A stretch of DNA of 64,000 bases from Trueperaceae bacterium (GCA_034520945.1 JAXHNB010000006.1:832001-896000), one strand, 5' to 3'; shown: positions 1-64,000, counted from the stretch's first letter. Notes: a model not told the origin generated them from the letters alone. Numbers and translations are program-made.

Positions 1-2
1 TG

Positions 3-1496
3 GCGGTACGTGGGGGCCGGATTCTGGCGGTCGGCGGCCACGACGAGGTCCTGGCCGCCGCAGGGCGGGACGCTGAACGCGTGGACCTCGCCGGCCGGAC
101 GCTGCTCCCGGGGTTCCACGACGCGCACGTGCACCTCACCATGCACGGCTTCTCGCTGACGCAGGTGCCGCTGGGGGGCACCCGGAGCCTGGCGGAGGCG
201 GTGGCACGCGTCCGCGCCCGCGCGGCGGAGCTTCCTCTTGGTCGATGGATCGTGGGCAACGGCTTCGCGCTGCAACGGTGGGGCACGCGGTCCCCCGACC
301 GGGCGGCGCTGGACGAGGCCGCGCCCGACCATCCCGTGCTGCTACGCTCGCAGGATCACCACAGTGGGCTGGCCAACGCCCGGGCGCTGCAGGAGGCGAC
401 GGTGGGGGCCGACACGCCCGACCCCGCGGGCGGCACCTTCGAACGGCGAGCCGACGGCACGCCCAGCGGGCTCCTCCTGGAACGGGCGGTCGACCGTGTC
501 GCCGGCGCCATGCCCGAGCCCATGCCCGCCGCGTTCGAGGAGGCCTTGCGGGCGGGCGGTCGGCACCTGGCCTCGCTCGGCGTCACCACCGTGCACCACA
601 TGGCGTACGAACCGGCCAGCCACTGGCGGGCGCTGGCGGCGCTCGCCAGCTGCGAGGACTTCCCCGTGCGGGTGTGGGCCTGCCTCCCGCAGGAACGCAT
701 CGAGGAGGCCCGCGCGATCGGCGTGGCCACGGGGCAGGGCGGACGTCGCTTCACGGTCGGGGGGGCGAAGTTCTTCGTCGACGGGGCCCTGGGCAGCCTG
801 TCCGCCTGGATGGATGCCCCCTACGGCGGCACCGATTCGACGGGCATCATCTTGGACGGTCCGGAGGCGCTACGTGAACGCGTTCCGTTGGCGATCCGGG
901 CGGGGCTGACGCCGGTCGCGCATGCGATCGGGGACGCCGCCGTCGGCGCCTTGGTCGACGTGCTGGACGATACGGCCGCCCTCTGGCGCGCAGCGGGGTT
1001 GCGTCCGAGGATCGAGCACGCCCAGCACGTACGCTTAGGCGACGTCGCGCGCATCGGGCGCCTCGGCCTGGTGGCGTCGATGCAGCCCCTCCACCTGACC
1101 TTCGACGCGCCCACCATCCGGGAACGGTTGGCCGATCGCGAGGACCGCGCCTACCCGGTGCGCGGTCTCCTGGATGCCGGGGCGCGCGTGGCGTTCGGGA
1201 GCGACACGCCGGTCGCGCCCCCCGACGTGATCGACTCCTTGCGGGCCGCCGTGACGCGCCGTGGCATGCACGACCTGGTGATCGCACCGCAGCACGCCGT
1301 CACGCCCGAGGAGGCGGTTTGGGCGTACACGCGAGGCGCCGCCGCCGCGATCCAGCGCGAGGGCACGTCGGGGGTGCTCAGACGCGGGGCGGACGCCGAC
1401 CTGGTGGCGATGACGGCCGACCCCACCCGCGCGTTGCCGGACGATCTCGCGGTGGGGTTCACCGCGGTGGGGGGCCGGTTCACCTACCGCGCCTGA
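3..1496 (+). CDS. Metal-dependent amidohydrolase (YtcJ-like, amidohydrolase_3); 5' end cut by the window edge
   Basis: Motifs LPGFHDAHVH, KFFVDG, HAIGD, RIEHAQ, FGSD and G-x-x-ADLV; the frame stays open upstream of 81 to the edge (AVRGGRILAVGG...). Confidence 0.88.
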   Translation, partial: AVRGGRILAVGGHDEVLAAAGRDAERVDLAGRTLLPGFHDAHVHLTMHGFSLTQVPLGGTRSLAEAVARVRARAAELPLGRWIVGNGFALQRWGTRSPDRAALDEAAPDHPVLLRSQDHHSGLANARALQEATVGADTPDPAGGTFERRADGTPSGLLLERAVDRVAGAMPEPMPAAFEEALRAGGRHLASLGVTTVHHMAYEPASHWRALAALASCEDFPVRVWACLPQERIEEARAIGVATGQGGRRFTVGGAKFFVDGALGSLSAWMDAPYGGTDSTGIILDGPEALRERVPLAIRAGLTPVAHAIGDAAVGALVDVLDDTAALWRAAGLRPRIEHAQHVRLGDVARIGRLGLVASMQPLHLTFDAPTIRERLADREDRAYPVRGLLDAGARVAFGSDTPVAPPDVIDSLRAAVTRRGMHDLVIAPQHAVTPEEAVWAYTRGAAAAIQREGTSGVLRRGADADLVAMTADPTRALPDDLAVGFTAVGGRFTYRA

Positions 1497-1518
1497 GCCC
1501 GGCGGCCCCGGCCCGGCC

Positions 1519-2208
1519 TCACGCGCCCACGCGCAGTTCGGGCACGCGGCCGCCCGGCCGGCGTCCGCTCAGGAACCATGCCGCCTCGGCCAGCGCGCCG
1601 GGATCGATCCAGCTGCTCGGGTCCGCGTTCGGCATCGCCTCGCGATTGCCGGGCGTGTCGACGACGCCGCCGGGGATCAGCAGGGACACGGACAGGCCCT
1701 TCGGCTCCAACTCGGCGCGGACCGAGCGCAGGTACCCCTCCAGCGCGGCCTTGGCGGCGGCGTAGCCGACCAGGCGCGCCCCGCCGGTGGCGGCCACGCC
1801 GGCGGAGGTGCCCAGGACGGCGCCGGCGCCGCGATCCAGCATGCCGGGCAGGACGGCCGTGGTCATGTTCACGGCGGTGCGGAGGTTCAGGTCGAGCTGG
1901 TCGTCGAGCTGCGCCGGTTCGAACGATACCGCCTCGTGCATGGCGAACCCTCCGGCCATGTTGACCAAGGCGTCCACCTGGCCGAACGTCTGCTCCGCGC
2001 GCGCAGCGACCTCGCGGCAGGCGGCGGGATCTCGCAGGTCGGCCGTCACCACCTCGTCCTCCGGGAACGCCTGGCGTAGCGCACCAGGGTCGGCGCGGAC
2101 GGGAAGCACCAGCCGGCAGCCGCGGGCGCGGAAGGCGTCGGCCACCACCCGGCCGATGTCGCCGCTGGCGCCGGTCACGATGGCGGTTCGGGGAAACGGG
2201 TCGGACAT
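1519..2208 (-). CDS. Short-chain dehydrogenase/reductase (SDR)
   Basis: TGASGDIG, NMAG and YAAAK motifs; ATG at 2208 follows a GGAGG SD. Confidence 0.9.
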   Translation of the reverse strand: MSDPFPRTAIVTGASGDIGRVVADAFRARGCRLVLPVRADPGALRQAFPEDEVVTADLRDPAACREVAARAEQTFGQVDALVNMAGGFAMHEAVSFEPAQLDDQLDLNLRTAVNMTTAVLPGMLDRGAGAVLGTSAGVAATGGARLVGYAAAKAALEGYLRSVRAELEPKGLSVSLLIPGGVVDTPGNREAMPNADPSSWIDPGALAEAAWFLSGRRPGGRVPELRVGA

Positions 2209-2297
2209 GGGGCCTCCTCTTCCTTCGACGGCGGCGCCACGCAGTGTGGTCACGCCTCGAACGGCTCAGCGTACCGCCCGTGCGCTATGATTCGGGC

Positions 2298-3551
2298 ATG
2301 ACCCAAGCCGTCCAGGACGTCGACCTTTCGAACACGTTGGCTCGCGCACGAGAGGCGCAGGCGCACCTGGCGGACGGCCCGCGGGACGCGGGGCTGTCAC
2401 GGATCGCCGCCGCGTTGCGCGACGCCCGCGACGAGATCCTCCGCGCCAACGCGTCGGACGTCGCGGCGGAGCGGCGTCGCGGCACGCCCGAGGCGCGGAT
2501 CGACCGTCTGCAGCTGGACGCCGAACGGGTCGAGGGGATCGCCCGCGCCTGCGAGCAGGTGGCGGCCCTGCCCGATCCGCTGCACCGCGTGCGGGCTGGC
2601 TGGCGCCTCGACGCCGGTCCCGACGTGCGTGAGGTGACGGTGCCGTTCGGCGTGATCGGCATCGTGTACGAGTCGCGGCCCAACGTCACCGTCGATGCGG
2701 CCAGCTTGGCGTTGAAGGCGGGAAGCGCCTGTGTGCTTCGCGGAAGCGCGTCGGCGCTGGCCAGCAACCGGGCGTTGGTGGACGCGATGCGTCGCGGCCT
2801 AGACGCCGCCGGGCTGCCGCAAGACGCGGTGCAGTTGATCGACAGCCCCGACCGGGAACTGGTGGGGACGCTGCTGGCGGCGCGGGGCCAGGTCGACCTG
2901 GTGATCCCGCGCGGCGGGGCGTCGTTGATCGACTACGTGACGCGGACGGCGCAGGTCCCGGTGATCGAGACGGGGGTCGGCAACTGCCACGTCTACGTGC
3001 ACGAGGCGGCCGATTTGGACAAGGCGTTGCGGATCGCCCACAACGCCAAGGTGCAGCGTCCGGGGGTGTGCAACGCCGCGGAGACGCTTCTGGTGGACGA
3101 GGCCGTGGCGGCGTCGTTCCTGCCGCGGCTGCTGCCCGCCCTGCAGGCCGACGGGGTCGAGGTTCGCGGCTGTGCGCGCACGCGCGCCCTGGTCGACGTC
3201 GCGGAAGCGACGGACGAGGACTGGGACGAGGAGTTCCTCGACCTTGTGCTGGCGGTGCGCGTCGTCGGCGGCATGGAGGACGCGCTGGCGCACGTGGCGC
3301 GCCACGGGACCGGGCACAGCGAGGCGATCGTGACGCAGGACCGGGCGGCGGCACGGCGCTTTCAGGCGCGCGTGGACGCTGCGGCGGTGTACGTCAACGC
3401 CTCGACGCGCTTCACCGATGGGTTCGTGTTCGGCTTTGGGGCGGAAATCGGCATCAGTACGCAAAAGTTGCATGCGCGTGGGCCGATGGGGTTGGCGCAG
3501 TTGGTGACGACGAAGTACCTGGTCGACGGCGACGGAGAGATCCGCGACTGA
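2298..3551 (+). CDS. proA: Gamma-glutamyl phosphate reductase
   Basis: YESRPNVT, IPRGG, CNAAETLL, VNASTRF and GAEIGISTQKLHARGPMG; TATGAT 6 nt before the ATG. Confidence 0.97.
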   Translation: MTQAVQDVDLSNTLARAREAQAHLADGPRDAGLSRIAAALRDARDEILRANASDVAAERRRGTPEARIDRLQLDAERVEGIARACEQVAALPDPLHRVRAGWRLDAGPDVREVTVPFGVIGIVYESRPNVTVDAASLALKAGSACVLRGSASALASNRALVDAMRRGLDAAGLPQDAVQLIDSPDRELVGTLLAARGQVDLVIPRGGASLIDYVTRTAQVPVIETGVGNCHVYVHEAADLDKALRIAHNAKVQRPGVCNAAETLLVDEAVAASFLPRLLPALQADGVEVRGCARTRALVDVAEATDEDWDEEFLDLVLAVRVVGGMEDALAHVARHGTGHSEAIVTQDRAAARRFQARVDAAAVYVNASTRFTDGFVFGFGAEIGISTQKLHARGPMGLAQLVTTKYLVDGDGEIRD

Positions 3552-3620
3552 CGCCGCGGCACCCTCGATCGGAGTGGGGGTACGCGCGGCATTCGTCCCC
3601 TCCTGGACGGGATTCGTGGT

Positions 3621-3650
3621 TTGACGCAGGGGGCGCCGGCGGGGTATGAT
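3621..3650 (+). promoter_or_regulatory. Sigma70-type promoter of gyrB
   Basis: TTGACG (3621-3626), 18-nt spacer, TATGAT (3645-3650). Confidence 0.7.
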
Positions 3651-3719
3651 GACGGGGTTCGCGGGCGGCCTGCAGGGCCCGCCCGCCCCCGCTCGTCACG
3701 ACACCACGGTTCGACGTAG

Positions 3720-5708
<1,989 letters not shown>

Positions 5709-5748
5709 CGCAAGGCGGGAACGGCCGCCGTCGGTGGGTGGCGGGCCC

Positions 5749-6714
5749 CTACGGGCGCCGCGCCAGCTGCGGCGCGTCCCGCCCCTCCAGCACCGCGACC
5801 ACGGCGTCTGCCGCGACGCGCGCCATCTCGGTCCGAACGTCCACGGTCGCCGACCCGAGGTGCGGCGTCAGGACCGCGTTCGGCAGGTCGGTCAAGCCCG
5901 GATGGATCGACGGCTCGTGCTCGAAGACGTCCAGGCCGGCCCCCCGTAGCCGGCCGGCCTGCAATGCCTCGACCAGGGCCGCTTCGTCGACGATCTCGCC
6001 CCGCGCGGTGTTGATCAGGATCGCGCTTCGCTTCATGCGTGCCAAGGCCGCGCCGTCGATCATGTGACGCGTGTCGTCGGTCAACGGGCAGTGCAGACTG
6101 ACGACGTCGGAGGCGCCCAGCAAGGCGTCGATCTCCAGGCGGCGGGCGCCCAGCACGTCCTCGGCGCGTGGCGCGTCCGACCGGCCCGCGTACACGATCT
6201 CCATGCCGAAGGCACGCGCCCGGCGTGCCGTCGCTTCGCCGATCCGGCCCAGCCCGATCACGCCGAACGTGCGCCCGTGCAGCGACGTGCCCAACAGTTG
6301 CAGGGGCTGCCAGCCGGTCCAACGGTCGGAGGACGCCAGGCGATGCCCCTCCACTACCCGCCGCGCGACCGCCAACAGGAGGGCGAACGCCAGGTCCGCC
6401 GTCGCCTCGGTCAACACGCCGGGGGTGTGCGCCACGGCCACGCCCCGGCGCGTACAGGCGTCCAGGTCGACATTGTCCAGGCCCACCGCGTAGTTGGCCA
6501 CCACCTGCAGCTGTGGCCCCGCGGCGTCCAGGAACGCGTCGTCGACGCGGTCGGACAGGAGCGTAATCACCGCGTCGGCCCCCGCCACCAGCGCCAGCAA
6601 CTCGCCGCGCGACGGGGCCTCGTCGGCGTCGTGCACCTCGCAGCGGTACCCGGCCGAGCGGAGCGGCTCCAGGCCGCCCTCCGGCAGTCGGCGCGTGATC
6701 GCGACGTGGGGCAT
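5749..6714 (-). CDS. D-2-hydroxyacid dehydrogenase (glyoxylate reductase/D-glycerate dehydrogenase family)
   Basis: GLGRIG, INTARG, LDVFEHEP and TPHLGS motifs. Confidence 0.92.
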   Translation of the reverse strand: MPHVAITRRLPEGGLEPLRSAGYRCEVHDADEAPSRGELLALVAGADAVITLLSDRVDDAFLDAAGPQLQVVANYAVGLDNVDLDACTRRGVAVAHTPGVLTEATADLAFALLLAVARRVVEGHRLASSDRWTGWQPLQLLGTSLHGRTFGVIGLGRIGEATARRARAFGMEIVYAGRSDAPRAEDVLGARRLEIDALLGASDVVSLHCPLTDDTRHMIDGAALARMKRSAILINTARGEIVDEAALVEALQAGRLRGAGLDVFEHEPSIHPGLTDLPNAVLTPHLGSATVDVRTEMARVAADAVVAVLEGRDAPQLARRP

Positions 6715-6715
6715 C

Positions 6716-7477
6716 CTAGTCGAGCTCGGGCCGGAGCTCCAGCACCTCCGTGGGGGCCAGCCCCTCCTCGGCGGCCGCCGCTACCTCGTCGGCGCGGATC
6801 GGCTCGAATTCGCCAGGAAGCTCGGCCTCGTTGCCCCAGTCGGTCAGCACGTGGTTCAGCACGGCCGCGATCTCGGCGTCGGAAAGCTGCTGCCAGCTCG
6901 GCATCAGCCCGGCGTAGGTTTGGCCTTGCACCTCGATGGAGCCCTGGACCCCGAACACGACCGCACGAATCAGGTAGGCGCGCCCACCGTCAGCGGCCAG
7001 CACCTCGGGGGCGTGCCCGTTCGCCAGCGGCGGAAAGGCGCCGGGCACGCCAGCACCGGAAGCCTGATGGCAGGCCGCGCAGTTGGCGGCGTAGACCGCC
7101 GCGCCGTCCGCCTCGGACGCGTCCGCGGCGGGCCCGTCCTCTCCCTCTTCAGCGTCGGCGGCCGCGCCGTCCAGCTCCGTGCCGACGTGGGTGAGTTCGA
7201 GGTCCACACCCCGTTCGGCGACGAGATCGATGGCGTGATCGATGTCGATGCGGGCACGCGTGTCGCCGACGACCTCGTACCCGTCCAGCTTTTCAGCGGC
7301 GGCGGTGACGGTGTCGCGATGCTGCTGGTCGGCGGCGGGCCGTAGGGCCCCTTGAGGTCGCGACGTGGCGAGGACCAGCAGCAGCACCAGCAGGCCGACC
7401 ATGCCGATCGCGCTGGCCGCGAAGGCGAAACGAACCTGCGCCGTGGTGAACAGAGCGCTGTCATTGCGGTCAGGCAT
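6716..7477 (-). CDS. Membrane-anchored monoheme cytochrome c: ActG-like N-terminus, acidic linker, c552-like domain
   Basis: One TM helix; GYEVV..RARIDIDHAIDLVAERG segment; CAACH; GAFPPL and G-x-MP motifs; last gene of the act operon. Confidence 0.8.
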   Translation of the reverse strand: MPDRNDSALFTTAQVRFAFAASAIGMVGLLVLLLVLATSRPQGALRPAADQQHRDTVTAAAEKLDGYEVVGDTRARIDIDHAIDLVAERGVDLELTHVGTELDGAAADAEEGEDGPAADASEADGAAVYAANCAACHQASGAGVPGAFPPLANGHAPEVLAADGGRAYLIRAVVFGVQGSIEVQGQTYAGLMPSWQQLSDAEIAAVLNHVLTDWGNEAELPGEFEPIRADEVAAAAEEGLAPTEVLELRPELD

Positions 7478-8630
7478 GCGGGTCGGCCCCCTTCAAGCGC
7501 GGATCGTTGTGCGGAAGGACCGGGTTGGCGCCGAGTCGGCGGAAATAGAAGAACAACCACACTCCGCCGATCCCGAGCAGGAGCAGTACGTCTGGCACGG
7601 TGAGCTGCGTCCCCGCCCGTTCGTAGGTGGGGACCACGAACCAGATCAGGTTGATCAGCTGCATCAGGATGGCCCACGCGGCCACGGCGGCCAGGGCCGT
7701 GCGCTTGCGCTTGACCCAGCGCGAGAACAGCACCAGGAACGGCGCGAGGAAGCCGAACAGGAGCAGGAAGCCTGCGACGCTCGCCCAGGCCGGATCGAAC
7801 CGCACCACGTACCACGGGTTGGTCTCGATGACGTTGCCGGACCAGATGATGATCAGCTGCGAGAACGACACGTACGCCCAGAACAACACGAACGCCATCA
7901 GGTAGTTGCCCAGGTCCTGCAGGCGCTTGGCGGTCAGGAGCCCGTCGATCGTTTCGCTGCGGCCGGCCAGGAGCACCATCACCAGGATCACGAAGGCGAT
8001 CGCGGTGATGGCCTGGGACGCCATCAGGATGACGCTGTAGATGCCCGACCACCACAGCGGCGTCAGCGACATGGCCCAGTCCACGCCCGCGAAGGTCATG
8101 GTCACGATGTAGAGGACCACCCACGGGCCGCTCATGTGCTTCAACCGGTACCCGATGCGGGCGCTCTGATCCGCGTCGCGGTCCTGGCGAGCCGAGCCAC
8201 GCAGGTACCACCAGGCAGCCAGGATCCAGAGTCCGAAGTACACCGCGGCGCGCACCACGAAGAACGTCGTGTTCAGGTACGCCGACTTCGCATCCAGCAA
8301 GGGACTGTCCGCCACCACCTGCGCGTCCGTCCAGACGTACAGCACGTTCATGCCGAACAGGACCGGCAGGAACGCCAGCGCCATCACGGGCATGAGCGAG
8401 ACCCCGGCCTCCAGCGGGCGCTGAATCACGGCGGCCCAGGAGCCGCCCGCCAGGTGCCCGACGACCAACAGGATCAGGCACCCGAGACTGAGGCCGACCC
8501 AGAACAGGTAGGAGAGTAGGTACGACTCGTAGAAACCGCTGCCGAGGCCGGTCAGGACGCCGCCGATCAGGCCGACCGCGCCGAGCAGCAGGGCCACGGT
8601 CGGGCCGCGCCGGAAGTGCACGCGTTCCAT
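7470..8630 (-). CDS. actF: Alternative complex III subunit ActF
   Basis: About 10 TM helices; RPLEA, DWAMSL..WWS, DLGNY..F..FWAY..FSQ..IIW.GN; operon position. Confidence 0.9.
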   Translation of the reverse strand: MERVHFRRGPTVALLLGAVGLIGGVLTGLGSGFYESYLLSYLFWVGLSLGCLILLVVGHLAGGSWAAVIQRPLEAGVSLMPVMALAFLPVLFGMNVLYVWTDAQVVADSPLLDAKSAYLNTTFFVVRAAVYFGLWILAAWWYLRGSARQDRDADQSARIGYRLKHMSGPWVVLYIVTMTFAGVDWAMSLTPLWWSGIYSVILMASQAITAIAFVILVMVLLAGRSETIDGLLTAKRLQDLGNYLMAFVLFWAYVSFSQLIIIWSGNVIETNPWYVVRFDPAWASVAGFLLLFGFLAPFLVLFSRWVKRKRTALAAVAAWAILMQLINLIWFVVPTYERAGTQLTVPDVLLLLGIGGVWLFFYFRRLGANPVLPHNDPRLKGADPHA

Positions 8631-9244
8631 CACCGCACCGCCCCTTCGGCGTCCAGGACCGTGTCTAGCACGTCGTTCGGCACGTCGTCGAGGGTGGCGT
8701 TCTGGCTCAGTTGCAACGCCTTGACGTAACCAGCGATCGCCCAGCGGTCCTCGACGGGCACCCGCGAGGCGTAGGAGTACATACGGCCGAACCCGTTGGT
8801 GATGGCGTTGAAGTAGTACCCTACCGGGGCGTCCAACAAACGCTGCTCATGGAACGACGTCGGCTGGGGGAAGCCCCGCTGGACGATCATGCCGTCACCT
8901 TCGCCGCTGTAGCCGTGGCAGGGGGCGCAGTAGATGTTGTAGCGTTCCTGCCCGCGGCGCAGCAGGTCGGCCGACACCTCGACGGGCAGCTCGCTCACCG
9001 CGCCCTGGTCGTCCTGGCCGGTGAGGTAGACGGGGTCGAGCCCACCTCGCTCCCGGGAAATGGTGCCGCCGGGAAGCGGGCGTGCCGCCGCCCCGTCCTC
9101 GAAGAACGCGCTGCGCTCGAACGTGTCGGCGCGGGGATTGTCGTACATGTTGCGCCCGCAGGCGGTGAGGGTCAGCACCAGGGCCAACAGCGCCAGGGGC
9201 CAGAGCCTGCGCTTGGGGTGAGGGGTCGCGAACGGGGTCGTCAC
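8630..9244 (-). CDS. actE: Alternative complex III monoheme cytochrome c lipoprotein ActE
   Basis: Lipobox LTAC, RGQERYNIYCAPCHG, G-x-M, DRWAI. Confidence 0.92.
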   Translation of the reverse strand: MTTPFATPHPKRRLWPLALLALVLTLTACGRNMYDNPRADTFERSAFFEDGAAARPLPGGTISRERGGLDPVYLTGQDDQGAVSELPVEVSADLLRRGQERYNIYCAPCHGYSGEGDGMIVQRGFPQPTSFHEQRLLDAPVGYYFNAITNGFGRMYSYASRVPVEDRWAIAGYVKALQLSQNATLDDVPNDVLDTVLDAEGAVR

Positions 9245-9817
9245 TTAGCGCTCCACTCCCGACACACGTACGGGGCCGAGCCCCTCCAGGAACGTGCGGG
9301 TCGATGCCTCATCGAAGCGGGGGTCGCGGGCCTCGATGCAGAGGAAGAACCGGTCCCGCGTCGCCGCCTCGAAGTTGGGCGTGTTGAAGATCGGATGGTA
9401 GGGGCGGGGCAGCCCGTTGCGGCCCAGCATGAACAGCCCCGCCGTGAACGCGGACAGCAGCACCGTGCACTCGAAGGTGATCACGATGAACTGAGGCCAG
9501 GCGTTGAGGGGGGTGCCGCCGATGTTGAGCGGATAGAAGATCGCGTTCGAGTACCACTGCATGAAGAACCCGCCGACGGCGCCGGCGATGCCGGCGGCCA
9601 GCACGACCCAGCCGAGCCTCGTCGGTTTCATGCCGAGCTTCTCGTCCAGCCCTTCCACCGGGTACGGCGTGTACGCGTCCATGGTCTGGTAGCCGACCTC
9701 GCGGGCCCTGTCCGCAGCCGTCTCGAGCGCCTCGACCTCCGCGAACTCGGCCACCAGCCCGTAGAGGTCGCCGTTCGCTTCGGTGCTCGTCGTGTGCGCA
9801 GCGTTTGCGTTGCTCAC
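9245..9817 (-). CDS. actD: Alternative complex III subunit ActD (DUF3341)
   Basis: GLVAEF, DAYTPYPVEGLD, YPLNIGG.P, FE.TVL, RDRFFL; GTG start overlaps the actC stop. Confidence 0.92.
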   Translation of the reverse strand: MSNANAAHTTSTEANGDLYGLVAEFAEVEALETAADRAREVGYQTMDAYTPYPVEGLDEKLGMKPTRLGWVVLAAGIAGAVGGFFMQWYSNAIFYPLNIGGTPLNAWPQFIVITFECTVLLSAFTAGLFMLGRNGLPRPYHPIFNTPNFEAATRDRFFLCIEARDPRFDEASTRTFLEGLGPVRVSGVER

Positions 9818-11247
9818 GTGCGTGCCTCCTCGGCGAAGTAGTCCTGCCGGACCGTTTCGTACGGGTCGGAGCCGTGGTGCGCGTCGTGATGCGCCAGCTC
9901 CTTCATCTCCGAGGTCGCGATGGAGGGGAGCAGGCGGATGAACAGGAAGAACAACGTCAGGAACAGGCCGAACGAACCGATGTACAGGCTCCAGTCCCAG
10001 AAGGTGCTGACGTAGTCGCCCCAGCTGGACGGCAGAAAGTCCTTCGTCAACGTCACCGCGACGATCACGAACCGCTCCAGCCACATGCCGATCGAAACGA
10101 TGATGCTGATCGCGAACAACGCCAACGGGCTCTGGCGGACGCGCCGGAACCACAACGGTTGGATCGCCACGAAGTTGCAGGCGATCAGCAGCCAGAACGC
10201 CCAGCCGTGATCCGCGCCGAGCACGCGGTTGTAGGCCATGAAGCGCTCGAACTCGACCCCCGAGTACCAGGCGTTGAAGATCTCGATCACGTAGCCGTAC
10301 ACCACGATCATGCCGGTCGCCAGCATCAGCTTGGCACTGTTGTCCAGGTGCCGCATCGTGATCAGGTTCTCCAGCCCGAAGGCACGACGCAACGGCACCG
10401 CCAGCAACAGCACCATGGCGAAGCCGGCGAACACGGCGCCCGCCACGAAGTAGGGCGGCATCACGGTGTTGTTCCAGCCCGGAAGCTGGCTCACGGCGAA
10501 GTCCATGGCGATCGTGGAGTGCACCGACAGCACCAGCGGGAACGACAGCGCGGCCAACAGCAGGTAGGCGCGCTGGTAGCGCTGCCAAGCTTTGGCGGAG
10601 CCGTTCCAGCCGAGGCACAGCGTTCCGTACAACAACTTCTGGAAGCGGGTCCGGCTCTGATCACGCAACGTGGCGAGGTCCGGCACCAGCCCGATGTACC
10701 AGAACAGGATCGACACCGAGGCGTAGGTGCCGATCGCGAACAGGTCCCAATCCAGGGGGCTGCGGAACTGGGGCCACAAGCCCATGGTGTTGGGGTAGGG
10801 AAGAAGCCAGTAGAACACCCACGGACGGCCCAGGTGCAGAATGGGGTACAGCCCCGCGCACACCACGGCGAAGATCGTCATCGCCTCCGCGAAGCGGTTG
10901 ATCGAGGTTCGCCACGGCTGCCGGAACAGCAACAGCGCCGCCGAGATCAATGTCCCGGCGTGCCCAATGCCGATCCACCACACGAAGTTGATGATCGGCA
11001 TCCCCCAGGCGACGGGCATGTTGTTGCCCCACACGCCGGTGCCGCGGGTAATCAGCACCACGATCGATACCAGGTACAGGCCCAGCAGCGCCAGCGAGAT
11101 GCCGAAGCCGATCCACCACCAGCGGGGCGTCCGCCCGAGGCCGATCAGGACCGGCGCGTTGACCGAATCGTCGATCCGCCCCGCGTCCTGCGCGGGCCCG
11201 ATGACGCGCTGCGTCTCGCCGGGGGCTCGCCCTCCACGGACCGCCAT
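9814..11247 (-). CDS. actC: Alternative complex III quinol-oxidising subunit ActC (NrfD/PsrC family)
   Basis: FVWWIGIGHAGTLISA, WRTSINR.AEAMT, HLGRPW, PQFRSPL.WD, SVHS, PPYFVAGA; TGATG overlap with actB. Confidence 0.95.
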   Translation of the reverse strand: MAVRGGRAPGETQRVIGPAQDAGRIDDSVNAPVLIGLGRTPRWWWIGFGISLALLGLYLVSIVVLITRGTGVWGNNMPVAWGMPIINFVWWIGIGHAGTLISAALLLFRQPWRTSINRFAEAMTIFAVVCAGLYPILHLGRPWVFYWLLPYPNTMGLWPQFRSPLDWDLFAIGTYASVSILFWYIGLVPDLATLRDQSRTRFQKLLYGTLCLGWNGSAKAWQRYQRAYLLLAALSFPLVLSVHSTIAMDFAVSQLPGWNNTVMPPYFVAGAVFAGFAMVLLLAVPLRRAFGLENLITMRHLDNSAKLMLATGMIVVYGYVIEIFNAWYSGVEFERFMAYNRVLGADHGWAFWLLIACNFVAIQPLWFRRVRQSPLALFAISIIVSIGMWLERFVIVAVTLTKDFLPSSWGDYVSTFWDWSLYIGSFGLFLTLFFLFIRLLPSIATSEMKELAHHDAHHGSDPYETVRQDYFAEEART

Positions 11248-14231
11248 CACGCCACCCCCGAATCGTCGCCCGCGAGCGCGGGATGGGGGTTCCGCACGTG
11301 CGCCAGGTAGGTGGTTCGCGGTACCGTGTTGAGCTCCTCCAACACGGCGTAGTTCAGCACGGAGCGTTTGGTGGCGGTGACGCGGCTCTCGGGGTCGTTG
11401 GTGTCGCCGAACACGATCGCCTCGCTGGGGCAGGCCGCCTGGCAGGCGGTCACGATCTCGCCGTCGCGAATGGCGCGATCCTCGGCGTTGGCGTCCACCC
11501 GCGCCCGCGAGATGCGCTGCGTGCAGTAGGTGCACTTCTCCATCACGCCACGGCTGCGCACGGTGACGTCGGGGTTGTTGGCCAGGCTGAGCTCGGTCGC
11601 GTTCCCCTCCAACTCCGCGTACTGCAGGTAGTTGAAGCGCCGTACCTTGTACGGGCAGTTGTTGGAGCAGTAGCGCGTGCCCACGCACCGGTTGTACACC
11701 ATCACGTTCAGGCCTTCGCTGTCGTGCACGGTCGCGCCGACGGGGCAGACCGGCTCGCAGGGGGCGCGTTCGCAGTGCTGGCACGCCATCGGCATGTGGT
11801 AGAAGTCCGGGTCGTCCACACCGCCGGCGAAGTACCCGTCCACCCGGATCCAGTGCATCTCGCGGCCGATGCGTACCTGGTCCTTGCCGACGATCGGCAC
11901 GTTGTTCTCGGCCTGGCAGGCGGTCACGCAGGCGTTGCAGCCGGTGCAGACCGACATGTCGATCACCATGCCCCAGGCGTACGACTCGTACACGTAATCA
12001 TTGCGCAGGTCGCTCTCGTGGTGCTCGACCGGATGCACGAAGCTCGGGTGGTCCGGCTCGGCCTGCAGGTCCTGCAGCGTGCCGTGACGCACGATGTGCC
12101 GTCGTTCGGCGGTGCCGTCCAACGCTGCGTGCAACTGCGTCGAGGCCAGTTCCTGACGACCGCGCGCCTTGGCGGCGCGCACCGGCGCGGGGCCCGGCGT
12201 GCGCCCCATCAGGCGGTAGGCGTCCACGCCGACACCGTCGCCGACGCGGCCGGCCGCCTCACGCCCGTAGCCGAGGTGCAGCACGACCACCCCGTCCGCC
12301 TGACCCGGCAGGATCCACACCGGGGCCGTGACGCTGCGCCCTTCGACCTCCAGGTCCAGCAGGTCCTCGTTGCGGACGCCCAGCGACTCGGCGGTGGCGG
12401 CGCTCAGCAGGGCGGCATTGTCCCAGGTCAGCTTGGTGAACGGCTTGGGGAGCTCCTGCAGCCAGCCGTTGTTGGACCAGCGGCCGTCGCCCAGGCTCGG
12501 GTCGGGCCGCAGCACCAGCGTGAGCTCGTCCGAGCGGGGTGGCAGGGACAGGTCCAGGCTGCCGAGCGACGCGTCGACCTCGGACGCGGCGCTGTCACGC
12601 ACGGTCCCGCGGTGCACGGTGTCGCGCCAGAAGCCCTCGAAGTCGCCGTCGACGCGCTGGCGCCAGGTTTCGCGCACCAGGTCGTGCGCGCTGGCGTCGG
12701 GCGCACCCGAGAGGAGGGAGAGCAGCTCGTGCGGCGCGCGTCCGCCGTAGAACGGCTGGATCAGCGGCTGCATCACGTTGGCGGTGCCGTCGAAGGCGCG
12801 GGCGTCGCTCCAGGTCTCCAGGTGGTGCGCCTCGGGCACGTGCCAGGTGGTGGCGGATCCCGTCTCGTCGCGGTACAGGCCCATGTGAAGGCTGGTGCCC
12901 ACGCGGCGCAGCGCGGCGGCGAAATCCAGCGCCGCCGGTGCGGTGTACACGGGGTTCGCGCCCAGGATCACCAGCCGCTCGACCTCGCCGGCGTTCATGG
13001 CGTCCACCAGCTCCCCCAGCGATTCCGCGTGGCTTTCCGGGCGCATCTCGACCGGCTCGCGCAGTGACACCGTGCGCCCCACGGCGTCCAGCGCTTCGTT
13101 CATGGCGAGCGCCAGCGCGTGCACTTCCGCTGGCTGATCCTGCCCGGCGACCACCAGCGACCGGCCGCGGTTGGCCTCGAGGTCCTCGACCAGCGCGTCG
13201 ACCAGGGCGGGGTCCACCTCGCCGCTCAGTTCGGCCTCGGGACCGTCGACGCCGAGACGCCGGGCCACGACCGCCGCCAGCCCCGCGATCTCGGCGGGCG
13301 CCAGGCGCAGGCGGTGGTCCGCCAGCGATCCGGTCGGGGACGGCGTGGTCTCGGCCATGTACAACCGGTTCATGGTGTCCTCGGCGGTGCGAACGCGCCG
13401 CCGCCGCGCGAATGCGCGCGCGTGGGCCAAGCGGCCCGGCCCCCGGTTCATGAAGTCCGCGTCCAGGGAGAACACCACGTCGGCGGCGCCGAAGTCGGGC
13501 ACCACCTGCACGTCGCGGCCGTACGCCGCGCGCGCGCCGAGGACGGCCCCGTCGGCGTGCTGTGGGTCGTACTGATGCCAACGAAGCTCCGGATGGGCCC
13601 GTTGCAGCTCCGTGATCTGCCGCGCCAGCGTCGGCGAGGTGACGGTTTCGGTGAGGAGCCGGACGCCCGAGCCGTCGCCGAGGTCGGAGAACGCCTCCGC
13701 CAGGTCCGCCCAGGTGCGCGCCGCGCCATCCTCGCTGATGGCCTGCGAGCGGTCCGGGTCGTAGAGGGTCAGCACGGTGGCTTGCGTGACGGCGGTGGTC
13801 GCGCCGAGGCTGGCCGGGTGGTCGGGGTTGCCCTCCACCTTGGTGGGGCGGCCCTGGTGACTCTCGGCCAGCAGCCCTTCGGCGTACCCGCCGTCGGTGA
13901 TGGCGGTCGCGTAGTGCAGCGGGCGGCCGGGAACCACCTCTTCGGGCTGGCGCACGTAGGGCACGATCTTCTCGTGCGGCAGCGGCGGCCGTGCGCACGC
14001 GGACAGGCCCGCCAGCGCCAGGGAGGCGCCCAGCAGTTTGAGGAAGTCGCGACGCTTCAGCGACGCCTCGAGCGGCGCGGCCTGGCGGGGAAACTCCTCC
14101 GCCATGAACGCCTGGAACGCGTCGGTGTCGGCCACCTCGTCCAGGCCACGCCAGAACGCGCGCCCTTTGGTGTTCTGGAGGCGGTCGCGGATCTCCTGCA
14201 GGGTGGGGGTGTGGTTCTGGGCGTCGCTCAT
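11247..14231 (-). CDS. actB: Alternative complex III subunit ActB (molybdopterin-fold B1 fused to Fe-S B2)
   Basis: WRGLDE leader, Tat motif KRRDFLK with LSAC, GRPTKVEGNPDHP, NNGWLQE; four Cys clusters (CTGCNAC, CQHC..APC, CVGTRYC, CTYC). Confidence 0.95.
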   Translation of the reverse strand: MSDAQNHTPTLQEIRDRLQNTKGRAFWRGLDEVADTDAFQAFMAEEFPRQAAPLEASLKRRDFLKLLGASLALAGLSACARPPLPHEKIVPYVRQPEEVVPGRPLHYATAITDGGYAEGLLAESHQGRPTKVEGNPDHPASLGATTAVTQATVLTLYDPDRSQAISEDGAARTWADLAEAFSDLGDGSGVRLLTETVTSPTLARQITELQRAHPELRWHQYDPQHADGAVLGARAAYGRDVQVVPDFGAADVVFSLDADFMNRGPGRLAHARAFARRRRVRTAEDTMNRLYMAETTPSPTGSLADHRLRLAPAEIAGLAAVVARRLGVDGPEAELSGEVDPALVDALVEDLEANRGRSLVVAGQDQPAEVHALALAMNEALDAVGRTVSLREPVEMRPESHAESLGELVDAMNAGEVERLVILGANPVYTAPAALDFAAALRRVGTSLHMGLYRDETGSATTWHVPEAHHLETWSDARAFDGTANVMQPLIQPFYGGRAPHELLSLLSGAPDASAHDLVRETWRQRVDGDFEGFWRDTVHRGTVRDSAASEVDASLGSLDLSLPPRSDELTLVLRPDPSLGDGRWSNNGWLQELPKPFTKLTWDNAALLSAATAESLGVRNEDLLDLEVEGRSVTAPVWILPGQADGVVVLHLGYGREAAGRVGDGVGVDAYRLMGRTPGPAPVRAAKARGRQELASTQLHAALDGTAERRHIVRHGTLQDLQAEPDHPSFVHPVEHHESDLRNDYVYESYAWGMVIDMSVCTGCNACVTACQAENNVPIVGKDQVRIGREMHWIRVDGYFAGGVDDPDFYHMPMACQHCERAPCEPVCPVGATVHDSEGLNVMVYNRCVGTRYCSNNCPYKVRRFNYLQYAELEGNATELSLANNPDVTVRSRGVMEKCTYCTQRISRARVDANAEDRAIRDGEIVTACQAACPSEAIVFGDTNDPESRVTATKRSVLNYAVLEELNTVPRTTYLAHVRNPHPALAGDDSGVA

Positions 14232-14881
14232 CGGTGGCACGTCGAACACTGCGGAAGCTTCTCTTCGTTGATGTGGTAGGCCGCGACAAGCTCTCGTCCG
14301 AGCTCCGCTTGGTCGGCCGGGGGCGTGTAGGCCATGTCGAACACCTCGCTACGGGGACGAACGAACTTCTCTGGGGCGCGGTGGCACTCCAGACACCACC
14401 CCATCGTCATCGGTTCTTCCTTCCAGATGCCGGCCATCTGGTCGACGCGGCCGTGACAGGTGCTGCACCCGACGCCGCTCGCGAGGTGGGCGCTGTGATC
14501 GAAGTACGCGAAGTCCGCCAGGTCGTGCACCCGGTTCCACTCGATGGGGCGCTCCTGGTCCCAGCTCGCCTGGACGGCTTCCAGGGCCGGCGTGCCCACG
14601 CGGATCTGCGAATGGCAGGTCATGCAGGTCTCGGTCGGCGGAATGCCGGCCACGGAGGAGGTCTCGACCGAGGTGTGGCAGTAGCGGCAGTCCAGACCGA
14701 GTTGGCCCGCATGGAGGTCGTGTCGGAAGTCCACCGGTTGCGCGACGGGCACGCCGACGGCGTTGACGGTGGTGCGTGCGTAGAAGGCGAGCACCACCAT
14801 CAACAGCACCACGAACACGCCGCCGCCGACCACCAGCCATTTCGCGAACGCGTTCGCGTTGGGCGGGAAGTACTGGGGCAT
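14228..14881 (-). CDS. actA: Alternative complex III pentaheme cytochrome c ActA
   Basis: N-terminal TM helix; five CxxCH motifs (CRYCH, CMTCH, CSTCH, CLECH, CSTCH); MGWC. Confidence 0.95.
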   Translation of the reverse strand: MPQYFPPNANAFAKWLVVGGGVFVVLLMVVLAFYARTTVNAVGVPVAQPVDFRHDLHAGQLGLDCRYCHTSVETSSVAGIPPTETCMTCHSQIRVGTPALEAVQASWDQERPIEWNRVHDLADFAYFDHSAHLASGVGCSTCHGRVDQMAGIWKEEPMTMGWCLECHRAPEKFVRPRSEVFDMAYTPPADQAELGRELVAAYHINEEKLPQCSTCHR

Positions 14882-15258
14882 CAGATCGGTCCTTCGCGGG
14901 CTGTACGGGACGGTACCTCGCACGCGGGATTCGGGCTACGAAACGGTGGACGCCTGACGAGCAAGGCTGCTGACCTCCTGACGTGATGGCACGAGGGCGC
15001 GACGACCCTCCGGAACGTTGGGGGAGCGGCGCACAGCCGCGGTGCAGAACGGTGCGAAGATACCACAGCGATTTCCGGCGGGCTGCGGGGACATTCGTAC
15101 CCCCTTTCGCGCCCCTGGCTCGGGCCGACCGACGGGGCCCACCCTGCTGGGGGATGGGGCGACCCCCGGATCCGGGGCGTGCACGGGCGCGGGGGCGCCG
15201 CCTGCGCCATCACCTACGAAGGCGCACGCCCCCTGTCGAGGAGCGTGCGTCTCTCACG

Positions 15259-15334
15259 TGGTGGAGCCTGCCGGGCTCGAACCGGCGACCTTCCGCTTGC
15301 AAAGCGGATGCTCTCCCAGCTGAGCTAAGGCCCC
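15259..15334 (-). tRNA. tRNA-Ala(TGC)
   Basis: GGGGCCTTAGCTCAGCTGGGAGAGC...TTGCAA...GGTTCGAGCCC...CTCCACCA; 76 nt, CCA encoded. Confidence 0.97.
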
Positions 15335-15375
15335 GCGCCTGCCCGCATGCGCCCAGCGTCTGCGCGGCACCGAGC

Positions 15376-15404
15376 AGAATACGCGCGCGCGGGGTAAGGG
15401 TCAA
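15376..15404 (-). promoter_or_regulatory. Promoter of tRNA-Ala
   Basis: TTGACC, 17-nt spacer, TATTCT on the minus strand; the -35 overlaps the PIN/TRAM stop codon. Confidence 0.7.
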
Positions 15405-16507
15405 GCGGACGTATTGCCTGCCGGCGCGCCCTCGTCGATCCGCGCGAAGATCATGCGGCCCATGTGGGTCTGCAGGCTGCTGGTGACGACGGCGTCCACG
15501 TTGGCGCCGACGCGGTCGGCCGCGTCCTCGATCACCACCATGGTGCCGTCCTCGAGGTAGGCGAGCCCCTGCCCCGGTTCCCGCCCGGTCCGCACCACGG
15601 AGAGGGAGAGCGTCTCGCCCGGCAGGTAGGTGGCCTTCACGGCGTTGGCCAGCCGGTGCAGGTTCATCACCCGCACGCCCTGCAGTTGGGCCACCTGGTT
15701 CAGGTTGTAGTCGGTGGTGATCAGGTCGGCGCCGCGCGCGCGGCACAGGCGGACCAGTTTGTCGTCGATCTCCTTGGCGTCGGGCACGTCGTCGTGAATC
15801 ACCTCGGTGCGGACGTCGGGGACCTCCGCCAGGCGTTCGAGCACCTCCAGGCCGCGCCGGCCGCGCTTGCGGCGCAACGTGTCGGCGTCGTCGGCGATGT
15901 GCTGCAACTCGCCCAGCACGAAGGCGGGGATCAGGATGCGCCCCTCCACGAAGTGTGCTTCGGCGACGTCCACCAGGCGGCCGTCGATGATGGCGCTGGT
16001 GTCGATCAGCTTGAGGCGGCCGGCCTCGTGCGGGGCGCCGGGCCGGCGGTCGGTGCTCGCGAACGGCAGCAGGCGACGGTTCGACACGAAGAAGGCGGCG
16101 CTGGACGCCACCAGCAGGCCGGCGATCAGCAGCGACCAGTACCAGGTGAAGCCGGGGACGTTGGCCAGCACGTTGTTGAGGAGCACCGTGATCACCAGCG
16201 CCACCGTGGCGCCGGTGCCCGCGGCCAGCACCGTTTCCGGAGGGATGCGCGCCAACCGGTTGGCCCAGGTGCCGACCTTGCGTTCCACCGCACGGGCCAC
16301 GCGCCCGCTCAGCAGCCATCCCACCAGGCCGCCCAGGAGGGACAGGTAGAGGAGGTTGTTCGGCCCCACCAGCGCGCCGCGGGCCAGCAGTGCGGCGGCC
16401 ACCCACGCGCCCACGGCCGCCATGCCCGCCGTCAGCGCCGCGCGCACCAACGCCACCGTCGGTCCGGCCATGCCGGCGCGCAGGCGCGTCCCAGACGGCA
16501 CGCGCAT
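15401..16507 (-). CDS. Membrane-anchored PIN/TRAM domain protein (YacL-like)
   Basis: N-terminal TM helices; IDTSAIIDGR, ELQHIAD, RGRRGLEVL, TTDYNL, GQGLAYLEDGTMVV, QT..GRMIFA; TGATG overlap with radA. Confidence 0.92.
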   Translation of the reverse strand: MRVPSGTRLRAGMAGPTVALVRAALTAGMAAVGAWVAAALLARGALVGPNNLLYLSLLGGLVGWLLSGRVARAVERKVGTWANRLARIPPETVLAAGTGATVALVITVLLNNVLANVPGFTWYWSLLIAGLLVASSAAFFVSNRRLLPFASTDRRPGAPHEAGRLKLIDTSAIIDGRLVDVAEAHFVEGRILIPAFVLGELQHIADDADTLRRKRGRRGLEVLERLAEVPDVRTEVIHDDVPDAKEIDDKLVRLCRARGADLITTDYNLNQVAQLQGVRVMNLHRLANAVKATYLPGETLSLSVVRTGREPGQGLAYLEDGTMVVIEDAADRVGANVDAVVTSSLQTHMGRMIFARIDEGAPAGNTSA

Positions 16508-17853
16508 CAGGACGTACCCGCCGGGACGGGTCCGTGGGCGCGGCGAATCGCAGCGGCCAGGTCGGGGCTTCCCCCGCCGGGAAGGTCGGCGTGGCGCGGC
16601 CCGATGACGGTGTCGAAGCCGACGCGCTGCGCCTCCGCCACGCGGCGCGGCAGTTGCGCCACGCCTCGAATCTCGCCGGCCAGGCCGACCTCGCCGACCA
16701 CCGCCGTCCCTTCGGGAAGGGGCCGGTTGGTGACGGCCGACCACACCGCCAGCGCCACCGCCAGGTCGGCGCCGGGGTCGGTGAGGCGGAGGCCGCCGGC
16801 GACGTTGACGAACACGTCCAGCCCGCCGAGGGGCAGCTCCAGGCGTCGCTCGAGGACGGCCAGCACCACGTCGACGCGGCGCGCGTCGAGGCCCTGGACG
16901 ACGCGCTTGGGGCTGGCGTACGGGCTTTTGGAGGCCAGCGCTTGCACCTCGAGCAACAATGGGCGCTGGCCCTCCAAGGCGGCCACGACGACGGAGCCGG
17001 GCACGCCCTTCGGCCGTTCTGCCAGGAAGGCCGCCGAAGGGTTGGCGACGGCCGTGAGTCCCTCGTTTCGCATCTCGAAGACCCCCACCTCGCCGGCGGG
17101 GCCGAAGCGGTTCTTCAGTGCCCGCAGCACGCGGTAGCCCGCGGCGGATTCCAGGGCGAGGGTGGCGTCCACCATGTGCTCGACCACCTTGGGGCCGGCG
17201 AATGACCCCTGTTTGGTGACGTGACCGATCGCCACCAGGGTGGTGCCGCATTCCTTGGCGGCGCGCGCCAGCACGGCGGTGCCGTCCCGCACCTGCGTCA
17301 CGCTGCCGGGGGCGGCGTCCTCGCTCAGGCGAAGCGTCTGAATGCTGTCGACGATGGCGAGGTCGGGCGCGTCGGCCAGGAGGTGGTCACCCAGCGTGGG
17401 GGCGTGCGTCTCACGCGTGAGCGAGAGCCCGTGGCCGAGCCCCAACCGGTCGGCCCGCGCCTTGATCTGCGATGCCGATTCCTCGCCCGCGACGTACAGC
17501 GTGCGGCGGCCGGCCAGGTGCGCATGGTGCGCCAGCTGCAGCAGCAGGGTCGACTTGCCGATGCCCGGTTCGCCCGCCAGCAGAAGCGCCGCGCCGTGCA
17601 CCCAGCCGCCCCCCAGGACGCGGTCGACCTCCGCGACGCCGGAGGAGACCCGGTGGGCGGCGGCATCCTCGACCTCGTTCAAGGTGCGGACTTCGACGGG
17701 GCGACGATCGTGGGTTCCTCCGGCGCCTGACCGCCCCGGCCGGGGGGCGGGCCGCATGGAGCCCCAGGCGCCACACGATGGGCAGCGCCCCATCGGGGTG
17801 GCCGACCGGGCGCCGCAGGCGTCGCACACGTGATCGCTCACGGCCTTCGGCAT
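16507..17853 (-). CDS. radA: DNA repair protein RadA/Sms
   Basis: CDAC..CPSC zinc finger, GEPGIGKST, DSIQ, KNRFG, C-terminal Lon-like domain. Confidence 0.97.
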   Translation of the reverse strand: MPKAVSDHVCDACGARSATPMGRCPSCGAWGSMRPAPRPGRSGAGGTHDRRPVEVRTLNEVEDAAAHRVSSGVAEVDRVLGGGWVHGAALLLAGEPGIGKSTLLLQLAHHAHLAGRRTLYVAGEESASQIKARADRLGLGHGLSLTRETHAPTLGDHLLADAPDLAIVDSIQTLRLSEDAAPGSVTQVRDGTAVLARAAKECGTTLVAIGHVTKQGSFAGPKVVEHMVDATLALESAAGYRVLRALKNRFGPAGEVGVFEMRNEGLTAVANPSAAFLAERPKGVPGSVVVAALEGQRPLLLEVQALASKSPYASPKRVVQGLDARRVDVVLAVLERRLELPLGGLDVFVNVAGGLRLTDPGADLAVALAVWSAVTNRPLPEGTAVVGEVGLAGEIRGVAQLPRRVAEAQRVGFDTVIGPRHADLPGGGSPDLAAAIRRAHGPVPAGTS

Positions 17854-17929
17854 CGGCGCTCGCCTCCTCGCATGGCGCCATCCTATCCGAGGCGGGCGCG
17901 GAGGGACGGGCGCGGCCGGGGCGGAATCC

Positions 17930-20140
17930 TCAGACCACCGGCACGGGCCGCGCGAACACCAACTCGTCGTTCTCGACCGTGACCACGATCGGCTCTTCGC
18001 TGCCGCCGCGCAGCAACTCCAGCGAAAGCGGGTCCTCGATGTGCTCGCGCAGGACGGCCCGCAACGGGCGTGCGCTCTGGCCGGCCGGCACGCGGCGCAC
18101 CAACCACTCGGCGACTTCGTTCGCGAAGGTGACGTCGATGTCGCGGCTCGCCAGCTCCTCGCGAATCTCCTCCAGCATCTGACCCGTGATGTGCAGGATC
18201 GCGGCCTCGTCGAAGGTCTCGAAGGCGATCACCTCGTCCAGCCGGTCCAGGAACTCCGGCGCGAACAGCGCCTTGAGGGGCGCCTCGGCGTCCACGACCT
18301 TGTTGTCGTCCTGGAAGCCGACGTTGGGCCCGGTATTGAAGCCGGTGTTGCTGGTCATGATCAGGATCACCCGGCGGAAGTCGACCGTGCGGCCCAGGCC
18401 GTCGGTCAAGCGTCCGTCGTCCAGAACCTGCAAAAAGGTGTTGTAGATGTCCGGATGCGCCTTCTCGATCTCGTCGAGAAGCACCACGCTGAACGGTTGA
18501 CGCCGCACCGCCTCGGTGAGGCGGCCGCCCTGCTCGTGCCCGACGTATCCGGGCGGAGAGCCGATGAGCTTGCTGGTGGCGTGCGCCTCCTGGTACTCGC
18601 TCATGTCGAGCCGGACCAGGGCGCGTTCGCTACCGAACAGCTCGACCGCGAGCTGCTTGGCGAGGAAGGTCTTGCCGACGCCCGAGGGCCCGACGAACAG
18701 GAACGACGCCGACACGCGGGCGCGGCCGCCCAAGCCGACCCGGGCGCGGCGCAAGGCCGAGGCCAGGGCCCCGATCGCCTTGTCCTGCCCGATCACGGCC
18801 TGACGCAGGTGCTGCTCGATGTTGGCGAGCTTGCCGATGTCGGTCTCGTCGACGTACACGCCACCCCAGGAGTTCACGACGGACTCGATGTCCTCGCGGC
18901 TCACCACCGGCGTGCCGTCCTCGGATTCGTGCACGGCGAACCCCAGCGATTTGTTCAACCGGGTGCGGGCCGCCGCCTCGTCGATCAGGTCGATCGCTTT
19001 GTCGGGGAAGTTCCGGCCCGGCAGGCCCCGTTCGCCGAAGCGGACCGACAACTCCAGGATGGCCGGCGGGATGGTGACGCCGTGGTGGTGCTCGTAGCGC
19101 TCCCGCAGGCCGCGCAGGATCTCGAGCGACTCCTCGGGCGACGGCTCCAGCACGATCACCGGCTGGAAGCGGCGCTCCAGTGCGGCGTCCTTCTCGATGT
19201 AGCGGTGATACTCGCCGGTGGTGGTGGCGCCGATCACCTGGACCTCGCCCCGCGAGAGCGGCGGCTTGAGAATGTTGGCCGCGTCCAGCGTCCCCTCCGC
19301 GCCGCCGGCCCCGACGAGGGTGTGCAGCTCGTCGATGAAGGCGATCACCTTGGCGCCCCGAAGCTCCTCGATCACCTGCCGCAGGCGCTCCTCGAACTCG
19401 CCGCGGTATTTGGTGCCGGCCACCACGTTGGAGAGATCGATCGACAGCACGCGGCACGACGCCAGGTTGGGCGGCACGCGGCCGTCGATCACCTGTTGCG
19501 CCAGCCCCTCCACGATGGCGGTCTTGCCGACGCCCGGCTCGCCGATCAGCACCGGGTTGTTCTTGGTCCGGCGCGAGAGAATCTGGATCACGCGGCGGAT
19601 CTCCTCGGTGCGTCCGATGACGGGATCCAAGCGGCCCTCGCGCGCCTCCTTGGTGAGGTCCCGCGCGTACTCGTCCAAGAAGGGCGTGTTGGCCTCTTCC
19701 GGCTGCTGCTTGGGGTCGGTGGCCGCCAGAATGCGCCAACGTACCGTGTCCACGTCACGCGTGAGCTGCTGCAGGATGCGGTACGCCACGCCGTCGCCTT
19801 CGCGGATGATGCCGAGCAGGATGTGTTCGGTCGCGATGACGTTGCTGCCGAGGCTGCGCGCTTCGCTGCCGGCCAACTCCATGACGCGGCGGGCGCGCGG
19901 CGTGATCGCGGCCGTCTCGTTGCGGGGCAGGCCGTCGCCCCGGCCGACCATCTCCTCGACCTGGCCGCGGAAGCCCTCCAGGGTCGCGCCGAACTCGGAG
20001 AGCACCTTGGAGGCGGTCCCGCCCTCGCGCATCAGGCCCAGCAACAGGTGCTCGGGGCCGATCATGGCGTGACCGAGCTTGGAGCCCTCCTCACGGGCAA
20101 AGTGGAACACCAAGCGGGCGCGGTCGTCGTAGCGGTTCAA
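17930..20140 (-). CDS. clpC: Clp protease ATP-binding subunit (ClpC/ClpA family)
   Basis: Two Clp_N repeats; GEPGVGKT and GPSGVGKT Walker A; GTKYRG and GYVG pore loops; VGF ClpP-docking loop; TTG start. Confidence 0.92.
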
Positions 20141-20210
20141 GTGAATCCCCCGATTCCGCCGGACCTGCGTCGGCTGCGGCGTCGCGTCGCGTTCCGCGTC
20201 TCCATGGTGC

Positions 20211-20217
20211 TATAGTA
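20211..20217. promoter_or_regulatory. Overlapping divergent -10 elements (TATAGT on + toward glyQ; TACTAT on - toward clpC)
   Basis: TATAGTA is the clearest -10-like match between the divergent genes. Confidence 0.55.
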
Positions 20218-20364
20218 CGCGCTCGTGCATGGGCCAGGAAGGACGTCGATTACGTTCCCTTCATGCAACGCCGGGGAACCGGCCGTCCAGCCCCATCCAC
20301 GCGCGGGGGGATGGAGCGCCCGCGCACCCCTTGGGCACGTATCCGCACTCACTCGGGAGTCCTC

Positions 20365-21222
20365 ATGCTGTTCCAGGATATCACCCTTACCCTCGACCGA
20401 TTCTGGGCGGAGCAGGGGTGCGTCCTCGCCCCCCCGCACGACGGTGAGGTCGGCGCGGGCACCTTCTACCCGACCACCTTCTTGCGGGCACTGGGCGAGG
20501 CGCCGTGGCGCGTCGCCGGCATCGCCCCCAGCCGCCGGCCGACCGACGGGCGCTACGGTGACAATCCCTACCGCTTCCAGTTCTTCTATCAGTACCAGGT
20601 CGTCCTCAAACCCAGTCCCGCCGACGTACAGGACGTGTACCTCGCCTCGCTGAAGGCGCTCGGCATCGACGCGGCTGCGCACGACGTTCGTTTCGTGGAG
20701 GACGACTGGGAGTCGCCCACGCTGGGTGCCTGGGGGCTCGGCTGGGAGGTGTGGATGGACGGCATGGAGATCACGCAGTTCACCTACTTCCAGCAGGTGG
20801 GCGGCCACGACTGCCGGCCGGTGTCGGTCGAGCTCACCTACGGGCTCGAACGGATCGCCATGTACCTCCAGGGCGTCCGGCACTCCTTCGACCTGCAGGT
20901 CGCGCCCGGCGTGAGCATGGGCGACCTCCGGCGCGACTTCGAGGTGCAGCACTGCCGCTACAACTTCGAGGAGAGCGATCCGGACCTGCAGCGTCTGCTG
21001 TTCGACCGCTACGAGGCGGAGGCCCGCCGCCTGACGCTGGAGGGCATGGTGTACCCCGGCTACGACTTCGTGCTCAAGGCGTCGCACGCCTTCAATCTGT
21101 TGGACGCGCGCGGCGTGCTTTCGCAGACCGAGCGGCAGGGCTACGTCCAACGCGTTCGGCGCCTGGCCGAGGCGACCGCCAAGGCCTACCTGGCGCCCTC
21201 GTCCGAGGAGGCGGCCGCCTGA
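20365..21222 (+). CDS. glyQ: Glycine--tRNA ligase alpha subunit
   Basis: [44 protein letters not shown]. Confidence 0.97.
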
Positions 21223-23342
21223 TGGCGACCGTGCTGTTCGAAATCGGCACCGAGGAACTGCCGAGCTGGTACGTGCGGCAGGGCCGAGGGGAGCTGGTGC
21301 GCTTGGTGCAATCGCGGCTGGCCGAGGTGCACCTGAGCCACGGCGCCGTTCACGGGTACGCCACGCCACGGCGTTTGACGATTCGGATCGACGACGTCTC
21401 CGCCGAGACCGAGCGTCGAACCGAGTCGCGCCGCGGCCCCAGCGCCCGCGTCGCCTTCGACGAGGGCGGCCGGCCCAGCAAGGCCGCCAGCGGGTTCGCG
21501 CGTGGGCTGGGCGTGGACCCGGGGGCGCTGGTGGTGGAGGAGACCGACAAGGGTCCGTACGCGTTCGCCCGCATCGAGCGCGGAGGGGAACCGGTTCGAG
21601 ACGTCCTGCCCTCGCTGCTGGGCGGCCTGGTCGCGGCCCTGCCCGCGCCGCGCAAGATGCGCTGGGGCGAGGTCGACACGCCGTTCGTGCGCCCCGTGCG
21701 TTGGTTGCTGGCGCGTCTGGACGGCGAGGTGCTCCCGGTCGAGGCGGCCGGTGTGCGGGCCGGCGGCACCAGCTGGGGGCACCGCTTCCTGGCGCCGGGC
21801 CCGCACGAGATCGTGGGCGCCGACGACTACCTGGACGTCCTCCGCGCCGCCCACGTCCTGGCCGATCCCGACGAGCGGCACCAGGCCACCGTCCGTGCCG
21901 TCGCGGACGCCGCCGCTGAGTACGCGCTGGACCCGGTGTGGGACGCATCGCTCCTGGACGAGGTGGTCGGCCTCGTGGAGGCGCCCACCGCGATCGTGGG
22001 CCGGTTCGACACCGCCTACCTGGCCCTGCCCGACGAAGTGCTGGCCACGGTGATGATCCACCACCAACGCTTCGTGCCGTTGCGGGGCGAGGACGGCGCG
22101 TTGGCCGCGCGTTTCGTCGGCGTCAGCAACACGGCGGTGCCCGATCCCGCGGTGGTCCGTGCCGGCTACGAGGGCGTCCTGGACGGCCGCCTCTACGATG
22201 CGCGCTTCTTTTGGAACGCGGACCGAACCAAGACGTTGGCGCAGCACGCCTGGGACCTCTCCGGGATCGCGTTCCAGAAGGGCCTCGGCTCGATGGCGGA
22301 CAAGGTGACCCGCGTGCGTGACAGCGCGCCGCGGTTGGCCGAGGCGCTGGGCGCGCCGGACGAGGTGCGCACGGCGCTGGAGAAGGCACTGCCCTTGTTC
22401 CGCGCCGACCTGACGACCGAGATGGTGGGCGAGTTCCCGGAACTCGAGGGGATCATGGCCCGACGTTACGCCGAGGCGGAGGGGTTGCCCGACACCGTCG
22501 CCCGCACCCTGGAGGACGGCGTGCGCCCCTTGGTGCCCGACGGGGCGCTCCCCCTGGAAGAACCGGGCGCCATCCTTGCCGCCAGCGACCGGGCGGACAC
22601 GTTGTTGGGCTTCTTCGCGTTGGGCAAGCGTCCCAGCGGCTCGACCGACCCGTACGGGCTGCGTCGCAGCGCGGCGGCGCTGGCGCGGATCTGCGCCACC
22701 CGGGATTGGGCGCTGCCGTTGCGAGACCTGCTGCGCGGCGCGGAACGGGGCTACGTGGACGGTCCCGTCTCGCCGGGCGAGGCCGTCGTCGACGACGTCG
22801 CCGGGTTCGTGTGGGACCGCGTGGCCTCGCTCCTCGCGGAGGAGGGGATCGGCGTGACCACCGTGCGCGCCGCCACCGCGGGGGAGCCGCCGGTCATCCT
22901 GGCCGCCCGGCGTGCCCACTTGCTGAGGGCGCTGGCGGGGACCGAAGCGTTCGCCGAGTTGATGACGCTGTACAAGCGTGCCGCCAACCTGGCGGAGAAG
23001 GCCGACGAGAACGCTGTCGTGGAGCCGAGTCGCTTCGAAGCGCCGGAGGAGGCGCCCCTGTACGAGGCGCTCGCACCGGCCCGCGCGGGGGTGCAGGCAT
23101 TGCTGGAGGACCTTCGTCGGCAGCTGGCGCCGTGGAAGTTGGGCGCGGGCCCCGACCGCCGGCCGGATCCCGGCGAGGGCCTGAATCGCGTGCTCGCGCT
23201 GAAGGAGCCGCTGGATCGCTTCTTGGACGACGTCCTGGTGATGGTCGACGATCGAACCGTGCAGGCCAACCGGTTGGCCCTGCTGCGGGACACACGTGAC
23301 GTGCTCCGCGGGTTGGGCGCGCTGGAGCGTCTGGGCGGCTGA
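21222..23342 (+). CDS. glyS: Glycine--tRNA ligase beta subunit
   Basis: LFEIGTEELP, TPRRL, MRWG..FVRP, EFPELEG.M, SGSTDPYGLRR, NRLALL; TGATG overlap with glyQ. Confidence 0.96.
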   Translation: MATVLFEIGTEELPSWYVRQGRGELVRLVQSRLAEVHLSHGAVHGYATPRRLTIRIDDVSAETERRTESRRGPSARVAFDEGGRPSKAASGFARGLGVDPGALVVEETDKGPYAFARIERGGEPVRDVLPSLLGGLVAALPAPRKMRWGEVDTPFVRPVRWLLARLDGEVLPVEAAGVRAGGTSWGHRFLAPGPHEIVGADDYLDVLRAAHVLADPDERHQATVRAVADAAAEYALDPVWDASLLDEVVGLVEAPTAIVGRFDTAYLALPDEVLATVMIHHQRFVPLRGEDGALAARFVGVSNTAVPDPAVVRAGYEGVLDGRLYDARFFWNADRTKTLAQHAWDLSGIAFQKGLGSMADKVTRVRDSAPRLAEALGAPDEVRTALEKALPLFRADLTTEMVGEFPELEGIMARRYAEAEGLPDTVARTLEDGVRPLVPDGALPLEEPGAILAASDRADTLLGFFALGKRPSGSTDPYGLRRSAAALARICATRDWALPLRDLLRGAERGYVDGPVSPGEAVVDDVAGFVWDRVASLLAEEGIGVTTVRAATAGEPPVILAARRAHLLRALAGTEAFAELMTLYKRAANLAEKADENAVVEPSRFEAPEEAPLYEALAPARAGVQALLEDLRRQLAPWKLGAGPDRRPDPGEGLNRVLALKEPLDRFLDDVLVMVDDRTVQANRLALLRDTRDVLRGLGALERLGG

Positions 23343-23381
23343 GTACGGCGGCACGGGGCCGAGCGACCGGGCCGCACGTCG

Positions 23382-23411
23382 ACGCGCCCCCGCCGGCGGG
23401 CGGGGGCGCGT
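23382..23411. terminator. 13-bp perfect GC hairpin between convergent glyS and tRNA-Leu
   Basis: ACGCGCCCCCGCC-ggcg-GGCGGGGGCGCGT; no clear U-tract. Confidence 0.55.
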
Positions 23412-23414
23412 TGG

Positions 23415-23501
23415 TGGTGCCGAAGGTGGGACTTGAACCCACACGACCTTGCGGTCACATGACCCTGAATCATGCGCGTCTACCAATTCCGCCACTTCGG
23501 C
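23415..23501 (-). tRNA. tRNA-Leu(CAG)
   Basis: GCCGAAGTGGCGGAATTGGTAGACGCG CATGA-TTCAGGG-TCATG, long variable arm, GGTTCAAGTCC...GGCACCA; 87 nt. Confidence 0.97.
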
Positions 23502-23556
23502 CGGCGGCGTCGCGTACCGCTCCGGGTTTGAGCCCGGCACGATGCGACGGACACGG

Positions 23557-23585
23557 ATGATACCGCCGCTACCGCCGGCTGTCAA
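23557..23585 (-). promoter_or_regulatory. Near-consensus promoter of tRNA-Leu
   Basis: TTGACA, 17-nt spacer, TATCAT. Confidence 0.8.
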
Positions 23586-23672
23586 CGAGACGGTCACCGC
23601 CCGCCGCGTCGCCATCCACGCCGCATGGCGGGCGCACGGTAGGCTCGTCCGCGTCGGGAAAGGAGGAGGGCC

Positions 23673-24428
23673 GTGACACGAACTGCACTGGTTACCGGCG
23701 GCGCCAGCGGCATCGGCCGCGCCTGCGTCGAAACGCTCCGCGAGGTGGGATATCCCGTCGCCAGCGTGGACGTCGACGAAGCCGGAGGGCGCGAGGCCGC
23801 GCGCGCCTCGGGAGCGGCGTTCGTGCATGCCGACCTGACCGACCCGGCCGCCTGCCGTGGTGCGGTGGACCAGGCGGTCGAACGGCTCGGCGGGGTCGAC
23901 GTGCTGGTCAACGTGGCCGGCTTCCAACATCTGGCGGCGATCGACGACTTCGCGGACGAGGTGTGGGACGCGATGCTGGCGTTGATGGTGTCGGCGCCGT
24001 TCCACCTCACCAAACGGGCGTGGCCGTACCTGGTGCGCAGCGGGCACGGCCGCGTGATCCACATCGGCAGCGTGCACAGCACGGTCGCCAGCCCGTTCAA
24101 GGTCGGGTACGTCACCGCGAAGCATGCGCTGTTGGGGCACATGCGCGTGGCGGCGTTGGAGGGTGGGCCGCACGGCGTGACCTCGAACGCGGTGTGCCCG
24201 GCCTACGTGCGGACGCCGCTGGTCGAGGCGCAGATCGAGGATCAGGCACGCACGCGCGGGATCGCGCCGGCCGAGGTGGAGGAGAAGGTGTTTCTCGAGC
24301 AGGCCGCCATCAAGCGGATGCTGACGCCCCGTGACGTGGCGGCGTCGGTGCGCTGGTTGGCCAGCGAGGCGGCGTGGGGCATCACCGGGAGCGTCCACAC
24401 CATCGACCTGGGGTGGACGGCGCGTTGA
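23673..24428 (+). CDS. bdhA: 3-hydroxybutyrate dehydrogenase-type SDR
   Basis: TGGASGIG, AGFQH, SVHS.VASPFK..YVTAKH, CPAYVRTPLV..QI. Confidence 0.85.
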   Translation: MTRTALVTGGASGIGRACVETLREVGYPVASVDVDEAGGREAARASGAAFVHADLTDPAACRGAVDQAVERLGGVDVLVNVAGFQHLAAIDDFADEVWDAMLALMVSAPFHLTKRAWPYLVRSGHGRVIHIGSVHSTVASPFKVGYVTAKHALLGHMRVAALEGGPHGVTSNAVCPAYVRTPLVEAQIEDQARTRGIAPAEVEEKVFLEQAAIKRMLTPRDVAASVRWLASEAAWGITGSVHTIDLGWTAR

Positions 24429-24437
24429 GCCGGTAGC

Positions 24438-25532
24438 TCAGTCCAGGCCGACGAAGGTCCCGTCGCGCTGGAACGGTTCGCCGTCGAGGAGGATCTCGCC
24501 GCCCCGGCGGAGATCGCGGACCAGGTCCCAGTGAATCTCGCTCTGGTTCACCCCGCCGGTCTCGGCGTAGCTGCGGCCCAGCGCTAGGTGCACCGTTCCG
24601 CCGATCTTCTCGTCGAACAGGGTGCTGCCGGTCGGCCGGTCGATCTCGCGGTTGGTGCCGATGCCGAGCTCGCCCAGGCGGCGCGCGCCCGGGTCGCGGG
24701 CCAATCGCTCGTCCAGCAACGCCTGGCCCGCCTCGGCCGTGGCCTCGACCACCTCGCCGCGTGCGAAGCGTAGGGTCACACCACGCACCTCGGAGCCGCC
24801 CACGAAGCTGGGCACGTCGAAGCGGATCACGCCCTCCGCGCTGTCCTCCAGCGGGCCGGTAAACACCTCGCCCGAGGGCATGTTGCGGTGGCCGGCGCTG
24901 TTCACCCACCCTCGACCCGCGACGCGGAGTGACAGGTCGGTGCCGCCGGCACGGATACGGACCTCGTCCGCCCGGCGCAGGCGCTCGATCATGCGTTCCT
25001 GTTCGCGCTGCAGGGCACGCCACGCCGCGGCCGGATCCTCGTCGAAGAGGTGCATGGCACCGAACACGAAGCGCTGGTAGTCATCCAGGCTCATGCCCGC
25101 ATCCTGTGCGCCCGACGCGGTGGGATACAGGGTTCCCACCCAGCGGGTGTGCTCCAGGCGGTAGTCCTGGACGGGTCGCATGCGTCGTTCCAGGCGGCCG
25201 ATGCGCTCCGCGTCGGCCTGCTGCAGGGCGCGGCTGTTGCTGGGGGCGGAGACGCGGATCCAGGCGTCCGTGCGCTCCAGTTCGGCCAGCTCCAGCTCGG
25301 GGCGGGCGTCCAGGTACCGCTCCGAGGCGCAGGCGACGAGGTCCTCGCGCAGTTCCGGGTAGGCGAGATGCAGACGGGGCGTCGCTTCGCGGCTCAGCAC
25401 GCCACGAACCAGGGCGCGGGCCAGGTCGGTGGCGGGGGTTTGGACGTTCAGCGACACGACCTCGCCGGGTCGGACGGCGGTGCAGTAGTCGAGCAGCAGA
25501 TCGGCGTAGCGTTCGTGCAACGGGGTGAGCAT
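24438..25532 (-). CDS. M29 aminopeptidase (AmpT/AmpS family)
   Basis: NMPSGEVFTGP, LGELGIG, LFDEKIGGTVHLALG.SY, SEIHWDL. Confidence 0.93.
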   Translation of the reverse strand: MLTPLHERYADLLLDYCTAVRPGEVVSLNVQTPATDLARALVRGVLSREATPRLHLAYPELREDLVACASERYLDARPELELAELERTDAWIRVSAPSNSRALQQADAERIGRLERRMRPVQDYRLEHTRWVGTLYPTASGAQDAGMSLDDYQRFVFGAMHLFDEDPAAAWRALQREQERMIERLRRADEVRIRAGGTDLSLRVAGRGWVNSAGHRNMPSGEVFTGPLEDSAEGVIRFDVPSFVGGSEVRGVTLRFARGEVVEATAEAGQALLDERLARDPGARRLGELGIGTNREIDRPTGSTLFDEKIGGTVHLALGRSYAETGGVNQSEIHWDLVRDLRRGGEILLDGEPFQRDGTFVGLD

Positions 25533-25574
25533 GCGAAGAGGATACCTGCGTCGGCGTCACGGTACGCTCACGCC

Positions 25575-26321
25575 ATGACGCGCGGGGAACGGCTGCAGAA
25601 GGTGCTGGCACGCAGCGGCGCGGCCGCCTCCAGGCGGAAGGCGGAGGCGCTGATCGAGGCGGGGCGCGTCACGATCGGCGGCGCGGTCGCCTCGTTGGGC
25701 GCGCGCGTGCCGCCCGGCGCCGAGGTTCGAGTGGACGGCCGCGTCGTGCCGGACGCAGACCGACCCGTCGTTCTGCTTCTCCACAAGCCGCGTGGCGTGG
25801 TGAGCACCGCGCACGACCCGCAGGGCCGGCCGACGGTGATGGAGCTGGTCCCGCGCCTCCCCGGCCTGCACACGGTGGGGCGGCTGGACGCCGACAGCGA
25901 GGGGCTGCTCCTGTTGACCAACGACGGGGCGTTGACCCAGCGGTTGGCGCATCCCAGCTTCGAACACCGCAAGCGCTACCGTGCCTGGTGCGAGCCGGGC
26001 ACGGTAGCGCCCAGCGCCCTGCGTGCCCTGCGTCAAGGCGTACGGCTGGAGGACGGCCCCGCGCGGGCCGACGAAGCGTGGGCCGCCCCGGGCGGGGCGG
26101 TGGTCGAGCTGCACGAGGGGCGCAAGCGGCAGGTGCGACGCATGTTGTCGGAGGTCGGGTTCCCCGTCGTGCGGCTACAGCGCACGCGGGTCGGCGGCCT
26201 GACGTTGGGGCGGTTGCCGGAGGGCGCCTGGCGCGAAGCGAGCGAGGAGGAACGCCTACGCCTCGGGTATGATTCCGACCATGTCCTACGCCGCCGCGAC
26301 CGCGCCACGGAGGGACCGTGA
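25575..26321 (+). CDS. rluB: rRNA pseudouridine synthase (RsuA/RluB family, S4 domain)
   Basis: ERLQKVLA..SRRKAE, HKPRG, VGRLDADSEGLLLLTNDG, EGRKRQVRRM. Confidence 0.88.
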   Translation: MTRGERLQKVLARSGAAASRRKAEALIEAGRVTIGGAVASLGARVPPGAEVRVDGRVVPDADRPVVLLLHKPRGVVSTAHDPQGRPTVMELVPRLPGLHTVGRLDADSEGLLLLTNDGALTQRLAHPSFEHRKRYRAWCEPGTVAPSALRALRQGVRLEDGPARADEAWAAPGGAVVELHEGRKRQVRRMLSEVGFPVVRLQRTRVGGLTLGRLPEGAWREASEEERLRLGYDSDHVLRRRDRATEGP

Positions 26322-26884
26322 TGGCTGAGTCGACCTTCTCGCTCGGGCACGGCCAGGTGCAGATCTCCGGGGAGGAGATCCAGGCGCGGGTCGCCGCGTT
26401 GGGGCGCGAGATCGCGCGCGATCACGCCGGCCGTGAATTGCACCTGATCTGCGTCCTGAACGGCGCGTTCTTGTTCATGGCGGACCTGGTGCGCGCCATC
26501 GAGCTGCCGCTCACGGTGGACTTCCTGTCGGTGTCGAGTTACGGCAGCCGGACCGAGTCGTCGGGTGAGGTGCGGCTGGTGAAGGACCTGGACCTGAGCC
26601 TGAAGGGCCGGCACGTGGTGCTGGTGGAGGACATCGTCGATACGGGTCTCACCATGCGGTACCTGCTGCAGTACCTGGAGGGTCGTGGCCCGAAGTCCGT
26701 GAAGGTCGCCAGCCTCCTCAGCAAGCCGTCGCGGCGGCGGGTGGAGGTGCCGGTCGACTACCTGGGGTTCGAGATCGCCGACGCGTTCGTGTACGGCTAC
26801 GGGCTGGACGTCGAGCACCGCTACCGAAACCTGCCGTTCGTGACCAGCATGTCGGCGCTGGAAGCGGAGTCGTTGGGCGAGTGA
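26321..26884 (+). CDS. hpt: Hypoxanthine phosphoribosyltransferase
   Basis: VEDIVDTGLT PRPP motif, VSSYG, FVYGYGLD..YRNLP. Confidence 0.96.
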   Translation: MAESTFSLGHGQVQISGEEIQARVAALGREIARDHAGRELHLICVLNGAFLFMADLVRAIELPLTVDFLSVSSYGSRTESSGEVRLVKDLDLSLKGRHVVLVEDIVDTGLTMRYLLQYLEGRGPKSVKVASLLSKPSRRRVEVPVDYLGFEIADAFVYGYGLDVEHRYRNLPFVTSMSALEAESLGE

Positions 26885-28029
26885 CGCGGGCGCGCCGCCT
26901 GCATGCGGCATTGGTGGGCGGCGGTGTCGTCCTGCTGCTGCTCGTCGGTCTGGGTCTCGGGCAGGCGCTTCGCGACACCACGCCCCCGTCGCTGTGGGTG
27001 GAGGCGCCCGAGCGGGTCGCGGCCGGAACGACGTTCACGCTGGACGTCAGCGCCGACGAGCCGGCGCGGTACGTCGTGCAGTACGCAGGCACCCGCACCG
27101 AGGCCGTCGAGCAGGCGGTGTCGGTGCCGCTGGAGGCCGCCCCCGGTCGACACCGGATCCGCATCGTCGCGCAGGATGCGGCGGGCAACGAGACGACCGC
27201 CGGTCACGACGTGTTCGGCGTGGTGGTGCCCGAGGGTCGCCTAGAGATGCCCGAGGGCCTGAGGCCCGGCGACCCGTTCACGGTTCGGCTGCGCTTCTCG
27301 CCGCCGTACGGGGAGCGTACGGACGTGCGGCTGAGCGTGGACGGTACGTCGCTCGACCTTCACCCCATGGAAGGGGGCGCGTGGGCGCTGGGCGCGGTGC
27401 CGCTGGCGACCGACGCCGGATCGCTGTCCGTGCGGGCCTCGTGGCGCGACGGGCTGGGCCGAGCCACGAGCGCGGCGCAGGACGTGCCGTACGACCCGTT
27501 GGGCCGGACGGTCGAGACGCTGACCATCGCCGAGGAGGTGCTGGCGGTGATCACGCCCGAGGGCCGCGGGCGGGAGGCGGCCGCGCTCGCCTCGGCGCGC
27601 GCGGACCCGGGCGAACCGCCGCGCTGGCGTGCGCCGTTCGTGCTGCCGATCGAGGGTCGCGGTACCTCCGGTTTCGCCCGTCCCAGGCGGTACGTGCCGG
27701 GCGGGCCGGTAAGCTTTCACCTCGGCGAAGACATCGCGGCCCCGACCGGCACGCCGATCATGTCGCCCAACGACGGGGTGGTGACGTTGGCCGACATGTT
27801 CCCGATCAAGGGCGGCCTGACGGTGATCGACCACGGCGCCGGCGTCACCAGCCGCTTCTACCACCAGTCACGCATCGGGGTGGAGGAGGGGTCGTTCGTG
27901 CAGCGTGGCCAGGTGATCGGTGAGGTCGGCAGCACCGGCCTGTCGACCGGTCCGCACCTGCACTGGGAGATGCGCGTCGACGGGGTGCCCAGCGACCCGC
28001 TGGCCTGGGTGGGCACGGCGCGTCCCTGA
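26881..28029 (+). CDS. Exported M23 metallopeptidase
   Basis: Signal/TM segment; HLGED, HQS, GSTGLSTGPHLHWE. Confidence 0.9.
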   Translation: MTRARRLHAALVGGGVVLLLLVGLGLGQALRDTTPPSLWVEAPERVAAGTTFTLDVSADEPARYVVQYAGTRTEAVEQAVSVPLEAAPGRHRIRIVAQDAAGNETTAGHDVFGVVVPEGRLEMPEGLRPGDPFTVRLRFSPPYGERTDVRLSVDGTSLDLHPMEGGAWALGAVPLATDAGSLSVRASWRDGLGRATSAAQDVPYDPLGRTVETLTIAEEVLAVITPEGRGREAAALASARADPGEPPRWRAPFVLPIEGRGTSGFARPRRYVPGGPVSFHLGEDIAAPTGTPIMSPNDGVVTLADMFPIKGGLTVIDHGAGVTSRFYHQSRIGVEEGSFVQRGQVIGEVGSTGLSTGPHLHWEMRVDGVPSDPLAWVGTARP

Positions 28030-28082
28030 GCGCGGGACCGGCGAGACGGCCCTGCGGTCCGGCAGTGCTATCCTGCGTCCTC

Positions 28083-29114
28083 ATGGACTCGACCATTACG
28101 GGCAGCGGGGACGGCAAGGCACGGCCTCGCGTGTTTTCGGGCGTGCAGCCCACGGGCGACCTTCACCTCGGAACCTACCTCGGCGCGTTGCGCCAGTGGG
28201 CCGAGCGGCAGCACGAGCGCGAGAACGTGTTCTGCGTGGTGGACCTGCACGCGTTGACGGTGCCCGAGAACCTGGACGCGAAGGGGTTGCGGGCGAAGAG
28301 CCGGGAGGTCGCGGCGTTGTACCTGGCGTGCGGCATCGATCCGGAGGAGAGCATCGTGTTCGTGCAGTCGCACGTCCGGGAGCACGCCGAGCTCACCTGG
28401 CTGTTGAACTGCACCACCCCGCTCGGGTGGCTGCAACGCATGACGCAGTTCAAGTCGAAGAGCGACGGGCGGGCGTCGGTGTCGGCGGCGTTGCTGAACT
28501 ACCCAGTGCTGCAGGCGGCGGACATCTTGTTGTACGACACCGACGAGGTGCCCGTCGGCGAGGATCAGGTGCAGCACGTGGAGTTGACGCGCGACATCGG
28601 GACCCGCTTCAACCACATGTTCGGGGAGACGTTCCGCCTGCCCAAGGCGGTCGTCCCGAAGGCGGGCGCGCGCGTGATGGGCTTCGACGACCCGGAGGTC
28701 AAGATGTCGAAGTCGCTGTCGTGGGAGCGCGACCGTCACGCGGTACACCTGCTGGATGACGAGGCGCGCATTCGCAAGACGGTGATGAGCGCCGTCACGG
28801 ACTCGGGACGCGAGTTCCGCTACGAGCAGGCGGGTCCGGGCGTTCGCAACCTGCTGGGGGTGCTGCACAGCCTGCGCGGGGGCGACATGGACGAGATCTC
28901 CGCCAGCTTCGAAGGCAAGGGCTACGGCGACCTCAAGAAGGCCGTGGTCGAGGCGATCCTCGACACGCTCCGTCCGATTCGCGCGCAGTTCGACGGCTAC
29001 ATGGCCGACCCCGCGTCGCTGGACGCCGTGCTGGCGAAGGGGGCGGAGCGGGCCCGCGCCCACGCTGCCCGCACGCTGGCGCGCGCCAAGGACGCCATGG
29101 GCGTCGGCGCCTGA
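28083..29114 (+). CDS. trpS: Tryptophan--tRNA ligase
   Basis: SGVQPTG.LHLG, YPVLQAADIL, VPVGEDQ.QH, KMSKS. Confidence 0.97.
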   Translation: MDSTITGSGDGKARPRVFSGVQPTGDLHLGTYLGALRQWAERQHERENVFCVVDLHALTVPENLDAKGLRAKSREVAALYLACGIDPEESIVFVQSHVREHAELTWLLNCTTPLGWLQRMTQFKSKSDGRASVSAALLNYPVLQAADILLYDTDEVPVGEDQVQHVELTRDIGTRFNHMFGETFRLPKAVVPKAGARVMGFDDPEVKMSKSLSWERDRHAVHLLDDEARIRKTVMSAVTDSGREFRYEQAGPGVRNLLGVLHSLRGGDMDEISASFEGKGYGDLKKAVVEAILDTLRPIRAQFDGYMADPASLDAVLAKGAERARAHAARTLARAKDAMGVGA

Positions 29115-29130
29115 ACGGCCGCCCGCCGGC

Positions 29131-30051
29131 GTGTCACGCGTCCTGTTCGTGTTCCTCGACGGCGTCGGGGTCGGCGGCGACGACCCGGCGGAGAACCCGT
29201 TCGCGGCGACGCCCACCCCGACGCTGGACGGGCTCGTCGGTCGCGCCCTCGCCGGATGGGACGGCACGCCGCGACACGATGACGACCTGGCGAGCCGGAC
29301 GCTGGACGCGACGTTGGGCCGGGCCGGCCTGCCGCAATCCGCCACCGGACAGAGCGCCCTGCTGACCGGCCGCGACGCCGCCGAGGCCATGGCGGGGCAC
29401 TACGGGCCGTGGCCCGGCCCGACCCTGAAGCGATTCCTGGCGGAGGGGAACCTGTTCGACTGGGCGGCGGCCCGCGGTGCCCAGCACGCCAACGCCTACC
29501 CGCCCGACTTCTTCCAGGCGTTGGCGGCGGGACGGCTGCGGCTGAACGCGCCGGCGCACGCCGCCCGTGAGGCCGGCGTGCCGCTGGCCGACCTCGACGC
29601 CTACCGTGCCGGTCGGGCCGTCGCGCCCGACCTGGACGGGGCGGCGTTCGCGTCACGCGGCGTGGTGTCCCCGGATGCGCCTGCGGCTGGGCCGGAGGCG
29701 GCCGCGGCGGCGGGGGGCCGCCTGGCGCGGCTGGCGGGGGCGTCGCTGCTGACGTTCTTCGACGTGTGGACGACCGACCGGGTGGGCCATCGCGCCGACG
29801 CGGCGGCGGCCGCGACGCTGATCGCCCGCTTGGACGCGTTCTTGGCGGGGGTGCTGTCGGCGCGGCCGCGCGACGTGAGTGTGGTGATCACCAGCGATCA
29901 CGGAAACCTGGAGGATCTTCGGCACGGCCGTCACACGCGCGCGGACGTGCCGCTGTGGGTCGTCGGTCCCGGCGCCCCCCAGTTCGCGGAGGTACGGACC
30001 CTGTGCGGCGTGGCGCCCGCCATTCGCGCGGCGTGGGCGTCCGACGCCTAG
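29131..30051 (+). CDS. Alkaline-phosphatase-superfamily metalloenzyme (iPGM-like)
   Basis: FLDGVG, PQSATGQ, D..GH, TSDHGN, HT metal-binding motifs. Confidence 0.8.
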   Translation: MSRVLFVFLDGVGVGGDDPAENPFAATPTPTLDGLVGRALAGWDGTPRHDDDLASRTLDATLGRAGLPQSATGQSALLTGRDAAEAMAGHYGPWPGPTLKRFLAEGNLFDWAAARGAQHANAYPPDFFQALAAGRLRLNAPAHAAREAGVPLADLDAYRAGRAVAPDLDGAAFASRGVVSPDAPAAGPEAAAAAGGRLARLAGASLLTFFDVWTTDRVGHRADAAAAATLIARLDAFLAGVLSARPRDVSVVITSDHGNLEDLRHGRHTRADVPLWVVGPGAPQFAEVRTLCGVAPAIRAAWASDA

Positions 30052-30119
30052 CGCGCGGGTGGGTGCGTCCCGCTGGGTCCGCGTCGCGCGGCGCGAGGGC
30101 GTGAGGCGCGGGGGGCGGA

Positions 30120-31283
30120 TCAGAAACCGAGCAGCACCACCGCTTCGTACCAGGCGCCCAACAGCAGCAGCAGCCCCGCCAACGGCAGCATGGAGACCAA
30201 CTTGCGGTACCCGTCGCCGATGCCGCCGAAGCCGCGTTGGGCGAGGGTGGCGACCAGCATGCCGCCGCCCGTCACCACCAGGAAGTAGGCGGTGAACTCG
30301 ATCACGAACAGGACGAGGATCGCCACGATCTCGGGGAACCCACCGAGCCCCAACAACCCGAACGCCGTGGACTGAGCCAGGAACGACACGCCGGCCAGCA
30401 GGTACACCGGCACGCCCAGCAACAGCGCACTGCCGAACAGGGCCGTGAAGGTCACCACCACGAAGTTCTGGTAGAAGATCACCAGCGCGGTGCGGGCGAG
30501 GTCGCCGCTGGCGAGCGCCTGCGTGGCCCCCACCTGCTCCAGGGTGTCGCTCAGGACGCTCACCACCGCCTGTTCGCAGCTGTCGGGCAACTGGCTCCCT
30601 GCGAACAGCCCGAGCGCGACGACGGCCCACCCCAGCACGAACGTCCATCGCACCACGCGGGGGTGCGCGCGCAGGGCGTCGCGTCCGCCGAGGAGCCAGC
30701 GCCGGATCGGCGTGGGGCGTGCCAAGGCGCCAACGATCAGCAGCGAGAACAGGATGAAGCCGATGCCGGCTTCGCGCGTCTGGAGCCAGTCGCGACCGGT
30801 GGAGGTCTCCATCTGGAAGCCGACCCGCTCGACGCGCCAGTCGTCCCCGTCCTGCATCAGGATCACTTCGACGACGTCGAGGCGGTCGGGGGGGATCTCG
30901 GCGGCGTAGGTGTAGCGGCGACGGTCCGGATCGTCGGTCTCCCGGGCGCGCCGGTCGCTCAGGTCCACCTCGGTGCCGCTGGGCGGGGGCGGGGCGGCGA
31001 ACAGGGCCGGCAACTCGCGGCAGAGCGCCTCCGTCTCCAAGCCTGCGAGGTCGGAGAAGGAGGTGGGCTCCAACGCCAGCCACATCTCGACCGCCCGGTC
31101 GGCCAACGCTTCAGGGTCGCTGCCGGTGGTGCCCACCACGGCATCGTCCGGCATCGCCGCCGGGTCGAGGCCGTCCGCTGGGATCTGGGCGGCCCCAAGC
31201 CCGAACAGCAAGGCCCATAGCGTCGCGAAGAGGGCGAGGTAGGCGGGGCGTCGGCAGGGGGAAAACTCGTTCGGCACCATCAT
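30120..31283 (-). CDS. Membrane protein: exported acidic N-terminal domain plus C-terminal SpoIIM/DUF95-like TM domain
   Basis: Signal-like N-terminus; IFYQN, IEFTAY..GG and LLLGAWYE in the hydrophobic C-terminal half; start uncertain. Confidence 0.7.
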   Translation of the reverse strand: MMVPNEFSPCRRPAYLALFATLWALLFGLGAAQIPADGLDPAAMPDDAVVGTTGSDPEALADRAVEMWLALEPTSFSDLAGLETEALCRELPALFAAPPPPSGTEVDLSDRRARETDDPDRRRYTYAAEIPPDRLDVVEVILMQDGDDWRVERVGFQMETSTGRDWLQTREAGIGFILFSLLIVGALARPTPIRRWLLGGRDALRAHPRVVRWTFVLGWAVVALGLFAGSQLPDSCEQAVVSVLSDTLEQVGATQALASGDLARTALVIFYQNFVVVTFTALFGSALLLGVPVYLLAGVSFLAQSTAFGLLGLGGFPEIVAILVLFVIEFTAYFLVVTGGGMLVATLAQRGFGGIGDGYRKLVSMLPLAGLLLLLGAWYEAVVLLGF

Positions 31284-31357
31284 GACGTGGACGTCAGCAT
31301 AGCCCAGCTCGGGGTCTGCCACGGCCCGTCGCACGCGTCGGCGATATGCTCGGGGGC

Positions 31358-31855
31358 GTGAAGCCGTGGGTGTGGGTGGTGAACGCGGGGCGGCGCACCG
31401 TGCGGGGTCTGCACCCGGCGTGGGCGCGACCGGACGACGTGTGGGCCGAGGCGTGGCTTCCTGGGCCGGAAGCGGCCCTGTACCGGCGCATGGACCCGCG
31501 CGACCGCGACCATGCCGTGCAGGTCGCCCGGGCGGTGCTGGCCCGTCACCCCCGGGCCGGCGCGGAGGTCGTGCGCGCGGCGCTGCTGCACGACGTCGGC
31601 AAGAGCGGCCGGCGCTACCGTGTGATCGAGCGGGTCGCGACGCACCTCGTACGCTGGCGGCCTGCGCGGGAGGGGGAAGCGAGCGGCGGGCTGCGCGGCG
31701 CGTGGCAGGTCGCGGCCCATCATGCCCGCGACGGGGCCCGATGGATTCGCGAGGCGGGGGGGTCGCCCCGGGTGGCGGAGCTGGTGGCGCGGCACGAACG
31801 CCCCGGCGGCGACGTCGAGGCGGCGTGGCTGCGGGACGCGGATCGTCGCACGTGA
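31358..31855 (+). CDS. Small HD-domain phosphohydrolase
   Basis: H..V, ALLHDVGK, HH, H, DAD; TATGCT 7 nt before the GTG. Confidence 0.82.
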   Translation: MKPWVWVVNAGRRTVRGLHPAWARPDDVWAEAWLPGPEAALYRRMDPRDRDHAVQVARAVLARHPRAGAEVVRAALLHDVGKSGRRYRVIERVATHLVRWRPAREGEASGGLRGAWQVAAHHARDGARWIREAGGSPRVAELVARHERPGGDVEAAWLRDADRRT

Positions 31856-33171
31856 CGGCTTCGGCGCCGGGTCCCGCCACCCGCTGGTTGTTCGCGCGGC
31901 AACGCTTCGGGATCACGCCTGGCCTGGACGGTGTTCGGGCGCTGCTCGCGCGGTTGGGGAACCCCGAGGCACGCTTCGACGCCGTCCTGGTCGCTGGCAC
32001 CAACGGCAAGGGCGCGACCACCGCGGCGTTGGCGGAGATGCTGCGGCAGGCGGGCGTCCGCACCGGACGGTTCGTCAGCCCCCACCTGAGCGAGCCCGGC
32101 GAGCGTGTGGTGGTGGACGGCGTGCCCATGTCCCCCGCCGCGTTCGAAGCGGCTGCGGCTCGGATTCGACCGCACGTGGAGGCCACCGGGGCGACGTTCT
32201 TCGAGGCGCTGACGGCCATGGCCTGCCAGGCGTTCGCCCGGGCGGGATGCCGGACGGTCGTGGCGGAGGTCGGCATGGGCGGGCGTTGGGATGCCACCAA
32301 CGCGCTGGAACCGGTGGCGTCCCTGATCACCTCGGTGGGGCTGGACCACACCGAACGCTTGGGCGACACCGTGGCGGAGGTGGCCGGAGAGAAGGCGGGG
32401 ATCCTGCGCAGCGGCCGTCCCGCCTGGACGTCCGCACGGGGCGACGCGCTGGACGCCCTCCGCGCCCGGGCGCGGAGCCTGGGCGCACCGCTCCGCAGCC
32501 TTCACGACCCCGAGGTGGAGGTGTCGATTCGGCTTCGCGGCTGGGAGGGATTGGAGGTCGACGTCGCCCAGGGCGGGGAGGGGGCGACCCTTCGCAGCCC
32601 CTGGCTGGGGCGGCACCAGGGCGAGAATCTTGCGCTGGCCGCGCTCGGGGCCCGCGAGCTGGGGGTCGGCTGGGACGCCGTCCGCGCCGGCGCGGCGTCG
32701 GCCACGTGGCCCGGCCGGCTCGAACGGATCGCGCCGGCCCGACCCGACCTGCCGGCCGTTCGCCTCCTGCTGGACGGGGCGCACAATCCCGACGCCGCCC
32801 GCGCCCTGGCGAGCACGCTGGAGGCGCTGTCGTCGAGGCCGGAGCTGGTGTTCGGCGCGTCCAGCGACAAGGACGTCCGCGGGGTCCTAGGGGCCCTGGC
32901 ACCCCACGTCACGCAGCTGCATGCGACCCGGGCGCGCCTCAGCCCGCGCGCCCTGTCGGCGGCGGAGGTCGCGGCCGAGGCGGCCGCATGTGGGATTCCC
33001 GTGGCCGGGCACTACCAGGATCCCCGCGAGGCGGTGACGGCAGCGATGTGGGCGGCGCACGGCGCTGGGTCCGCCGCGGGCGTGTTGGTGGCCGGAAGCC
33101 TGTACTTGGTGGGCGAGGTGCGCCCCTGGCTTCTCGGCGAAGCGTCGCCCGCGTTCGAGCGGTGGCAGTAG
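31852..33171 (+). CDS. folC: Folylpolyglutamate/dihydrofolate synthase
   Basis: GTNGKG, SPHL, TFFE, EVGMGGRWDATN, DH..LG, WPGRLE, DGAHNP, GSLYLVG. Confidence 0.95.
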   Translation: MTASAPGPATRWLFARQRFGITPGLDGVRALLARLGNPEARFDAVLVAGTNGKGATTAALAEMLRQAGVRTGRFVSPHLSEPGERVVVDGVPMSPAAFEAAAARIRPHVEATGATFFEALTAMACQAFARAGCRTVVAEVGMGGRWDATNALEPVASLITSVGLDHTERLGDTVAEVAGEKAGILRSGRPAWTSARGDALDALRARARSLGAPLRSLHDPEVEVSIRLRGWEGLEVDVAQGGEGATLRSPWLGRHQGENLALAALGARELGVGWDAVRAGAASATWPGRLERIAPARPDLPAVRLLLDGAHNPDAARALASTLEALSSRPELVFGASSDKDVRGVLGALAPHVTQLHATRARLSPRALSAAEVAAEAAACGIPVAGHYQDPREAVTAAMWAAHGAGSAAGVLVAGSLYLVGEVRPWLLGEASPAFERWQ

Positions 33172-33185
33172 GCCGGCCCGCGCCG

Positions 33186-33821
33186 TCAGCGCGGCGTGTC
33201 GTCGGGCGCCGTTGCCCCTGGGGGTGGACGGCGGGCCGCCAGCAGGTGCTTCACGATCGAGATCGACGCGCCGGCGGCGGCCGCCGTGGCGACGGCGAAC
33301 GCCCGGTCGGGCACCCAGCCGGCGTTCGTCACCGCGGTGCCGGTCACGAAGGGAAACGCGAGCAGCGCGATCACCGCGGCGAGCGTGGCGCGTCGCAACA
33401 GCAGCACGAGCGCGACCAGGACCGCCAGTCCATAGCCGGCGGCGAGGGGCGCGACGGGCAGGAACATCCCGAACAGCGTCGCCAGCGCCTTGCCGCCGCG
33501 GAGTCCCGCGAAGCACGACCAGGCGTGCCCCAGGACCGCGCCGGTCCCGGCCGCCAGCGACGTCGGCAGCGGATCGACCGTCCCGGCCCACTGCGCCATG
33601 GCGCTCCCGAGGAGGACGGCGCCGGCCCCCTTGCCGGCGTCGCCGATCAGGACCAGCACGCCGGCGCCCCACCCCAGGTTGCGCGCGACGTTCATCGCGC
33701 CCATGTTGCCCGAGCCGAGCTGAAACACGTCACGCCCCCGTCCCCGCGCGATCCAGGCGGCGACCGGGATGCTGCCGATCAGGTACCCCGCGGCGAGCGC
33801 GGCGACCGCGTCCACGATCAC
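33186..33821 (-). CDS. plsY: Glycerol-3-phosphate acyltransferase PlsY
   Basis: YLIGSIP, GSGNMGAMN..R, D..KG, GH, GGKALAT, KH. Confidence 0.9.
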   Translation of the reverse strand: MIVDAVAALAAGYLIGSIPVAAWIARGRGRDVFQLGSGNMGAMNVARNLGWGAGVLVLIGDAGKGAGAVLLGSAMAQWAGTVDPLPTSLAAGTGAVLGHAWSCFAGLRGGKALATLFGMFLPVAPLAAGYGLAVLVALVLLLRRATLAAVIALLAFPFVTGTAVTNAGWVPDRAFAVATAAAAGASISIVKHLLAARRPPPGATAPDDTPR

Positions 33822-34576
33822 GCGTTCTCCGGGGCGTCGCGTTCGGCGTCGGCGCCCGCCTCGGCCCGCATGGCGGTGACGGCCTGCAGGCTGCGGAGCT
33901 GCTCGACGTGCCAGCCCACGTAGCGGGCCAGCAGGCGCCACTGCAACGCGCGGTCGACGAGGGGCTCGTTCAGGACGTCACGTGCGCGACCCGTGGCCAG
34001 GCGTCGCAGCCCGTAGGCCCCTTGGGGCGACAGGGCGATGCCCTCGCCGTCCCGCGTGAGCGTGCCGCCCGCGACATCGAAGCGTGCCGGCCCCTCGGCG
34101 CTTCCCTCCGGACCGGCGGCCACGGCGGGCCCGAGGCCCGCGACGCGCAGCATCATCCAAGCGTGCACCAGGGCGACGCGTTCGGGATCTCCGTCGGCGT
34201 TCAGACCGCGAAGGCCGCTGGCCAGCCAGGCGTGCAGCGGTTCGCCCAGGTGCACCTCCACGGCCAGCCGGTCGGCGAGCTCGGCCAGCGCGTGGGCGTA
34301 CGGGTACACGTCGGGGTCGGACAGGCGCGGCAAAGCGCCGTTCAAACGCACCTGCGTCACCACGGCCAGGTCGTCGTCTCGCCTGCGGTAGGCCTGCACG
34401 GTGACGTCGTGGAACAGCGACAGCCGACCGGGATTGCCGCCGGGCAGACGGCCCTTCCGGACGATGGCCCGCCACTTCCCGTCCTCGGAGAGCAAGGTGA
34501 CCACCACGTCGCCGGAGGGAAGGGGCGTGCGCCTGAGGACGATGCCGTCGCGCACGCGGTAGCGGCTGCTGGCCAT
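33818..34576 (-). CDS. recO: DNA repair protein RecO
   Basis: N-terminal OB-like GIVLRR...GD...LLS..GK; Deinococcota-like GRLSLFH.V.VQ.Y; C-terminal LRS. Confidence 0.85.
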   Translation of the reverse strand: MASSRYRVRDGIVLRRTPLPSGDVVVTLLSEDGKWRAIVRKGRLPGGNPGRLSLFHDVTVQAYRRRDDDLAVVTQVRLNGALPRLSDPDVYPYAHALAELADRLAVEVHLGEPLHAWLASGLRGLNADGDPERVALVHAWMMLRVAGLGPAVAAGPEGSAEGPARFDVAGGTLTRDGEGIALSPQGAYGLRRLATGRARDVLNEPLVDRALQWRLLARYVGWHVEQLRSLQAVTAMRAEAGADAERDAPENA

Positions 34577-34658
34577 GGCCTATCGCGGGGCGCGCCGGGC
34601 GCCCGGCCGCCTACGGCCGCCTCGGCCACGCCCGCGGCCGTGGCGGGGCGTGCGCATC

Positions 34659-37658
34659 TCAGCCCTCGGCCTGGCGTCGCGCCTTGCCGTGGGCCATGCG
34701 GAGCTTGAACATGCCTCGCTTGTGCCGCGTCGCCACCTCGTCCTCTTGGAGGCCGAGCTCGTTCGCGACCGCCTGGGTGGACGCCGCGCCGTGCCCGTTC
34801 ATGCCCTCCTTGCGCACGACCACCTCCCGGTCCGGCGCGTCGAGCAGGTCGAGGTGTTCGGCCAGCTGCTGGGGGGAGGCCTTGGGCGTGGCGGCCTTCT
34901 TGGTGCCCGTCGCCTTCTTGCCGCTCGCCTTCTTGCCGCTCGCCTTCTTGCCCGCGGTCTTGGTGCCGGCCGCCTTCTTGCCGGCCGCCTTCTTGCTGGA
35001 CGCGGTGGTGCTGCCGCGGTCTCGGCTCGAGCCCTGTGCCTTGGCCGTCCCCTTGCCGCGCGAGGCGCCGCGTCCCTTGCCGCTGGCCTTGCGTGCTTCG
35101 CGGGCGGCCAGCAGTTCGAGCGCCGTCTCCAACGTCATCTCGTCCGGCTTCTGGTCCTTGCGCAACGAGGCGTTGGTCTTGCCGTGCTTGACGTACGGGC
35201 CGAAGCGACCGTCGTGGAGCTCGACGGGTGCGTCGCTCTCGGGGTGCGTGCCCAGCGTGGCGAGCGGCTCGCGGCGTCCGCGGGACCGTTTGGCGGCCAG
35301 CAGCTGCGCGGCGCGTTCGGGCTCGATCTCGAGCACGTCGTCGCCCTCTTCGAGCGAGGCGTAGGTGCGTTCGTGCCGGACGTACGGCCCGTAGCGGCCG
35401 ATGCCGGCATGGATCGCCTTTCCGGTCTCCGGGTGGGCGCCGACGGGGCGAGGGAGGTCCAGCAGGCGGCGCGCGAGGGACGCGTCCACCTCGGCGGGCT
35501 CGACGCCCGGTGGCAGCGACACGCGTTTGGGCTTGCCCTCCTGATCACTGGGACCCAACTGCAGGTAGGGGCCGTACGGCCCGTTCTTGAGGAGCATCAC
35601 GGGGCCGTCCTCATGGGTGCCGAGCTCCACGTCCCCCTGTCGTTCCCGCGCGATCAGCTCGTCGAGCTGCTCCTTGGTCACGTCCGCAGGGGGCCATTCG
35701 GCGGGCACGGAGGTGGTGATGCGCTCGCCGTCCACGTGCGCCTCGACGTACGGGCCGTATCGTCCTACGCGAATCACGTACGGGTCCCAGCGCGCCGCGC
35801 GAATGGTGCTGATCTCCTTGGGATCGATGCCGTCGATGCCACGCGCCACCCGTGCTTCGATGCCCTCGTCGCCGCCGTAGAAGCCGCGCAGGTAGGGGAT
35901 CGCCTCGAGCGTGCCGGCGGCGATCTCGTCGAGCTTGGCCTCCATCTCGGCGGTGAACTCGGTGTCCACGAGCTGCGCGAACTGCTCCTCGAGCAGGTTG
36001 TTGGTCGCGAACGCCGTGAAGGTCGGCACCAACTGCGAACCGTTCTTGCGCACGTACCCCCGGCGCACGATGGTGTCGATGATGCTGGCGTAGGTGCTCG
36101 GACGGCCGATCCCTTCCTGCTCCAGCGTCTTGACGAGCGACGCCTCGGTGAACCTGGCGGGTGGACGGGTCTCGTGCCCACTGGGGGTCAGCGCCTCCGC
36201 CACCAGCGCCTGGCGTTCCTGCAGCGGGGGGAGCGGCTGGTCGCGGTCGTCGAGCGCGGCGTCGGGGTCGTCGCTGCCCTCCACGTAGGCGCGGAAGAAG
36301 CCCGGGAAGAGCACCGTCCGCCCGCTGGCGCGTAGCGACAGGGTGCGGCCTTCCGCCTCCGTCTCGATACGCGCCGTGACGAACTTCAGTTTCGCCTCGG
36401 CCATCTGGGTGGCGACCGTGCGCTTCCAGATCAGGTCGTACAGAGCGCGTTCGCGGCCCCTCAAGGCATGCTCGTCGGCGGTCCGCATCGTGGTGCCCGC
36501 GGGGCGGATGGCCTCGTGCGCTTCCTGGGTCCCGCGCGACTTGCTGCGGTACTGCCGCGGGCGGGTGGACAGGTAGTCGCTGCCGTAGAGCGCCTCGATG
36601 CGTGCCCGGCTGGCGTGGATCGCCTCGCCCGAGAGGTGCGTCGAGTCGGTTCGCATGTAGGTGATCAGCCCGCGCTCGTACAGCCCCTGTGCGACGCTCA
36701 TGGTGTCGCGCGCCGACAGGCCCAGCTTGCGGCTGGACTCCTGTTGAAGGGTCGACGTCGTGAACGGGGCCGAAGGGTGCCGCGTCTGCTCCTTCTCCTC
36801 CACGCTGCGGACCGTGAACGGCGCCTCAGCTGCCGCGTCCGCCAACCGCGTGGCCGTGTCGCCGCCGAGCAGGACGAGGTCGCGGCCCTCCTCCAGCCCG
36901 GGTGCCAGCCTGCCGGTGTCGGGATCGAAGTCCTTCCCGGCCGCCAGGCGGATCCCGTCCAGGTGCGTGAGGGTCGCGCCGAACGGCCGGGCGGCCCCCT
37001 CGGCGCCGCGCAGTGTCGCGTCGATACCCCAGTACGACGCCGGCACGAACGCCAGGCGCTCCTTCTCCCGCTGCACCAGGATGCGCACCGCCACCGACTG
37101 AACGCGCCCCGCCGAAAGGCGGGGGGCGATCTTGCGCCACAGCAGCGGGCTGATGGTGTAGCCCACCAGCCGGTCCAACAGGCGGCGGGTCTCCTGCGCC
37201 TCGACCAGGCTGCGGTCGATGTCGCGCGTGTCCGCCAGCGCGTTCTCGATCGCCTCCTCGGTGATCTCGTGGAACACCATGCGCTTCACGGGCACGTCGG
37301 GCTTCAGGAGCTCCAGCAGGTGCCACCCGATCGATTCGCCCTCGCGGTCCTCGTCCGTCGCGATGACCAACTCGTCCACGTTGCGGAGGGCCTTCTTGAG
37401 GTCGCGCACCACGTCCGGTTTCGTGACCACGTACAACGGCTCGAAGTCGTTGTCGACGCGCATGCCCAGACGGGCCCAGCTCTCGCCACGGTACCGGTCG
37501 GGGATGTCGTTCGCCGAGGCGGGCAGGTCGCGCACGTGGCCCATGCTGGCCATCACCTCGTACCTGCTGGGCAGGTAGCGGCGGATGGTCCGAGCTTTGG
37601 TGGGCGACTCCACGATGACGAGGCTTCGTCCCGAAGATGCGTTGGTCGTAGGTGCCAT
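34659..37658 (-). CDS. topA: DNA topoisomerase I with Topo_C repeats, Lys-rich linker and C-terminal HTH-like domain
   Basis: IVESPTKA, ATDEDREGE, SAGRVQS, ITYMRTDS, AHEAIRP, GRPSTY, four G(R/P)(Y/F)GPY repeats; ATG at 37658 after a GGAAGG SD. Confidence 0.96.
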   Translation of the reverse strand: MAPTTNASSGRSLVIVESPTKARTIRRYLPSRYEVMASMGHVRDLPASANDIPDRYRGESWARLGMRVDNDFEPLYVVTKPDVVRDLKKALRNVDELVIATDEDREGESIGWHLLELLKPDVPVKRMVFHEITEEAIENALADTRDIDRSLVEAQETRRLLDRLVGYTISPLLWRKIAPRLSAGRVQSVAVRILVQREKERLAFVPASYWGIDATLRGAEGAARPFGATLTHLDGIRLAAGKDFDPDTGRLAPGLEEGRDLVLLGGDTATRLADAAAEAPFTVRSVEEKEQTRHPSAPFTTSTLQQESSRKLGLSARDTMSVAQGLYERGLITYMRTDSTHLSGEAIHASRARIEALYGSDYLSTRPRQYRSKSRGTQEAHEAIRPAGTTMRTADEHALRGRERALYDLIWKRTVATQMAEAKLKFVTARIETEAEGRTLSLRASGRTVLFPGFFRAYVEGSDDPDAALDDRDQPLPPLQERQALVAEALTPSGHETRPPARFTEASLVKTLEQEGIGRPSTYASIIDTIVRRGYVRKNGSQLVPTFTAFATNNLLEEQFAQLVDTEFTAEMEAKLDEIAAGTLEAIPYLRGFYGGDEGIEARVARGIDGIDPKEISTIRAARWDPYVIRVGRYGPYVEAHVDGERITTSVPAEWPPADVTKEQLDELIARERQGDVELGTHEDGPVMLLKNGPYGPYLQLGPSDQEGKPKRVSLPPGVEPAEVDASLARRLLDLPRPVGAHPETGKAIHAGIGRYGPYVRHERTYASLEEGDDVLEIEPERAAQLLAAKRSRGRREPLATLGTHPESDAPVELHDGRFGPYVKHGKTNASLRKDQKPDEMTLETALELLAAREARKASGKGRGASRGKGTAKAQGSSRDRGSTTASSKKAAGKKAAGTKTAGKKASGKKASGKKATGTKKAATPKASPQQLAEHLDLLDAPDREVVVRKEGMNGHGAASTQAVANELGLQEDEVATRHKRGMFKLRMAHGKARRQAEG
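34887..34994 (-). repeat. 15-nt tandem repeats encoding (K/T)K(A/T)(A/S/T)G pentapeptides in the TopA tail
   Basis: Recurrent gccttcttgccg units on +; protein KKAAG KKAAG TKTAG KKASG KKASG KKATG TKKAA. Confidence 0.85.
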
Positions 37659-37683
37659 GCGGTCCCTTCCGGTTCGCGCCGCC

Positions 37684-37711
37684 ATTATATGGACGCCCGG
37701 CCTGAAGTCAA
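37684..37711 (-). promoter_or_regulatory. Promoter of topA
   Basis: TTGACT, 16-nt spacer, TATAAT, then a GC-rich discriminator GGCGGC. Confidence 0.75.
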
Positions 37712-37748
37712 GACGTCGCCACGGTCCGTGGGGTCGTGCGCTTACGGT

Positions 37749-38351
37749 TCAGAGCCGGCGTCGATGCGTGATGGCGCGCCCCAAGGTCACCTCGTCGGCG
37801 TACTCCAGATCGCCCCCGACCGGCAGACCGTACGCGATGCGCGACACGGGCACGTCGCGTTCGCCCAGCGAGCGCGCCAGGTACATCGCGGTCGCTTCGC
37901 CCTCCACCGTGGTGGAGGTGGCCAGGATGACCTCCTCGGCGGCGCCGTGCGTCAGGCGATCGAACAGCGCGGCGAGTGTGAGCTGCTCGGGGCCGATGCC
38001 GTTCATGGGCGACAGCGCGCCGTGCAGCACGTGGTACATGCCGCGGTACTCGCCGGAACGCTCGATGGCCAGCAGGTCCGCCGGGTGTTCCACCACGCAC
38101 ACGAGGCTGGCGTCTCGGTTCGGATCGTCACACACGTGGCACCGATCCTGTCCCTTCGTCATCACGTTGAAGCAGACCGGGCACCGCGCCAGCGACGCTT
38201 CGGCGTCGCGGATCGCCGACGCCAGCGCCTCGATCTCCTCGCTGGGTCGGTTGAACAGGTGGAACGCCAAGCGCTGCGCGCTCTTCGGCCCGATGCCGGG
38301 GAGCCTTCCCAATTCACGGATCAGGGTGGTCAGGGCCGGCGGGAAGCTCAC
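37749..38351 (-). CDS. recR: Recombination protein RecR
   Basis: LPGIGPKSAQRLA, CPVC..CHVC, YHVLHG, EGEATA, GLPVGGDLEYAD. Confidence 0.97.
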   Translation of the reverse strand: MSFPPALTTLIRELGRLPGIGPKSAQRLAFHLFNRPSEEIEALASAIRDAEASLARCPVCFNVMTKGQDRCHVCDDPNRDASLVCVVEHPADLLAIERSGEYRGMYHVLHGALSPMNGIGPEQLTLAALFDRLTHGAAEEVILATSTTVEGEATAMYLARSLGERDVPVSRIAYGLPVGGDLEYADEVTLGRAITHRRRL

Positions 38352-38358
38352 CTTCGGG

Positions 38359-38697
38359 TCAGAACTGGCCGGGCAGACCGCCCATGCCGCCCATGCCGCC
38401 GAGACCGCCCATGTCCCCCATGGCGCCGCCCATCTCCTCCTGCTGGAGCTCCTTGGCCTTGCGCTGCGCGTCCGCGACGGCGGCGGCGACCAGATCCTCG
38501 AGCAGTTCGGCGTCCTCGGGATCGATCGCGCTGGGATCGATGTGCACCTTGGTGACGTCGCCCGCCCCGGTGGCGGTCACGGTGACGAGGCCCCCGCCCG
38601 CGCTCCCCTCGACCGTCATCTCGGCCAGTCGTTCCTGGGCCTGCGACATCTTCTCTTGCGCCTTTTGCGCTTCCTTCATGAGCTTCTGGATGTTCAT
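38359..38697 (-). CDS. ybaB: YbaB/EbfC nucleoid-associated protein
   Basis: MNIQKLMKEAQK, EGSAGGGLV, DPEDAELLEDLV; lies between dnaX and recR. Confidence 0.93.
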   Translation of the reverse strand: MNIQKLMKEAQKAQEKMSQAQERLAEMTVEGSAGGGLVTVTATGAGDVTKVHIDPSAIDPEDAELLEDLVAAAVADAQRKAKELQQEEMGGAMGDMGGLGGMGGMGGLPGQF

Positions 38698-38744
38698 CCC
38701 GGCCACTGTACCCGGTCCGACGCCGCCGTCGCGTCCCCCGGCGG

Positions 38745-39389
38745 TCACGCCTCGGGGTCGGCGGCCGGCGCTGCGCCCGTTGCGTCTTCGGCGTCGGCAT
38801 CCGCCTCGGCCGCTGCCGTGGGCTCCGTCGCGACGGTCGCCGTGTCGGTCGCTGCGTCGTCCTCGCTGGGCGACGAGCCGGGATCCAGGGCCACCATCCG
38901 GCCGGGGAACAGCCGTTGCACCATCTCGAACGGATCGTCCGCTGTGGCGGTGGCTCCGGCCTCTGGGGCGGCCGCGGGCGCCCCGGGCTCCACGGCCGCG
39001 CCCGCGGGGCGCTCTTCCGGCGGAGCCGGGGCCGGAGGAGCGGCCGGCTCGTTCGGCGGCGGGGTCGACGGCGCCTCGTCCGACGGCGCCTCGTCCGACG
39101 GCGCTGCGTCCGATAACGCTGCGTCCGACGGCGCAGCCTCGGAGAACAGGTCGGCAGGCAGGTCTTCGTAGCTGGTGACGGCGTCGGCTGGGGGGCCCGA
39201 CGGGGCCGGGGCGCGGGCGGTGGCAGAGGGCGCATCGTCCTGCGGTGCGGCCCAAGCCTGCGCCGCCTTCTGTGCCGGCGCCGACGACGCCTCCGGTTTC
39301 GCTTCGGTCGTCTTCGGTGGTACCGGCGTGGGCGGTTCCGGCGTGGGCGGCGGGGCGGCGGGCCCTGAGCCCTGCCGCCCCGTCAGGCT
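38745..39389 (-). CDS. dnaX: Putative -1-frame C-terminal extension of DnaX (tau-specific part)
   Basis: 214 open codons with no start of their own, beginning at the A7 run; Pro/Ala/acidic linker ending in DDPFEMVQRLFPGRMV. Confidence 0.7.
   Translation of the reverse strand, partial: SLTGRQGSGPAAPPPTPEPPTPVPPKTTEAKPEASSAPAQKAAQAWAAPQDDAPSATARAPAPSGPPADAVTSYEDLPADLFSEAAPSDAALSDAAPSDEAPSDEAPSTPPPNEPAAPPAPAPPEERPAGAAVEPGAPAAAPEAGATATADDPFEMVQRLFPGRMVALDPGSSPSEDDAATDTATVATEPTAAAEADADAEDATGAAPAADPEA
39066..39143 (-). repeat. 15-nt tandem repeats encoding S(D/E)(A/E)AP in the DnaX extension
   Basis: gacggcgcctcgtcc / gacggcgctgcgtcc units on +. Confidence 0.75.
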
Positions 39390-39395
39390 TTTTTT
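39351..39395 (-). promoter_or_regulatory. Putative -1 frameshift/slippage signal of dnaX
   Basis: CGA AAA AAA GCC TGA (A7), then a 6-nt spacer and hairpin CGGGGCGGC-A-GGGC/TCAGG/GCCC-GCCGCCCCG. Confidence 0.75.
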
Positions 39396-40990
39396 CGGAT
39401 CGTCTCGTCTGGCCCTTCGATCTCGATCGACCAGCCCGGCCCCCCCACCTCTTCGATCAGCGCGGCCAACTCGTCCTGCCGGCGCACCAGCTGCGAGAAG
39501 TGGAAGCGGTGCTTCTCGCCGTAGCGCAAGCGGACGACGCCGTCCGCGACGTGGTCGTCGGCCGGTTGCAGGAACGCCTTGAGCTGGGCGCCGGCCTTGG
39601 ACTTGACCTGATGCCAGCTGAGCTTGTCGGCGCTGGCCGCAGGGGGCGCGGCACGATCCTCCTCCGCCGGGGCCTCGGCCGGGGCGTCCGCCACCTCGGT
39701 GGCTGGCGGGTCCGTGGGGGCCTGGGGCGATGGGTCCGCGGATGCGGACGGCGTGGCGGCCGCCGCGTCGGCGCTCGCCGGCGCCGGTGGGTGTGCTGGG
39801 GGGGCCGCTGCCGGCGCCGCGCCGGCAGGGGCCGCGGTCGAGGCCGCGGGCGGCCGTGCGGCGCGCCCTGTGTCGTCGCGCGCGTCGCCTGCGCCGCCCG
39901 CGGTGGTGCCCTTCGCGACGGCTTCGGCGACGAAGGGGGCGGGCAGATTGCCGGCCGCCGCGTTGCTGGCCTTGAGCAGCGCGGCCTCCAGCGCGTACAG
40001 GTCGCCGTGGCGCTGGAAGCGTTCGAGCTCGTCGTCGAACTGGTGCAGCGTGCGCAGCAGGCCGTCTCGGTCCAGCGGCACGAGGAACGCCCCCTCCTCG
40101 CCCGTGACGTCGGCGACCAACGCGTCGCGCAGGGTGCGGGCGACCTGCTCCGCCACCGTGCGGGGCGAGAAGCCGTCGCGGTACAGCGCGGTCGCCTCGT
40201 CCAACAACGGGGCGAGGTCGGCCGACGCGACGGCGCGGGCGAGCGCCTCCAGTCGCTCCCGTGGGGGAAGGCCCAGGGCGCGCTCGGCGTCGAAGCGGCG
40301 AATCGGCTCCCCGGAGGCCAACAGTCGTTCCAGCAGCGACTCGGCGTCCCGCATCGCGCCGTCCGCGGCGCGGGCGACGAGGGCCAACGCCTCGGGCTCC
40401 GCCTCCACGCCGGCCCCGTCGCAGAGGCCGGCCAGCTTGCCGGTGATCTCCGGGACCGACAGGCGACGGAAGCGGAAATGCTGGCACCGAGACAGCACCG
40501 TCGGCGGCAGCTTTTCTGGTTCCGTCGTGGCCAGAACGAACACCAGGCCGGGCGGGGGCTCCTCCAACGTCTTGAGGAGCGCGTTGGCGGCCGGAGTGGA
40601 CAGCATGTGCGCCTCGTCGAGGATCCAGACCCGCCACCCGCCGTGCAGGGAGGCCAAGCGAACGCGCTCCCGCAGTTCGCGGACGTCCTCGACGGAGTTG
40701 TTGCTGGCCGCGTCCAGCTCGGTGACGTCTGGATGCCTCGCGGCGCGGATCATGGTGCAGCTCTCGCAGTGCCCGCACGGCCGCGCTTCGGGATCGTCCG
40801 CCGCGCAGTTGAGGGCCATCGCCAGAAGGCGCGCGCTGGTGGTCTTGCCCACGCCCCGGGGGCCGGAGAAGAGGTAGGCGTGCGACGTCCTCTCACGGCG
40901 CAACGCCGCGAGAAGGACGTCCTTCACGTGCTCCTGCCCCACGACCTCTTTGAATGTGGCCGGCCGTGCCGACTGGTAGATGGCCTCCAT
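39383..40990 (-). CDS. dnaX: DNA polymerase III gamma/tau subunit (0-frame product, 535 aa)
   Basis: GPRGVGKTT, C..PCGHCESC, ELDAAS, DEAHML, LLKTLEEPP, SRC, G.MRD; TACCAT 7 nt before the ATG. Confidence 0.96.
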   Translation of the reverse strand: MEAIYQSARPATFKEVVGQEHVKDVLLAALRRERTSHAYLFSGPRGVGKTTSARLLAMALNCAADDPEARPCGHCESCTMIRAARHPDVTELDAASNNSVEDVRELRERVRLASLHGGWRVWILDEAHMLSTPAANALLKTLEEPPPGLVFVLATTEPEKLPPTVLSRCQHFRFRRLSVPEITGKLAGLCDGAGVEAEPEALALVARAADGAMRDAESLLERLLASGEPIRRFDAERALGLPPRERLEALARAVASADLAPLLDEATALYRDGFSPRTVAEQVARTLRDALVADVTGEEGAFLVPLDRDGLLRTLHQFDDELERFQRHGDLYALEAALLKASNAAAGNLPAPFVAEAVAKGTTAGGAGDARDDTGRAARPPAASTAAPAGAAPAAAPPAHPPAPASADAAAATPSASADPSPQAPTDPPATEVADAPAEAPAEEDRAAPPAASADKLSWHQVKSKAGAQLKAFLQPADDHVADGVVRLRYGEKHRFHFSQLVRRQDELAALIEEVGGPGWSIEIEGPDETIRKKA

Positions 40991-41046
40991 CCGAGGCATG
41001 GTACCACCGGCCAGTCGGGGCCCCATTCGTCGTAGGATGGCGGATC

Positions 41047-41922
41047 ATGGCAGCGATGACGCCTTCGGGACCCGGGCTGGCGTTGGGGGGTGGGACGGCA
41101 CGCGGCATGGCCCACATCGGCGCGCTCAAGGCGCTCGAGGCGGCCGGCGAGCCCCCCGAGGCCTTGGCCGGGACCAGCTCGGGTGCGATCATTGCCGCCA
41201 TGTATGCCCTGGGGGCCCCCGCGCTCGAGATCGAACGCGTCGTGCGCCGGCAGAACGTGATGGAGTTGTGGGCGCAAGCGTTCGACTTCGGCCTGCACCG
41301 CGCCGCGCTGGTGCACGGCGAGCGGTTCACCCGCTGGCTGGACCGCAAGATCTTCTTCGGTGCGCGCATCGAGGACACGGAACGACCGCTCGTCATCGCC
41401 GCCACCGACCTGCTTCGGGGGCACACGGTGGCCCTGCGGAGCGGCTCGGTCGCCGAGGCGGTGCGCGCATCGTGCGCCCTGCCCGGGCTGTTCGCACCGG
41501 TGGAGCGGGACGGCCGGCACCTGGTCGACGGCGGGTTCGCCGAGCCGGTCCCGTTCGCCGCGTTGGCCGCGCTCGAGCCCGCTCGCATGGTCGGCATCCA
41601 CACCGGATTGGACCTGTCGGGGTCGAAGACGCTGCGGGTCTTGCGGCGACTGGACGCCAGCGGCCTCGGCCGCACGCTGCACGACCGCGCGGGGCGCGTG
41701 CGCGGCCGGAACCCGTGGAGCCGCCTGTTCGTCGGGTTGTCGCTCTCGCTTCGGAGCTACCGGCACGACCCCCGCGCGCCCGAGGGCGCAGACCTGGTGA
41801 TCGTGGCGCCCCCCGTCGCCTGGTGGGACTTCCACCGCTCGCCCGTGGCGATCGGGGCGGGCGAGGCGGCGGTCGAGGCCTGGCTGGCCGCGCGGGACGC
41901 CGTGGAGGTGCCTGCAGGGTGA
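41047..41922 (+). CDS. Patatin-like phospholipase
   Basis: GGGTARG, GTSSG, DGG motifs. Confidence 0.9.
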   Translation: MAAMTPSGPGLALGGGTARGMAHIGALKALEAAGEPPEALAGTSSGAIIAAMYALGAPALEIERVVRRQNVMELWAQAFDFGLHRAALVHGERFTRWLDRKIFFGARIEDTERPLVIAATDLLRGHTVALRSGSVAEAVRASCALPGLFAPVERDGRHLVDGGFAEPVPFAALAALEPARMVGIHTGLDLSGSKTLRVLRRLDASGLGRTLHDRAGRVRGRNPWSRLFVGLSLSLRSYRHDPRAPEGADLVIVAPPVAWWDFHRSPVAIGAGEAAVEAWLAARDAVEVPAG

Positions 41923-43088
41923 GCGTGCTGTACCTGCTCGAAGGCGACGTGCCCTGGTGGGACGCGTTGCAGCGCGCGTCCCGAGGCGGCGCCGAGGCGC
42001 ACGCGGCGTATGCCGCCGTGCTGCGGGCCTGCGTGGACGTGGGTGCGGAGGACGCCTACGTGGCGGTGGCCGACGCCCTGGTGTATGGCGCGTCGTCCGC
42101 CTGGGCCCGCGCCCGGGTTGCCGACGGCGTGCGGCGCGCGCTGGCTCACGACGTCGGCACGCTGCGCGAGGCCACGCGGGCGGTATCGCGCACCGGTGCC
42201 CACGATCGCGTGCCGCTGCGGGCATTGGCGCCCCCGGCCGCGCCGCTCCTCGGTGACATCGCGTCGTCGTTGCGCGGCGAAGCGACGGACGACGCGGTCG
42301 TGGCGGAGGTGTGCCGCGTGCGCCTGGAAACCGGAGGCGGACCGCTGGGCCGCCACCGGGCGTATCAATGGGACGGCGAACGGCTCTTGGGCGTGCGGCG
42401 GCCCGACCCGGTGGACCCCGGTGGCCTGCACGGCCTGGACGCGCAGCTCGCCAAGCTGACCGCCAACACGGAGGCATTCCTACGCGGGGAGCCGGCCATG
42501 CACGCGCTGTTGTACGGGCCGCGGGGCAGCGGCAAGTCGACGGTGGTGCGCGGCCTGCTGAGCCGGTTCGCGCCGGAGGGGCTTCGGCTGGTGGCGCTCC
42601 CGGCGCATGCGCTGCGGGACCTCGGCACCGTCGTACAGCAGCTCCAGGATCGGCCGGAACGATTCCTGGTGTTCGTGGACGACCTGTCGTTCGACGCGGG
42701 CGACGACCGCTATCACCCGCTGAAGAGCCTTCTGGAGGGCGGCATCGAGGCGCAGCCGGACAACGTGCGGTTGATCGCGACCAGCAATCGTCGCCATTTG
42801 GTCCAGGAGCGCCTGCGGGACAGGCCCGACCCGCTGGACGACGACGTGCACGGGTGGGACACGCATCATGAGCGCTTGGCGCTGGCCGACCGGTTCGGGT
42901 TGCTGGTCACGTTTCCGGACGCCGACCGCCGGCGCTACCTCGACATCGTGCAGCACCTGGTCGCGGTCGAGGGGGTGGACGCGGATGACCTGGAGGGGCG
43001 GGCGGATCGGTTCGCGCGGCACGGGAACGGGTACTCGGGCCGGACCGCCCGGCAGTTCGTCGATGCCGTGCGTGCTGGCTTGGCCTGA
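41919..43088 (+). CDS. DUF815-family AAA+ ATPase
   Basis: NTE.F, GPRGSGKS, FVDDLSF, LKSLLEG, ATSNRRHL, L.DRFG, SGRTARQF. Confidence 0.9.
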   Translation: MSVLYLLEGDVPWWDALQRASRGGAEAHAAYAAVLRACVDVGAEDAYVAVADALVYGASSAWARARVADGVRRALAHDVGTLREATRAVSRTGAHDRVPLRALAPPAAPLLGDIASSLRGEATDDAVVAEVCRVRLETGGGPLGRHRAYQWDGERLLGVRRPDPVDPGGLHGLDAQLAKLTANTEAFLRGEPAMHALLYGPRGSGKSTVVRGLLSRFAPEGLRLVALPAHALRDLGTVVQQLQDRPERFLVFVDDLSFDAGDDRYHPLKSLLEGGIEAQPDNVRLIATSNRRHLVQERLRDRPDPLDDDVHGWDTHHERLALADRFGLLVTFPDADRRRYLDIVQHLVAVEGVDADDLEGRADRFARHGNGYSGRTARQFVDAVRAGLA

Positions 43089-43102
43089 GCGTTCCGGCGT
43101 GC

Positions 43103-44377
43103 CTACGCCATGGTTCGTGCCGGCCGCAGGAACGGCGCGGCCAAGGCGACGGCCGCCGGCAGCGCGGCGGAGAGGATGAGCGTGGCGGCGTGACCGCCGG
43201 CTAGGTCGAACCCGAGCGCGAACACCCACGGTCCGAACGCGGTGCCCGCGATGGAGACGGTGGTGGCCACGCCCTTGATGGCACCGTAGTGCCTGCGGCC
43301 GAAGTAGTGGGCGTACACCCCCGCCTGCAACGCGGCGTGCATGCCCTGGGCGCTCCCCAGGAACGCCCCGTACAGCAGGACCTGCGTCGGGGTGGCGACG
43401 AACGCCGCGCCGAGCAACGAGGCCAGCAACAGGAGCTGGTCGGCGCTGAGCAGGAAGCGGGGGGCGACCCGGTCCATCAGGTAGCCCGACGCCAGGTTGG
43501 CGCTGGCCATGATCACGCCGAACGCTACGAACATCGTCGCCGCTTCGGTGCGCGCCAGTCCGTTGCCGGCCATGATGGCGTAGTGGTGGAACACCAACCC
43601 GGTCCCGAGCGCCGACATGGCGAACCCACCCGCCACGTACAGCCAAAAGGTCATGGTGCGGGCGGCGGCGCGTGCGGTGAGCGCGGGTTCGTCGACGGCT
43701 TCGGCCGCCTCGGGGTCGCCGGCGTCACCGTCGGGCCGCAGGCCGAACGTCTCCGGATTGGACCGGAACAGGCCTACGCCCACCGGCACCAGCGTGACCA
43801 GCACCAGCGCCCCCAGGATCAGGTAGGCGCTTCGCCAGGTGCCCCACGACAACAGCAGCTCGATCAGCGGGGGGAACGCGGCCGTGCCGAGCGCGATGCC
43901 GAGACCGGCGGTGCCGACGGCCAGGCCACGGCGCCGCACGAACCACTGATTCACGGCGTGCAAGCTCACCAGCTGAAGCGATCCCTGCCCCAGCAGGCGG
44001 ATCAAGGTGAACCCCAGCAGGAGCGTGAGGGGCCCCACCACCAGCGCCATGCCCATGCAGGCGAGGGCGAAGGTCACGCCGACCACGCCGATCCCGATTC
44101 GCGCGCCGAACCGGTCGATGGCGCGACCGACGAAGGTGAGCGACGAGGCGCCTGCCAGGGTGGCGATGGCGTACAGGAGCGACACCTGCGTCCGCGAGAC
44201 GGCGAGGTCCGCGATGATGGCGTCCAGGAACACGGAGATGCCGGCCGTCTGTCCCGGCAGCGTCATGAACATGCCGAACGTGCCGGTGGCCAGCACCACC
44301 CAGCCGTAGTAGAACGGCGTGCGCCGAATCGTGCGGCTGGTGCGGGGTGGGGTGGGGGCCGGGTCGGGGGGCGTCAC
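43103..44377 (-). CDS. MFS transporter
   Basis: About 12 TM helices; FYYGW, GRAIDRFGAR motif A, WF.RRRG.A, YFGR. Confidence 0.92.
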   Translation of the reverse strand: MTPPDPAPTPPRTSRTIRRTPFYYGWVVLATGTFGMFMTLPGQTAGISVFLDAIIADLAVSRTQVSLLYAIATLAGASSLTFVGRAIDRFGARIGIGVVGVTFALACMGMALVVGPLTLLLGFTLIRLLGQGSLQLVSLHAVNQWFVRRRGLAVGTAGLGIALGTAAFPPLIELLLSWGTWRSAYLILGALVLVTLVPVGVGLFRSNPETFGLRPDGDAGDPEAAEAVDEPALTARAAARTMTFWLYVAGGFAMSALGTGLVFHHYAIMAGNGLARTEAATMFVAFGVIMASANLASGYLMDRVAPRFLLSADQLLLLASLLGAAFVATPTQVLLYGAFLGSAQGMHAALQAGVYAHYFGRRHYGAIKGVATTVSIAGTAFGPWVFALGFDLAGGHAATLILSAALPAAVALAAPFLRPARTMA

Positions 44378-44464
44378 GGCCCTAGCCTACGCGGCCGGCC
44401 GGCGGCCGGGCCGTGGGCGCGGGGACGATGTCCCGACGCGGGCGCCGAGTCGGACGTTGCGACG

Positions 44465-45325
44465 TCAGGTCGCCAGGTGCGGGTCGGCGATGTCGCGGAA
44501 GCCGTCGCCCAGCAGGTTGAAGGCCAGCACCGCCAACAGGATCGCGATGCCGGGGAACACCGCCACCCACCAGGCGCTGGTCAGGTAGTCCAGGCCGGTT
44601 CGGATCATGTTGCCCCAGGTCGGCGTGGGCGGGGAGACGCCGAGCCCTAGGAAGCTCAGGTTGGCCTCCAGCCGAATCGCGGTGCCCATCCACAGCGAGC
44701 CCATCACCAGCAGTTCGCCCGCGATGTTGGGCAGCACGTGCCGAAGCAGGATGCGCCAGCGCCGCGCCCCCATCGACTGCGCGGCGGTGATGAACTCGCG
44801 CTCGGACAGCGCCAGGGTCGGGCCGTGGCTGAGCCGAATGAAGCGCGGCGTCATCAGCAGGCCGATCGCCACGATCAGGTTGGTCAGGCCGGTGCCGATC
44901 GCGACCATCACCATGATGCCGAACACCTCGTCGGGGAACGACATCATCACGTCGGTGGCGCGCATGATCAGCGTCTCGACGCGGCCGCGCAGGTAGCCGG
45001 CGACCATGCCGAGCACGACGCCGAGCACCATGCCGATCGCCACCGAGGCGATGCCGACCAACAACGAGACGCGCGCGCCGTGCAGCACGCGACTGAGGAC
45101 GTCGCGCCCGAAGAAGTCGGAGCCGAGGAGGTGCGTGCCGCCCGGGTCGGTGAAGCGGCTGGCGATGCCTTGCTGCAGCGGATCGTACGGGGCGATCCAC
45201 GGCGCCGCCAGCGCCAGCGTCACCATCAGGGCCACCATCACGGCCCCGACGCCCGCCAGGCGGTTGCGGCGGAAGGCGCGCCAGGTGCGGTTCTGGCTGG
45301 GCTGGGGAGCGTTGGCGGTCGACAC
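44465..45325 (-). CDS. Peptide/nickel ABC transporter permease (DppC-like)
   Basis: HLLGSD..GRD, EFITAAQSMGA EAA loop, LSFLGLG..PP.PTWG. Confidence 0.93.
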   Translation of the reverse strand: MSTANAPQPSQNRTWRAFRRNRLAGVGAVMVALMVTLALAAPWIAPYDPLQQGIASRFTDPGGTHLLGSDFFGRDVLSRVLHGARVSLLVGIASVAIGMVLGVVLGMVAGYLRGRVETLIMRATDVMMSFPDEVFGIMVMVAIGTGLTNLIVAIGLLMTPRFIRLSHGPTLALSEREFITAAQSMGARRWRILLRHVLPNIAGELLVMGSLWMGTAIRLEANLSFLGLGVSPPTPTWGNMIRTGLDYLTSAWWVAVFPGIAILLAVLAFNLLGDGFRDIADPHLAT

Positions 45326-45343
45326 GGCGGTCCTCCAGGGAGC

Positions 45344-46285
45344 CTAGTCGTAGCGGATGTTCGGGTCGGCCACGGCGTAGGCGAGGTCCGTGACCAGGTT
45401 GACGAAGACGACGAACACGGCGTAGATCACCATCACGGACTGCAGGGTGATGTAGTCACGCTGCAGCATCGCGCCGACCAGCAACCGTCCCAGGCCGGGC
45501 CGCGAGAACACCACCTCGACCACCAGCGAGCCACCGGTGAGCACGATCGAGTAGATGCCCGCGATCGAAATGATGGGCACGAAGGCGTTGCGCAGGACGT
45601 GCTTGTACACCACCGAACGTTGCTGCAGCCCCTTCGAGCGCGCCGTTCTGATGTAGTCCTCGCCGAGAACGTTCAGAACGGACGAGCGCGTCAGGCGCGT
45701 CACGTAGGCGGTCATGATCAGGCCCAGCGTGACGGCGGGCAGCACCAGGTGTCGCAGGGCGCTCACGGGGTCCTGCAAGTCGCCGCCGCCCACGGCCGGC
45801 AGCAACCCGAGCCGGACCGAGAACAACAGGATCAGCAGGATGCCGAGAAAGAAACTCGGGAACGACAACCCGACCAGCGACAGGGTTCGGACGAGGTAAT
45901 CGGCCGCGGTGTTGCGCCGCAAGGCGGTGAAGATGCCGAGCGGGATGCCGACGACCAAGCCCAGCACGATGCCCGACAGCGTCAACTGGACCGTGTACGG
46001 CAGCGCGTTGCCGATCTGGCGGGCGACGGGCACGCCGGAGATCATGGAGTTGCCCAGGTCGCCGGTGGCCAGGCCTTTGAGGAAATCGGCGTACTGCGCG
46101 TACAGCGGTTGGTCGAGGCCCATGCGTTCCCGTAGCGCCTCGACCGCGGCTTGGGAGGCGTAGTCGCCGAGCACCGCCCGGGCGGGATCGCCCGGGGCGA
46201 CGCGCACCACCATGAACACCAGCGTCAGCACCACCAACAGGGTGGGGACGGCGATGGCGAGCCTGCGGAGGGCGAAGGTGAACAC
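45344..46285 (-). CDS. Peptide/nickel ABC transporter permease (DppB-like)
   Basis: PGDPA, GLDQP..QY, DYIRTARSKG, E.VFS.PGLG, RDY, DP.IR. Confidence 0.94.
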   Translation of the reverse strand: MFTFALRRLAIAVPTLLVVLTLVFMVVRVAPGDPARAVLGDYASQAAVEALRERMGLDQPLYAQYADFLKGLATGDLGNSMISGVPVARQIGNALPYTVQLTLSGIVLGLVVGIPLGIFTALRRNTAADYLVRTLSLVGLSFPSFFLGILLILLFSVRLGLLPAVGGGDLQDPVSALRHLVLPAVTLGLIMTAYVTRLTRSSVLNVLGEDYIRTARSKGLQQRSVVYKHVLRNAFVPIISIAGIYSIVLTGGSLVVEVVFSRPGLGRLLVGAMLQRDYITLQSVMVIYAVFVVFVNLVTDLAYAVADPNIRYD

Positions 46286-46325
46286 GAAGAATGCTCCGCG
46301 GAATGCGTGGCGTGGCGGCTAGGTA

Positions 46326-46350
46326 GGGGAGGGCGCAAACCACCCTCCCC
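46326..46350. terminator. Intercistronic hairpin after the solute-binding protein gene
   Basis: GGGGAGGG-cgcaaacca-CCCTCCCC. Confidence 0.45.
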
Positions 46351-46374
46351 GAGCGTCAGCGTCTGGCGTGCGCC

Positions 46375-47994
46375 TTACTGCAGCGAGGTCTGCTCGTTGA
46401 TCTGCGGGTACAGCGCCAGGGTCGAGTCGATCTCGTAGCCGAAGTCGACGTTCGTGTTCCGCGCGAACACCAGCTTCTTGATGTACAGCGGGTAGGCCAC
46501 CGCCCAGTCCAGGATGTCGAGCTGGGCCTCCCGCCAGGCGTCGGCCTGCGCGTCGGCGTCGAGCTCGCCGCGGGCCCGTTCGATGATGGCGTCGATCGAC
46601 TCCACGTCGCCGTCGCCGTTCAGGTCGGTCTCGCCGAGGTGCGAGAAGTTGGTGTCGGGGCTGTCGCCCGTCACCACGGCCGAATCGCTGTGATAGAAGC
46701 GCGTCAGGAACACGTCCGCGTTCGGGCGCCACGCGATGTACAGCACGATCTGGTTGGCGTCCTCGCGGATCAAGGTGTGCATGGTGGAGTGGTCGACCAC
46801 GCGAAGGTCGAGCTGCACCCCGCACTGCGTCAACTGCGATTGCAGGTTCTGCATCGGCGCCAGGTAGGAGGCGCGTTCCGATACCACGACCTCGGTGGTG
46901 AATCCCTCGGCGCCGGCGTCGGCGAGGGCTTGGCTGGCCGCCTCACGGTCGAGCGGGTACAGCAGACCTTCCGCGCCGACCTCCTCTTCGGTCATGCCGC
47001 CCGCCAGAAGCGGCGGAACCGGCGATACGAGCGGGTCGGTGACGGTCTCGCCGACGGTGGCGCGCACCAAGCTGCGGTCGATGCAGCGTGCCAGCGCCCG
47101 CCGTACCTCCAGCTGCCCCAGCGGTTCGGTGCTGGTGTCGAAGTGCAGGGTGGCCGTCTCGCCGGGACCGAAGACCATCACTTCGCCCACCTCGCGGTCC
47201 TGCATCGATTCGACCCACGGTTGTTCGGGCGGCCCTTCGATCACGTCCAGTTCACCCGTTTCCAGGCCGGCCTCGCGCGAGGAGACGCTGGGCATGTAGC
47301 GCACGGTGACGCCGTCGAGTTTGGGCTCACCGCGGAAGTACGCCTCGTTCGCGGTGAGGCGGGTCTCCTGTTGCGGCACGTAGTTGCTGAACATGAACGG
47401 GCCCGTCCCGACCGGGTTCGACGCGAACGCTTCCTGGCCGAGGTCCTCGGCCGCCTGCTGGCACACCACGAAGCCGCCGGAGTAGTCCGCGACCTTCGGC
47501 AGCATCAACGATTCGGACACGGGCTGGGGCACGCTGATCTCGACCGTGTACGGGCCGGTTGCTTCAAAACTCATCCCTTGGTACTCGCCGGCATAGGCCG
47601 AGGTATCGGGATCGGCCGCCTTGCGCAGCGAGTAGACGACGTCCTGGGAGGTCAGCTCGTAGCCGTCGTTGCCGTTCCACGGGTGGCACTGCACCCCCTC
47701 GCGCAGGTGGAACGTCCAGGTGAGCCCATCACTGGAGACGTCCCAGGCGACGGCGAGGTCGGGTTCGAAGGTCGTGATGTCGCCCGGGCGGTACCGCACC
47801 AGGCCGTTGAACACCATGTCCGCCACGGCGCGGTCCTGCGTGGCGGCGGCGAAGTGGGGATCGGCGGTCGTGAGGTCCGAGGCGTCGAACGCGATCGACA
47901 GTTGGTCGTCCTCTTGGGCGAACGACGCGCTGCCCAGCGCGACGAGCGCCACGCTCAGCATCGTGACGAGGGACCTGAACAGGCGTACAGACAT
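46375..47994 (-). CDS. ABC transporter substrate-binding protein, family 5
   Basis: Signal peptide (ASFA|Q); PDLA..W..S.DG.TWTF.LR.GV; PVGTGPF; very acidic. Confidence 0.92.
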   Translation of the reverse strand: MSVRLFRSLVTMLSVALVALGSASFAQEDDQLSIAFDASDLTTADPHFAAATQDRAVADMVFNGLVRYRPGDITTFEPDLAVAWDVSSDGLTWTFHLREGVQCHPWNGNDGYELTSQDVVYSLRKAADPDTSAYAGEYQGMSFEATGPYTVEISVPQPVSESLMLPKVADYSGGFVVCQQAAEDLGQEAFASNPVGTGPFMFSNYVPQQETRLTANEAYFRGEPKLDGVTVRYMPSVSSREAGLETGELDVIEGPPEQPWVESMQDREVGEVMVFGPGETATLHFDTSTEPLGQLEVRRALARCIDRSLVRATVGETVTDPLVSPVPPLLAGGMTEEEVGAEGLLYPLDREAASQALADAGAEGFTTEVVVSERASYLAPMQNLQSQLTQCGVQLDLRVVDHSTMHTLIREDANQIVLYIAWRPNADVFLTRFYHSDSAVVTGDSPDTNFSHLGETDLNGDGDVESIDAIIERARGELDADAQADAWREAQLDILDWAVAYPLYIKKLVFARNTNVDFGYEIDSTLALYPQINEQTSLQ

Positions 47995-48189
47995 GAAGCG
48001 TCACCTCCGAATCGCAGGTTGCTCCCGGGTGCGGCGTCCTAGCACCGTACATCGGACGCTGAAGCGCCCCATGGGATGGAGGTACCGCGTCGCGAGAGCG
48101 TTGATGTGCGTACATGGCGAATCTATGTGTCTGGGCCGCGTGCGGATGTCGGGTGCGCGACGCCGCTTGGGGCGCGTCGCGCCGCGTCT

Positions 48190-48954
48190 TCAGCGGGACC
48201 GACCGGCGGATGCGCCCAACACGAGCCTCACGAAGCGAACCAGGCGAGGGGCGCGGTGCCACCGCTTGGGGTCGAGCCCCACCCGCCACGCCCACTCCAG
48301 CCCCGCGCGCCGCGTCCACGCCGGCGTGCGGTGCGCGGTGCCGGCCAGCACGTCCAAGGTGCCGCCCACGCCGATCGCGGCACAGGCCCCGAGCGCATGC
48401 TCGTGCGCGGCGAGGAACGTCTCTTGTCGTTCGCCCAGACCGGCCAGCACCAGGTTGGCGCGGCTGGCGCCCACCGCCTCGGCGACGGTGGCTGCTTCCT
48501 CTGGTGCGAAGTAGCCGTCGCGCACGCCGGCGACGCGGACGCCGTAGCGCCCGACCGCTACCTGGGCGGCGGCCTCCGCGACGCCGGGGCGCCCGCCCAG
48601 GAAGTACACGCGGAGCGCGTCCGCGCCGCGCCGGAGCGTGCCCTCCACCAGGTCGACGCCCGGCACCCGGCCCGGGATGCGCACGCCGCCGCGGCGGGCC
48701 GCCCACACCATGCCGACGCCGTCGGCCACGCACAGATCGGCCGTGTCGATCGCGCGCGCCAGCGCCTCGTCGGCGCGGGCGCGCACCACGAGTTCCGGAT
48801 TCAGGGTGACCGCGCGGGAAAAACGCCCTGCGCGGCTCAGCCGCAGAAGGCGATTCGAGGCTTCGTTTAAATCGACCAGGTCCAGCGGGTGCCCCAGGAC
48901 GCGGGCGCGCGGACCGTCCTCGGGCGCTTCGCTCGTCTGGGCGTCACCCGCCAT
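48190..48954 (-). CDS. WecB/TagA/CpsF glycosyltransferase
   Basis: TLNPE, ADGVG, RVPGVDL, QE, GVGG..D, R.P, LEW.WR. Confidence 0.92.
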   Translation of the reverse strand: MAGDAQTSEAPEDGPRARVLGHPLDLVDLNEASNRLLRLSRAGRFSRAVTLNPELVVRARADEALARAIDTADLCVADGVGMVWAARRGGVRIPGRVPGVDLVEGTLRRGADALRVYFLGGRPGVAEAAAQVAVGRYGVRVAGVRDGYFAPEEAATVAEAVGASRANLVLAGLGERQETFLAAHEHALGACAAIGVGGTLDVLAGTAHRTPAWTRRAGLEWAWRVGLDPKRWHRAPRLVRFVRLVLGASAGRSR

Positions 48955-49744
48955 GGCAGGACGCGGGCCGGAACGGGTACAGGACGCCCCCGTGCACCCG
49001 TTCCGGGTCGTCCATGCGCGGCACGGTCCGTGAACGGTCGAGGTCGGCGGCGAAGCCGATGTCGCGTTCCAGTCCCAGACCGCGCAGATAGGCCGCAGCA
49101 CGCGACGCCCACAGTGCGGTGAGCGGGTCGGCGTAGCTCTGGACGGCGGAGAGGGCCAGGCGCGTCGCGCCGGTCGGCCGCAACGCGGCGTGCCGTCGCA
49201 TCATGCCGTCCGCCAGCAGGCCCGCCGTGACCAGGTCGTCCAGGTCGGGCTCTCCGCTGAAGCCGCAGCACACCAGGTCGACGCGGGTGCGCACCTTCGC
49301 GATCGCCCAATCGCAGACGGCGTCGAGGTTCACCATCGATCCCAACGCCACCGCGCGCGCATCGGACAGGTAGGTGAGGGCCTCCGGGGCGTTCTCGGAC
49401 ACCATGATCGCGTCGTGGCCCGAGAGGTCGCATTGCGCGAGCGTGACCGGCGAATTGCCGTAGTTGAACCCTTCGGGCGGCACGCCGCGGCGTTCGCCGA
49501 CCAGCAGGTCGCCCCGTGCCGCGGCGGCCCGACGCGCCACACGGAGGCTGGGGGAGAGCCGCACCGCCGCCAGCCCCTGATCGAACAGGACCGGCACGGT
49601 GGTGGTGGTCCGCAGGACGTCCACGACGATCACGACGTCCGTGTACGGCGACGCGCCCTCGAGGTCGGCGCGCGCGGGCAGCAGGTCGACGTTCACGACG
49701 GGGGTCGTGGCTGCGCTGGAAGGGGCCGGAGCAGGCTCGGACAC
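48944..49744 (-). CDS. comB: 2-phosphosulfolactate phosphatase-family protein (ComB-like)
   Basis: [24 protein letters not shown]. Confidence 0.82.
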
Positions 49745-49901
49745 GGGCGGGAGGATAGCACGCGCCCGCCCTCTGGCGCCCCCGTGCGGCCCTCGGCGGC
49801 ACGCGACACGACGTTCGTCCCTGGTCGGGCGGGGGGGTCCTGCGCCATGCTGGGACGATCAGCGCGGATGGACCGGCTCCGCGAACGAAACGGGGGTAGG
49901 C

Positions 49902-51327
<1,426 letters not shown>

Positions 51328-51335
<8 letters not shown>

Positions 51336-52605
51336 CGAGGTCCCGCGTCATCTAGACGCCGCCTACGACGTGGTGGTCGTCGGCGGAGGGCCGGCCGGCA
51401 TGGCCGCCGCCCTGGGCGCCAAGGACGGGGGCGCGGAGCGCGTGTTGATCGTCGACCGGGAGCGCGAAGCGGGCGGCATCCTCACGCAGTGCATCCACCA
51501 CGGCTTCGGCGCGCACTGGTTCAAGGAGGAATTGACGGGGCCCGAGTACGCCCAGCGCTTCTTCGAGCAGGTTCTGGAGCACGACGTGGACGTACTCACC
51601 GATGCGTACGTGCTGGACGTCGACGCAGACCGGCGGGTGCGCTTGATGTCGCCCGAGCACGGGGTACGCACGGTCGAGGGGCGCGCTGCGGTGCTCGCGA
51701 TGGGCGCGCGCGAACGGACGCGGGGCGCCGTCCGCATCCCCGGTGACCGGCCCGCAGGCGTGATGACGGCCGGCTTCGCCCAGAAGCTCGTCAACATGGC
51801 GGGGTACCTTCCCGGCAAGCGCGTGGTGATCCTCGGCTCCGGCGACATCGGACTCATCATGGCGCGACGGATGGTGCTGGAGGGCGCCGAGGTGATGGGC
51901 GTGTTCGAGCTGCTGCCCCACGCCAACGGCCTGAACCGCAACATCGTGCAGTGCCTGTACGACTTCGACATTCCGTTGCACCTGTCGACGACCGTGGCGA
52001 GGATCCACGGCCGGGAGCGGGTGGAGAAGGTCACCGTTGCGCCGGTGGACGCCAACCTGAACGTGATCCCGGAGAGGGCGTGGGACGTTCCGTGCGACAC
52101 GCTGCTGGTGTCGATCGGCCTGATCCCCGAGAACGAACTGTCCCGGCACCTCCGGGTCCGTCTGGACCCCGTCACCGGCGGCCCGATCGTGACCAGCGCC
52201 ATGGAGACCTCCCGCGACGGCCTGTTCGCGTGCGGCAACGTGGTGCACGTCCACGACCTGGTCGACTTCGTGAGCCAGGAAGCGTTGCTGGCCGGTCGAA
52301 GCGCCGGCGCGTTCGCCAGCGGGGAGCGACCCCGCAGCGACAACGTGCGCCTGGTGCCCGGCGAGAACGTGCGCTATTGCGTGCCGCACACCATTTCCAC
52401 TGATCGCGAGCACACGGTGTACATGCGGGTCTCGAAACCGTTCGAGGCGTGTACGTTGCATCTGGGCGACGTGCATGCCAAGCCGCTCCGCTACGCCGTC
52501 CCCGGGGAGATGGTGACGCTGAAGGTACGCCCCCGCTTCCTGGAGAACTTCCACGGCGACACGCTCAAGATCGACGTCCTGCCCCGCGAAGGAGGTGCAC
52601 GGTGA
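51328..52605 (+). CDS. NAD(P)/FAD-dependent oxidoreductase (pyridine nucleotide-disulfide family)
   Basis: [48 protein letters not shown]. Confidence 0.88.
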
Positions 52606-52991
52606 GAGAGACCACGGAGTACCTATGCATCGGGTGCCCGCTGGGGTGCCGCCTCGAGGTCGACGAGGACGAGGACGGCGAGATCGTGGAGGTTCGCGGC
52701 TTCTCCTGCAAGCGCGGCAAGCAGTTCGCTCTTCAGGAGCACACCCAACCGGTGCGGTCCGTCGCCACCACGGTCCATGTGAAGGGGGGCGCGTGGCCGC
52801 GACTGCCCGTCCGGACGACCGATCCGATCCCGAAGGACCGGGTGGCGGCCTTGTGTGACGCGCTTCATGGGGTCACGCTGCACGCCCCCGTCCAGATGGG
52901 CCAGGTGGTGCTCGACGGACCGGACGGCACCGTGGTCGCGAGCCGGGACATGCCCGCCGCGGCGGAGGCGGGCGCCCAAGTGGGCGCCTGA
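52602..52991 (+). CDS. DUF1667-family small CxxC protein
   Basis: [15 protein letters not shown]...TTV, LPVRT..PIP; GTGA overlap with the previous gene. Confidence 0.85.
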
Positions 52992-53051
52992 ACGCGGAAC
53001 CGGGCGTTCCGGGCGACAGGTGCGCGACGGGCCGTCGCGGTACGCTCCGGC

Positions 53052-54659
53052 GTGATCGATTCCGCCACGGAGGCGCACCCCTCGTTCCTGGATCGGTACC
53101 GCGCTGGGGCGTTGAACGCCTTCTACGGAAGGCCCGCCGGCGACCTGGCGGCCGGCCTGAACCGTCCGCCCGTCGACGATCCGGCGGGCCTCGCCGAGGC
53201 CTTGCGGGTGCAGGCACGGGCTCGGGGCGACCGTCCTGCCCAGCTTGCCGCGATCGATCGCCTGCGGGAGCCGGGCGCGCGGGCGATCGTGACCGGGCAG
53301 CAGGCCGGCCTGCTGCTGGGCCCGATGTACACGCTCAGCAAGGCGATCACGGCCGTTCGCCTGGCGCAACGCCTGGACGCCCCCCGACGCCCCGTGGTGC
53401 CGGTGTTCTGGGTGGCGTCTCAGGATCATGACAGCGCCGAAATCGATCACGCCTGGCTGATGGACGCAGGCGAGGAATGGCAGCGCCTGTCGCTGCCGTT
53501 CCCGCCCGATCTGCCCTCGGGCCGCACGGCCTGGCAGCCTGGCTGGACGGAGTCGCTGGTCCAGGGTCTGGATGCGCTGGGCGTGGCCGGGGCGGGCGCC
53601 GACGCGGCACGTACGCTGGTTCGCGAGGCGTGCGCGTCGGCCGACAGCGTGGCGGACGTGTTCGCGCGCATGTTGTCCCGACTGCTGGGCGACGACGGAC
53701 TGGTGGTGCTGGATCCGGTGCGCCCCGAGATGGCGCGCCGATTCGCACCGGTGCTGGGTGCGGAGTTGCGCGATCCGCGCGCCAGCACGGCGTCCATCCG
53801 TCGTGCGGGGGAGGCGCTCCGTGCGGAGGGGATCAAGCCGCAGCTCGGACGCGGGGAGGACGCCACCAATCTTTTCGTGCAGCAGGAGGGGGGCCCGCGT
53901 CAGTCGTTGCGCTTCGACGGGCGGCGGTTCCATCCCGACGGGCACCCGGAGGTCCGCTGGACGGCGGCCGACCTCGAGGCGCGCCTGGCGGACGATCCCG
54001 CCGCGATCACCCCGGCGGCGGGCCTACGGCCGATCGTGCAGGATGCGGCGCTGCCCACCGCGGCGGTGGTGGTGGGTCCGGGCGAGTTGCGCTACTTCGC
54101 CCAGTTGCGGGGCGTGTACCAGCACCACGAGGTGGCCATGCCGACGGTGTGGCCACGGGCGGAGGCCACGGTGCTCACGCCGCCGGTGGTGCGGCTGTTG
54201 GACCGGCACGGCCTCACCGCGCAGCGCTTCATGTCGGACCCGGACGAGGCGCTGCGTGCGCGCCTGCTGACGCTCCATGGGCACCACCAGCGGTTCGCCT
54301 CGGCTCATGCCCGGCTGGAGGAGGAGATGGCCACGATGTTGCACGACGTCGAGGCGATCGACCCCACCCTGCACGGGCCGGTTCGGCGCGGCCGGGGCGT
54401 GCTGGACCACACCGTGACGCGCCTTCGGAACAAGACGGCCGACGCCCTGAGCCGACGCGACCGCGTCACGACGAGGCAGTTCGCCCGTCTGCGGACGCAC
54501 CTTTTGCCGCAGGACCAGCCGCAGGAGCGGGTGGCGTCGCCGTTCTCGTTCTTCGCGTGGTTCGGCGTGGCGCCCATGATGGCGCGGCTCCGCGGCCTCG
54601 AGCCCGAAGGGGCCCAGGGGGTCACGGTCGACCCGCACGACCCGCCGCCGGACGGGTGA
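53052..54659 (+). CDS. bshC: Bacillithiol biosynthesis cysteine-adding enzyme
   Basis: VTGQQAGL..GP.Y...KA, VPVFW.ASQDHD..E, LRP..QD, GPGE..Y, QER. Confidence 0.93.
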   Translation: MIDSATEAHPSFLDRYRAGALNAFYGRPAGDLAAGLNRPPVDDPAGLAEALRVQARARGDRPAQLAAIDRLREPGARAIVTGQQAGLLLGPMYTLSKAITAVRLAQRLDAPRRPVVPVFWVASQDHDSAEIDHAWLMDAGEEWQRLSLPFPPDLPSGRTAWQPGWTESLVQGLDALGVAGAGADAARTLVREACASADSVADVFARMLSRLLGDDGLVVLDPVRPEMARRFAPVLGAELRDPRASTASIRRAGEALRAEGIKPQLGRGEDATNLFVQQEGGPRQSLRFDGRRFHPDGHPEVRWTAADLEARLADDPAAITPAAGLRPIVQDAALPTAAVVVGPGELRYFAQLRGVYQHHEVAMPTVWPRAEATVLTPPVVRLLDRHGLTAQRFMSDPDEALRARLLTLHGHHQRFASAHARLEEEMATMLHDVEAIDPTLHGPVRRGRGVLDHTVTRLRNKTADALSRRDRVTTRQFARLRTHLLPQDQPQERVASPFSFFAWFGVAPMMARLRGLEPEGAQGVTVDPHDPPPDG

Positions 54660-54677
54660 GGGGCGCAGGCGCGGGCG

Positions 54678-56240
<1,563 letters not shown>

Positions 56241-56651
56241 TCAGGGGGCGTCGCGTGGTCCCTCCGCCGCGTGCGGAGCCAGCGCGTCCGACCACGCGAC
56301 CGGAAGCCGGACCGCGCGTCCACGCCGGTCTGTCGGCACGTGCTCGCTGAGGGCGGACGCGACGGGCGTGTCGTCCTCGAGGCGGATGTCGTATTCGAAG
56401 CGGGCGTAGCGGCTTCGCAGGCGCGTCATGGCACAGTCGATCCGCACCAGATCGTCGAAGTGCGCGGCGTGGCGGTAGCGGACGTCGATCCGCGACACCG
56501 CCATCGACACGCCCGACGCCTCGAGGGCCGCGTACGACAGGCCCAACGTGCGCATCCACTCCACCCGCGCGACCTCCATCCACACCACGTAGGCGCCGTG
56601 GTGGGCCACGCCCATCTGGTCGGTCTCGGCGAAGCGCACGCGCAGGGTCAT
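56241..56651 (-). CDS. Acyl-CoA thioesterase (YbgC/4HBT family)
   Basis: VRFAETDQMGVAHH..Y..W.E.AR. Confidence 0.9.
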   Translation of the reverse strand: MTLRVRFAETDQMGVAHHGAYVVWMEVARVEWMRTLGLSYAALEASGVSMAVSRIDVRYRHAAHFDDLVRIDCAMTRLRSRYARFEYDIRLEDDTPVASALSEHVPTDRRGRAVRLPVAWSDALAPHAAEGPRDAP

Positions 56652-57691
56652 GTCTCAGAGGCTAGCAGCCGTTCCTCGCGCAAGCGCTGGATGACGGCCC
56701 TGTCGACGCGGGACATGGGCAGGTCTTGCAGGTCGCGCGGGTGGACCCAGGCGCACCGGTCGGACCGGTCGCCGCCGTCGCGCTGCGCGGGGTCGGGCGG
56801 TGCGTGCACCACGACGGGAACCAGCTCCAGCCGGAAGTGGCTGTACACATGGCGTACCGTCGCCAGGCGCCGCCCGTCCGGTTCGAGGTCCTGCTGTGGG
56901 GGGCCCCACAGGCCCCCGAGCAGCCCGTCGGCGGAACGCCGGACCAGGTACAGGTGCCCGCCGTCGAGGTGCAGCCGCGCGAAGCGGCGGCGCGTCGGCA
57001 CGGCGGCGCGTGCGCGAGGGGTTGGATACGCCTCGGGCGTGCCGCTGGCGTGTCCCCGGCAGATGGCCGCCAGGGGGCAACGCCCGCAGGCCGGTGTGCT
57101 CGGGCCGCACACGGTCGCGCCCAGCTCGATCAGCGCCTCCGCCCCTCGGCCGGAACGCGTCCGGGGGAGGAGGGTCGCCAGCTCGCGCCGAAGATCGGCG
57201 TCCCGAGGGGCTTCCTGGGCCAGCAGGCGGGCGCCGACGCGGCGCACGTTGCCGTCGACGGCGACCGTCGGCGCGTCGAACGCCATCGCGCAGACGGCGG
57301 CGGCGGTGTAGGGACCGACGCCAGGCAAGGCCCGCCATCCCTCTTCGGATCTTGGAAACACGCCGCCGTGATCGAAGACGATGCGGCGGGCGGCGCGATG
57401 CAGCATGCGGGCGCGCCGGTAGTAGCCGAGGCCCTCCCAGTACCGGAGCACCTCGGCTTCCTCCGCGGCGGCCAGGGACGTCACGTCGGGGAAGCGTGCC
57501 ATCCAGCTCGGGTAGTACGCCGCGGCGGTGGCGGCCCGCGTCTGTTGCAGCATGATTTCGGCGACCCAGGCCGCGTAGGGGCGCCGGTCCCGGCGCCATG
57601 GCAGCGGGCGCGCGTTCGCCTCGAACCAGGCGATCAGCTCGGAGCCCGCCTGCGCGATGGCGTGGGGCGGTGGGGGGGCACGGTCCGGCAC
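56648..57691 (-). CDS. mutY: A/G-specific adenine glycosylase
   Basis: R.LPWR, EIMLQQT, W.GLGYY.RAR, LPGVGPYTA, VDGNV, C-X6-C-X2-C-X5-C; TATCGT 7 nt before the GTG. Confidence 0.93.
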   Translation of the reverse strand: MPDRAPPPPHAIAQAGSELIAWFEANARPLPWRRDRRPYAAWVAEIMLQQTRAATAAAYYPSWMARFPDVTSLAAAEEAEVLRYWEGLGYYRRARMLHRAARRIVFDHGGVFPRSEEGWRALPGVGPYTAAAVCAMAFDAPTVAVDGNVRRVGARLLAQEAPRDADLRRELATLLPRTRSGRGAEALIELGATVCGPSTPACGRCPLAAICRGHASGTPEAYPTPRARAAVPTRRRFARLHLDGGHLYLVRRSADGLLGGLWGPPQQDLEPDGRRLATVRHVYSHFRLELVPVVVHAPPDPAQRDGGDRSDRCAWVHPRDLQDLPMSRVDRAVIQRLREERLLASET

Positions 57692-57866
57692 GGCCCCGAC
57701 GATATCGCGCCCCCCGTCGCGGACGGTACGGTTTCGACTCGAAAGCGTTGTGCGTGGTCGGCCGGCATCCCCGCTGGGTGCATGCGCAGGGCGGGGGTGG
57801 TTCGTGCGGCCGACGCCGCCCGACCACCGACGAATCGAATCCCTTATATGTGCGTCAGGGACGGGG

Positions 57867-57896
57867 TTGACGCCGCTCACGCCGAAGGCGTACCAT
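57867..57896 (+). promoter_or_regulatory. Promoter of the lysW operon
   Basis: TTGACG, 18-nt spacer, TACCAT. Confidence 0.65.
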
Positions 57897-58033
57897 CGCG
57901 TTCGTGCCATTGGGGGCACCGAAGGCCGCAGCGCGGCCGTCCCCCTTCGCAGCAGCAATCTTACGAATCGAAATGCAGCGTGCCGGGCGCGGTACGCGGC
58001 GTGCCGGCCCCGGACCGGCGGAAAGGACGAAGC

Positions 58034-58201
58034 ATGATGCAACAACTCGCCACCCCCTACGGAACGTTGGACATCGATCCCCGCTCGCTCGAACTCGGCG
58101 AACTGGTCGTCAGCGACGAAGGGGTCGAGCTCGAAGTGGTGTCGCTGGACCCGCTGCACTTCGAGGTCGCCCCCGACGAGGTCGAGGACTGGGGCGAGTG
58201 A
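58034..58201 (+). CDS. lysW: Amino-group carrier protein LysW
   Basis: 55 aa, acidic, GELV...[10 protein letters not shown]-terminal EDWGE; AAGGA SD. Confidence 0.95.
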
Positions 58202-59064
58202 CGGCCGGCGGCGACGGGGGTCCGCGCACCGTCGCCGTGGTGTACGACCGCCTCCGGCCGGAGGAACGCCTCCTGTTCGATGCGCTGGACGGCGCGGGCC
58301 TCTCCGTGTCGCGCCTGTACGCCAACGATCTGGCCTGGCGCAGCGACGCGGCGATGGCCCGCGCCGACGTGGTGCTGCTTCGCACGCTGTCGCAGGCGCG
58401 CACCTTGGCGATCGCCCGCATGTTCGAGGCGGAGGGCCTGCCGGTGGTGAACGCCGCGAAGGTGGTCGAGACCTGCGGCGACAAGGCCGCCACCAGCGCC
58501 GCGCTGAAGGCCGCGGGCGTGCCGCAACCGCGAAGCGGCGTCGCCTTCGGCCGGGAGGCGGTGCTCGCCTTGTGCGACGCGTTCGGGTGGCCCGTGGTGA
58601 TCAAGCCGGTGGTGGGCAGTTGGGGGCGGATGGTGTCGCGGCTGTCCGATGCCGACGCCGTCGATGCGGTGCTGGAGCACAAGCGCGTGTTGGGGGGGCC
58701 GTCGCATCAGGTGTTCTACGTGCAGGAGCACGTCGACAAGCCGGGGCGCGACATCCGGGCCTTCGTGCTCGGCGACCGCGTGGTGGCGGCCATCACGCGC
58801 GAGAGCGATCACTGGATCACCAATACGGCCCGGGGCGCCCAAGCTCGCGGCCGCGAGGTCGACGATGCGCTGGCCCGTGTGGCCCAAGGCGCCGCCCGCG
58901 CGGTCGGTGGGGGCGCGTTGGCCGTCGACCTGGTCGAGTCGTCCCGGGGCCTGCTGGTGGTGGAGGTGAATCACACCATGGAGTTCCGCAATTCGATCGA
59001 GCCGACCGGCGTGGACCTGCCGGCGCGCATCGCGGCGTGGATTCGGGACGAGGTCGCGGCGTGA
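58198..59064 (+). CDS. lysX: Alpha-aminoadipate--LysW ligase (ATP-grasp)
   Basis: [15 protein letters not shown]...[26 protein letters not shown]. Confidence 0.93.
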
Positions 59065-60107
59065 GTGCCGCAGCGCCGCTTCGGGTCGCGATCGCGGGGG
59101 GATCCGGCTACGCCGGCGGCGAGTTCCTGCGCTTGGCGCTGTTCCACCCCGACCTCGAGGTGACGCAGGTGACCAGCGAGCGGCAGGCCGGGCGGCCCGT
59201 GTCCATGGTGCACCCCAACCTCCGTTCCGTCACCCGCGCGCGTTTCGTGCGGTCGGCGGGGTTAGAGGAGGCCGACGTCCTCGTGTCGGCCCTTCCCCAC
59301 GGGGCGTTCGTGGAGCGCGTGGACGAATTCGCCGCCCTGGCGCCCCGCCTGATCGACCTGTCGTCCGACATGCGTCTTCGCGACCCCGAGGCCTACCAGC
59401 ACGCCTACGGACGTCCCCACCCGCGCCCAAACCTGCTGGGGAGCTTCGTGTACGGCGTGCCGGAGTTGAGCCGCGAGGCGCTGCCCGGCGCGACCCGCAT
59501 CGCCGGCGCTGGGTGCCTGGCCACCGCCGGCGCGCTGGCCACCTGGCCGTTGGTGCGCCACGGCTTGCTGGCGCGACGCGACGTGATCATCGACGCCAAG
59601 ATCGGGTCGTCCGCTGCCGGAGCCAAGTCCGGGCCGGCCGGGCATCACCCCGAGCGCGCCGGTGCGGTCCGCACCTACGCGCCGACCGGACACCGTCACC
59701 AGCGCGAGATCGAACAGGTGCTGGGCGGGGGCGTGAACGTCCACCTGAGCGCGACGGCCATCGAGCGCGTCCGCGGCGTTCTCGCGGCGGTACACGGCTT
59801 CATCCCGGACGGAACCTCCGAGCGGGACGTGCTGGCCGCGTTTCAGGACGCCTACGAGGATGCGCCGTTCGTGCGGATCGTCCAGGCTCGGCGCGGCATT
59901 CACCGTGTGCCCGACCCGAAGATCCTGGACGGCACCAACTGGTGCGACGTCGGCTTCGAGCTGGACGCGGCGACGGGGCGGGTGGTGGTGATGAGCGCGA
60001 TCGACAACCTGGTCAAGGGCACCGCCGGCCAGGCGCTGCAGGCCTTGAACCTGGCCATGGGTTGGGACGAGACGCTGGGCCTGGCGTTCCCGGGATTGCA
60101 CCCGTGA
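59061..60107 (+). CDS. lysY: LysW-gamma-AAA-phosphate reductase (ArgC homolog)
   Basis: [39 protein letters not shown]. Confidence 0.92.
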
Positions 60108-60973
60108 TCGTCGTCAAGGTCGGCGGGGGCAGCGGCATCGATGTCGGCGCCGTGTGCGACGACGTGGCCGCCATGTGGAACGAGGGGCGCGAGGTCGTGA
60201 TGCTGCACGGCGCCAGCGATGAGACGAACCGGGTCGCCGAGGCGCTCGGGCACCCGCCGCGCTTCGTCACCAGCCCCAGCGGGCACGAGAGCCGGTTCAC
60301 CGACCGCCACACGCTCGAGATCTTCGAAATGGTGTACTGCGGGCGGGCCAACAAGGCCATCGTGGAACGCCTGCAACTCGCGGGCGTGAACGCCGTCGGC
60401 CTGTCCGGCATCGACGGACGGCTGTTCGAGGGGCGCCGCAAGTCGACGGTCCGCGCCGTCGAGAACGGCAAGACCAAGCTGTTGCGGGGTGACTGGACCG
60501 GCACGGTCGAGCGCGTGAACGCGCAATTGCTGCGCCTGCTGCTGGCGGAGGCGTACCTGCCGGTGCTGTCGCCGCCGGGATGGAGCGCCGAGGGCGCGAT
60601 CAACGTGGACGGCGACCGCGCGGCCGCCGCGGTGGCGCAGGCGCTGGGCGCGGAGGCGCTGGTGGTGCTCTCCAACGTGCCCGGTCTGTTGCGCGACCCC
60701 GCGGATGAGACCACCTGCGTGCCGTGGGTCGATGCGGACGCCGCCTCGGAGGCCGCGGGCTTCGCACGTGGGAGGATGAAGCGCAAGGTGCTCGCCGCGA
60801 CCGACGCCGTCGCCGGCGGTGTGCACCGCGCCGTGCTGGCCGACGCGCGCCTCGACGCGCCCGTCCGTGCCGCGCTGAGAGGCCACGGCACGGTCGTGTC
60901 GCGTGGTCCCCGCCCCCCCGCCCCCGGCCCTGGCGCGCCGGGTGCGCCCCCCTCGCCCGAGGAGGCCTCATGA
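60104..60973 (+). CDS. lysZ: LysW-gamma-AAA kinase (ArgB homolog)
   Basis: VVKVGG, HG.S, SPSG..SRFTD, NVDGDR, M..K. Confidence 0.92.
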   Translation: MIVVKVGGGSGIDVGAVCDDVAAMWNEGREVVMLHGASDETNRVAEALGHPPRFVTSPSGHESRFTDRHTLEIFEMVYCGRANKAIVERLQLAGVNAVGLSGIDGRLFEGRRKSTVRAVENGKTKLLRGDWTGTVERVNAQLLRLLLAEAYLPVLSPPGWSAEGAINVDGDRAAAAVAQALGAEALVVLSNVPGLLRDPADETTCVPWVDADAASEAAGFARGRMKRKVLAATDAVAGGVHRAVLADARLDAPVRAALRGHGTVVSRGPRPPAPGPGAPGAPPSPEEAS

Positions 60974-62178
60974 GCTTCGAAGAGCCCCACGCTTCTCGCA
61001 CCGCTTCGATCCTGGAACGCGACGCGCGTCGCAACTCGGGCCTGTGGTCGCCGTCCGCGGCGTTCGTCCGCGGCGAAGGCGTCCGGCTCTACGACGCGGA
61101 TGGGAACACCTACCTGGACCTGATGGCCGGCATCGCCGTCGCCTCGCTCGGGCACGCCCACCCCGACCTGACGCGCGCCATCTGCGAGCAGGCGGGCCGG
61201 CTGACCGTCTCCCCGCAGAATCTCGCCAACGACGTACGGACCGACTTCCTGGAGGCGCTGTTCGAACTGGCGCCCGCGCCGCTGGCGCGCGCGTTCCTGT
61301 GCAGCTCCGGCTCCGAAGCCAACGAGGCGGCCATCAAGTGGGCCCGCACCGCCACCGGCCGGACGCGGTTCGTGGCGTTCAAGCGGGGGTTCTCCGGCCG
61401 GACGCTGGGGGCGTTGCCGCTCACCTGGACCAAGGCGTACCGCGAGCCGTTCGAACCGCTGGCCACCCAGGTCGACTTCGTTCCCTACGGAGACGCGGCC
61501 GCCCTGGAGGAGGCCGTGGGCGACGAGACGGCCGCCGTGCTGATGGAGCCGGTGCAGGGCGAGGGCGGCATCCATCCCGCCGACGAGCAGGTGGTGCAGG
61601 CCGCGCGGCGCGTGACGCGCGAACGCGGCGCGCTGCTGATCTTCGACGAGATCCAGTCGGGGGCGGGCCGGACCGGGCGCTTCCTGGCGCACGAGCATTT
61701 CGGGGTCGAGGCGGACGCCGTCACCATGGCCAAAGGCCTGGGGGGCGGCGTGCCGATCGGGGCGCTGCTGATGTCCGAAGAGGTGGCCCGCAGCATGCCC
61801 AAGGGCGGGCACGGGACGACGTTCGGTGGCAATCCCCTGGCGTCCGCAGCGGGGCTGGCCGTCGTGAACGCGCTGAAGGGCGGCCTGCTGGCGCACGTGC
61901 GCGAGGTGGGGGAACATTTCCGCGACGGGCTGGACCGGCTCGCAGGCGAGGAGCCGCGCATTCGCGAGGTGCGTGGCATGGGCCTCATGCTCGGCGTCGA
62001 GCTGAAGGAGAAGGTCGCGCCGTTGTTGGACGCATTGCGCGCGCGCGGCGTGCTGGCGATCAACGCCGGCCCCACGGTCCTGCGGCTGGTGCCGCCGCTG
62101 GTGATCACGCGTGGTGAGGTCGACGAGGCGCTGGAGGCGTTGCGCGGGGCGCTGGCCGACAGCGCCGGAACGGCGTAG
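60970..62178 (+). CDS. lysJ: LysW-AAA-semialdehyde transaminase (ArgD homolog)
   Basis: SGSEANE, FSGRT.G, EPVQGEGG, DEIQSG.GRTG, AKG, HGTTFGGNP. Confidence 0.92.
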   Translation: MSFEEPHASRTASILERDARRNSGLWSPSAAFVRGEGVRLYDADGNTYLDLMAGIAVASLGHAHPDLTRAICEQAGRLTVSPQNLANDVRTDFLEALFELAPAPLARAFLCSSGSEANEAAIKWARTATGRTRFVAFKRGFSGRTLGALPLTWTKAYREPFEPLATQVDFVPYGDAAALEEAVGDETAAVLMEPVQGEGGIHPADEQVVQAARRVTRERGALLIFDEIQSGAGRTGRFLAHEHFGVEADAVTMAKGLGGGVPIGALLMSEEVARSMPKGGHGTTFGGNPLASAAGLAVVNALKGGLLAHVREVGEHFRDGLDRLAGEEPRIREVRGMGLMLGVELKEKVAPLLDALRARGVLAINAGPTVLRLVPPLVITRGEVDEALEALRGALADSAGTA

Positions 62179-62187
62179 GGGGTCGCG

Positions 62188-63309
62188 ACGCACGACCTGT
62201 TGACCCGCTTCGTCGCCACGCCCACCCTCTCCGGCGAAGAGCAGGAGGGGGTGGCGTTGCTGGCCTCCGAGCTCGCCGGCGCGTTCGCTGCCCTGTGGGT
62301 CGACGACGCCGGCAACCTCGTCGCCCGGCAGGGGGAGGGCGCGGTCGCCGTCACGTTCCTGGGGCACGTCGACACCGTGCCCGGCCAGATCCCCGTGGAG
62401 GTCGTGGACGGCGTGCTGCACGGCCGGGGTGCGGTGGACGCCAAGGGACCCCTCTGTGCCGCGTTGGCCGCCGCCGCGAAGCTAGGCGATGCGGCCCGCA
62501 GCGCATTGACGGTCCGCGTGGTGGGCGCCGTGGGGGAGGAGGCGCCCGGCAGCGTCGGAGCGCGCCACGCCGCGGCCACGCTGCCGGCGCCCGACCTGCT
62601 GATCGTGTGCGAACCGTCCGGGTGGGACGGGGTGACATTGGGCTACAAGGGCCGGCTCGGCGTCGAGCTGACCTGCGAACGCCCGGGGGCGCACAGCGCC
62701 GGACCGGAGGCCAACGCGAGCGACCGTGTCGTCGAGGCGTATCATCGCATTCGGGCGCGCCTTTCGTCCGAGGAGGACGTGCCCGCCGCGCCGGGCGCGT
62801 TCGACCGCGTGCAGGTGGCGTTGCTCGACATCGTCGGCGGCTCGGACGGGATGCGCGACGCCTGCCGCGCGCGCGTCGGCATTCGCTTGCCACCGGCCCT
62901 CCCGCCCGACGCGGCCTGGGCGCGGATCGAGGCCAGCGAGCGTCCGGGTGGCGTGCGCGTGGAGCGGGGCGAGTCCGTCCCGGCCGTACGCGGGCCTCGG
63001 GACACGCCGTTGGTGAGGGCGTTCCGGCGCGCGATACGCGCGGCCGGCGGTCGCGCGCGCACCTCGGTCAAGACCGGGACCGCCGACATGAACGTGGTGG
63101 CGGACGCGTGGCCCGTGCCCATGGTGGCGTACGGACCCGGCGACGCAGCGTTGGACCACACGCCGCACGAACGCCTGGACCTACGCGAGTTCGACGCGTC
63201 CGTGGGGGTGTTACGTGACGTACTGGACGGCCTGGCCCGCGGCACCCACGGTGGAGGGACCGCGAGCACGGCACGTCGCCGCGACAACGGGCCGTCGCGA
63301 CAAGGCTAG
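62188..63309 (+). CDS. lysK: LysW-lysine hydrolase (M20 family); start codon uncertain (ACG 62188, CTG 62197, TTG 62200, or readthrough from lysJ)
   Basis: LGHVDTVPG, GRGAVDAKG, GEE, EPS, GYKG, H, KTGT.DMN, YGPGD..LDHTP.E. Confidence 0.88.
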   Translation, partial: THDLLTRFVATPTLSGEEQEGVALLASELAGAFAALWVDDAGNLVARQGEGAVAVTFLGHVDTVPGQIPVEVVDGVLHGRGAVDAKGPLCAALAAAAKLGDAARSALTVRVVGAVGEEAPGSVGARHAAATLPAPDLLIVCEPSGWDGVTLGYKGRLGVELTCERPGAHSAGPEANASDRVVEAYHRIRARLSSEEDVPAAPGAFDRVQVALLDIVGGSDGMRDACRARVGIRLPPALPPDAAWARIEASERPGGVRVERGESVPAVRGPRDTPLVRAFRRAIRAAGGRARTSVKTGTADMNVVADAWPVPMVAYGPGDAALDHTPHERLDLREFDASVGVLRDVLDGLARGTHGGGTASTARRRDNGPSRQG

Positions 63310-63319
63310 CAACGCGGAG

Positions 63320-63556
63320 CTAGAGCCCCGAGAGCTCGTAGTTCTTCTGGATGAACGACTCCCACTCGGGGGGGACGTCCTCCTCGGTGTAGATCGCGCT
63401 CACCGGGCAGGCGGGGATGCACGCCCCGCAGTCGATGCACTCCTCGGGGTGAATGTAGAACTGGTCTTCGGCTTCGTAAATGCACTCGACCGGGCACACG
63501 TCGACGCACGACGCGTCCTTTGTGCCGATGCACGGTTCGGTGATGATGTGGGGCAT
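63320..63556 (-). CDS. fdx: 7Fe ([3Fe-4S][4Fe-4S]) ferredoxin, Thermus/Azotobacter type
   Basis: C-X7-C-X3-CP and CIDCGACIPACP; GGAG SD. Confidence 0.95.
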   Translation of the reverse strand: MPHIITEPCIGTKDASCVDVCPVECIYEAEDQFYIHPEECIDCGACIPACPVSAIYTEEDVPPEWESFIQKNYELSGL

Positions 63557-63702
63557 TCAGGAGACCTCCGCAGGCGATCGACCGCCCTAGAGGTTTCATC
63601 ATCTCCCAGCCCTGCGAGACCGTCAAGCGGGCGGCGAACGCGCCCGGCGAGTGTGCGAAGCGTCCCGCGATCCGCAGCGTCGGGACCGTATACTTGGTGG
63701 AC

Positions 63703-64000
63703 GTGACGGATGACGGCACTCGGATCGCACTCGAGCTGCTCGAGTACAAGATGGACGACCTTCGGCGGCAGCGCCCCGTGCGGGGCGGCGTGGCGTCGGT
63801 GTGGGAACTTCACGCGCGCCTGAGCAGGCGGGTCGACGGCATGGATCCGGACGACAAGCAGCGCTTCCGGTCGTTGAGCCGGGAGTTGGAGGGGCGTCGC
63901 GGGGGGTCTGCACCGCCGGCCATGACGGGAAGCGAACGGTCCTTGGCGTTCGACGATCTGGTGCTCGACGAGAACCCGGTGCGAGGGGTCGGCGGGACGG
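63703..64000 (+). CDS. Hypothetical protein, 3' end cut by the window edge
   Basis: TATACT 8 nt before the GTG; open frame MTDDGTRIALELLEYKMDDL... to the edge, with GC3-rich codons. Confidence 0.6.
   Translation, partial: MTDDGTRIALELLEYKMDDLRRQRPVRGGVASVWELHARLSRRVDGMDPDDKQRFRSLSRELEGRRGGSAPPAMTGSERSLAFDDLVLDENPVRGVGGT

Follow-up and report, generated by a model that had tools for sequence, protein, structure and literature searches.

The last 73 residues of the topoisomerase I (TopA) encoded in a 64,000-nucleotide stretch of a Trueperaceae genome (the whole analysed stretch, hereafter the window) form, with a probability that we put at about 0.95, a sigma factor region-4 (sigma4) domain, captured at an early point of the Deinococcota lineage, that no longer reads promoters. 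To our knowledge, the retention of TopA beside the transcribing RNA polymerase is understood in outline solely for Escherichia coli and mycobacteria, in which it proceeds via unrelated C-terminal modules. A sigma4-like module on TopA offers a third, concrete coupling hypothesis, with a known fold and a known seat on the polymerase.

The topA gene and the layout of its product

The topA product (Table 1) belongs to the bacterial topoisomerase I family TIGR01051, scoring 746.3 bits against an equivalog cut-off of 456.4, with PF01751 and PF01131 both present; its database form (P0003) begins at Met10 and is 999 aa long. GxxGPY motifs of the Toprim_C_rpt repeats occur at residues 644, 702/705, 766, and 829. 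The linker that follows contains 17 Lys, 14 Ala, 12 Gly, and a single acidic residue among its 66 residues, is encoded in part by a 15-bp tandem array (34,910–34,996, 5.8 copies), and gives weak histone-H1-like matches in NCBIfam. We presume that it serves as a flexible basic tether, probably disordered. A sequence-only reading of this DNA had quoted a 56-aa string from the tail as well as the KKAAG/KKASG repeats, and both are found exactly as quoted in the translated open reading frame. Downstream of topA in the window, on the same strand, lies recO, an arrangement also seen at 36 of the 72 related loci with enough downstream sequence.

Table 1. Features of topA and of the encoded protein, in window coordinates.
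Feature	Residues	Position	Strand	Evidence and remarks
topA open reading frame	1008 aa	34659..37685	(-)	TIGR01051 topA_bact; TGA stop at 34659-34661
Toprim	22-141	37263..37622	(-)	Pfam PF01751, E 5.5e-19
Type IA topoisomerase core (Topoisom_bac)	156-595	35901..37220	(-)	Pfam PF01131, E 9.1e-111
Four cysteine-free C-terminal repeats (Toprim_C_rpt)		35079..35798	(-)	Pfam PF13368, 4 stretches, E 7.2e-59
Lys/Ala/Gly/Ser/Thr-rich linker, 66 aa	870-935	34881..35078	(-)	KKAAG/KKASG repeats
Sigma-70 region-4-like domain, 73 aa	936-1008	34662..34880	(-)	Profile, Pfam, AlphaFold2, Foldseek, hhalign, ESM Atlas neighbours
Region-4.1-like part: helix 1 (consensus DLEPFL) and helix 2	938-942 and 950-960	34806..34874	(-)	AlphaFold2, conservation
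Helix 3, first helix of the helix-turn-helix	970-977	34755..34778	(-)	AlphaFold2
Long last helix	981-1007	34665..34745	(-)	Acidic start EDEV, then basic HKRGMFKLRMAHGKARR, net +7; AlphaFold2, hhalign, conservation

Identification of the tail as a sigma region-4 domain

The Pfam check proposed with the sequence-only reading gave a divided answer: taken alone, the window tail remains below the Sigma70_r4 (PF04545) cut-off (E 0.12, 12.2–12.4 bits against 24.1), but 62 of 80 TopA tails match this family at E<=1, 20 of them at E<=1e-4, with a best value of 9e-9. At E<=1e-4, Sigma70_r4 is the sole Pfam family to survive across the 80 tails. Searched against NCBIfam, the window tail matches eight sigma models, always at the C-terminal end of the model and at best with E 6.2e-5. 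A profile built from the 80 tails and searched against the PDB matches RpoS (E 1.3e-6) and RpoH (2.1e-5), with sigma factors making up 52 of the 60 matches listed, and hhalign of the tail profile with region 4 of the genome's own RpoD gives E 5.5e-5 at a probability of 66%. The match takes in the helices of region 4.1 besides the helix-turn-helix, and neighbours in the ESM Atlas agree with the assignment.

Other identities were considered and rejected. Helix-turn-helix domains of the LuxR/GerE and AsnC types are matched at E<=1 by 6 (GerE) and 8 (HTH_AsnC) of the 80 tails, against the 62 for Sigma70_r4. With the window tail alone, HTH_AsnC and a NirdL-like helix-turn-helix appear under their Pfam cut-offs, as Sigma70_r4 does; we set both aside because they cover just the 18–25-residue helix-turn-helix core and are gone family-wide at E<=1e-4. 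A whole sigma-70 factor was rejected as well, Pfam and NCBIfam finding neither region 2 nor region 3 in the TopA polypeptide.

The predicted structure leads to the same identity. AlphaFold2 modelled the tail (76 aa) with a pLDDT of 91.5 and with helices at 6–10, 18–28, 38–45, and 49–75, and all 41 Foldseek matches listed for this model are sigma region 4 chains or complexes, the best being 6ido_A (TM 0.71, 1.6 Å over 60 columns, 33% identity). The E-values are modest, which the small size of the domain leads one to expect, with none at E<=0.001 among the matches listed and a best value of 4.6e-3; we accepted the assignment because every listed match is a sigma4 and the sequence profile agrees. 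Model and Foldseek matches together thus give the fold of the PF04545 domain. The lack of a fold prediction of this kind had been named beforehand as a possible refutation of the sequence-only reading, and the sigma-70 region 4 pattern which that reading had picked out by eye proves to be true homology by profile and by fold (PDB profile, Pfam, hhalign, AlphaFold2/Foldseek).

Acidic residues where sigma4 reads the -35 element

In the hhalign register, QEDEVAT at the start of the tail's recognition helix is aligned with TRERIRQ in the RpoD of this genome, bearing out the earlier observation that acidic residues stand in place of the usual -35 recognition residues. Among the 80 tails, columns 49–51 are acidic in 57%, 80%, and 82%, a basic residue never occurs at columns 50–51, and in 79 the recognition helix begins with a net negative segment. 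The body of the domain is net negative in all 80, with a median of -6, while the genome's RpoD has -3. The tail thus lacks the basic or polar residues with which a functional sigma4 reads the -35 element, and the acidic residues at these positions make promoter reading unlikely.

One could still imagine that the tail reads DNA sequence in the manner of sigma4 and sends TopA to promoter-like sites, as the retention of the sigma4 fold with its helix-turn-helix in Trueperaceae might suggest. We give this scarcely any credence, since the Arg, Arg, and Gln of the RpoD segment are replaced by Glu/Asp and Ala, the segment is negatively charged in nearly every tail, and Thermus-like TopAs have a truncated helix-turn-helix.

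Distribution and conservation in Deinococcota

The sigma4-like module is found across Deinococcota TopAs. Among the genomes sampled, an in-frame, conserved tail is present in 36 of 40 Trueperaceae, in 9 of 9 assigned to f3, and in 18 of 18 assigned to g21; it is absent from TopA in four of the 40 Trueperaceae. Conservation in related TopAs, on which the sequence-only reading had also made its case depend, therefore holds across the Deinococcota TopAs surveyed. In Trueperaceae the module comes after Toprim_C repeats, and in the TopAs of Calidithermus, Oceanithermus, and Marinithermus after zinc ribbons; its being kept despite this change of C-terminal domain type speaks for a function of its own under selection. 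It occurs in two or three tandem copies in 10 of the 18 g21 genomes as well as in genome G014 and locus L030, the unit that is duplicated or triplicated being the linker plus the domain.

The module is also altered in places. Thermus-like TopAs are shorter by about 16–18 residues in the central part of the domain, to which helix 3 belongs, but retain helix 1 and the last helix, while Deinococcus-like tails have diverged and lost the KR..FKLRM motif. The motif loss, together with the four tail-less Trueperaceae, means that the function is dispensable or replaceable, a point against the docking on RNA polymerase considered below. Absence in these four genomes, shortening in Thermus-like TopAs, and divergence in Deinococcus-like TopAs would also suit an evolutionary leftover without present function, but we regard this as very improbable for a tail that is in frame and conserved in the great majority of the genomes sampled, that was kept when the type of C-terminal domain changed, that has been duplicated repeatedly, and that AlphaFold2 folds with confidence.

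The tail has a motif of its own, KRG(M/L)FKLRMA(Y/F)G(K/R)AR, in which a Phe takes the place of an Arg in RpoD. In the 80 tails, helix 1 is conserved at A4, L9, F12, L13, and L16, and the last helix carries a charge of +5 to +7 without exception. The invariance of KR[GA][LM]FKLR[MT] in our tail alignment (A2) arises partly by construction, as the relatives were scanned with the same pattern; we therefore relied instead on sequence-based matches, in which all seven loci from other genomes (L002–L008) carry the motif in slightly looser form, and on a profile survey of genomes, the profile itself having been built from A2.

A possible docking site on RNA polymerase

The normal seat of sigma4 is the beta flap-tip helix, close to the channel through which RNA exits and to the upstream DNA, and this seat is freed once sigma departs after promoter escape. 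With the DNA-reading residues of the sigma4 domain gone, we suggest that a tether to the flap is the most economical reading. The tail would dock TopA on RNA polymerase where sigma4 sits, at the beta flap-tip helix, placing the catalytic body within reach of the negatively supercoiled DNA right behind the polymerase. TopA could then relax this DNA and suppress R-loops, as E. coli TopoI does through an unrelated C-terminal domain. We infer both the partner and the consequence from sequence and structure prediction, and we give docking via the flap somewhat less than an even chance. More tentatively, the decommissioned sigma4 of Deinococcota TopA may take the flap-tip seat of sigma itself, so that promoter escape would hand the site over to the topoisomerase.

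Section 3.1 of PMC10216364 gives A221, L225, W244, L245, L278, and E283 as flap-tip contacts of E. coli sigma32, and in a HMMER alignment these fall on tail columns 5, 9, 29, 30, 63, and 68. Four of the six columns (L9, G29, L63, and G68) are invariant or nearly so, although the conservation of L9, G29, and L63 could be due to the fold alone. Column 30, which corresponds to sigma32 L245, is hydrophobic wherever it is present (62/80); in Thermaceae and Deinococcus-like tails it is missing or polar, which counts against the tether. The flap-tip helix of the genome's own RpoB, PEERLLRSIFGEKA, is invariant in all 26 Deinococcota sequences aligned, which leaves no room for covariation between tail and flap tip. 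Complex prediction with A2 and the RpoB flap (160 aa around this helix), run without controls, gave scores of 0.02 and 0.25, under the mark of 0.32, a result that speaks neither for binding nor against it. On the elongating polymerase, PMC4357713 places NusA at the flap tip, so that a docked TopA would face a competitor there.

TopA tails are distinguished from sigma factors by K57, R58, F61, K62, R64, M65, and G68. On a helical wheel drawn at 100 degrees per residue over the AlphaFold2 helix 49–75, these residues lie on the face opposite the flap-contact residue L63, suggesting that the strongest selection may act on a surface other than that facing the flap cleft. The tail might accordingly dock on a protein elsewhere, be it another surface of RNA polymerase, a regulator whose usual contact is the basic face of helix 4 in sigma4, a repair protein, or the body of TopA in an autoregulatory contact. 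The conserved stripe of K57, R58, F61, K62, R64, and M65 matches the face of sigma helix 4 that is basic and that activators use; in PMC6755090, for instance, an acidic and hydrophobic surface of the MotA N-terminal domain contacts basic residues of helix S4. According to PMC6755090, sigma R4 also touches the C-terminal region of beta. The position of recO after topA, here and at half of the related loci with enough downstream sequence, would suit a repair partner, but adjacency of genes is weak evidence by itself, and the data give no sign of autoinhibition. We consider such other partners unlikely.

The main competitor of the flap tether is a non-specific nucleic-acid anchor, in which the basic last helix (KRGMFKLRMAYGKARK) and the Lys-rich linker would bind DNA backbone, single-stranded DNA, or nascent RNA. 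Such an anchor would raise the affinity or processivity of TopA, in the way that the lysine repeats of actinobacterial TopA are reported in PMC7398561 to confer high processivity. Two to three tandem copies fit nucleic-acid-binding modules better than a docking domain with one seat, and the copies of linker plus domain, taken together with a last helix of +7, are explained equally well by nucleic-acid binding. The uniformly positive last helix (all 80 tails) points the same way, as do the invariant Phe and Met, exposed by helical-wheel inference and flanked by Lys/Arg like a surface for stacking plus phosphate contact, and the fact that other TopA C-terminal modules bind nucleic acid. However, the remainder of the domain is acidic in every tail, and the would-be recognition helix has an acidic beginning; Thermus-like tails lack an intact helix-turn-helix; and a mere basic peptide would need no conserved sigma4 scaffold with its helix 1 pattern. 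We rate the anchor as somewhat less probable than the flap tether.

Novelty and implications

A full-text literature search turned up no account, in published main texts, of a TopA with a sigma-like domain, and a look-up of the term 'sigma' found it absent from a survey of 2022 on C-terminal motifs in TopA (PMC9369019) and from a 2024 review (PMC10969213). The suggestion that this coupling architecture is undescribed thus stands as far as the papers searched go; the domain match itself is already public, a precomputed Pfam Sigma70_r4 (PF04545) match existing for 7 of 38 TopA relatives. If the flap tether is correct, it would be a third independently evolved way to couple TopA to transcription and the first sigma domain recruited as an enzyme tether, competing with sigma and NusA for its site. 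The tail also demonstrates that a sigma domain can find another use, in a protein that is no sigma factor, once its DNA reading is lost.

Natural variants for comparison are provided by the tandem copies, the shortened Thermus forms, the diverged Deinococcus forms, and the Trueperaceae TopAs without a tail. Organisms such as Thermus, Meiothermus, Truepera, and Deinococcus are harmless and can be cultured, and their RNA polymerases are workhorses of structural biology. The tether hypothesis is therefore directly testable in these organisms.

Comparison with known systems

The tail resembles sigma-70 region 4 in its profile, in its four-helix fold with a helix-turn-helix, and in a register that begins at the 4.1 helix and extends as far as KLR at the end of helix 4, and it shares with sigma32 region 4 hydrophobic residues at most of the flap-tip contact positions. 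Unlike sigma-70 region 4, it stands at the end of a topoisomerase without regions 2 or 3, is acidic where the -35 element is read, has a body more acidic than that of the genome's RpoD, and carries the motif of its own given above.

A functional analogue of the proposed docking is AsiA of phage T4, which in the accounts drawn on here is a non-sigma protein that takes over the polymerase contacts of sigma4. Those accounts describe in AsiA no sequence or structural similarity to sigma4 beyond the helix-turn-helix, whereas the TopA tail is a true homologue. The role of AsiA, moreover, is to remodel initiation and not to tether an enzyme.

Among topoisomerases, the actinobacterial and mycobacterial TopAs are alike in having Toprim_C repeats (PF13368) with a Lys-rich stretch afterwards, and the window TopA has the same type of C-terminal region, with four PF13368 stretches and then 17 Lys in 66 residues. 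The four tail-less Trueperaceae TopAs end as the actinobacterial and mycobacterial ones do, whereas in the window TopA the Lys-rich stretch is a linker to a further folded, sigma4-like domain. In E. coli, according to a passage of PMC9352719, the 14-kDa C-terminal domain of TopA binds RNA polymerase, and uncoupling leads to hypernegative supercoiling and R-loops. Both this 14-kDa/zinc-ribbon domain and the sigma4-like tail are C-terminal modules, with placement on the polymerase demonstrated for the former and inferred for the latter, and their folds, zinc ribbons and a sigma4 helical bundle, are unrelated. The C-terminal domains of Mycobacterium smegmatis TopA likewise associate with RNA polymerase, as described in part of PMC10969213. 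That the TopA C-termini of E. coli as well as M. smegmatis bind the polymerase provides a precedent for lineage-specific coupling.

A sigma-region-4 module at the end of TopA

The last 73 residues of the TopA encoded in the window (the tail) are, with a probability of about 0.95, a module derived from sigma-70 region 4 (sigma4) that is carried on a flexible basic tether, is ancestral to the TopA of Deinococcota and has lost promoter reading. The protein itself is identified as bacterial topoisomerase I by TIGR01051, whose cut-off of 456 bits it exceeds with 746, and has GxxGPY motifs at residues 644, 702/705, 766 and 829, followed by a linker that is encoded by a 15-bp tandem array and holds 17 Lys, 14 Ala, 12 Gly and a single acidic residue. 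In the translated frame the tail quoted by the sequence-only reading lies at the very end, directly before the stop codon, which makes that observation exact to the base.

Features of topA and its neighbours
Feature	Window position (nt)	Strand	TopA residues	Remark
topA ORF	34659-37685	minus	1008 aa	stop TGA at 34659-34661
Toprim domain			22-141	Pfam
Type IA core			156-595	Pfam
Four Toprim_C repeats				cysteine-free; Pfam
Linker	34881-35078	minus	870-935	66 residues, after last repeat
Tail	34662-34880	minus	936-1008	73 residues, C-terminal end
recO	33818-34576	minus		Pfam RecO_N + RecO_C; start 82 nt past topA stop, same strand
PlsY-type glycerol-3-phosphate acyltransferase	33186-33941	minus		
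Mur-ligase/FolC-like protein	about 31924-33168	plus		

Of 72 related loci whose sequence runs on for 900 nt or more beyond topA, 36 have a RecO-like gene on the same strand no further than 600 nt from the topA stop. The PlsY-type and Mur-ligase/FolC-like neighbours have no evident link to topA.

Taken alone, the window's tail gives weak signals: in Pfam an AsnC-type HTH at E 0.017 and Sigma70_r4 at E 0.12 (12.4 bits, where the cut-off is 24.1), and in NCBIfam eight sub-threshold sigma matches (best 6.2e-5), each of them to the C-terminal end of a sigma model. The Pfam signal for sigma4 stays below the cut-off for this single tail and is stronger among its relatives: when the 80 tails of an alignment built from 79 related TopA genes and the window were scanned singly, 62 matched Sigma70_r4 at E<=1 and 20 at E<=1e-4, the best reaching 9e-9. 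No other family, the AsnC-type HTH included, was left at E<=1e-4 across the 80 tails.

Searched against all PDB sequences, the profile of this alignment found RpoS (1.3e-6) and RpoH (2.1e-5), then SigA, HrdB and RpoD; sigma factors made up 52 of the best 60 matches listed, and every match fell on region 4. Alignment by hhalign to region 4 of the genome's own RpoD gave E 5.5e-5 and a probability of 66% over 66 columns. The AlphaFold2 model, predicted with high confidence (pLDDT 91.5, pTM 0.77), has helices at 6-10, 18-28, 38-45 and 49-75, and all 41 Foldseek matches listed for it from the PDB were sigma4 chains or sigma-containing complexes. The best was 6ido, a chimera of sigmaS region 4 and the flap tip (the beta flap-tip helix of RNA polymerase), with TM 0.71 and 1.6 A over 60 columns at 33% identity; the lowest Foldseek E-value was 4.6e-3, a usual level for a domain of some 60 residues. 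The neighbours of the tail in the ESM Atlas are sigma-factor-like HTH clusters, and in the reverse direction the profile, run over Deinococcota genomes, recovers the region 4 of genuine sigma factors, in frames of 400-500 aa. A phmmer search of 1.8 billion representatives gave 35 matches, the 25 inspected being C-terminal pieces of TopA, proteins that repeat a sigma4-like unit in tandem, and two proteins of other kinds. On these convergent profile, Pfam, structure-model and search results we regard homology of the tail to sigma4, as the sequence-only reading had proposed, as established.

Among the phmmer matches, P0014, P0016, P0018, P0022, P0026, P0035 and P0036 carry from 2 to 7 or more tandem sigma4-like units, with a sigma-factor-like N-terminus ahead of them in P0014 and P0018, and P0041, which is 260 aa long and not a TopA, ends in a single unit of this kind. 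The window's genome also encodes two long sigma factors (G000:C1:136236-136394 and G000:C6:252368-252526; frames of 515 and 498 aa); between the RE of region 4.1 and the stop, seven of their 71 residues differ, and only two do in the stretch TLEEVG...RERIRQIENKALRKLKYHESRTR.

Distribution in Deinococcota

The nearest named relatives are Trueperaceae MAGs, which suggests that the window's genome belongs to this family or is closely related to it. The single tail found matches in 27 of 41 related genomes, and the alignment profile, at E<=1e-3, in 181 of 201 Deinococcota genomes, some of these matches being sigma factors. Strong matches in TopA-sized frames, the survey that the earlier proposal called for, show the tail to be conserved: within the window's family 36 of 40 genomes have them, as do 9/9 of family group f3 and 18/18, 4/4 and 3/3 genomes of genus groups g21, g34 and g35. 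All 38 longer proteins found with the profile were TopAs, seven of which, all of zinc-ribbon type, already carried a precomputed Sigma70_r4 match. In Calidithermus, Oceanithermus, Marinithermus and other records labelled Thermaceae, the tail sits behind zinc-ribbon C-terminal domains (confirmed by precomputed PF01396 matches) rather than GPY repeats.

Linker and domain occur together as two or three tandem copies in one frame in 10 of 18 g21 genomes, and in Trueperaceae records as three copies (genome G014, contig C365) or two (locus L030); L147 (G161) and L148 (G199) are example loci with such duplication or triplication at the TopA end. Genus groups g18 and g16, which from their TopA type look Thermus-like and Deinococcus-like respectively, gave weak matches only (24/30 and 77/83), because the Thermus-like tails keep helix 1 and the last helix (e.g. 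KRALFKLRMQKGRAKK) and lack about 16-18 residues mid-domain, and the Deinococcus-like tails retain full length and have lost the KR..FKLRM motif. In four Trueperaceae (G018, G185, G088 and G015; loci L153-L156) TopA ends at the lysine-rich stretch with the sigma4-like domain absent, and these are natural tail-less variants.

Probable loss of -35 reading and possible partners

The hhalign alignment pairs QEDEVAT of the tail with TRERIRQ of RpoD, a stretch that we take to hold the -35-reading residues (E. coli sigma70 R584, E585, R586, R588 and Q589), so the acidic replacement noticed by eye is real. It is also general: acidic residues make up 57%, 80% and 82% of alignment columns 49, 50 and 51, columns 50-51 have a basic residue in none of the 80 tails, and the segment that starts the recognition helix is net negative in 79. 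The domain body (columns 6-55) is negative in all 80 (median -6; the genome's RpoD, -3), and in the last helix (columns 56-72) the charge is +5 to +7. This charge pattern and the shortened middle of the Thermus-like forms make canonical helix-turn-helix reading of DNA by the tail very unlikely.

Conservation centres on helix 1 (KAT..DLEPFL..L), the hydrophobic positions of helix 2 and the motif KRG(M/L)FKLRMA(Y/F)G(K/R)AR, whose invariance in the alignment is partly built in because the pattern scan that collected the loci selected for a KR..FKLRM-type motif. It is present in 7/7 loci of other genomes found through plain sequence similarity and, slightly changed, in Thermus-like and g21 forms.

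Section 3.1 of a cryo-EM study lists A221, L225, W244, L245, L278 and E283 as the sigma32 region 4 residues touching the flap-tip helix (PMC10216364). A HMMER alignment to the same chain (8hkc_E) places them at tail columns 5, 9, 29, 30, 63 and 68, of which L9, L63 and G68 are invariant and G29 nearly so among the 80 tails, and all 62 tails with a residue in column 30 have Met, Leu, Val or Ala there. A canonical flap-tip helix is present in RpoB of this genome and does not vary among 26 Deinococcota sequences. These features are compatible with flap docking rather than proof of it, since the contact-equivalent positions also determine the fold, Thermaceae have lost column 30, and a simple helical wheel puts the TopA-tail-specific residues K57, R58, F61, K62, R64 and M65 on the side opposite L63. 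That side matches the basic surface of sigma helix 4 used by activators (PMC6755090), and the K57-M65 surface could be in contact with a different part of the polymerase, with another protein or with nucleic acid.

Two rival roles are serious: a non-specific nucleic-acid anchor, which we hold to be somewhat unlikely, and a docking module for another protein partner, which seems improbable. Docking of TopA on RNA polymerase, for which the tail would take the seat of sigma4, is the likeliest of the three roles, if a tentative one.

Relation to known systems

A search of the full-text literature, covering largely open-access main texts, found no published description of a TopA with a sigma4 domain, and the word 'sigma' is absent from a survey (PMC9369019) and a review (PMC10969213) of TopA C-termini. 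What is new here is the undescribed, conserved combination of a known enzyme with a known domain, with a mechanism that is testable. The closest known fold is sigma4 itself; the functional analogues would be the C-terminal domain of E. coli TopoI, which is described as binding RNA polymerase and preventing R-loops (PMC9352719), and the C-terminal domains of mycobacterial TopA (PMC10969213).
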